A DNA stretch of 35,524 nucleotides from Candidatus Methanoxibalbensis ujae (GCA_026134085.1 JAOQIN010000016.1:1-35524); one strand, 5' to 3'; numbered from the stretch's first letter, positions 1 through 35,524 are shown. Numbers and translations: made by a program. The notes: a model not told the origin generated them from the sequence alone.

Positions 1-191
1 GCAGCTTTAAAGTAGTCCAACTGGCTTAGTGCAGGTTGCATATTATGTTATTTATTTTTTCTTATTTTGACACGACCGACATTCCACTGGCAAAAATTTA
101 AATATTTTTCCACTCCTCTCGCATGCTCCTTGAGGCGTTTGAGATGAAAAGAAAGAAAAGAAAATGAAAAAGAAGAAAGGAGAGAAATATG

Positions 192-671
192 CTATTTCAA
201 CTTACCTGCTATTTCCACAACTCTCCTTCCGAGAGCCTCGCATGCTTCAAGAGTCTTCGCATCGGGCTTTCCAACAGATACAACGCCGTAATGACCGCCA
301 ACATCAAGCGGATCGCCTGCAACAATCATGCCATGTATGAGCATTGCCTTGATGAGGGACAGGAGTGTTGTCTCGTTTCCGCCCGCGTAATGCGCTGATG
401 AGGAGAAGCAAGCGCCTATTTTGCCATCCAGATCTCCTCTTATCCTCACAGATTCGTCAATCAACGCCTTCATCCTGTCTGACATCGTTCCAAAATGGGT
501 TGGTGAGCCCAGGATTATGCCGTCAGCACGCTTCATATCCTCAAGCGACACATCATCAGCCCTCTTCAACACGACCTCAGCACCAGCCTTCCTCACACCT
601 TCCGCAACTGATTTCGCCATCTCCTCAGTGTTTCCTGTTCTTGAATCATAAACCACCAATATGCGCACCAT
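192..671 (-). CDS. Flavodoxin-fold NAD(P)H:quinone oxidoreductase, WrbA family
   Basis: 159 aa; FMN-binding loop YDSRTGNTEEMA, GSPTHFG, GKIGACFSS and GGNETT motifs typical of WrbA/flavodoxin. Confidence 0.88.
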   Translation of the reverse strand: MVRILVVYDSRTGNTEEMAKSVAEGVRKAGAEVVLKRADDVSLEDMKRADGIILGSPTHFGTMSDRMKALIDESVRIRGDLDGKIGACFSSSAHYAGGNETTLLSLIKAMLIHGMIVAGDPLDVGGHYGVVSVGKPDAKTLEACEALGRRVVEIAGKLK

Positions 672-746
672 TTCCTCCCTCTCCCTCTATCTCATATCTC
701 ATCTCATTTCATTTCATTTCATTTTATTCATCTTTATTCCTATGCC

Positions 747-796
747 AGAAAAAGCAGAACTTAGAAAAAGCAGAATGCCATAGGAAAAAGCAGAAG
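747..796. repeat. Three spaced copies of GAAAAAGCAGAA between ccmF and wrbA
   Basis: Copies visible at ~748, ~764 and ~785. Confidence 0.75.
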
Positions 797-804
797 AGGC
801 GGTA

Positions 805-2952
805 CTATGATTTGCTGTCTGATTTCTTGCTGTCTGATTTGGAGCTTGTTCTTGAGAGAACAACAATGATCATTCCCGCGCTCATCATAATCACACCCAC
901 CCATATGAGGGACACAAGCGGAACAACTTTCACATTGATGACGATATGGGATGGAGGAGATGCTTCGCCGAACATCATCGCATTCCTCAATGTATCATAC
1001 AGAGTATCAGTGTATTTCATCGACACATATATGTCTCTCGCAGGTTCAGATATGATAAGAGGTCTTGTGAGCAGTTCATAATTGGGGTAATATCGCATCC
1101 ATAGTGTGTCTTTATATGTGTGATAGGATGTGTTGATTGAGATTCCTGTGCGGAGCATTGTGTATTCAGGCAGTATGTGAGCTCTGTAAACAGTTCCAGT
1201 GCTCTTGAACAACTGACATTCATCACCGATCCTTATTTTCGCATTGAAAACATTCACCTCATCCCCAAGCGCCACTTTGATGTCTCCGCTGTCTTGCTCG
1301 GCTGATGAGCTCACAAATACACCGAGAAGTATTATGACTATGGCGAGATGGATGAGTATTGTCCCCAGTGCTCTCGCTTTCCCTATGATCCTCGTGAAAT
1401 TTGAAATGATGGCGAGCGCAGCAAAGCATAAAAAGGGAATGCCAAAATTCGCAAGTGTGTTGGGAAGCGGCATTTTGAGAAGTGCAAGTGCAGCGCCAAG
1501 TGCGGAGACAAATGCGGTCAAAAGCAGAAATCGCTTCACGCTCATTCGGAGATTGCAGCCTGCAAGCGCGATGACAAATGCGATGGTCGGCGGATAGCAC
1601 CATTTCGTGAAGAATTCCTGCTGCGTTTTCATCTCAACGCCCGTGAGCATGCTGCCTGCAATGGGCATAAGCTCACCTGCCACACACACAATCAGCGCAA
1701 GCAGCAGTGACCAGAACACAATAAAACGTGAAAGAGATTGCAACGAGCGCACATCAACATCAAACATGTAAATCGGCTTTCGCAGTATTATACGGAGAAC
1801 GAGAAACAAAATACCCATCACAGCGCCGAAAATCAGAATCACATACCCGAGTGGCGACCTCGCAAACGCATGCACAGACTCCAAAAGACCTCCCCTTGTC
1901 AGCGCAGATGCGAAAATCACCATGAAAAACGCGATAAATAACATGAACTCGCGGGCAATGTCATCCCTCTTCGCACTCAGATGAAAGTATGCCGTGAGTG
2001 CAAGCCAGGGCAGCAGAGATGCTGTCTCAACCGGATCCCATGCCCAGTATCCTCCCCATCCAAGCACCTCATACGACCACAAACCGCCCAGTGATATGCC
2101 GAGAGAGAGGAAAAGCCACGCCAAAAGCACTGTGAATTCTTCATACGGCCTCTCCTCACGCCGCTCTTTGTTCCTCAGGCTGCTCAGATCGCTCAGATTC
2201 CTCTCATTTCTTTCATTCCTCTCATCCCTCACATCATCAATTGCTCCTGCATAATTCGCTCCTGCAGCTCCTGCATAATTCGCATCTGCATCATCACAGC
2301 ATTCAGAGCTCAGCGACGCAGTTCCGCTGGGAGAAGCTGTGGCTGCAGAAGTTATCATCCTCGCAAGTGCAATTGAGAACGAAAACATTGTGAGCGAATA
2401 TCCTATGAAAAGCACCGGCGGATGTATCAGCACCCACACATTCTGCAGAAGAGGATTCAATCCCATTCCCTCAACAGGCGGCTGAATGCTCTCGGGCTGA
2501 ATGCTCTCAAAGGGGTTTTCAACAATCACTATGATAATGAGAAAGAGCAGAAAAACATCCGCAATCAAAAACAGCATGCTGGAGAACTGCGCTCGCTTCA
2601 CTGACGGCGATGAACTGGCGCTCAAACGCAAGAAAAGGTAAGAAAGTGCGAAAACTAGACACATAAACAGCAGTGAACTGCTCTCACCTATCCATGTGTT
2701 CGCAATTTTGAACATCAGCGGCAGTCCTGAGGAGCTGTATAAAAACACCTCTTTCAACGCGAAATCATCTGTCAAAAATGCAACCAATATCCTGAAATAT
2801 GCGCATAATAATAACGCAATTGAGAGAAAAAATGTGAGATGGAGAGGCCTGAATTTACCGTACCTGAATTTGCCATAATTGACAGCAATCAAAACAAAAT
2901 CTGTTACAACAGTTATGCATGCAAGTATGAGAAAGATATAACCTATATCCAT
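805..2952 (-). CDS. ccmF: Cytochrome c heme lyase CcmF (System I), full length
   Basis: 715 aa polytopic membrane protein; GLNPLLQN..IHPP, WGGYWAWDPVETASLLPW (WWD domain), TRGGLLESVHAF and C-terminal PLVSLIWVG. Confidence 0.93.
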   Translation of the reverse strand: MDIGYIFLILACITVVTDFVLIAVNYGKFRYGKFRPLHLTFFLSIALLLCAYFRILVAFLTDDFALKEVFLYSSSGLPLMFKIANTWIGESSSLLFMCLVFALSYLFLRLSASSSPSVKRAQFSSMLFLIADVFLLFLIIIVIVENPFESIQPESIQPPVEGMGLNPLLQNVWVLIHPPVLFIGYSLTMFSFSIALARMITSAATASPSGTASLSSECCDDADANYAGAAGANYAGAIDDVRDERNERNERNLSDLSSLRNKERREERPYEEFTVLLAWLFLSLGISLGGLWSYEVLGWGGYWAWDPVETASLLPWLALTAYFHLSAKRDDIAREFMLFIAFFMVIFASALTRGGLLESVHAFARSPLGYVILIFGAVMGILFLVLRIILRKPIYMFDVDVRSLQSLSRFIVFWSLLLALIVCVAGELMPIAGSMLTGVEMKTQQEFFTKWCYPPTIAFVIALAGCNLRMSVKRFLLLTAFVSALGAALALLKMPLPNTLANFGIPFLCFAALAIISNFTRIIGKARALGTILIHLAIVIILLGVFVSSSAEQDSGDIKVALGDEVNVFNAKIRIGDECQLFKSTGTVYRAHILPEYTMLRTGISINTSYHTYKDTLWMRYYPNYELLTRPLIISEPARDIYVSMKYTDTLYDTLRNAMMFGEASPPSHIVINVKVVPLVSLIWVGVIMMSAGMIIVVLSRTSSKSDSKKSDSKS

Positions 2953-3041
2953 TTTGATCTTCCCTCTCCATCACGATTTATCCTTATGATACCCTCCTAT
3001 ACCTCCTATAATACCCTCCTCATAATGCATAAAATAAAACC

Positions 3042-3491
3042 TCACGATTGAATCTCACTCCATTTGTTCATTATCCTTACTATGTCTGAGATTCGTTCAC
3101 CTTTAGCATCGACAACCCACACAAGAACCATTATTATGTCTTCATCTTCGGGTTCGGACCTGAAAGGAGCAGTAAGTTCATAATCACCTGCGCCTTTATA
3201 CGGAGATGTGACCCATTGTGGTGGTCCATCCCTGCCCATGTTCACAGCTACATATGCCTGAACTGCGGGGAATTCTTCAGAATTTGTTCTTGGAACGTTC
3301 ATCACATTCATTCTTTCACGCTTCAACGCGTTTACATGCACACTCACATTTTTATCATTTGTATCCGTTGTGACAGATACTCTTATCTTTAAGACGGGAA
3401 CTTCCTGCATTTTCATGAAGGATACTGAGAGCCCGATGACAACAAGCAATATCGCAACAATTGCGATCACCCTCACCAACAAAGGCATCAT
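3042..3491 (-). CDS. Hypothetical membrane-anchored protein in the cytochrome-ccmF cluster
   Basis: 149 aa; N-terminal hydrophobic helix, GGAAGGTGA RBS upstream, 20 nt after the cytochrome stop. Confidence 0.7.
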   Translation of the reverse strand: MMPLLVRVIAIVAILLVVIGLSVSFMKMQEVPVLKIRVSVTTDTNDKNVSVHVNALKRERMNVMNVPRTNSEEFPAVQAYVAVNMGRDGPPQWVTSPYKGAGDYELTAPFRSEPEDEDIIMVLVWVVDAKGERISDIVRIMNKWSEIQS

Positions 3492-3511
3492 TATGCATCA
3501 CCTTCCTCCTC

Positions 3512-4249
3512 TTAAATAGGAAGTCTTATAAAACCTGACAATCCACTCATAATATTTTTAAACATCTGAGATATTGTCGGAAAAGGAGGGGCTTTCTGTT
3601 CGCTTTCATTACGGCCGCCTATCTCAGGAGGAATGATGCCTTCCCTCTTGTATTTCTCACCGAAAGCACCGTGGCAGACGACGCAGAGATCAGTTGTTTT
3701 GTTTCCGTGCACCATGTGAGGGTCTCTGCCGTGGCATGCGTCACATTCTGAGACTTCAGGCACAAATGGCTCGCTGCTTCCTTCCTTCAGGTGGCAGGAT
3801 TCGCATCTCACATCCTGATGTGCCCTGTGGAATTTGTCGGATGATATGTTCGTATGATCCATGAGACCGGTGCCGATGTGGCAGTCAATGCACACTTTTA
3901 TGCCGTGTGCACTCTCCCTTATCTTCTGCATATCTATGCCGCCTGATGTTGAGTATTTCTTATTATGACAGTTGCATGTGCCAAGTTTCGCACGCAGTTC
4001 TTCTGTTGAGAGAAGAGATACATGACATTGCACGCATTCAGGCGCCGGATGCCAGCTGCCTGTGAGGAAATTCACATTGTTCGGTGGTAGAACCTCCTTC
4101 TCAAAATTCCCCTCAGCATTTGCAACACCCATGACAGCATAATCCAAATTGTGCCACCATCCAAACATCGCACCAATGCATAGCATGCCTGTAATCAGCA
4201 CTGCTGTCGCCATAAAAACATATCCGGCGGCGAGCCTCTCCTTCCGCAT
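3512..4249 (-). CDS. Membrane-anchored multiheme cytochrome c (5 CXXCH + 1 CXCH)
   Basis: N-terminal TM/signal; CVQCH, CIDCH, CESCH, CDACH, CVVCH and non-canonical CNCH; additional His residues as possible distal ligands. Confidence 0.9.
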   Translation of the reverse strand: MRKERLAAGYVFMATAVLITGMLCIGAMFGWWHNLDYAVMGVANAEGNFEKEVLPPNNVNFLTGSWHPAPECVQCHVSLLSTEELRAKLGTCNCHNKKYSTSGGIDMQKIRESAHGIKVCIDCHIGTGLMDHTNISSDKFHRAHQDVRCESCHLKEGSSEPFVPEVSECDACHGRDPHMVHGNKTTDLCVVCHGAFGEKYKREGIIPPEIGGRNESEQKAPPFPTISQMFKNIMSGLSGFIRLPI

Positions 4250-4287
4250 TCAAATATAATGCGCTCGCTTATTAGAAATTTCTTTCT

Positions 4288-4526
4288 CTTTACAGCCCGT
4301 CTTTACAGCCCGTCTTTACAGCCAAACGCCTGTCTCCACAGCCAAACGCCTGCAATCTCCCAAAACATCATGAAGCAGCCTTTGGCTCAAACAAACCGGG
4401 AGATCATCGGCTTTCCTCCTTCAGGCATTTCTTCAGGCATTTCTATGTGGCGCCTCCTTCAGGCATTTCTACGTGGCGTTCATACTGAGGTAGTGGTGCT
4501 GAGAAAGTGTTGAGCTGAGAAAGTGT
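4288..4526. repeat. Cluster of short tandem/direct repeats between rpl4 and the cytochrome
   Basis: CTTTACAGCCCGT x2 plus partial (4288-4323), ACAGCCAAACGCCTG x2, CTTCAGGCATTT x3 (4419, 4431, 4457), GCTGAGAAAGTGT x2. Confidence 0.85.
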
Positions 4527-4557
4527 CGGCGTCAATTGAAAGTGGAGACACACAACA

Positions 4558-5421
4558 TCACGCTTCGCTTTGTGCATTTCCCATATAAAGTGCGTCGGAT
4601 GCAAATGGCAGGGATGGGATTTTTGATATTGCACTCTCTGTCCAGATTGTGAGTCTGCCGGGATGCGTTCCAGGTGCCAGCAACTCAACATTAAGCGCAT
4701 CAACGCGACAGACATCCACGCCTGGCAGGTTTCTCGCACTCCTCTCCAGCGGCAGCACACCACTGCGCTCAGATGATGTCATATCAGCGGCTGCCGATGA
4801 ATCAGATGAGCGCTCATCACCCGATATCACGAACAAAATGCTCTTCTTCCTCCTGTATCTGCGCCCCCTCATCTTGCCACGACCTGCACGAACCTTCTTC
4901 CGCTTCGCACGCATGACATCCTCCCAGACACCTATTTTCCGCAGAAATTCAGCGACATCAGAGGTTTTCTCAAGCCATGCCACCGCATCTTCGACGACAA
5001 TAGGCAGCGAGACATCTTCGCTGAACCTATGACCTCGTGCCCTCACCACTTCAGGCATTGCTGTAGCCGCTATCGCGGATCTCAGCGCCTTACGACGCTC
5101 TTTCTTGTTTATCTTCCTGATGAGCACCTTCTCAACCTTGGGAGGATGTGCTTTCCGTCCGCCCACAGCCTGAGGCACCCTTGCTGCTCTTCTGCCTGTT
5201 TTTATGCGGGGCACGCGTGATACGCCACGGCCGGGTCCCCAGCTCTCAGCGGATGTGTCCTTTCCGGCGAGAACATATGTGCCCTTGGGCTGATATCTGC
5301 GTGATTGCAGCGCGATCACAGCTTTCTTTATCAAATCAGACCGCAGCTCCTCTGCAAACACCGCAGGCAGCTCTATCTCCCGTATTTCTTCCCCTGAGAC
5401 ATCAAGCACCTTCGCACGCAT
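4558..5421 (-). CDS. rpl4: 50S ribosomal protein uL4 (archaeal L4P)
   Basis: TSAESWGPGRGVSRVPR, GGRKAHPPK, RAGRGKMRGRRY, LLAPGTHPGRLTIWT; start is ATG 5421 or 5424. Confidence 0.97.
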   Translation of the reverse strand: MRAKVLDVSGEEIREIELPAVFAEELRSDLIKKAVIALQSRRYQPKGTYVLAGKDTSAESWGPGRGVSRVPRIKTGRRAARVPQAVGGRKAHPPKVEKVLIRKINKKERRKALRSAIAATAMPEVVRARGHRFSEDVSLPIVVEDAVAWLEKTSDVAEFLRKIGVWEDVMRAKRKKVRAGRGKMRGRRYRRKKSILFVISGDERSSDSSAAADMTSSERSGVLPLERSARNLPGVDVCRVDALNVELLAPGTHPGRLTIWTESAISKIPSLPFASDALYMGNAQSEA

Positions 5422-5474
5422 CATCCACTCACCATCATTATCATTGTCATCATGTCATGCTCACGCACTCATCC

Positions 5475-6440
5475 CTACGCCTTTCTGCAACCCTGCTGAG
5501 ACGCCGTACATATGAATGTGATTTCCGGAGATCCGAACTCAGGATGAGGTCTTATTGAGAGGTTCATGCGTATTAGCCGCTTTTTCGGTCCCGGAACGCT
5601 TCCTTTAAGCAGCAAATATTCGTTTCTGACGATGCCATATTTCACGAAGCCGCCTTCTGGCGTTATCTCACTGCCATCCTCACCGATTTTGAGGATGAGC
5701 TTGTTGTATTCCGTCCGCTGATGATATCCCGTCTGACCTGCCTGCGGGACAAACCAGCGCACGCGAGCTGGTCTCCAGGGACCGAGCGTGCCGACATGAC
5801 GACCTCTGCCAGCGCGCTGCGCCTTCGCATTCTGAATTTTAACGCCCCAGCGCTTCACAGGTCCCTGAAAGCCCTTTCCCCTCGTCACCGCTGTGACATC
5901 AACGAAATCTCCTGCTTCAAACACATCTTTCACGCTTATCTCGCCGTTGAACCGCTCCTTCACATAATCATAATCACGATTCACATCACCGCTCATCATG
6001 AGCTCCATCACATCGCTCTTCTTCTTAGGCACGCCGCTTATCAGTGCTGGTTGAGTCGCCGCAATCACACGCAGCTCAAGCTCGTCTCCATCATATTTCG
6101 CGATCGCATCCTCTATCCTGCTCAACTGCTGCTCCTTCCACGCCTCCGTCAGCGCCTTTAAGCCGTATGGAGTCACACGATATATACGAACGCCTTCAAC
6201 ACGCATTGGAGGCGCTTCTATGACAGTGACAGGCGTGAAAACATCCTGACCGTATGTGGGACTGCCCTTTATGCTGTCTCTCACAAGTACATGCGTCATT
6301 CCAGCCTTGTATCCAGCAAATCCCTGCAGAAGCTTACCCTCCACCCTCGTCTCACGTCTTATCCTGCACACTTCCTTCTTCGCCCGCTTCCTCGGCGAGA
6401 ACGCGAGTGAGCCTCTTCGCGGTCTGTGATACTTCGCCAT
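5475..6440 (-). CDS. rpl3: 50S ribosomal protein uL3 (archaeal L3P)
   Basis: HRPRRGSLAFSPRKRA, FAGYKAGMTH, GKGFQGPVKRWG, GQTGYHQRTEYNK, KGSVPGPKKR. Confidence 0.98.
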   Translation of the reverse strand: MAKYHRPRRGSLAFSPRKRAKKEVCRIRRETRVEGKLLQGFAGYKAGMTHVLVRDSIKGSPTYGQDVFTPVTVIEAPPMRVEGVRIYRVTPYGLKALTEAWKEQQLSRIEDAIAKYDGDELELRVIAATQPALISGVPKKKSDVMELMMSGDVNRDYDYVKERFNGEISVKDVFEAGDFVDVTAVTRGKGFQGPVKRWGVKIQNAKAQRAGRGRHVGTLGPWRPARVRWFVPQAGQTGYHQRTEYNKLILKIGEDGSEITPEGGFVKYGIVRNEYLLLKGSVPGPKKRLIRMNLSIRPHPEFGSPEITFICTASQQGCRKA

Positions 6441-6582
6441 TTACTCCAATACGCCTCCCATTATAATATATTCTCCGCCTCTCCGCCTCATTGGTCACTC
6501 CACTCCTCACAGTCGTCGATGTTCCTCACAGTCGTCATCAGGAGACCCGCGACTGCCGTAGATGGAAACCATGCGTTCATGA

Positions 6583-7155
6583 CTATGCGCTCATGCGGTC
6601 GAGCAGATAATGAATTATTGTGATGCATTGAGAAGCGAAATAAGGTATTCTGCCCAGGGATATGCGTTCATGTGGAAATCTTGTGACATATCTTTCCTCC
6701 TTTTCAGGCAGTCCTATATGATCGCCTATGATGAATACTGCATTTTGCCTGAGCGATATTTTCTGTATATCATCACCTTTCTCATGAAGTATGTAGAAAA
6801 AGGCGCCTTCGGCAGCGAGCTCATCAATCAATGTCTGAAATCCTATTCTTCTTATTGTTATTCCAGGATTTTTCTTTGAGGATAGCACTTTTTTTATCCA
6901 GATTGCGATGCTGCGCTCGTCAGGAGAGACCTTTCGCAGGCGGTCTCCGTGGAAAGATATCACAACAGGCGGTTTTGGCGGTCCGTATGCGACGATGTGA
7001 ATGCATGTGTCACGCCGCAAGCCGTGACTTATCCACAACGCACTGCTTATACAGCGAGCCACAACATCCATGCGACCTCCTCTGCCCGGCAGGTCCTCAA
7101 GTGGGAAGTCGGGACCTGTTGATGCCTTCCTCGCATATAACACGAATTGCCTCAT
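6583..7155 (-). CDS. trmY: tRNA (pseudouridine54-N1)-methyltransferase, SPOUT family
   Basis: MRQFV..DF.LEDLPG.GGRMDVVARC, PDERS, FIIGDHIG and ISLG motifs; true start ATG at 7155 (the ORF-track extension is low complexity). Confidence 0.92.
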   Translation of the reverse strand: MRQFVLYARKASTGPDFPLEDLPGRGGRMDVVARCISSALWISHGLRRDTCIHIVAYGPPKPPVVISFHGDRLRKVSPDERSIAIWIKKVLSSKKNPGITIRRIGFQTLIDELAAEGAFFYILHEKGDDIQKISLRQNAVFIIGDHIGLPEKEERYVTRFPHERISLGRIPYFASQCITIIHYLLDRMSA

Positions 7156-7291
7156 CTTCTTTCTGTGTTCGGATGAAAAACAGACAGAAAAACAGACACA
7201 AAAAAAGACCGATGCTGCTAAGCGTGATGCAGTCACGCACACGAGGACAGAACATGAGGACAGAATGGACATGACAGAATGGAGAATAGCT

Positions 7292-8860
7292 TCAGTCGCC
7301 AGTGATGGGTGAGGATGGAGCATGTCTGAGCCAGTCTATATCCGGCTGATACAGCTGTCGTATATCGTGCAATTTCAGCTTCAACATCGCGAGCCTGCCG
7401 ATGCCAAGTCCCCATGCGAGCACTCTGTGTGAGATTCCGAGAGGGTGCGTGACCTCCTCTCTGAATATCCCGGCACCTCCGAGCTCTATCCATCCGTGCT
7501 TTTCTGTCATGACCTCAACCTCCACCGAGGGTTCTGTATATGGGAAGTATCCCGGTCTGAATCTCACCTGTGGAAAGCCCATCTTGCGGTAGAATGTCTG
7601 CAGAATGCCGAGAAGGTGGCGGAAACTCACATTTTCATCCATGACAATGCCTTCAAGCTGATCAAACTCGGGAAGGTGAGTCGGGTCCACTGTCTCCCTG
7701 CGATACACACGACCTATGCAGAAGACCCTCACAGGTGGCTCTTTATGAGATGCGAGATACCTGAGAGTCACAGCTGTTGTGTGCGTTCTCAAAAGAAGCT
7801 CCTCCGCGATTTCTTCTCTCCATCTGCCCCCCCATCCCGAAGAGCGAAGAGAGCCACCATGCTCATGCACCTCTTTCACACGCCTCACAAGCTCAGCAGG
7901 AGCATCCAGAGGCTTCCTGACACCGAGATAGAAGGTGTCCTGCATCTCCCTCGCGGGATGGTCCTGAGGCACGAAAAGAGCATCAAAATTCCAAAATGAA
8001 TGCTGAATTATCGCTCCTTTTATCTCCTTAAATCCCATCTCAGCGAAAATCCTGCGCATCTCATCAACCAACCGCTGATAAGGATGTATTTTTGCGGGAT
8101 ATATTTTCTCGGATGGGATGCTGACATCATATTCCTTAAACTTCACTTCTTTCCAGGAGCCCGTTCTTATCATCTCAGGCGTCATCTGCGCCACTTCGTG
8201 CTCCATCACCACATCCAATCCGAATCCGATTGCCGCCTTCTCATCTTTGAATTCAGGTTTGAATCCAGGTGCGAGTGAGAAGAATCGCTCTTTGCGCACT
8301 TTTTCCTCAACAAGCTTCCTGGCTTTCAGTGTTTTCAGCAGTTCTTTCCGACAGGGCAGCGCCTCCTCCTCAACAAAGCCCCCTCTCTCAAGCAGCAGCC
8401 TCAATATCCTTTCCTCAGTTTCCACTTCACTCATAGAATCCTCAGAAACGCCTGCGAAGACGAAAACGCTTTTTCCACATTCCTTTTTCGTTCTTGCCCA
8501 TCCTCTTTTGAGCAACCAGTTCACCGCTATGAGAGCCTCTCTCTCGCTGCCCATATGATCGCGCAGATGTTCAAATGAGCATGTCCCTTCCCTCATCAGA
8601 ACCTCAATTGCTCTTCGCTCTGGCAGCCCTCTCTCTGCGTATTCCCTGCCCTCCTCTGTCAGCCTGTAGAATCTGCTCTCACGCTCCTTCACAGCGACGA
8701 TGCCCTTCTCAGCGAGCATAAACGCCGCCTGCGATACAGCATCCTCCTTCAATCCGGTCCGCCTTGCTATCTCATCCGTGGTCAACGCCTCATCTGCCGC
8801 AGCGAACACATTCAAAACAATCCTCTCCCGTGCACTCAATTCGCTTTCACGCACGCTCAT
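7292..8860 (-). CDS. pheS: Phenylalanine--tRNA ligase alpha subunit (archaeal type)
   Basis: FWNFDALFVPQDHPAREMQDTFY, LLRTHTT, THLPEFDQLEG, YFPYTEPS, WIELGGAGIFR; N-terminal wHTH domains. Confidence 0.97.
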   Translation of the reverse strand: MSVRESELSARERIVLNVFAAADEALTTDEIARRTGLKEDAVSQAAFMLAEKGIVAVKERESRFYRLTEEGREYAERGLPERRAIEVLMREGTCSFEHLRDHMGSEREALIAVNWLLKRGWARTKKECGKSVFVFAGVSEDSMSEVETEERILRLLLERGGFVEEEALPCRKELLKTLKARKLVEEKVRKERFFSLAPGFKPEFKDEKAAIGFGLDVVMEHEVAQMTPEMIRTGSWKEVKFKEYDVSIPSEKIYPAKIHPYQRLVDEMRRIFAEMGFKEIKGAIIQHSFWNFDALFVPQDHPAREMQDTFYLGVRKPLDAPAELVRRVKEVHEHGGSLRSSGWGGRWREEIAEELLLRTHTTAVTLRYLASHKEPPVRVFCIGRVYRRETVDPTHLPEFDQLEGIVMDENVSFRHLLGILQTFYRKMGFPQVRFRPGYFPYTEPSVEVEVMTEKHGWIELGGAGIFREEVTHPLGISHRVLAWGLGIGRLAMLKLKLHDIRQLYQPDIDWLRHAPSSPITGD

Positions 8861-8933
8861 CTCTCCTCACATTCGCCGTTCTCTCTCCACCCACATATCC
8901 TAACTCTGCCACATATTCTGCCACTGCCACGAA

Positions 8934-10400
8934 TCATATCTTGCGCATTATGCCCCTTGCCGCGAGTATTCCAGTTGCTGATGCGTTCACGATATCTCTT
9001 GACAGTCCTGCTCCATCTCCCGCTGCGAAGAGATTTTTTATTGAGGTTTCCATCGCACTGTTGACCTTTATGCGCATGGCGTAAAACTTTATCTCAGGCG
9101 CATACAATAGCGTTGAGTCTGCTGCAACTCCCGGTATGATCCTGTCAAGTTTCTCAAGTCCTTCTGTTATGTCCATGACTATGCGATGTGGCAGCGCCAT
9201 TGATATGTCTCCGGGAGTCACATCCATAAGCGTGTTTCTCACGAGGTTTCGCATTATGCGCTCATGTGTTGAGCGTCTGCCTCTTCTCAGGTCTCCCATT
9301 CGCTGGATTATTGGTTTTCCTCCTCCTATTGTCGTCGCGAGCTTCGCGATTGATATTCCGTATTCTGTTGTGTTCTCAACAGGTTCCGTCAGCTCAACAC
9401 GCACAAGAAATGCAAAATTTGTGTTCTCAGATTTTTTATTCTTGAATGAATGACCGTTCACGCCAATAAAATCATCATAAACTTCTTTAACAACAAAACC
9501 TCGCTCATTTGTGCAGAATGTCCTCGCAAAATCCTCATATGTATCAGTTCTTATGTGAAATTTTGGATCTCTGCTTATTTTCGTCACGGGATCCATTGTG
9601 ATCGCAGGAACTTCAACACGAACTCCGACATCAATGCCGGCATATTCGCTTTTGATATCATATTTTTTTATCAAATGCTCCACCCACGAAGCGCCGACCC
9701 TGCCTGGTGCGAGTATTGTGTATCTGCTCTCTATGCGCTCACCTCTCTCAGTTATGACGCCTCTGCACAGAAGAGCATGCGAAGCCCTCTCACCGCCAGC
9801 AGCACCATCGTGCTCCTCTTCCTCACAGCACCTGTCGGAGGATTCATCAACGTCTGAGGGTTCAACGATTATATCAGTGACACATGTCTTCAGCATGAAC
9901 TGAACGCCGTCTTTCTCAAGGTCGCGCTTGAAACGCTCTATGATTGATCTTGTCTTATCAGAGCCTATGTGCCGCTGTTTTATCTCTATGAATTTTGCGC
10001 CAACGGATGCAGCCCTTCTCTTCAGCTCCTCCACAGCCTCAGCATCTCCACAATATATCTCGTCAGGCATTCCATGTGCGAGGAATGTTCTGTCCACATA
10101 TTCAACGAGCGCATATGCCTCCTCATGACTGCAGAACTCTGTAAGGTCGCCGCCTATGTCAGGTCGCAGGTTGAGAGTTCCATCTGAAAATGTCCCGGCA
10201 CCACCTACGCCGCACAGGACATCGCAATTCTTGCAGTTCATACAGCGTTCAGCACCTTCAAACATCTGGCAGTATCGCTCATTTATGTCCTTGCCCCTGT
10301 CTATTATCAGAATCCTGTCAAATTTTGACCTCAGCTCGTTCGCAGCGAAAAGACCCGCAGGCCCTGCTCCCACAATTACAACATCATAACTCCTGCTCAT
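8934..10400 (-). CDS. NAD(P)/FAD-dependent oxidoreductase (COG2509-like)
   Basis: VVIVGAGPAG Rossmann motif, CGVGGAGTFSDG, RTFCTN, VNGHS, LYAPEIKFY, FAAGDGAGLSR. Confidence 0.88.
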   Translation of the reverse strand: MSRSYDVVIVGAGPAGLFAANELRSKFDRILIIDRGKDINERYCQMFEGAERCMNCKNCDVLCGVGGAGTFSDGTLNLRPDIGGDLTEFCSHEEAYALVEYVDRTFLAHGMPDEIYCGDAEAVEELKRRAASVGAKFIEIKQRHIGSDKTRSIIERFKRDLEKDGVQFMLKTCVTDIIVEPSDVDESSDRCCEEEEHDGAAGGERASHALLCRGVITERGERIESRYTILAPGRVGASWVEHLIKKYDIKSEYAGIDVGVRVEVPAITMDPVTKISRDPKFHIRTDTYEDFARTFCTNERGFVVKEVYDDFIGVNGHSFKNKKSENTNFAFLVRVELTEPVENTTEYGISIAKLATTIGGGKPIIQRMGDLRRGRRSTHERIMRNLVRNTLMDVTPGDISMALPHRIVMDITEGLEKLDRIIPGVAADSTLLYAPEIKFYAMRIKVNSAMETSIKNLFAAGDGAGLSRDIVNASATGILAARGIMRKI

Positions 10401-10530
10401 CACAATCCTCCCTCACATCACGGCATTAAGCAGCACACATCCAGCACTTAGCAGCTTTGTGCAGCGCAGCTCTATGCAGCTCTATGCAGCTCTACACCAC
10501 AACAGACATAAATCAAACCGCTCCACGAAG

Positions 10531-10604
10531 CGGGCCGGGAGGGATTTGAACCCCCGACTGGCAGGTTAAGAGCCTGCTGCTCTACCGTTCTGAGCTACCG
10601 GCCC
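10531..10604 (-). tRNA. tRNA-Lys(CTT), no intron, CCA not encoded
   Basis: Reverse complement GGGCCGGTAGCTCAGAACGGTAGAGCAGCAGGCTCTTAACCTGCCAGTCGGGGGTTCAAATCCCTCCCGGCCCG folds as a cloverleaf; anticodon arm GCAGG-CTCTTAA-CCTGC. Confidence 0.97.
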
Positions 10605-10626
10605 CTCTATTCTTATTTTTCATCTC

Positions 10627-10635
10627 TTTTAAATA
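10627..10635 (-). promoter_or_regulatory. TATA box of tRNA-Lys
   Basis: TATTTAAAA on the minus strand, 23-31 nt upstream of the mature tRNA 5' end. Confidence 0.6.
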
Positions 10636-10873
10636 TTCCGCTGCCTCCCCGTCTGAGTCATCTGAGAGGAGGGCTGAGCTGTGAGCGTGATGCATCCCAA
10701 GAGCACTGAACGTATGCGTGTGCCTGAGTGTCCAGGTGTCCGATCATGTGCGCGAAACTTCCTCACTGCCACACTGCGGACATCTCACAGGCATTTTGTA
10801 GGGGTCCTCCTGAAACACATACCCACATATATCACATATGAAAAACACTTTCTCACTGTCCAAGCTTTCCATT

Positions 10874-11614
10874 TCAACAGCTCACCGTCACATTATGCAT
10901 GACAAGTGTCACATCTATGGGAACAGAGCAGTTGATATAGACCCCATTATCAATTTTCGTTATTCTGCATCCTTTCACACCCTCATTCAAGTTGCTCAGA
11001 TAGTTCACCCATGCATCCTCACAACTGCTGTTGATGGTGATGCTCACATCCGGGCAGTTTCTCATGAATTTTGATTCGGTATCGTTGTATCTGAAATTTA
11101 TTTCAGTTATTCCGCCGCCTGCGGAGAAATCGCCGGAAACATTTATCACGGAGATGAAGATGTGTGGTTTTCCCGAGTAATTGGAGAGGATTACAGGAGG
11201 TTCTGATATGATTATGCCCGCTTCAGACGAGCGCTCAATGACTGCGCCGTTCTCATAAATGATCCTGCGTGTGCCGAGTGAGTATTCTATGCTGCCCGAC
11301 TCGCAGGTATAGCTGGTTCCGTTCATATGGACTGTGATATTTCCAGCATGTGCTATCGCGCTCACGCTGCCCTCAGCGAGATTGAGTTTGAATGCGAGTG
11401 AAGGAGATTGACCGAATGCAACTTTTTTTATGTCGTGCTGCATGATGATGAAAACTGTTTTCATGCTCTGAAACGCTGCTGCACCTCTTGCATGCTCAAG
11501 TGCGGGCATCCCTGTCGCATATATTGTGGTGATCACAGACAGCGTGATTGACAGAACGAGCAGGTATCCGACAACTTCTGACACACCTGACCTTTTCCGC
11601 CGCATTTCCGTCAT
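10874..11614 (-). CDS. Archaeal type IV pilin-like protein (class III signal peptide)
   Basis: RRKRSG|VSEVVGYLLVLSITL (basic residues, G cleavage site, hydrophobic helix); IIYENGAVI motif; ATGA overlap with upstream gene. Confidence 0.8.
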   Translation of the reverse strand: MTEMRRKRSGVSEVVGYLLVLSITLSVITTIYATGMPALEHARGAAAFQSMKTVFIIMQHDIKKVAFGQSPSLAFKLNLAEGSVSAIAHAGNITVHMNGTSYTCESGSIEYSLGTRRIIYENGAVIERSSEAGIIISEPPVILSNYSGKPHIFISVINVSGDFSAGGGITEINFRYNDTESKFMRNCPDVSITINSSCEDAWVNYLSNLNEGVKGCRITKIDNGVYINCSVPIDVTLVMHNVTVSC

Positions 11615-12051
11615 ATCCTCCTGTTAAGCGTTATTCGGACATGAGAGATGCCGCCATATGCTGTCATGTTTACTGATGCCTCCGTCTCAGCACCCATTCC
11701 GCTCAGCGTGTAGTTGAAGTAGAAACCCTTGAACGAACGCATCTGAATCTGATCATCGCCAGCACTGACCCTGACCACATACTGATGCATCCCTATCTTC
11801 TGAGGAAACGTCTCCACGAATTCAACAGAGCCATCATGCGGAAGTGCGAGTATCGCCGCTGTAAGCTCGGTGCTTAAGGCGTTTCCGATGTCATTGAACT
11901 GCCGCTGAATCGCAACATCGGAGGGAAAATCAATGAAAGCCCGCTGATACAGATTGAGAGATGCAATGAAGATGAGAGCGGAGCATGCAAACAGTATGAA
12001 CGCCACTGTAACAGACACTCCCCTCCTTCCTGAAACACATCTTGGGCTCAT
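11611..12051 (-). CDS. Archaeal type IV pilin-like protein (class III signal peptide)
   Basis: GRRG|VSVTVAFILF followed by hydrophobic helix; translationally coupled on both sides. Confidence 0.72.
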   Translation of the reverse strand: MSPRCVSGRRGVSVTVAFILFACSALIFIASLNLYQRAFIDFPSDVAIQRQFNDIGNALSTELTAAILALPHDGSVEFVETFPQKIGMHQYVVRVSAGDDQIQMRSFKGFYFNYTLSGMGAETEASVNMTAYGGISHVRITLNRRI

Positions 12052-12449
12052 TTCAGCGGAATCTTCCTCTCAGGACCAAGTGTGAAATTCATTCGCTCGT
12101 CGCATATTTGAATGGTGAGATCTGCTGTGTTTTCATCACACACTGAAACATCGACATTCACAAATAAACCGCGCAATGCATAAATTTCCGAAATTTCTCT
12201 GCTGAAATTTCTCATGATTTCGTTGAATTCATCCTCCTTTGCCACTTTCGCCCAGGCGATCTTTGAAGTCCTGACGGTCTCCTCGTATATCTCAGTGATG
12301 TGATGAGCAGCAAACGCTGTTTCTGACTGAGCCACCTCGTGACCTGCCGATACAGATTCGTTGAGAAGTGTCGTCAGGCTCACAAGACCGAGAGCGAGTA
12401 TAATGCCCGATAGAATGATCCACTGCCCTCTCCTCCCTCCTCTCATCAT
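12048..12449 (-). CDS. Archaeal type IV pilin-like protein (class III signal peptide)
   Basis: GRRG|QWIILSGIILALGLV; first gene of the three-gene coupled operon. Confidence 0.72.
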   Translation of the reverse strand: MMRGGRRGQWIILSGIILALGLVSLTTLLNESVSAGHEVAQSETAFAAHHITEIYEETVRTSKIAWAKVAKEDEFNEIMRNFSREISEIYALRGLFVNVDVSVCDENTADLTIQICDERMNFTLGPERKIPLK

Positions 12450-12547
12450 TTTGAGGTTTGAAACAAATGCTTTAATGATTGCGAGAATCTAAAAATTAGT
12501 TGCAGCGTCTCGTTGCGATGATGCACTGTGCATCACTGTGCATGATG

Positions 12548-12700
12548 TTATGTGTGTGAGAATGTGTGAGAGTGAAGTGTTAGAGTGAGAGTGTGAGTGA
12601 AGTGTTAGAGTTGAGTGAAGTGAGAGAGTTTGAGAGTGAGAATGGATTGTGAATGTGAGTGGATGAGTGAGATGAGGAGGAGATGAAGAGGAAGAGCAAA
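12548..12700. repeat. G/A/T-rich low-complexity tract with GAGTGAAGTG(TTAGAGT) repeats
   Basis: Almost C-free on the + strand; GAGTGAAGTG occurs three times. Confidence 0.7.
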
Positions 12701-12725
12701 GTAAAAACAGAGGGTGATGATTTGG

Positions 12726-14366
12726 ATGAGGGTTGCAGTTCTTGATGGTTATGTGGATGAGCCCTCATGTCTCGGTGTTCCTCCCTATATAGCGCCGTAT
12801 CCCCGCTACATATGGGGGATGCTGAAGCATCTGAACATTGATTCGTGTTACTTCACAATAGATTCTTTCAGGAAGGACGGGAGAGTTAAGGATAAGATTT
12901 CAAAATGTGATATTCTGATAGTGATTGCGGGTGCGATTGTTCCTGGCAAGTATCTGGGGGGGGTTCCGCTTTCCGAGAATGAGCTGCCGCATGTCGCATG
13001 TGGACGATGCGAGAACATTCTTGTGGGTCCGCTGACACTTAAACTCAGGAAGTGTGATGACAAATTTGAAATTATTGATTTTCCTTTTGAGGAGCGTCTG
13101 TTTGAGAGGCTTTGCGAGATGTCCGGTGTGAGATCAAGATTTGACTGCGACAAATTCTCAGTTCTCGGAGCTGATGTTGTGAGGCATCATCCTGATTTTC
13201 CACATGTGATATGTGAGATGGAGACATATCGTGGCTGTTACTGGGCTAAGTGTTCATTCTGCGTTGAGAAATTTCAGAATTTCATGATGAGGTCACCGGA
13301 GAGCGTGATTGAGGAATTTGAGCGTCTGTATGAGCTCGGTGTCAGACACTTCAGGCTTGGCAGGCAGACAGATTTCCTCACATATATGGCTGAGTTCGGA
13401 GATGAGTTCCCCAAACCTCAGCCTGAAAAGATGAGAGGATTTCACGAAGCCATCTGGCGACTTTGCCCTCATATAAAAACGCTGCACCTTGACAACATAA
13501 ACCCAAAGACAATAGCCACCCACCCCGATGAGAGCAGAGCTGTTCTCAAGACAATCGTTCGGTATCAAACAGCGGGTAATGTGGCGGTGTTCGGCATGGA
13601 GACCGCTGACGAGCGAGTTGTAAAGGCGAACAACCTCGCAGCAATGCCCGATGAAGTGCTCTTCGCAATAGAAATTGTGAATGAGCTCGGAAGAAAAAGA
13701 GGTTTTAACGGAATGCCCCGGCTCCTGCCCGGCTTGAACTTTGTAACAGGATTGAAGGGAGAGACAAAGGAAACTTATGAGCTCAATTATGAGTTTTTGA
13801 AAATGCTCCTTGAGCGTGATCTGCTCGTAAGACGCATAAATATCCGCCAGGTAAGTATATTGCCCGGAACTGCAATGGCTGAATTTGGCTATAAAAATGT
13901 GAAAAAACACAAAAAATACTTTAAAGCATTCAAACGGAAGGTGCGTGAGGAGATAGATCGCGAAATGCTGAAGCGCATTCTTCCATTGGGAACCGTTTTG
14001 AGGGATCTTCGCTGTGAACTTACAGTGGGTAAGGTGACATTTGCAAGGCAGCTCGCATCTTATCCGATTCTCACAGGCATCATAGGTGAATATGAGCGGA
14101 ACAGATTTTTGAATGCAAAAGTTATAGCATATGGAATGCGTTCAATAACTGCAATTGAACATCCTCTGGACATAAACAGGGCGAAGTTGTATCAGATTGA
14201 TGCAATTCCCGGAATTGGAATGAGAACTGCTGCTGAAATCGCGGCGAAAAGACCGTTCAGGCATGTTGATGATTTGAAAGAAGCCGTCGGTGAGGATGTG
14301 TTCTCGAAATTGAGAGATTTCGTGTGCGTCTCAACAGGCGAGGTCTGTGATGGAACAAGACGGTGA
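12726..14366 (+). CDS. Radical SAM protein with C-terminal helix-hairpin-helix (COG1031-like)
   Basis: LDGYVDEPSCLGVPPYI N-terminus, ETYRGCYWAKCSFC cluster motif, HFRLGRQ, TLHLDN, RRINIRQV, IPGIG HhH; start 12726 (ORF open from 12714). Confidence 0.88.
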   Translation: MRVAVLDGYVDEPSCLGVPPYIAPYPRYIWGMLKHLNIDSCYFTIDSFRKDGRVKDKISKCDILIVIAGAIVPGKYLGGVPLSENELPHVACGRCENILVGPLTLKLRKCDDKFEIIDFPFEERLFERLCEMSGVRSRFDCDKFSVLGADVVRHHPDFPHVICEMETYRGCYWAKCSFCVEKFQNFMMRSPESVIEEFERLYELGVRHFRLGRQTDFLTYMAEFGDEFPKPQPEKMRGFHEAIWRLCPHIKTLHLDNINPKTIATHPDESRAVLKTIVRYQTAGNVAVFGMETADERVVKANNLAAMPDEVLFAIEIVNELGRKRGFNGMPRLLPGLNFVTGLKGETKETYELNYEFLKMLLERDLLVRRINIRQVSILPGTAMAEFGYKNVKKHKKYFKAFKRKVREEIDREMLKRILPLGTVLRDLRCELTVGKVTFARQLASYPILTGIIGEYERNRFLNAKVIAYGMRSITAIEHPLDINRAKLYQIDAIPGIGMRTAAEIAAKRPFRHVDDLKEAVGEDVFSKLRDFVCVSTGEVCDGTRR

Positions 14367-14417
14367 TGATGGGGATGATGGGTTGATGGGATGATGAGGT
14401 TATTATGGGCGGAAAGA

Positions 14418-16052
14418 TTAGCTCATGACCGGTTTGAAAAGTTTTTCCGGCTTTTCAAGCGGCTGTCCGCTTTTCAGTGGTATTGTTATCTCGTTCATGC
14501 TCACCTCATGTATATCAGATTCCATACCGAGCTGCTTCCAGAGTTCTTCCATTTTTGAGGGCATCACGGGCTCAAGCAGCACACAGACCGCTTTCAATAT
14601 TTGAAGAGTGTTCTTCACGATTTCACCGCATCTTTTTCTGTCTTTTTCATCGCTTTTTATGAGGTGCCACGGTTCTTCACGCTGAAAATAGCTGTTTCCA
14701 AAATCTGCGAGCTTCATTATGGAATCAGTCATTCTCTTGAACTCGTATTCAAAGAGCGCATTCACAGCCTCATCTCTCGTTTTGATTATATATGAGATCA
14801 CCTCATCCTCTATTTCGCCATCGGGGACTTCTGCCCCGAAATGTTTATGAGCGAACGAGAGAACACGAAATGCCAGATTTCCGAGGATTGCGAGCAGTTC
14901 GTTGTTCACTCTTGTTCTGAATGCCTCCCAGGAGAAGTCAAGCTCTTTCGTGTGGCTTGAATGTGCGATGAGGAAATATCTGAGTGTATCTGGATGAAAC
15001 CGTTTTATAAAATCCGCAACCCAGATCACATTTCCCCTGCTTTTTGAAAGAGGTTTACCGTTTATTGTCATCATTCCCGATGCAACAACAGCGCTTGGCA
15101 GTGAATACTCCGCCCCCTTCAACATTGCAGGCCAGAAAATGCAGTGATGATATATTATGTCGGTGCCTATGAAATGTATGATTGTTGCTCTGTTCTCCAT
15201 CCATATCTCCCGCCATCTCCGCTCCCAGTTCTCGCTGTCTTTCAGCTTGAGCGCTTCTTCTGTGAACGATATGTATCCAATTGGCGCGTCAACCCACACA
15301 TACACAACGAGATCATCACGATTCGGAAACCTCACACCCCACTTCAAATCACGGGTTATGCACCAGTCCTTAAGCTCACGGCGAACCCATTCAATCGCGT
15401 AGTTTCGTGCGTTCGCAGTGCCTCCGAGATTTTTGAGGAATGACAGAAGGAAATCCGCGAATGCTGACAGCCTGAAGTAGTAGTGTGTTCTCTCTCTGAA
15501 TTTCGCAGGACTTCCGCACACCTTGCACACGGGCTCCCTGATCTCGCCGGGCTCGAGATGACGGCCGCATCCCTGATCGCACTCATCGCCTCTCGCACGC
15601 TCTCCGCAGTACGGGCACACTCCCTCCACATATCTGTCAGGGAGAAATCTTCCGCAGCGCTCGCAGAATGCAAGCATCACTTTCCTCTCATACACATAAC
15701 CCCGCTCCATCAGCTTCTCAACAATCTCACGAGTCCTGCGATGATTGCTCTCATCGTCAGTGCTGCCGTAATAATCAAAGCAGACACGGAGATCGCTGAA
15801 AACACGCCTGAAATGCTCATGATAACGCCTCACAATCTCCTCAGGTGAAACTCCCTCAGATTCAGCGCTCAACACAATAGGCGTTCCATGCGTATCGGAG
15901 CCGCACACAAAAAGCACATCGTATCCCATCTTCCGCAGCATCCTCACAAATACATCCGCAGGCACATATGTGCGAAGATGACCAATATGGCACTCACCGT
16001 TCACATATGGCAATGCCGCCGTCACAATCACTGGCCTGTCCCTCGTGATCAT
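14418..16052 (-). CDS. metG: Methionine--tRNA ligase (no C-terminal tRNA-binding domain)
   Basis: ALPYVNGECHIGH, GSDTHGTPI, zinc knuckle, YVWVDAPIGY, KPLSKS; likely start ATG 16052 (ORF open from 16124). Confidence 0.96.
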   Translation of the reverse strand: MITRDRPVIVTAALPYVNGECHIGHLRTYVPADVFVRMLRKMGYDVLFVCGSDTHGTPIVLSAESEGVSPEEIVRRYHEHFRRVFSDLRVCFDYYGSTDDESNHRRTREIVEKLMERGYVYERKVMLAFCERCGRFLPDRYVEGVCPYCGERARGDECDQGCGRHLEPGEIREPVCKVCGSPAKFRERTHYYFRLSAFADFLLSFLKNLGGTANARNYAIEWVRRELKDWCITRDLKWGVRFPNRDDLVVYVWVDAPIGYISFTEEALKLKDSENWERRWREIWMENRATIIHFIGTDIIYHHCIFWPAMLKGAEYSLPSAVVASGMMTINGKPLSKSRGNVIWVADFIKRFHPDTLRYFLIAHSSHTKELDFSWEAFRTRVNNELLAILGNLAFRVLSFAHKHFGAEVPDGEIEDEVISYIIKTRDEAVNALFEYEFKRMTDSIMKLADFGNSYFQREEPWHLIKSDEKDRKRCGEIVKNTLQILKAVCVLLEPVMPSKMEELWKQLGMESDIHEVSMNEITIPLKSGQPLEKPEKLFKPVMS

Positions 16053-16286
16053 CGCTGCTATATCATCAATACAAAATAATAAACAACATCCATCATCCTC
16101 CCTCCCATCACACATTCCAATCATCCGCTCCTAAGAGTCTCTCAATCTCCCTCTCTCAATCTCCTGAGAGCTCCATTCGCATCGGAAAAAAGAGAAGTCG
16201 CATCGAAAAAAAAAGAGAAGAAAAGAGAAGAGAATAATAGAATAGAATAGAACAGAAAAGAAGAGGGAGGAAGAACATAAAGAAAG

Positions 16287-16976
16287 ATGAAGAACACAGA
16301 GCGGGGTGATGCATTGCATCGTTATTATCGGATCCAATCTGAAATCGCATCAAAAGCAGTTTTGAAGGATTGCACGGATATGAACAGAATCTCACTTGTT
16401 GCAGGCGCCGATCAGGCGTTCTTCCGCGAGGAAGACTCGGAGAAAATAGTTTCTGCGGTCGTCGTCATGAAGTATCCATCATTTGATGTTGTTGAGCATG
16501 CGTTCTCAATAATGCATGTGGAATTTCCATATATTCCGGGACTGCTCGCATTCAGAGAGGCTCCTGCTATAATAAGCGCATTCAACAGGCTGAAGTGGAA
16601 GCCCGATGTCCTTTTCGTAGATGGCTGCGGCATAAATCATCCGAGATTCGCAGGTCTTGCAACACATGTCGGCGTGGTTTTGAACATACCCACAGTAGGT
16701 GTTGCGAAAAACCTGCTGTGTGGAAAAGGGGAAGTGCCTGAAAGAGTTGGGGAAGCGTCTGAAATCGTTTTCAAAGGGACAGTTGTGGGATATTTTCTGA
16801 AGAGTAAGAAAAACTGCAGGCCAATTATCGTCGCACCTGGCAATAAAATATCTGTTAAAACATCTGTGGAACTCACAAGAAGATGCATTCGCAGGCATAA
16901 ACTTCCTGAACCGACGAGAATGGCGCATGTATTTGCAAACAAAATAAAAAAACAGCATATAGCAACAAAAAAGTAA
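16287..16976 (+). CDS. nfi: Endonuclease V (deoxyinosine 3' endonuclease)
   Basis: GADQAF, PYIPGLLAFRE, VDGCGINHPRFAGLATH, GVAK, LPEPTRMAH. Confidence 0.95.
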   Translation: MKNTERGDALHRYYRIQSEIASKAVLKDCTDMNRISLVAGADQAFFREEDSEKIVSAVVVMKYPSFDVVEHAFSIMHVEFPYIPGLLAFREAPAIISAFNRLKWKPDVLFVDGCGINHPRFAGLATHVGVVLNIPTVGVAKNLLCGKGEVPERVGEASEIVFKGTVVGYFLKSKKNCRPIIVAPGNKISVKTSVELTRRCIRRHKLPEPTRMAHVFANKIKKQHIATKK

Positions 16977-17350
16977 GGTGCTGAGGAAAAAGCAGGCACG
17001 CCGACAGCGCAACATCTCACAACCACGCCTTACACAACTACGACGCCTGCAGCTTGCTGTGAGGTCGCAATGTCGCAATAACGGAAAATCAACAAGCGTG
17101 GCACAGACGACCAGCACACTATTGGCGAAGCATTTACAGTCCCAACTCAAAAGAGGAGGAATGGAAGAGCACCAAAGCGAAAAAGAAACAGATTGGCGGA
17201 TATGAACCGGGCAAACAGAGAAATGGATACAAAAGGAAAACAACTTATAGATTTCTCAGAAACGCATGCGGTCATTCCCAACCTGCTGATGTAATTGGGC
17301 GTTTTATGCATATAAAATAAAAATATCGTTGGAGGGAGACGTATAGCCAT

Positions 17351-17638
17351 TTCGGAATTTGCATTAAGCCGTCAGGTGGTAATGGTTATATTTGGGAAAG
17401 TGGAGGCTTGATTGTGAGAAACGGAACATGGCCTTACCGGTATGCTGTTCGCCCTTAATTTTATAAAAGTGGACAATAGAAGATTTTGGCTTCCAGTGAT
17501 TTTGAGCCAGAAACCGGGCGAATCTCACCCAAAGTGTGAATTTACCACAATACCCTGTTTGGCTATTACCGAAAAGAGATTTTCCATTAGTTCAGGATTA
17601 CATTTGCTCTTCAGGTAACTGGCTGTCATCTGCAAAGG
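17351..17638 (+). pseudogene. Possible frameshifted remnant of a pilin-like gene
   Basis: Two overlapping frames give GYIWESGGLIVR / EHGLTGMLFALNFIKVDNRRFWLPVI, loosely resembling the YENGAVI...PP...VINV segment of the pilin at 10874-11614. Confidence 0.25.
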
Positions 17639-17643
17639 TAAGG

Positions 17644-17691
17644 TTGGATTTTGGGTTTTGATTGTGGTTTGGATTTTGGGTTTTGATTGTG
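17644..17691. repeat. Tandem duplication, period 25
   Basis: TTGGATTTTGGGTTTTGATTGTG at 17644 and 17669. Confidence 0.9.
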
Positions 17692-18959
17692 TGGTGCGGC
17701 ATTCTCAGAGAAAGAGGGAAACACAAAACACCTACAGATTTGAGCATCACATCAAGATTTTATTTCATTTGTGGGAATGAGAGCTAAGATATTTAGAGCG
17801 GATATTTGATGTTGATGTTGAAATAGTGAGATAAATAAAAATAAAAGATATGTGGAGAGTTTTTATCTTTGCTGTATGCCCTGAGGGCACAAGTCAGGCT
17901 CTCGAAAGGCACGAAAGGGATTTAGATGGTTGTCTCCATCATCTGAAAGTGTCATCATGTTGATCTTATTTGATGATGTGATTATTTGATGATGTGGTGT
18001 GGAGGAGCTGGTGGAGCGGGGCATGTAAAGCGTATAAATGAAGAAAACCTGAAATCGGGGATTATGAATAGTCCAGCAAAATCTGTTCTCATCTGCTATT
18101 GTAAGCACAACTTCATTACCAATTCTCTATCCACAATTCTCAATACCAAAGACATCATGCAAAGTTCTAATGACTTCAGAATGGATTTAGGTTTCGTCTG
18201 AAGTTTATTTTTTCGTGCCAGAAATTCCTCCATCAGGTTTGAAGAAGGATTCAACTGTCCCCAAAAACCGTCTGAAGAAATTTGAAATGACGATGGAATA
18301 AAGGTGGAGGGAGATAATCCTTTCATTCTGAAGTTCAATAATTGGTTATTCTTCAATTGGAGATTTTATCCTTCAACCATTTTTGGTTTAAAGTATGCAG
18401 GGTCATGAGAGCGAAGCTGGGCAAAAGTCAGTGTAAACATTAAGTTCCTGCCATTCCTGCACGTTGAACATGGGGGGTTCCGGTGGTACATTCCGAAGAT
18501 TGTCTCTCTCTCCGGGATCCGCTCCCAACTCAAATGTGGTTTAGCAGATCAAAATATTGCTCTTATGAATCTCTGCTGAATGTTTGAAGCATAATCCGCA
18601 GTGAGTTGTGCCGTATGCTCATTTTCTATTTGTATTTGTGTTAAATGAGTACCAAGTTTTTGATGATCTATTTGATCTATTGGCAGAGATTTCGGTTGCA
18701 ACCAAATGTTGGACAGACTTTATAGGGCACAATCACACCACAACTATCGCAGATGAACCAGGGAAAAGGGCAGGATTATCCTCCTCCTCAATTCAACTCC
18801 TACATTTGATTTGCCATGAGATTGTTGAATAAAAGAATAATAAATACTCATTTTAATATCAAAATCCTATTCTCCAAATATACGATCCATCTTCATGTAA
18901 CAGCTAAAGCGCATATTAATAACGCTTTTACCTCATTCTCCGTAAGATTCCAAGGTGCC

Positions 18960-19140
18960 GATTTCTGCCTTCTGGCGGAGCAGGAGAGGTGGGCGGTTTT
19001 TATATAATTTTTTATGATGTAGGGCAGGCCCGCCCGAAGCCCTTGACACCCGAGACTGGAAGGCTGAAAGAGCTGCCTCAGGTGGGTGAAATGGGAACCT
19101 CCTGTGGATGCCCCTTACTTCGGTGGGGGGAGGTGGTCAC
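18960..19140 (+). mobile_element. Non-autonomous IS200/IS605-family remnant (PATE-like) with no tnpA/tnpB
   Basis: Candidate left-end hairpin TTCTGCC-TTCT-GGCGGAG (18963-18980); subterminal right-end hairpin and terminal TCAC (19137-19140). Confidence 0.6.
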
Positions 19141-19160
19141 TAAACAGCATGCTAAGTGGA
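19019..19160 (+). ncRNA. Putative TnpB omega-RNA (scaffold 19019-19140 plus flanking guide)
   Basis: GTAGGGCAGGCCCGCCCGAA 5' hairpin typical of tnpB 3' ends; CCCCTTAC-TTCG-GTGGGGGG hairpin; GGTGGTCAC end; shares GGAACC..TGGATGCCCCT with the tnpB relic at 35.1 kb. Confidence 0.62.
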
Positions 19161-19208
19161 AGTATATTTTTTATATTTTTATGATAATTTTTTACATTTA
19201 TAACAACG

Positions 19209-20732
19209 GTGAGTGAGACAATGAGATTGGGGAAGATTGTGCTTTTGAGCGCATTAATGATGATAATGATGAGCGCCTGCATCACTTCCCCGGAACATGA
19301 AAGCGCCACGGTCGTGATAAATGCGTTTGACCTGAACCCCCATGGAAATGATGCCGGCAGAGAATGGGTTACGCTTTATAATCCATCTGATACAAGCGTG
19401 AATATAAGCGGCTGGACACTTTCCACAACACACGGAAAAACGGTTACCGTGAAAATAGAGAATGCGACGATACCCCCGCATGGATATTGGACTTACATTC
19501 ATCCCTCTCAATGGCTTGATAACAACGATGAATCAATAATACTCAAGGATGAAAATGGTGTTGAAATAGACAGAACACCCGTTAAAAGTGATAATGACAA
19601 TGATAACCGATTCTGGAAAAGGCATACTGATGGATTTGATACAGACTCAGAAGCGGACTGGATATTCACATTGTTGGATCTGGAAAAGAGCAGAGTGAGA
19701 AGAGGAAAAGTTATTCATGTGGAGGACGGAGACACGATTGACATCTCTCCGGTTGATGTGGCAGGGGTGCAGCGAATAAGGCTTGTATGTTTGGATGCTC
19801 CCGAAAAGTACACTGAAAGAGGCAGGAATGCGACAGAATTCCTTAAAAGTGTATTATGTGCCTCCGATACAGATCTGACGAAATCCCTTAACTGCTCGGG
19901 GAAAGAAGTTGAATTTGATGTGGATGATTTGAGGCAATATGACAGATATAACCGGATACTGGCAGTTGTTTATGTGAATGAAACAAATGTAAATGCGCTT
20001 CTGTTGAATGAAGGTTTTGCGGATCCCCTTATTATGCCACCTTCAGAATTTGTCCCAAAAGCCTCTTTCGTTTACAGTCCCGAATGTCCTGTTGTCGGAC
20101 AAAATATAACATTCAATGCTTCCTCATCATACACACTTGACCCAGATGCGACGATAGTATCATACATGTGGGATTTCGGTGATGGAGAAAAAGGAAGCGG
20201 GAAGACAGTGAACCATTCCTATTCTTCATCTGGCAGTTACAATGTCACATTGTCTGTGACAGACAGCGACGGTGAGAATAAAAGGACAAACACTGTGAAT
20301 CTGACAATAAAAGTGCGCCCAGCTGGAACAGAATTTGACACGAGAGAGTCTTCAAACCCCTATCCGAGCATTTCAGGGAAATTTGTAGGAACAATAAAAA
20401 CAAATACGAAGATAATAGCGACTAAATTATACACATATCCTTGTGAAGGGACAGGCGGTCACACTGAACATGCGATTATATGCAACAAAACATGGTGTGC
20501 TGAAGCATCATGGAGCGGATACGAAGGTGACTGGATGAACCTCCCCTTCAATAAAACTGTCGTATTAATGCCTTATGAGACATACAATATAACGATAGTG
20601 ACGGGCTCCTACCCGCAGATTCACCATGTCCAATCTGTTGAGACAGAGAACGGATGGATAAACTGCACTTACTTTGAAGATGTGAACGGTCGCGGATATG
20701 ATAATTGGATACCTGCGATAAAATTATGGTGA
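19209..20732 (+). CDS. Surface lipoprotein nuclease: lamin-tail domain + thermonuclease (SNase) + PKD + unannotated C-terminal domain
   Basis: Lipobox-like MSAC; LNPHGNDAGREWVTLYN (LTD); EDGDTI, RIRLVCLDAPE, DRYNRILA (SNase); YMWDFGDG (PKD). Confidence 0.88.
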   Translation: MSETMRLGKIVLLSALMMIMMSACITSPEHESATVVINAFDLNPHGNDAGREWVTLYNPSDTSVNISGWTLSTTHGKTVTVKIENATIPPHGYWTYIHPSQWLDNNDESIILKDENGVEIDRTPVKSDNDNDNRFWKRHTDGFDTDSEADWIFTLLDLEKSRVRRGKVIHVEDGDTIDISPVDVAGVQRIRLVCLDAPEKYTERGRNATEFLKSVLCASDTDLTKSLNCSGKEVEFDVDDLRQYDRYNRILAVVYVNETNVNALLLNEGFADPLIMPPSEFVPKASFVYSPECPVVGQNITFNASSSYTLDPDATIVSYMWDFGDGEKGSGKTVNHSYSSSGSYNVTLSVTDSDGENKRTNTVNLTIKVRPAGTEFDTRESSNPYPSISGKFVGTIKTNTKIIATKLYTYPCEGTGGHTEHAIICNKTWCAEASWSGYEGDWMNLPFNKTVVLMPYETYNITIVTGSYPQIHHVQSVETENGWINCTYFEDVNGRGYDNWIPAIKLW

Positions 20733-20760
20733 TTTATGGTGTGATTTATGGTGATGACTG

Positions 20761-21639
20761 ATGATGATTGATGGAACGGATGACAATAATAAGGACGATA
20801 ATAAGGAAAAGAAAAGATATAAGAAGACGGCTGCTTTCATATATGGTAGTGATTTTGGCGATATTTTCATCGGAAACCTTCTCAATCACCGTGAGTTCTG
20901 CATCTCTTGTGGAGATACCTGCACGTATTGCCGCGGGTTTGATGGATATGCTGATAGAATAGTGGCTGTGATTCGCACGCCTCCCTCACTGCCGGAATTC
21001 ATTGATGAGCCCTCCATTTTCATAATGGATCTGAAACCGGCGGATGTGCTTATCGCGATAGACATACATCCGGACATCCTTCTCAGCCTGCCTGAGCGAC
21101 TTGCAGCACTGAAATATACCGGAATAATAGTGCCCATTGAGCGACCGGGAGCGCTGAGCGTCTTGGAGGAGTTGAAGAAGTTATGCGAGGAAAATGGCAT
21201 TGAATATGCATTCCCCAAGCCCTTCTGTGCACTTGATGCATCTGAAATGCCACCGGAAGACTTCAGCTCTGCTGAATTTGTGAGTGATTTTGTTGAGGAG
21301 TTCCGCATCGGAAAGCCTCTGCTCAGAATAAAAGAGGTTATAAGGGGAGAGGATATGATAATTCAGGATGTTGAGGTTCTGCGCAGCGCACCATGCGGCT
21401 CAACATTTTTCATCGCCCGAAAAATTGTGGGAACTCGCATACCCGCTCGCTCTGTTCGCTCTTTTCGCTCCGTTAAAGGACTCTCAGATGACTCTTCGGC
21501 TGAACTTTTCAGAAGGATTTCAGAGGCTCACCACGCATATCCATGCACTGCGAGCATGGAGCATGACAGAGATGGCGACACATTCCTGCACAGAGCGGGA
21601 TATATTGCGAGGAAAGCGGTGATAAATGCGCTTATCTGA
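20761..21639 (+). CDS. DUF166-family protein
   Basis: CISCGDTCTYC, LPEFIDEP, IHPDI, FPKPFCAL, VLRSAPCGST, YPCTASM, LHRAG. Confidence 0.8.
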   Translation: MMIDGTDDNNKDDNKEKKRYKKTAAFIYGSDFGDIFIGNLLNHREFCISCGDTCTYCRGFDGYADRIVAVIRTPPSLPEFIDEPSIFIMDLKPADVLIAIDIHPDILLSLPERLAALKYTGIIVPIERPGALSVLEELKKLCEENGIEYAFPKPFCALDASEMPPEDFSSAEFVSDFVEEFRIGKPLLRIKEVIRGEDMIIQDVEVLRSAPCGSTFFIARKIVGTRIPARSVRSFRSVKGLSDDSSAELFRRISEAHHAYPCTASMEHDRDGDTFLHRAGYIARKAVINALI

Positions 21640-21672
21640 TGATTTTTTGTATGATTCCTTGTTATCTTCTGG

Positions 21673-22938
21673 CTATCTGAATGATGATGCGAGGAGTGCT
21701 CCTCCGACAGCGCCTATGAACTGAGGATACTTCGGAATGATCACATCAAATCCGAGGATATCGCGCATGGCTCTTGGAACGCCATCAATGAGCGATGTTC
21801 CGCCAACCTCAATTGCAGGTTGCCTGACATCAATGTCCTGCATCAGCTGCTCCTTGACCTGCTCCACAACGGAATAACAGGCAGCTGCTGCAACATCCTC
21901 CCTGCGAGCGCCTGCTGAAAGTGCAGATACAAGATCCTGAATTCCGAAAACAACACAGTAACTGTCCATTTTTATCTTTGATGGGTCACCTTCAAGTGCG
22001 AGTTTGCCGAGTTGAACAACATCAACGCCCAATCTTCGCGCAGTAAGCTCCAAAAATCTGCCAGATGCTCCCGCGCATATGCCTCCCATTGTGAAATTAT
22101 CGGGAATTCCGTCTTTTGCGGTGATTATTTTGTTATCCATTCCTCCTATATCAATTATCATTGCCTCCCCTTTTGTTATTCCCGCGAGGTACATTGCAGC
22201 CTTTGAGTTTACTGTCAGCTCCTCCTGAATGAGTTCTGCATTGAAGTGTTTTCCGATGATGTATCTGCCGTATCCTGTGACGCCGAGTGCCTCTATTTCA
22301 TCCCTGTTCACATTTGCGATTTCAAGTGCTTTTGCAAACACCTTCTCAGCGGTGGGTATGACCTCTCTTGTGTGGGTCCAGTGAGATGCGATGACCTCGT
22401 TCTCATGCATTATGACAGCTTTTGTCGTCGTTGAGCCTGAATCTATGCCCGCTGTGAGACCTTCCTGCGTCTGGCGCTCGAGTATCCATCGCCGCCTCAC
22501 TATTGTGACAAGCGCCTCCATCCTTGTGAGAAGCTCTCCAGCCTTTGTTCTCTCAGAAAATGGATACATGACAACCGGAAGGTCTGTTTTCTCCTGAATA
22601 AGACGCCTTATCCCCGTCCTCATTGCGGCGCCTTCAGGGCACCGGTGGCATGTTGCGATGAAAACTGCATCTGCATCGCAGAGGTTCTCAATGATCGCGT
22701 AGCCGCGTGCAAGAGCCACATTCAGACCTATGCTTTCCCTGAAATCATAGCCGAATTCCCTCGCCTTCGCATACATGTAATCAATGTCAATTTCAGGAAT
22801 GACTATTTCCGCTCCAACTTTTTCAGCTGCCTGCTCTATCTCACGCTGCACATTCCCATATATCGTTCCGCAGGAAACCTGCGCTATTTTAACAGTATCC
22901 TCAGCAGATCCCTCTCTCATCCTCATCAATTGAATCAC
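21673..22938 (-). CDS. Methanogenesis marker protein 15 (BadF/BcrAD-type activase ATPase)
   Basis: [64 protein letters not shown]; start may be 22926 or 22920. Confidence 0.92.
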
Positions 22939-22979
22939 ATCCTTTAATATGATGGAATATGATGGATCAGGATGGCGAA

Positions 22980-23052
22980 TGCCGGGGGCGGGGTTCGAAC
23001 CCGCGACCTTCAGATTATGAGTCTGACGCCCCTCCGGCTAGGCCACCCCGGC
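22980..23052 (-). tRNA. tRNA-Met(CAT), probably elongator; no intron, CCA not encoded
   Basis: Reverse complement GCCGGGGTGGCCTAGCCGGAGGGGCGTCAGACTCATAATCTGAAGGTCGCGGGTTCGAACCCCGCCCCCGGCA; perfect acceptor, anticodon and T stems; G1-C72 and no three G-C anticodon pairs, so not initiator; Ile2 not fully excluded. Confidence 0.93.
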
Positions 23053-24001
23053 AGTTGCGCTGTGTCATGATTTCATTTCGCAGCTCTCCGAGATATGCGA
23101 TGCGTTCCGCCACAGCCTCGTGCTGATGTAGGCTCTCCTCATTTATTTGAGTTATCTTTATGAGTGCGTTGTCAGGCAGTTCCTTCAACATCTCAACGAC
23201 ATGAAGCGCCATCTCCCTGACGCAGTCCTCCACGAACTTGGGGTTTTGATGCGCCTCTATTGTGATGAAAGCCTCATCAGGCCTCTTAAGCAGCTCAAAG
23301 GTGCTCGCACTCATGGATTCCTCTATTATCCGTATGATCTTCGCCAGAGGCACGCTTGAATCTCCATCAGTTTCTATCAATATACGCCCTCTTCCACGCT
23401 GATTATGTGTTGCTATCGGCACGACACTCAGTATCTCCTCAATGTCACGCAGGTTCCAGCCGCGCTTCCTCAGCACTCCTTTTACCTCCTCCCTGACCAA
23501 TTCCTGCGCACACGGGCATGTCGTCACGCCTGTCACCTCAGCGCCCACGGTCTTCTTGATCCTGATGTCATCACCTCTCTTTGAGGCCACAGCAGATGCA
23601 AATATCTGAACTGGCTCATGAAACTCAATCCCCGTGACAGGCGTCCTTCGCTTCCACATGTATTCACTGCGCATATATACCTCCGCAACTTCCGCATATC
23701 CATGTCGCTGGAGCAGGTGCTTCGCAATCTCAACACACAAATCCTCCACACTGTATACGGGCATTTTCACAAATGTTTCAAGAACATCATACATCACCTC
23801 AAAATTTCGCGACAAATTCGCTCCTTTTATGTCAGGTGGGAGGTTCACAAAAATATCAAATGTGGACACAAGAACAATAGGGCGCTTACTTCCCGTTCCT
23901 ATCTCAACCAGTTTCTTCACATTCTCCACTCCCACTCTCGTCAAACTTATCTTCACATGCGGATTATATGCTTGCACATCCGGTAATTGCTTTATCTCCA
24001 T
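23015..24001 (-). CDS. mptA: GTP cyclohydrolase IV (MptA; methanopterin biosynthesis)
   Basis: [57 protein letters not shown]. Confidence 0.95.
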
Positions 24002-24221
24002 ATCGTATGGTTCACTCCGCTCATTTTAACACTTTCGTTTTTCCTCCGTGTCAGAACACCTCCCATCAGGACACAGGGTGAGCTGGAGTTCAAACACAGA
24101 CAGATATAAATAAATGGCGGAAACAAAGCCTCTCCTCACTGCCTCCATACTCAACCTCCTCACATCCTCACTCCCACTTCCGCCTCTTCCTGATGCATGA
24201 GAACACACATAACATCATGCC

Positions 24222-26894
24222 TCAACTCAACTGAATTGAATTTATTATTTTATTTAATGCAGCATCTCCCTTCATCACATATTCAAGCACTTTACGGTGT
24301 AGCTCCTGAAGCAGTTCTCTTCTCGATTCCATCAGGATCACATCGGATGCCTGCATAGCAACGAGATTATGTGCGAAAGGAGATGGAAAAGGTGTTTCAA
24401 CAAATCTGACTGATATTTCACCATGCTCAATTCTCCTCAACACTTTTTTCGCACTCTCAATATCAAATACCTCCTCCAGTATCTCTCTGAATGTCTCCTC
24501 CAGTATGGGAAATCCCTCTATTTTGCTGACAACTTCAAGTATTGAAGAAGAGCTTCGCTGCTGTTTTCCGACACTTATGTCATATCCTCTGTACTGTTTG
24601 AGCACCATAAGACCGCGAACCGCACAATGCCTGAATCTTCGCCTGAACAGTTCTGTATTTTGAATGCTTTTCCTCAGAAGCTCTTCAATATTTGAGCTGC
24701 TCACCATGTTTATGATTTCCTTCACATCTTCGCTTCTCATCGTATGGGGAACTCTCAGGATGAATCCGTTATCATTGATAGTCACGGAGACATTTGTCCT
24801 GTATTTACGGCTGACAGCGAATGCATATGCACGGGAGAGTGCATCAAGCGTTCTTCTGCCGAAAAGTGCATGGAATATGATATTATGTCTGCCCATTTCG
24901 TCTGTGAAATGCTCTATTAGTATGCGTTTATCTGTGGGAATTATGCCTGAGAATCTTTTCTGACACTCAAAATACGCGATTATGTCAGATGCAGCCACAT
25001 CATCAATGCGATATTCCCTTTTAAGCCATTCTTTAATGTGCTTTCTCCAGTTCTTTCCTCCTTCATCCATCCTCCGCTCGATTTCCGCCCTGAATCTTCC
25101 TATGTCAATTGCTGAATCATATTCAAGAGGCAGCATCTCGCCGATCCACGATGGTATTGTAGGCTGTCCATCGCACTGTTCAACGAATGCGCGCACTCCA
25201 TCGGCATTCAGGAATCTGTATGTTTTTCCGCCGAGGACGAATATGTCGTTGCGCTCAAGTCTCTCAAGGAAAGGCTCATCAATTTCTCCTATCCATCTGC
25301 GAGTTGATTTCTGATATACCTGCACCGAGCTCTCAGATGGTATGGTGCCTATGTGCGACATGTATATCGCACGGCTGCTCTTTTTACGACCGAAAACGCC
25401 TTCTTCCTCGTCAAACCATATTTTTGGATACACATTCACATTCTCAAGCTCATTTCCTGATAGATATCGCAGGACAGCGATAAACTGCTCAATCGTCAGA
25501 TTTCGGTAAGGATATGCGCGCTTCACAACTCTGAACGCATCTTCAACGCGCCATTTTCGCTCGGTCGCCATTCCCACTATGTGCTGGGCGAGGACATCAA
25601 GCGCCATTCCGACGACATGCACTCTGTCAAGCTTTCTATCCATTGCTCTTTTCGCGAGAACAGTGCATTCAACAAGATCATCAATGTCAGTCACGATTAT
25701 GCAGCCCCTCGCAGTCCTGCCGAGCTGATGACCGGAGCGACCTATGCGCTGGATGAGGCGGGTTGAGCTTTTTGGGGAGCCTATGAGTATGCAGAATTCA
25801 AGTGCGCCTATGTCAATGCCGAGCTCAAGCGATGAGGAGCAGACAACTGCTTTCATCTTTCCTGATTTCAATCCATCCTCAACGGCAAATCTCACCTCTC
25901 TTGACAGAGAGCTGTGATGTGTTCCCACGCACTCCCCATCGATCATGGATGCAAGCTTGTATGAAACTCGCTCAGCACCTGAGCGCGTGTTCGTGAAAAC
26001 AAGCGTCGAACGATATTTATCAACAAAATCCTTCACTCGCTCATATAACCTCTCAGTCACATCCTTCGCAGTCACATCCTTCGCAATTACATCGTCCGAA
26101 GAAAAATCAATGAAGCGACATGGAGATATGACCCTGACATCCAATTTTCTGGCGAATGAAACATCTGCGATCAAACAGTCTCTCGGCTCACACACATCAC
26201 GATCATATTCGCAGCCCACGAGGAACTTCGCAACTTCATCCAGAGGATATATCGTTGCGCTCATTCCTATTCTCACGAAATCATGCGTGCAGAAATTCTG
26301 CAGTCTCTCAAGCGTTATGCTGAGATGCGCACCTCTCTTTGAATCGGCGAGCTCATGTATCTCATCCACAACCACATACTCAATCATCCGCAGATGCTCC
26401 CTGAACTTCGGCGCGTTCAGCACGATCGCAGCTGTTTCAGGCGTCGTGATGAGTATATGTGGCGGCTTCTTCAGCATCCTCTGCCTCTCTGTCTGTGTTG
26501 TGTCTCCGGTTCTCACCGCAATCCTTATGTCTATGTCAATGCCATCCTCCCTGAATATCTGCGAAATCTCGCTCAAGGGCTCTTCGAGATTCTTTCTTAT
26601 GTCGTTTCCAAGCGCCTTGAGAGGACTGATATAAAGGCAATACACACGCTCACCAATCTCAGAACGCTTGCTCAGCTCGCATAAATAGTTGAGAATGCCG
26701 AGAAAACACGCAAAAGTCTTTCCGCTGCCTGTGGGAGCACATATCAGTATGTTCTTCCTTCTCATTATCTCAACTATCGCATACCGCTGCGGCGGTGTGA
26801 ATTTGCCATACTTGCGCCTGAACCATTTTGCAATGTGCGGCTCAAGCCTCTCATATATTTCTCGATCACTGTATTCACGCGCAGATGCTATCAT
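24222..26894 (-). CDS. lhr: Archaeal Lhr-family ATP-dependent helicase
   Basis: APTGSGKT, YISPLKAL, TTPE, DEIH, SAT, FTNTR, SSSLELGIDIG, QRIGRSGH, GTIP, PSPFA. Confidence 0.93.
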   Translation of the reverse strand: MIASAREYSDREIYERLEPHIAKWFRRKYGKFTPPQRYAIVEIMRRKNILICAPTGSGKTFACFLGILNYLCELSKRSEIGERVYCLYISPLKALGNDIRKNLEEPLSEISQIFREDGIDIDIRIAVRTGDTTQTERQRMLKKPPHILITTPETAAIVLNAPKFREHLRMIEYVVVDEIHELADSKRGAHLSITLERLQNFCTHDFVRIGMSATIYPLDEVAKFLVGCEYDRDVCEPRDCLIADVSFARKLDVRVISPCRFIDFSSDDVIAKDVTAKDVTERLYERVKDFVDKYRSTLVFTNTRSGAERVSYKLASMIDGECVGTHHSSLSREVRFAVEDGLKSGKMKAVVCSSSLELGIDIGALEFCILIGSPKSSTRLIQRIGRSGHQLGRTARGCIIVTDIDDLVECTVLAKRAMDRKLDRVHVVGMALDVLAQHIVGMATERKWRVEDAFRVVKRAYPYRNLTIEQFIAVLRYLSGNELENVNVYPKIWFDEEEGVFGRKKSSRAIYMSHIGTIPSESSVQVYQKSTRRWIGEIDEPFLERLERNDIFVLGGKTYRFLNADGVRAFVEQCDGQPTIPSWIGEMLPLEYDSAIDIGRFRAEIERRMDEGGKNWRKHIKEWLKREYRIDDVAASDIIAYFECQKRFSGIIPTDKRILIEHFTDEMGRHNIIFHALFGRRTLDALSRAYAFAVSRKYRTNVSVTINDNGFILRVPHTMRSEDVKEIINMVSSSNIEELLRKSIQNTELFRRRFRHCAVRGLMVLKQYRGYDISVGKQQRSSSSILEVVSKIEGFPILEETFREILEEVFDIESAKKVLRRIEHGEISVRFVETPFPSPFAHNLVAMQASDVILMESRRELLQELHRKVLEYVMKGDAALNKIINSIQLS

Positions 26895-27016
26895 GAGCCT
26901 TTATTTTCCTTTTTCAGTGCTCAGCTATTATATTATCTGCTCGGCTATCATGTCAACAACAATAGCACCCCGCAGCGGATGCGGCTGGATGGAGAGGTGT
27001 GTGAGAGGTGTGTGAG

Positions 27017-28450
27017 ATGGGTGATGAAAAAGGGGTGAAGATAGGACTTGAGTGTCACGCTCAGCTTCTCACAAAATCAAAGCTTTTCTGTGGCTGTTCT
27101 TCAGATTACAGAAATGCGAAGCCCAACACGCATGTGTGTCCTGTGTGTCTCGGACTTCCGGGTGCGCTTCCCGTCATCAACATGCAGGCGTTGAGGTATG
27201 CAATAAAGGTTGCAATTGCACTTCAATGCGAAATTCAGCACAAAACACTTTTTTATCGCAAGAACTACTTCTATCCCGACCTTCCCCGTGGCTTTCAGAT
27301 ATCGCAGTATGACTATCCAATAGGATTAAATGGAAAAGTCAGCATAGAAGTCGGAGATGGAGAATGTGGAGAGCGCATCATAAGGATAAAAAGGGTGCAT
27401 CTTGAGGAAGATCCAGGAAAACTGATATATCCTGGAACAATAAGCACATCAAAATATGTGCTTGTTGATTACAACCGTTCTGGCATACCGCTTGTTGAAA
27501 TTGTAACTGAGCCTGATTTGAGGACGCCTCGTGAAGCTCGCATTTTTCTCGCGAAGATCCGTTCAATTCTTGAATATCTCGGCGTTTTCAACGGAGATCT
27601 TGAGGGGGCGATGCGGGTTGATGCGAACATTTCGCTCGGTGGCGGCGAACGTGTTGAGATAAAAAACATATCCTCGCTCAAAGGAGTTGAGAGGGCTCTT
27701 TCATATGAGATCACGAGACAGCGCAACATGATGCGTCGTGGAATGAAAATAACTCAGGAAACCAGATTCTACGATGAGGAGCGCGGTGTGACAGTTGCTA
27801 TGCGCACAAAGGAGTTTGAGCAGGATTACAGATATTTCCCGGAGCCAGATCTCGTCGAGATACGCATAGATGACTCGCTCATCGCATCGCTAAAAGCGGA
27901 GATTCCCGAGATGCCTGATGAGAAGATGCGCAGGTTCATCAGTCAGTATTCGCTCGGCAGCGAGCACGCCCGAGCACTCACAGAAGACATTCACATCGCT
28001 GATTTTTACGAGGCTGTCGCATCTGAGATTGACCCGCAGATGAGCGCAACATGGATTGCAGATGTGCTTAAAGGAGAGCTGAACTATCGTGATATGAGCA
28101 TGCGAGAGGCTATGAAACGCATATCCCCCAACGATATGGTGCGCATACTCAGATACCTGAAAGCAGGTGAGATCGCAGAGCGTGCGGCTGTTGAAGTGAT
28201 CAGAGAGATGCTCGATCACGGAGGCTCCCCAGATGAAATCATAAAGCGCAGAGGACTCGCGAGAATGTCAATGGAGGAACTCAAGATCGCTGTCAGTGAG
28301 GTCATACACGAAAACAATGCTGCAGTCGCTGATTTGAAATCTGGCAGAAAAGAGGCACTTAACTTCCTCGTCGGTCAGGTGATGAAAAAGACAGGAGGAA
28401 GAGCGGACCCGAAGGAAGCGAGAAAATTGCTTGAAGAAAGACTGCTGTGA
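27017..28450 (+). CDS. gatB: Asp-tRNA(Asn)/Glu-tRNA(Gln) amidotransferase subunit B
   Basis: IGLECHAQL, CPVCLGLPGALP, RKNYFYPDLP, HLEEDPGK, DYNRSGIPLVEIVTEP, DYRYFPEPDL, FLVGQVMK. Confidence 0.97.
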   Translation: MGDEKGVKIGLECHAQLLTKSKLFCGCSSDYRNAKPNTHVCPVCLGLPGALPVINMQALRYAIKVAIALQCEIQHKTLFYRKNYFYPDLPRGFQISQYDYPIGLNGKVSIEVGDGECGERIIRIKRVHLEEDPGKLIYPGTISTSKYVLVDYNRSGIPLVEIVTEPDLRTPREARIFLAKIRSILEYLGVFNGDLEGAMRVDANISLGGGERVEIKNISSLKGVERALSYEITRQRNMMRRGMKITQETRFYDEERGVTVAMRTKEFEQDYRYFPEPDLVEIRIDDSLIASLKAEIPEMPDEKMRRFISQYSLGSEHARALTEDIHIADFYEAVASEIDPQMSATWIADVLKGELNYRDMSMREAMKRISPNDMVRILRYLKAGEIAERAAVEVIREMLDHGGSPDEIIKRRGLARMSMEELKIAVSEVIHENNAAVADLKSGRKEALNFLVGQVMKKTGGRADPKEARKLLEERLL

Positions 28451-29459
28451 GCTCTTATCTCATGAGCTTCACATACTCTCATCACATCAGCCTTTTCAAC
28501 ATCACTTAGTGTCCTGAGAAGGCTACAACCATCCGGTCCCCGATCCCCAAGTGTTTCATCTAATTAACACGGCGGTTTGCTCCCCTTTAATTATACATAT
28601 CTATCATAAATCTTCGGATAAATCCTCGATCTCTTCTGCACTGCAATATAATCTGCTTTTCTGCATCAATCTCCGCATCAATCATTGGCAATATTATCAG
28701 GATTGGGAGGAGTTATTGTTGTCCTGTTGCCGATGTTTTGATATTGTGATCCATCAAAATTAAGAAAAAGTAATCTCAGTCATGGCAATTCCACCCCGCT
28801 GGTTGACAAAAACAGCTGCTTCCAGAGAGATATTGAACCCTTGACCCTTGTTCTCCCATGATTGTGGCAATATAGTGGCAGGATGTCGGGGAATATCTGG
28901 CAATTAAAACATCACTGAGTGCTCATTGAGATAGCGGATGAGCTTCATTTTGCCTTCAATCTGCACCCTGTAGCGATATACTCCCATCGGCTTCCCGGGA
29001 GTGTGATGTGGATGTGGATATGATAGATTTCCATACTTTTAGAGCTTCAAGCTTGCTTCCTGTCACTTTATCTGCCGACACAATATATAAGGCGAGTGGT
29101 CACTGCTCCCCCTCAATCCAGCTGGTAAGCACAAAAACGGGTCTGATCTGAAATGCAACTGTCTCTTAAGTTTGAACCAGCATGAGGTAAATCTGGATGA
29201 GGGTTGGAGAGATTTGAGCGCAAAGGAGCCATATTCAGGGAGTGATGCTCAAGGCAATTGCTTTTCATTTCCCTTTTCATCGGGATCCACTTCGAAACTT
29301 GCTCCGGTTTTCAATTGTTCAATATATTTTATTCAAAAAAATTAAAAGGCTTTCAGGGCTCCTCTCATCCGTTCTGGATATGCACATATCACACAAAACT
29401 CACATGCTCTATTTAAAAAGGCGGGAATCGGCAGCAATATAAATGGAGGGGAGAGGCAT

Positions 29460-31352
29460 ATGGGAAGGGAGAAGTTTGCTGTTGATCCCGTAACTGATGA
29501 GATGCGTAAGAGGGCAAGGAAGCTTGGAATCAGGACTGTGTGGGAGAGATATGAGGAGAATCGTGCTCGCTCCAAAGATGCACCGTTCCAAGCAACCTGT
29601 ATGACCTGCCAGCAGGGTCCCTGTGTGAATGTGAAGCGAACAGGTGTCTGTGGGATGAACAAAGACATTATTGTTGCTAAAAACCTGGTTTCAGAGACCA
29701 CTATTGGAGCGTCTGCACATGTGGGACATGCGAGAAGGATCGCAAATATTTTGAGAGGAGTTGGGGAGGGATCTGTCACAGCTTATTCAATTAAGGAGCC
29801 TGAAAAGCTGGATAGAGTCTACAAAGGACTTGGATTGAGTGGTGCCAACACAAATGAGGAGAAGGCAGTTGAGATTGCAGATGCGATCCTGGATGACATA
29901 TCAAAACTGGCAGGCGTGCCAAAGATGTTGGTTTATAGAGCGCTGGAAGAAAGGAGGAGACTATGGGAAGAAAAGGGGATCCTCATCAATGGTGGCTGCC
30001 CGGAGATCATGGAGGCCATGAACAGGATTGCGATGGGGATGGATGCTGATATGGAGAATCTGCTTCTGGGTGCATGCCGGTTGGGACTCGTAGACGCATA
30101 CTGTGGAATGCATCCCGCGACAACAATTCAGGATATTCTCCTTGGCGTTCCAAAACTCATACGAATAAAGACAAATTTGACTGTCATAAATCCGAATGAG
30201 ATTAACATAATCGTTCACGGGCATATTCCGGCATTGGCTGATGCAGTTGTCAGCGCTGCGGAGGAATATAACGATAAATTGGATCCCGACAGTCCCGAAA
30301 GTCCCAGGGTCAATGTGGTTGGGATGTGTTGTACAGGTATGGAGGTATTGATGCGAAGAGGAGTTAATTATGCGGGAGATATACTGCAGCAGGAGCTTGC
30401 AATAGCAACAGGAGCGATTGAGTTGGTGGTGGTGGATATCCAGTGCACTCAACCCGCAATAGTAGACGCTGCCAAGCACTTCCATACCAAAGTTGTTACC
30501 ACTGATCCCATGTCAAAGATTGAGGGCGCAATACACATTGAATTTGATCCAGAAAGGGCGGATGAGATCGGCAGGGAGCTCGTAAAAATGGCGGTTGATA
30601 ATTATGCCAGTAGAGATCAAACGAAGGTTTATGTTCCGGACCATGAGCCACATGATATGACAGGGGGATTTTCAACAGAACAGCTCCTCGAAGCCTTGGA
30701 TAGGGTAAAGCCCGGGGACCCGGTGGGAGCTCTTGTGGATAACATAAAAAATGGAAACATTCGTGGCGTTGCAGCAGTCATTGGATGCGTTACACCACGA
30801 GATGAATACGGATACAGAACTGTTGAATTGCTGAGAGAGCTGATCAAAAATAATATCCTGGTTGTTCTTACGGGTTGTGTCGCAACGGTGGCTTCTTATC
30901 ATGATCTCCTGAAGCCTGACCCGGCCTATCCCGGTGTTGGCGAGACGTTGGCAAAATTTATGGATGAGATAGCAAAGGCAAATGGGCTCGAGGCTCTTCC
31001 ACCCTGCATCTTCATGGGAGCATGCGTGGACAACTCAAGGATAGAAGAAGTGCTGAATGCAGTCGCAGATTACCTTAAAGTCCGGATTGATCAGCTTCCA
31101 GTAGCTGCTTCTGCGCCGGAATATATCGCAGAGAAAGCAATTCCAATAGGATTTTGGGCGGTTTCCCTGGGAATTTTCACTCATTTGGGGGATCAGCCCA
31201 ACGTGGCAGCGAGCGAAAGGGTGGTTAAGTGGCTGACCGATGATGTGGAGAGGATATTTGGCGGGAAATTCTATGTAGAAGCTGACCCATATAAAGCAGC
31301 GGAAAAGATAATTGAGGTCATTGAAGAGAAGCGCAGGGCTTTGGGGATATGA
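29460..31352 (+). CDS. cooS: Ni-dependent carbon monoxide dehydrogenase catalytic subunit (CooS type)
   Basis: B-cluster CMTCQQGPC...CG; AHVGH; C-cluster ligands HGH, GMCCTG, DIQC, IGC, TGC, GACVD; EKA lysine. Confidence 0.94.
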   Translation: MGREKFAVDPVTDEMRKRARKLGIRTVWERYEENRARSKDAPFQATCMTCQQGPCVNVKRTGVCGMNKDIIVAKNLVSETTIGASAHVGHARRIANILRGVGEGSVTAYSIKEPEKLDRVYKGLGLSGANTNEEKAVEIADAILDDISKLAGVPKMLVYRALEERRRLWEEKGILINGGCPEIMEAMNRIAMGMDADMENLLLGACRLGLVDAYCGMHPATTIQDILLGVPKLIRIKTNLTVINPNEINIIVHGHIPALADAVVSAAEEYNDKLDPDSPESPRVNVVGMCCTGMEVLMRRGVNYAGDILQQELAIATGAIELVVVDIQCTQPAIVDAAKHFHTKVVTTDPMSKIEGAIHIEFDPERADEIGRELVKMAVDNYASRDQTKVYVPDHEPHDMTGGFSTEQLLEALDRVKPGDPVGALVDNIKNGNIRGVAAVIGCVTPRDEYGYRTVELLRELIKNNILVVLTGCVATVASYHDLLKPDPAYPGVGETLAKFMDEIAKANGLEALPPCIFMGACVDNSRIEEVLNAVADYLKVRIDQLPVAASAPEYIAEKAIPIGFWAVSLGIFTHLGDQPNVAASERVVKWLTDDVERIFGGKFYVEADPYKAAEKIIEVIEEKRRALGI

Positions 31353-31511
31353 TATCAAAACGATCGTTGATGCGAAATGCAGGCACTGGGATATGCCCTC
31401 CAGTATAAATAAGGAAAACTCAGTCAAAAAGAAATGGGAGATGTGATAAAAGGTGGCAGGATGTTGATAGAATGAGGTGATAATCCCAGCATCCCAACAG
31501 ATGCCCTGACC

Positions 31512-31642
31512 CTGGCATCTCCGAGACAAAACAGATACTTGAGGCGATGGATGAGGAGATCCAATCAGTCTCGGATATCGCACTCAAAATAGGGATAAGC
31601 AGGGGAATGACCTACAACAGGAGCTCGAGGGTTTGTTATTGA
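31512..31642 (+). pseudogene. Remnant of a helix-turn-helix (ArsR-like) regulator
   Basis: Fragment ETKQILEAMDEEIQSVSDIALKIGISRGMTYNR has an HTH pattern; no intact start or full ORF. Confidence 0.4.
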
Positions 31643-31744
31643 TTTTTTTTAAGTAAAAATAAAAAACAATAATGACTGATAGAGGTGAATCCATGAAGAA
31701 AGAAGATAAAACCGCTGAAGTGATTCTTTCTCTGAAACGACGTT

Positions 31745-31813
31745 GCGATACTTTATTTGATCCTGCTTTTGCCTCAGCTTTTGCCTCGCAGATTCAAATA
31801 TCCACTGTTAGGC
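31745..31813 (+). other. Degenerate attC/attI-like recombination site upstream of the R-M genes
   Basis: Imperfect inverted repeat TATTTGATCCTGC (31754-66) / GCAGATTCAAATA (31788-800), then core site GTTAGGC (31807-13, GTTRRRY). Confidence 0.5.
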
Positions 31814-31853
31814 GGGCGGTCGGCTTAAGAAGAAAGACTGTTGGAAAACTTAG

Positions 31854-32597
31854 GTGAAAAAAATGCTATACGAAACAGAGCAAACGACATTACCCGGATT
31901 AAAAACTCCTGAACAAGAATACCGGGAATTAATTAACGGTAATTATTCTTTTTCAGAGGCATTACAAATACTGGATAAAATTGATTGGGATTTTAAGGAC
32001 TTCACTACTCAATACCTAACCCATAAGTTTCATTCATATCCCGCAAGATTTATCCCACAAATTCCCTTGACATTTATAAAACTATTCACAAAAGAGGGAG
32101 AAACTGTGCTTGACCCAATGTGCGGGTGTGGAACGACTTTAGTGGAAGCTTTCTTAAATAATAGAAATTCAATCGGCAATGATTTTAATCCCCTCGCTAC
32201 CTTGATAAGCAAAGTTAAAGTTACGCTGATACCAGATGCAGAGTTTAGGTATCTGAAAAATAAACTGCAAAAAATGAAAAGGTATTTAGATCTTGACTAT
32301 AAAAGGATTGATAAACGATTGGAGTCTCTACCGAACAGGAAAATAAGCAGAATATTTAACAGAGTAGTAATATCAAAATCGGAAGTTATAAGAGAAACTC
32401 TCCTTGAAATCAAAGAGGAAGGCGGACACAATGATATTTATGATTTAGGGAGAGTTGCTTTATCCTCTACTATATGGTCATTAGTGGAAAATGGCGGAGG
32501 ACTTGATGTGGATGACTTGTTCTTAAAGAAAATAAATTCTATGGAAAAGGAACTAAAAAAGATGGCAAAAATTGTAAAAAACCACCACCAAAAGTGA
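31854..32597 (+). CDS. DNA N4-cytosine methyltransferase, N-terminal half (SAM-binding motif I)
   Basis: THKFHSYPARFIPQIP, VLDPMCGCGTTLVEA, GNDFNPLA; frame breaks at the A6 run 32576-32581. Confidence 0.85.
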   Translation: MKKMLYETEQTTLPGLKTPEQEYRELINGNYSFSEALQILDKIDWDFKDFTTQYLTHKFHSYPARFIPQIPLTFIKLFTKEGETVLDPMCGCGTTLVEAFLNNRNSIGNDFNPLATLISKVKVTLIPDAEFRYLKNKLQKMKRYLDLDYKRIDKRLESLPNRKISRIFNRVVISKSEVIRETLLEIKEEGGHNDIYDLGRVALSSTIWSLVENGGGLDVDDLFLKKINSMEKELKKMAKIVKNHHQK

Positions 32598-33274
32598 AAA
32601 TTATCACAGGAGATGCAAGAAAACTTGAAGTTGAGAGCGATTCTGTTGATTTAATCGTAACTTCTCCACCTTATGTTAATGCATTGGATTATTATAGGGT
32701 TCACATGTATAATATGCTGTGGCTGGGTATGGATTTTGACTTATTCAGAAAACATGAAATTGGTGCTCATTCCCATTTTATTTATAATCGTTTTAGACTA
32801 CTTTCTGAATACCTGGGAGATATGCTTAGAGCGATGATAGAAATGAATCGTGTGCTTAAAAACGGCAAGTTATGCGTAATCGTTGTCGGAAACTCAAGTT
32901 TAGAATATGAATTGATAGAGAGTCATAAATTCTTTGCTGAAATGTCAAAGTTTATAGGATTCAAACCTATAAAAACATATTTCAGAAATATAGATAAGAC
33001 GAGAAAATATACCAGTGCAGACATTGGGAAAATTGATGATGAGTATATTTTAATTCTACAAAAGGTAGCCGATTCCGATGTAACGGCAGATAATGATGAT
33101 TTTATAGCAGATGTGGTAACTCAACAAATGACGAAGTTCAAGAAGCAGATAGAAAAAGTTCAGGGAACATCAATCAGAGGTAGAAGACCCACAAAAGAAA
33201 GATTACTGAAAAACATAGATAAAATAGAGGAAGCGATTCAACATATCCGTGAAGATATAAAAATAAAGAGGTGA
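32594..33274 (+). CDS. DNA N4-cytosine methyltransferase, C-terminal half (catalytic SPPY)
   Basis: GDARKL, VDLIVTSPPY, EMNRVLK.GK..VIVVGNS; lies in the -1 frame relative to the upstream half. Confidence 0.85.
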   Translation: MKIITGDARKLEVESDSVDLIVTSPPYVNALDYYRVHMYNMLWLGMDFDLFRKHEIGAHSHFIYNRFRLLSEYLGDMLRAMIEMNRVLKNGKLCVIVVGNSSLEYELIESHKFFAEMSKFIGFKPIKTYFRNIDKTRKYTSADIGKIDDEYILILQKVADSDVTADNDDFIADVVTQQMTKFKKQIEKVQGTSIRGRRPTKERLLKNIDKIEEAIQHIREDIKIKR

Positions 33275-33286
33275 AAAAAAGAAAAA

Positions 33287-34226
33287 ATGAAGGAATTAAT
33301 AAGCAAAATTATCCATTCCATTTTGACAGGACAAGATTATCGGACATTCGTTTTAGCCACGATTAACAAAAGATTCATTGACAAAGTAGAAGAATTAACA
33401 GCGGAAATTTTTGAGTATAAGAAAGGAGGAGATAACTGGCTTGAGAAATTATTGGAAAACACTTCCAGAAAGAAGGGGAAAGAAAATAAATTCAAATTAT
33501 TGTGGTATGGGGGATTAAATGATAAAACTGTAAAAAACATGACAGGTGGGACATCTAAGAAAGAAGTTTGTTTGGAGATTGGGAAGAAAAATTTGGAGTC
33601 ATTCAGATTGTTATTCTCGGAAATAGAGGACAAGAGCCCATATAAAATTAAAATAATAATCAAAAAGAATAACGAACAGGTTGAACTTGACGACCTTGAA
33701 AGCATTTTATTTGTGAATATTATTTCCGCAATGAAATTAACCATTCAAGGAGGAGCGTGGAGTGAGGTGGGAAAGCAGACAGAGAAGAGCCTTTTGTATG
33801 TGATTTTCACAATTCTTGGGATTCCAGAGGACGATTACATTTTAATTCTTGATGAAATGAAAAAGAAGGGGTTGGTTGAAAACAGAGAAATTGACGCCAT
33901 TGTATTCAACAAAGATAAGGAACCTATTACTATTGAATTAAAATTACTGGGAATTGGGAATCCAGAGATTGGAGATGATTGATAGATTGACGGAAATGAT
34001 GATTAAGGAATCTGAGAAAATGGGGGTAAAAGTTATAGAGTTTCGGCAGGAAAATCCATTGAAAGAGATCTACAAATTCTTTTCATCAAAAAATGTCAAT
34101 TGTAGCGAGCCTGAAGATATGACTTCTGAAGAATTGAAGGAAAAAATTGAACATATAATTAAAGAATGGAAAGAAACAGGAGAGGAATACAGAATCTTAA
34201 AGAAACTGAAGGAGTTGACAAAATGA
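33287..34226 (+). pseudogene. Type II restriction endonuclease, CfrBI-like, frameshifted near 33979
   Basis: TIQGGAWSEVGKQTEK, REIDA..IELKLLGIGNPE (PD-(D/E)xK); reading continues in another frame as IDRLTEMMIKE... Confidence 0.75.
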
Positions 34227-34228
34227 CG

Positions 34229-34345
34229 CCGCCCGACTCTCCGTTCGCTTGGGGGCTATCGCCCACGCCAGGTGCGTATCCGACTTCGCTAGCGCTCCGT
34301 CCAAATTCCTCGCTCCGCTTGGAACTTCGGATACGCCCGTTAAGA
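34229..34345 (+). other. attC-like site downstream of the R-M genes
   Basis: Begins 2 nt after the stop; perfect 10-bp inverted repeat GCGTATCCGA (34274-83) / TCGGATACGC (34327-36); ends CGTTAAGAGAAAT; the R'' AAC is not intact. Confidence 0.6.
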
Positions 34346-34381
34346 GAAATCGGACTCCGCAGTGGCTTAGATAAATATACT

Positions 34382-34612
34382 ATGGACATGAAAAAGAGAG
34401 AAACGAGAGATAAACTTAGGATGAACGGATTTTCAGGCTTTTTAGGGTTTCTGGGATTTGAAGCTTTCAAATTACACGGGCCTTGGCATTTATTTTACTT
34501 CTGTTTCTTTGCATTCTTCGCTCATTTCAAATATTTAGGTTTACTTGGTGGCGGGATTGATGGTAGCAATACTTGGTGTTATAGGAGTAGTGGAGGTGTA
34601 AAAGATGGATGA
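34382..34612 (+). pseudogene. Small membrane protein, DUF3796-like, probably frameshifted near 34548
   Basis: GFSGFLGFLGF...FYFCFFAFFAHFKYLGLLG; a hydrophobic tail AGLMVAILGVIGVVEV* continues in another frame (stop 34599-34601). Confidence 0.55.
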
Positions 34613-34784
34613 AAATGAAGTGTATATAGCATTCGGGATAATTGGACTAATTTTAGCAATTGCTGGTGCTATAATAACAATCTTCTCAAAAGAGACGGGG
34701 ATGGCTTGATCTCTCTTTGGTAGTGGAATCGCCATTGTATGGATAAGTTTTCATAAGGTATATCAGGTATATCATAACCGTTAA
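34605..34784 (+). pseudogene. Small two-helix membrane protein interrupted by TGA
   Basis: GGAGGTG RBS; MDENEVYIAFGIIGLILAIAGAIITIFSKETGMA*SLFGSGIAIVWISFHK, with TGA at 34707-34709. Confidence 0.45.
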
Positions 34785-35084
34785 ATATCAGGCTTGCTTC
34801 TAAACAAAGCCTGTGCCACCCTTTCTTCCACTTTACCTCCACTGATTTTTCCCTCTCTTCCTCTACCCCTATCTTCCACCCTCTCTTATCTTATTTCCCC
34901 ACCTCTCAATCAACGAATCCTTATCTCCCGATACAAAAAACTCAGCCCGCATTTTGTCTTCAACTTCTCCCCTTTCAACCAATTCTTCCTCTATCCGAGC
35001 AGATTTTAATTCGTCACATCGTTTTCGGTGGATGGCGATAGAGGTTTCATGGCTCTTTCCCTCACTTTTACATGTTGTGATTTT

Positions 35085-35524
35085 GTTGTTACCTCCCGCC
35101 CTCACTTCAGAGAGGGGCATCCAGTTGGGTTCCTGCTACCTCAAAAGAACTTGCCCCATTATCAACGGTGAAATGGAGTATGAGACAACAGGCTCCCCGA
35201 CTTTTCTAATATTCTGCGAGTGATTTCCCATTGAAGGAACACTACAGTTCTACCAGCTTTCTCAGCCTTGCAGGTGGCGAATGAACTTCAGAGGCGTCCG
35301 AAATTTCGGTTAAGATTTTTCTTCATGCTATCTATACTCAGGTCCTCCACATAATAGTTATCCATAGAACCTCTATAATCGTTTCTCCTCCTCTCCATTC
35401 CATATACCCTGCACAGCCTTCGCAGCTGCTTCAGCCGGTTCTTTGATTTTCTTCCTCGACACGATGCTCTCTCCTCAAACGCTCCATCGCTCATAGAACA
35501 TCGGATTCTCCTCTTCCTTAGAGT
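35085..35524 (-). mobile_element. tnpB: Degenerate IS200/IS605-family element: tnpB pseudogene plus right end/omega-RNA (runs off the window)
   Basis: Collinear fragments ENPMFYE, KSKNRLKQLRRLCRVY, RNDY, VEDLSIDSMKKN (RuvC-II), ISDAS, KAEKAGRTVV, SQNIRKVG; then GCAAGTTCTTTTGAGGTAGCAGGAACC..GATGCCCCT hairpin end. Confidence 0.82.

Follow-up and report, generated by a model that had tools for sequence, protein, structure and literature searches.

A tRNA-Met gene sits on the 3' end of mptA throughout an archaeal family and provides the mptA stop codon in about half of its genomes

The window investigated in this study, a stretch of 35,524 nucleotides, belongs to Candidatus Methanoxibalbensis ujae, whose genome (G000) is a draft metagenome-assembled genome of 86 contigs, 1.99 Mb and 89% completeness. 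On the minus strand, an open reading frame of 328 aa running from the ATG at 24001 to 23015 is the full-length mptA gene, coding for the GTP cyclohydrolase MptA (GTP cyclohydrolase IV, methanopterin synthesis): its product matches TIGR00294 with 403.4 bits against a cut-off of 220, residues 7-311 aligning with model positions 1-301 of 302, and PF02649 with 257 bits. The first in-frame stop codon, both in the sequence and in the ORF list, is the TAA at 23017..23015, and it lies within a gene for an elongator tRNA-Met(CAU) of 73 nt on the same strand (22980..23052), which is recognized by Rfam RF00005 with 67.9 bits (cut-off 29) and is placed by ARAGORN at 22979..23053, minus strand, with the anticodon CAT. 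The claim of the sequence-only reading which drew attention to this locus, that mptA has no stop before the tRNA and overlaps it by 38 nt on the same strand, is exact according to the sequence, the ORF list and Rfam; the overlap occupies 23015..23052 on the minus strand, corresponding to tRNA positions 1-38. If the tRNA is numbered from 23052, its anticodon C34-A35-U36 falls on 23019..23017, and the mptA stop consists of U36-A37-A38, namely the last anticodon base and two further loop bases. The 3' end of mptA reads CGC AAC TGC CGG GGT GGC CTA GCC GGA GGG GCG TCA GAC TCA TAA. Residues 312-328 of MptA form a 17-residue tail past the end of the TIGR00294 model at residue 311, in which a 16-nt link from the homology end to the tRNA (23053..23068, minus strand) codes for MTQRN-C, while the last 12 residues and the stop codon are encoded by tRNA-Met sequence. 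The first in-frame stops within this tRNA are TAG at positions 13-15 in frame A, TAA at 36-38 in frame B and TGA at 41-43 in frame C, and mptA enters it in frame B.

Downstream of the tRNA, after a spacer of 41 nt which is devoid of a T-run, the methanogenesis marker 15 gene is found on the minus strand (21673..22938; TIGR03286, 630.9 bits), at practically the distance of about 40 nt that had been noted before. Its annotated GTG start at 22938 probably lies too far upstream; the match to TIGR03286 opens at residue 16 of the ORF, and AAAGGATGTGATT (window positions 22929-22950, minus strand), located just 5' of TTG/ATG start candidates, appears Shine-Dalgarno-like by eye. The same spacer harbors a 10-nt tandem repeat (CCATCATATT on the minus strand, 22946-22955), one copy of which is absent in the contigs of the sequencing runs X5 and X10. 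McrA is present in G000, Mer was not found in this 89%-complete genome, and ANME-1 are not known to carry mer; the metagenomes carrying G000 sequence are hydrothermal and sediment ones. On these grounds the organism appears to be ANME-1-like.

Three tRNAs with a CAU anticodon were observed in G000, situated on contig C1, on contig C23 and beside mptA. Initiator tRNAs are marked by A1:U72 and by three G:C pairs closing the anticodon stem. The tRNA on C23, with A1..U72, a GGG/CCC anticodon stem and an intron, is probably the initiator tRNA-Met, and the one on C1, which resembles tRNA-Ile(GAU), is probably tRNA-Ile2. The mptA-linked tRNA lacks the initiator marks, having G1:C72 and the anticodon stem UCAGA/UCUGA, and is by eye unlike tRNA-Ile(GAU); an Ile2 identity hinges on a modification of C34, which is invisible in sequence. 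Judged from these features, it is most likely an elongator tRNA-Met, and on the point which had been suggested for checking, the 89%-complete genome yielded no second one, the other two looking like tRNA-Ile2 and the initiator. A DNA search of 66 family genomes disclosed one full-length copy of the elongator tRNA-Met in each, always adjoining mptA, except that G075 has two of them, each next to its own mptA. Among 24 sequence variants of this tRNA, the anticodon and T stems were seen to vary in a compensatory manner. With regard to its loops, most family members display the T-loop UCCGAAC, in which C replaces the near-universal U55 (L008:1409-1482, minus strand, checked against the Rfam alignment), and the usual UUCGAAC is seen in G000 and a few genera. 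The tRNA-Met of G001 (L013, ~965-1055) contains a 17-nt intron after the anticodon, giving 91 nt in total, and was missed by the ARAGORN run without the intron option.

The junction was examined in assembled reads. Logan contigs from runs X1, X2 and X5, which originate from three studies, cover 23006 to 24067 or 24100 with no indel and show zero differences from G000 across 23006-23107; X1 may be the source sample of G000. This is contig mapping only, in which no single contig spans 22980-23052, since the contigs break inside the tRNA, and the contigs of run X10 leave 23053-23136 uncovered. The breaks occur because other organisms in the samples share the tRNA, making the assembly graphs branch. 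Another organism with a near-identical tRNA-Met and a different upstream sequence was seen in the same metagenomes (loose ends at 23052), this upstream sequence nearly matching the one before the tRNA of G009 (genus g10, L069). At the protein level, the 90% cluster of MptA, whose members were drawn from NCBI, ENA and Logan assemblies, comprises six distinct members, all six of 328 aa with an identical tail and with a few internal residue differences. The indel for which the junction was to be checked was thus not encountered in the X1, X2 and X5 contigs, the six variants keep the tail, and the overlap belongs to the population itself and is no assembly error.

The distribution of the arrangement was investigated in 66 genomes of the family, covering 13 genera, among which an mptA match was obtained in 57; the analysable mptA 3' ends also number 57, in 56 genomes, G071 being left out as it holds an N-terminal fragment only. 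At all 57 loci, tRNA-Met lies downstream of mptA on the same strand, the tRNA of G076 being cut by the contig edge, which answers the proposed comparison with related genomes and exceeds chance. The position of the mptA stop is variable. It falls inside the tRNA at 30 loci, that is, in about half of the family genomes: at the D-loop TAG 13-15 in 26, at a second D-loop TAG 21-23 in three, and at TAA 36-38 in one, G000 itself. At 21 loci, mptA has a stop 0-28 nt before the tRNA, and at six, from genera g10 and g13, the stop precedes the tRNA by at least 55 nt, as in G009, where it lies 55 nt upstream. The conserved triplets of the tRNA act as stops according to frame, with TAG 13-15 ending frame A, the second TAG 21-23 ending frame B, and frame C always relying on a stop of its own. 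Among the 51 loci with an adjacent tRNA, frame A is used with 26 stops inside the tRNA and seven own stops, frame B with four and six, and frame C with none and eight, there being no frame-C stop within most family tRNA-Mets. The link from the end of MptA homology to the tRNA measures 3-49 nt at these 51 loci and differs by indels, which is why all three frames occur; being so short and indel-prone, it often leaves mptA without a stop of its own, so that the frame enters the tRNA. Stops inside and just before the tRNA were both detected within the single genera g3, g5, g6 and g8. Consequently, adjacency is conserved in the family and the overlap is not.

The unusual depth of the G000 stop can be traced to the tRNA. 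G000 and its nearest genus (G009, genus g10, whose mptA is 66-67% identical to that of G000) have a 73-nt tRNA with the D-loop AGCYGGAGG instead of AGTTGGTTAGG, and this change in the g1/g10 lineage removes the frame-B TAG, making the anticodon-loop UAA 36-38 the next in-frame stop. Neither marker 15 nor the upstream Lhr helicase gene flanks mptA at any of the 29 relatives' loci tested, and since the flanking genes are not conserved, mptA and tRNA-Met move as a unit. The proposal that tRNA excision would generate the 5' end of the marker 15 mRNA is, for this reason, not supported as a general role, and many relatives moreover have T-runs right after tRNA-Met. Outside the family, no tRNA-Met was found after mptA at ten loci from other families (L021-L030), and it is likewise absent at L012, from the sister family. 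In two relatives (G009:C7 21246-22287 and G007:C111 10074-11096) the mptA match is split (about residues 3-141 and 139-325), pointing to an insertion, a frameshift or a fault of assembly.

A second pair of this kind was recognized when all 48 ARAGORN calls of G000, the one genome scanned whole, were searched for long same-strand open frames entering them. The only other real gene found is rpoL, for RNA polymerase subunit L (PF13656), which runs into tRNA-Gly(CCC) on the minus strand of contig C5 at ~15505-15843 (L073). It ends ...RYRAAMV-TAG, where AAMV and the stop correspond to tRNA-Gly(CCC) positions 1-15 and the TAG lies in the D-loop. This D-loop TAG closes rpoL (...AAIV or AAVV, then TAG) at 62 of the 64 loci from the family; at the remaining two, a separate rpoL stop lies 24-30 nt upstream. 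At both loci seen from the sister family, which belongs to the same order, tRNA-Gly begins one base past the rpoL stop, and at ten rpoL loci from other families no tRNA-Gly was found within the ~350 nt fetched. Open frames entering the G000 tRNAs Glu-CTC, Asn, Trp, Pro-TGG, Thr-TGT and Arg-TCG were rejected by eye as low-complexity junk. The tRNA-Gly(CCC) of many relatives (L078-L101 and others) carries introns of ~30-125 nt, some of which display a hairpin-like motif (...CTTTTTAAGAAAAAG.TTGATCAAAAAG...) resembling the sequence just after the tRNA of intron-less relatives, and this motif may be a small mobile or processing element.

Most tRNAs of G000 exhibit an obvious A/T box ~25-35 nt upstream. 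For scoring, a 14-wide promoter motif (consensus ~ATTTAAAWGAGAGA) was trained on 44 tRNA upstream regions of G000, tRNA-Met and tRNA-Gly(CCC) being held out, which lowers both their scores somewhat; a first 8-wide motif had converged on a purine-rich half-site and was replaced. By this model, 27 of the 46 tRNA upstream regions exceed the 95th percentile of random genomic windows. The score of tRNA-Met is 2.0, the third lowest of the 46 and reached by 42% of random windows, against 12.0 for tRNA-Lys (10530..10604), in line with the earlier remark that tRNA-Met, unlike tRNA-Lys, has no TATA box 25-30 nt upstream. The other lowest scores belong to tRNA-Gly(CCC), with 1.6, and tRNA-His, with -0.5, and 42-67% of random windows equal the scores of these three tRNAs; tRNA-His is expected to lack a promoter of its own because it stands 8 nt behind tRNA-Ser in a Ser-His tandem. 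Since tRNA-Met and tRNA-Gly(CCC), the two overlapped tRNAs, both lack the promoter motif, co-transcription with their upstream genes is likely. A candidate promoter of mptA itself, read from the sequence, is the TATA-like GTTAAAATGA at 24021..24030 (minus strand), 20-29 nt upstream of the ATG, with a motif score of just 5.5, and a second A/T box lies further upstream at 24103..24115 on the same strand. A sigma-70 and hairpin-terminator scan yielded nothing, these models not being relevant to archaea, and the fold of the 173 nt around the tRNA was no better than that of shuffled sequences (z = -0.54), so that no competing leader structure is proposed.

With reference to these observations, we propose that tRNA-Met has no promoter of its own and would be made on the mptA transcript, from which RNase P and a 3' nuclease would free it. 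To contain its stop codon, the mptA message of G000 must reach at least tRNA position 38. G000 encodes an RNase P RNA (211 bits), and a co-transcript cut at the 5' end of the tRNA would therefore lose the mptA stop codon: cleavage at 23052 would leave mptA RNA without a stop, as the earlier suggestion that excision yields a non-stop mptA message had predicted, and MptA would be made from the uncut transcript only. The simplest route would be one where ribosomes trail the polymerase and finish translation within the 5' half of the tRNA while this is still unfolded; the tRNA would fold and be released after translation stops. The stop triplets would be fixed by tRNA structure, as U13-A14-G15, N-A21-G22 and U36-A37-A38, and the overlap, rather than being a selected switch, would be a by-product that is tolerated as the spacer vanishes, the tRNA offering fail-safe stops. 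This joint reading, comprising a promoterless tRNA, co-transcription with mptA, release by RNase P, protein from uncut RNA and an overlap arising as by-product, is one in which we place moderate confidence.

Features of the coding sequence would fit a different course, in which tRNA-Met is transcribed independently from a promoter hidden in the 3' part of mptA, so that the overlap would be plain dual coding with little competition. The best motif match inside mptA, AAATAAATGAGGAG at 23135..23148 (minus strand), scores 10.3 and lies 83-96 nt upstream of the tRNA; it is a candidate internal promoter which stays within chance expectation. In Thermococcus kodakarensis, 644 internal start sites are reported, ~30% of them near the 3' end of an ORF (PMC4247193). 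In addition, five to six of the 30 overlapping relatives have the coding sequence GAGTTAAAAGAAGG ~28 nt upstream of the tRNA, with motif scores of 7-11, and several relatives show TTAAAAG ~27 nt upstream, so that an internal tRNA promoter may exist in some genera; the G000 motif transfers poorly to other genera, where at far loci it picks positions -44 to -53 and not the visible TATA. Nevertheless, clear motifs of G000 mostly start 23-50 nt from the mature 5' end and not 96, and four distinct matches of at least 8.26 occur in 1.26 kb where roughly two are estimated by chance. The match at 23135..23148 codes for a conserved QINEE, and GC-rich relatives lose its A/T run at synonymous sites. Among relatives in general, an A/T-rich coding stretch GAGTTAAAAGAA is met anywhere between 6 and 38 nt from the tRNA, drifting in position, and none of eight g11 loci nor the g4 loci contains an A/T-rich 8-mer at -42..-18. 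Even with such a promoter, the tRNA would remain part of any full-length mptA mRNA and be open to cleavage there. Taken together, we consider independent transcription unlikely, although it deserves a hearing.

The sequence-only reading had gone further and suggested tRNA punctuation or a regulatory switch. As a switch, the overlap would have been selected because it lets each transcript give either MptA or mature tRNA-Met but not both, which would tune methanopterin synthesis against tRNA supply. We know of no functional link between MptA and tRNA-Met. The frequent changes between stops inside and just before the tRNA (30 and 21 of the 57 loci), which alternate within genera, the occurrence of three stop positions and of all three frames, and a tail peptide in which no residue is conserved except where the tRNA imposes it argue against such selection, as does genus g13, where the genes have been split, the tRNA lying 120-260 nt from mptA and having gained its own clear TATA box, GCTTTAATTATAC, ~20-32 nt upstream. 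The geometry does permit a switch, a like idea was put forward for selB-selC (PMC8124441), and the near-fixed rpoL/tRNA-Gly(CCC) overlap is compatible with some room for selection; on balance, the switch is unsupported and we regard it as very improbable. Lastly, an artefact, in which assembly introduced an indel, the tRNA is a pseudo-tRNA or mptA is dead and truly ends elsewhere, is hardly credible and already largely refuted. In its favor stand the draft state of the genome (86 contigs from a metagenome assembly) and the Logan contigs, which break within the tRNA with none spanning the whole stretch. Against it, the X1, X2 and X5 contigs are unchanged over 23006-23107, six public protein variants agree in length and tail, mptA is full-length against TIGR00294, and the tRNA, with 67.9 bits and stems that vary in a compensatory manner within the family, is the sole elongator tRNA-Met found.

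The arrangement is of a kind known from the bacterial catalogue of CDS/tRNA overlaps and from selB-selC, and mptA/tRNA-Met is a new archaeal member of it. Hudson, Lau and Williams (2014) surveyed 2031 bacterial and 137 archaeal genomes with 115,660 t(m)RNA genes and listed 250 same-orientation overlaps with the CDS upstream, regarded as non-stop mRNA candidates and attributed to few evolutionary events each, which makes same-strand overlaps with a stop in the tRNA rare (PMC4131195). Their examples include 44 FtsW/RodA-type genes with tRNA-Ile(CAT) in Helicobacter and smpB-ssrA in Carsonella (PMC4131195). As in that catalogue, a CDS of a curated family (there Pfam-positive) precedes a valid tRNA on the same strand and has its stop within that tRNA, tRNA maturation would be expected to take this stop away, and the case is confined to one tRNA and one related genome group (PMC4131195). 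The host of mptA, by contrast, is an archaeon, the available text of the catalogue naming no archaeal case (PMC4131195), and what is further unlike the cases described there is that the sole elongator tRNA-Met is involved, that the frame reaches the anticodon loop, and that two pairs are kept across a family of 13 genera.

The selB ORF overlaps or contains the tRNA-Sec gene (selC) in Alphaproteobacteria, Dyella/Luteibacter and Nitrospirae (Mukai 2021, PMC8124441). This case resembles ours in being a same-strand overlap that is conserved and not essential, in that close relatives regained a stop just before the tRNA, in the hypothesis of a non-stop mRNA and 'alternative expression' put forward there, and in being purely bioinformatic (PMC8124441). 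It differs in being bacterial and in that SelB binds the overlapped tRNA-Sec, which provides a rationale for coupling (PMC8124441), whereas MptA and RpoL, by their established functions, do not handle the tRNAs they overlap. Among archaea, 23 C/D box sRNA genes of Pyrobaculum supply the stop of the upstream gene through their 5' end, and conserved overlap is more than 40-fold rarer there for tRNA genes than for sRNA genes (Lui et al. 2018, PMC6009581). Here too an archaeal same-strand non-coding RNA gives the preceding CDS its stop, and co-transcription was there inferred from promoter analysis, with the difference that the RNA is a C/D box guide and not a tRNA (PMC6009581).

Release of tRNAs from protein-gene transcripts, as proposed for mptA, has further parallels. 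The E. coli secG-leuU unit is a tRNA-mRNA co-transcript. In Thermococcus kodakarensis, a tRNA-Lys lies inside the 159-nt 5' UTR of TK0306 (PMC4247193). In both of these the tRNA is cut from a protein-gene transcript, and in neither, unlike mptA, does the CDS overlap the tRNA, so that processing spares the stop codon. In animal mitochondria, tRNAs that lie in coding regions or border them are cut out of polycistronic RNA, which sets the mRNA ends; this punctuation is genome-wide there, stop codons are completed by polyadenylation, and in G000, unlike mitochondria, two tRNAs of about 46 are affected. We know of no stop-codon repair of the mitochondrial type in archaea. An overlap of cox1 with tRNA-Lys is described in Armadillidium (as cited in PMC8124441). 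The literature searched, with subscription journals mostly outside it, held no account of the mptA/tRNA-Met arrangement in archaea or ANME-type genomes, and what discussion there is of overlaps of this type concerns bacteria and organelles almost exclusively. The interpretation first offered for this locus therefore amounts to a known hypothesis applied to a new case and is partly supported, its co-transcription being plausible and its switch unsupported.

Added interest comes from the anticodon-loop depth of the overlap, the involvement of the sole elongator tRNA-Met, the conservation throughout the family and the near-fixed second pair. For annotation, our data imply that tRNA-encoded tails are not to be read as protein features and that the overlap should not be 'corrected'. 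The mptA and rpoL loci constitute natural tests of archaeal translation termination against RNase P processing on one RNA, and they allow testing whether some archaeal tRNAs arise solely from mRNA 3' ends. In its widest form, which we put forward tentatively and think somewhat doubtful as it stands, at least two housekeeping tRNAs of this family, the sole elongator tRNA-Met and tRNA-Gly(CCC), would have lost their own promoters and would be made only as 3' modules of the mptA and rpoL mRNAs, which would be translated first, with termination inside the unfolded tRNA, and matured into a tRNA only afterwards. If the promoterless-tRNA reading is true, these loci would parallel mitochondrial tRNA punctuation on an archaeal chromosome, and tRNA supply would be tied to the transcription of protein genes in a domain of life in which tmRNA-SmpB has not been identified (PMC4131195).
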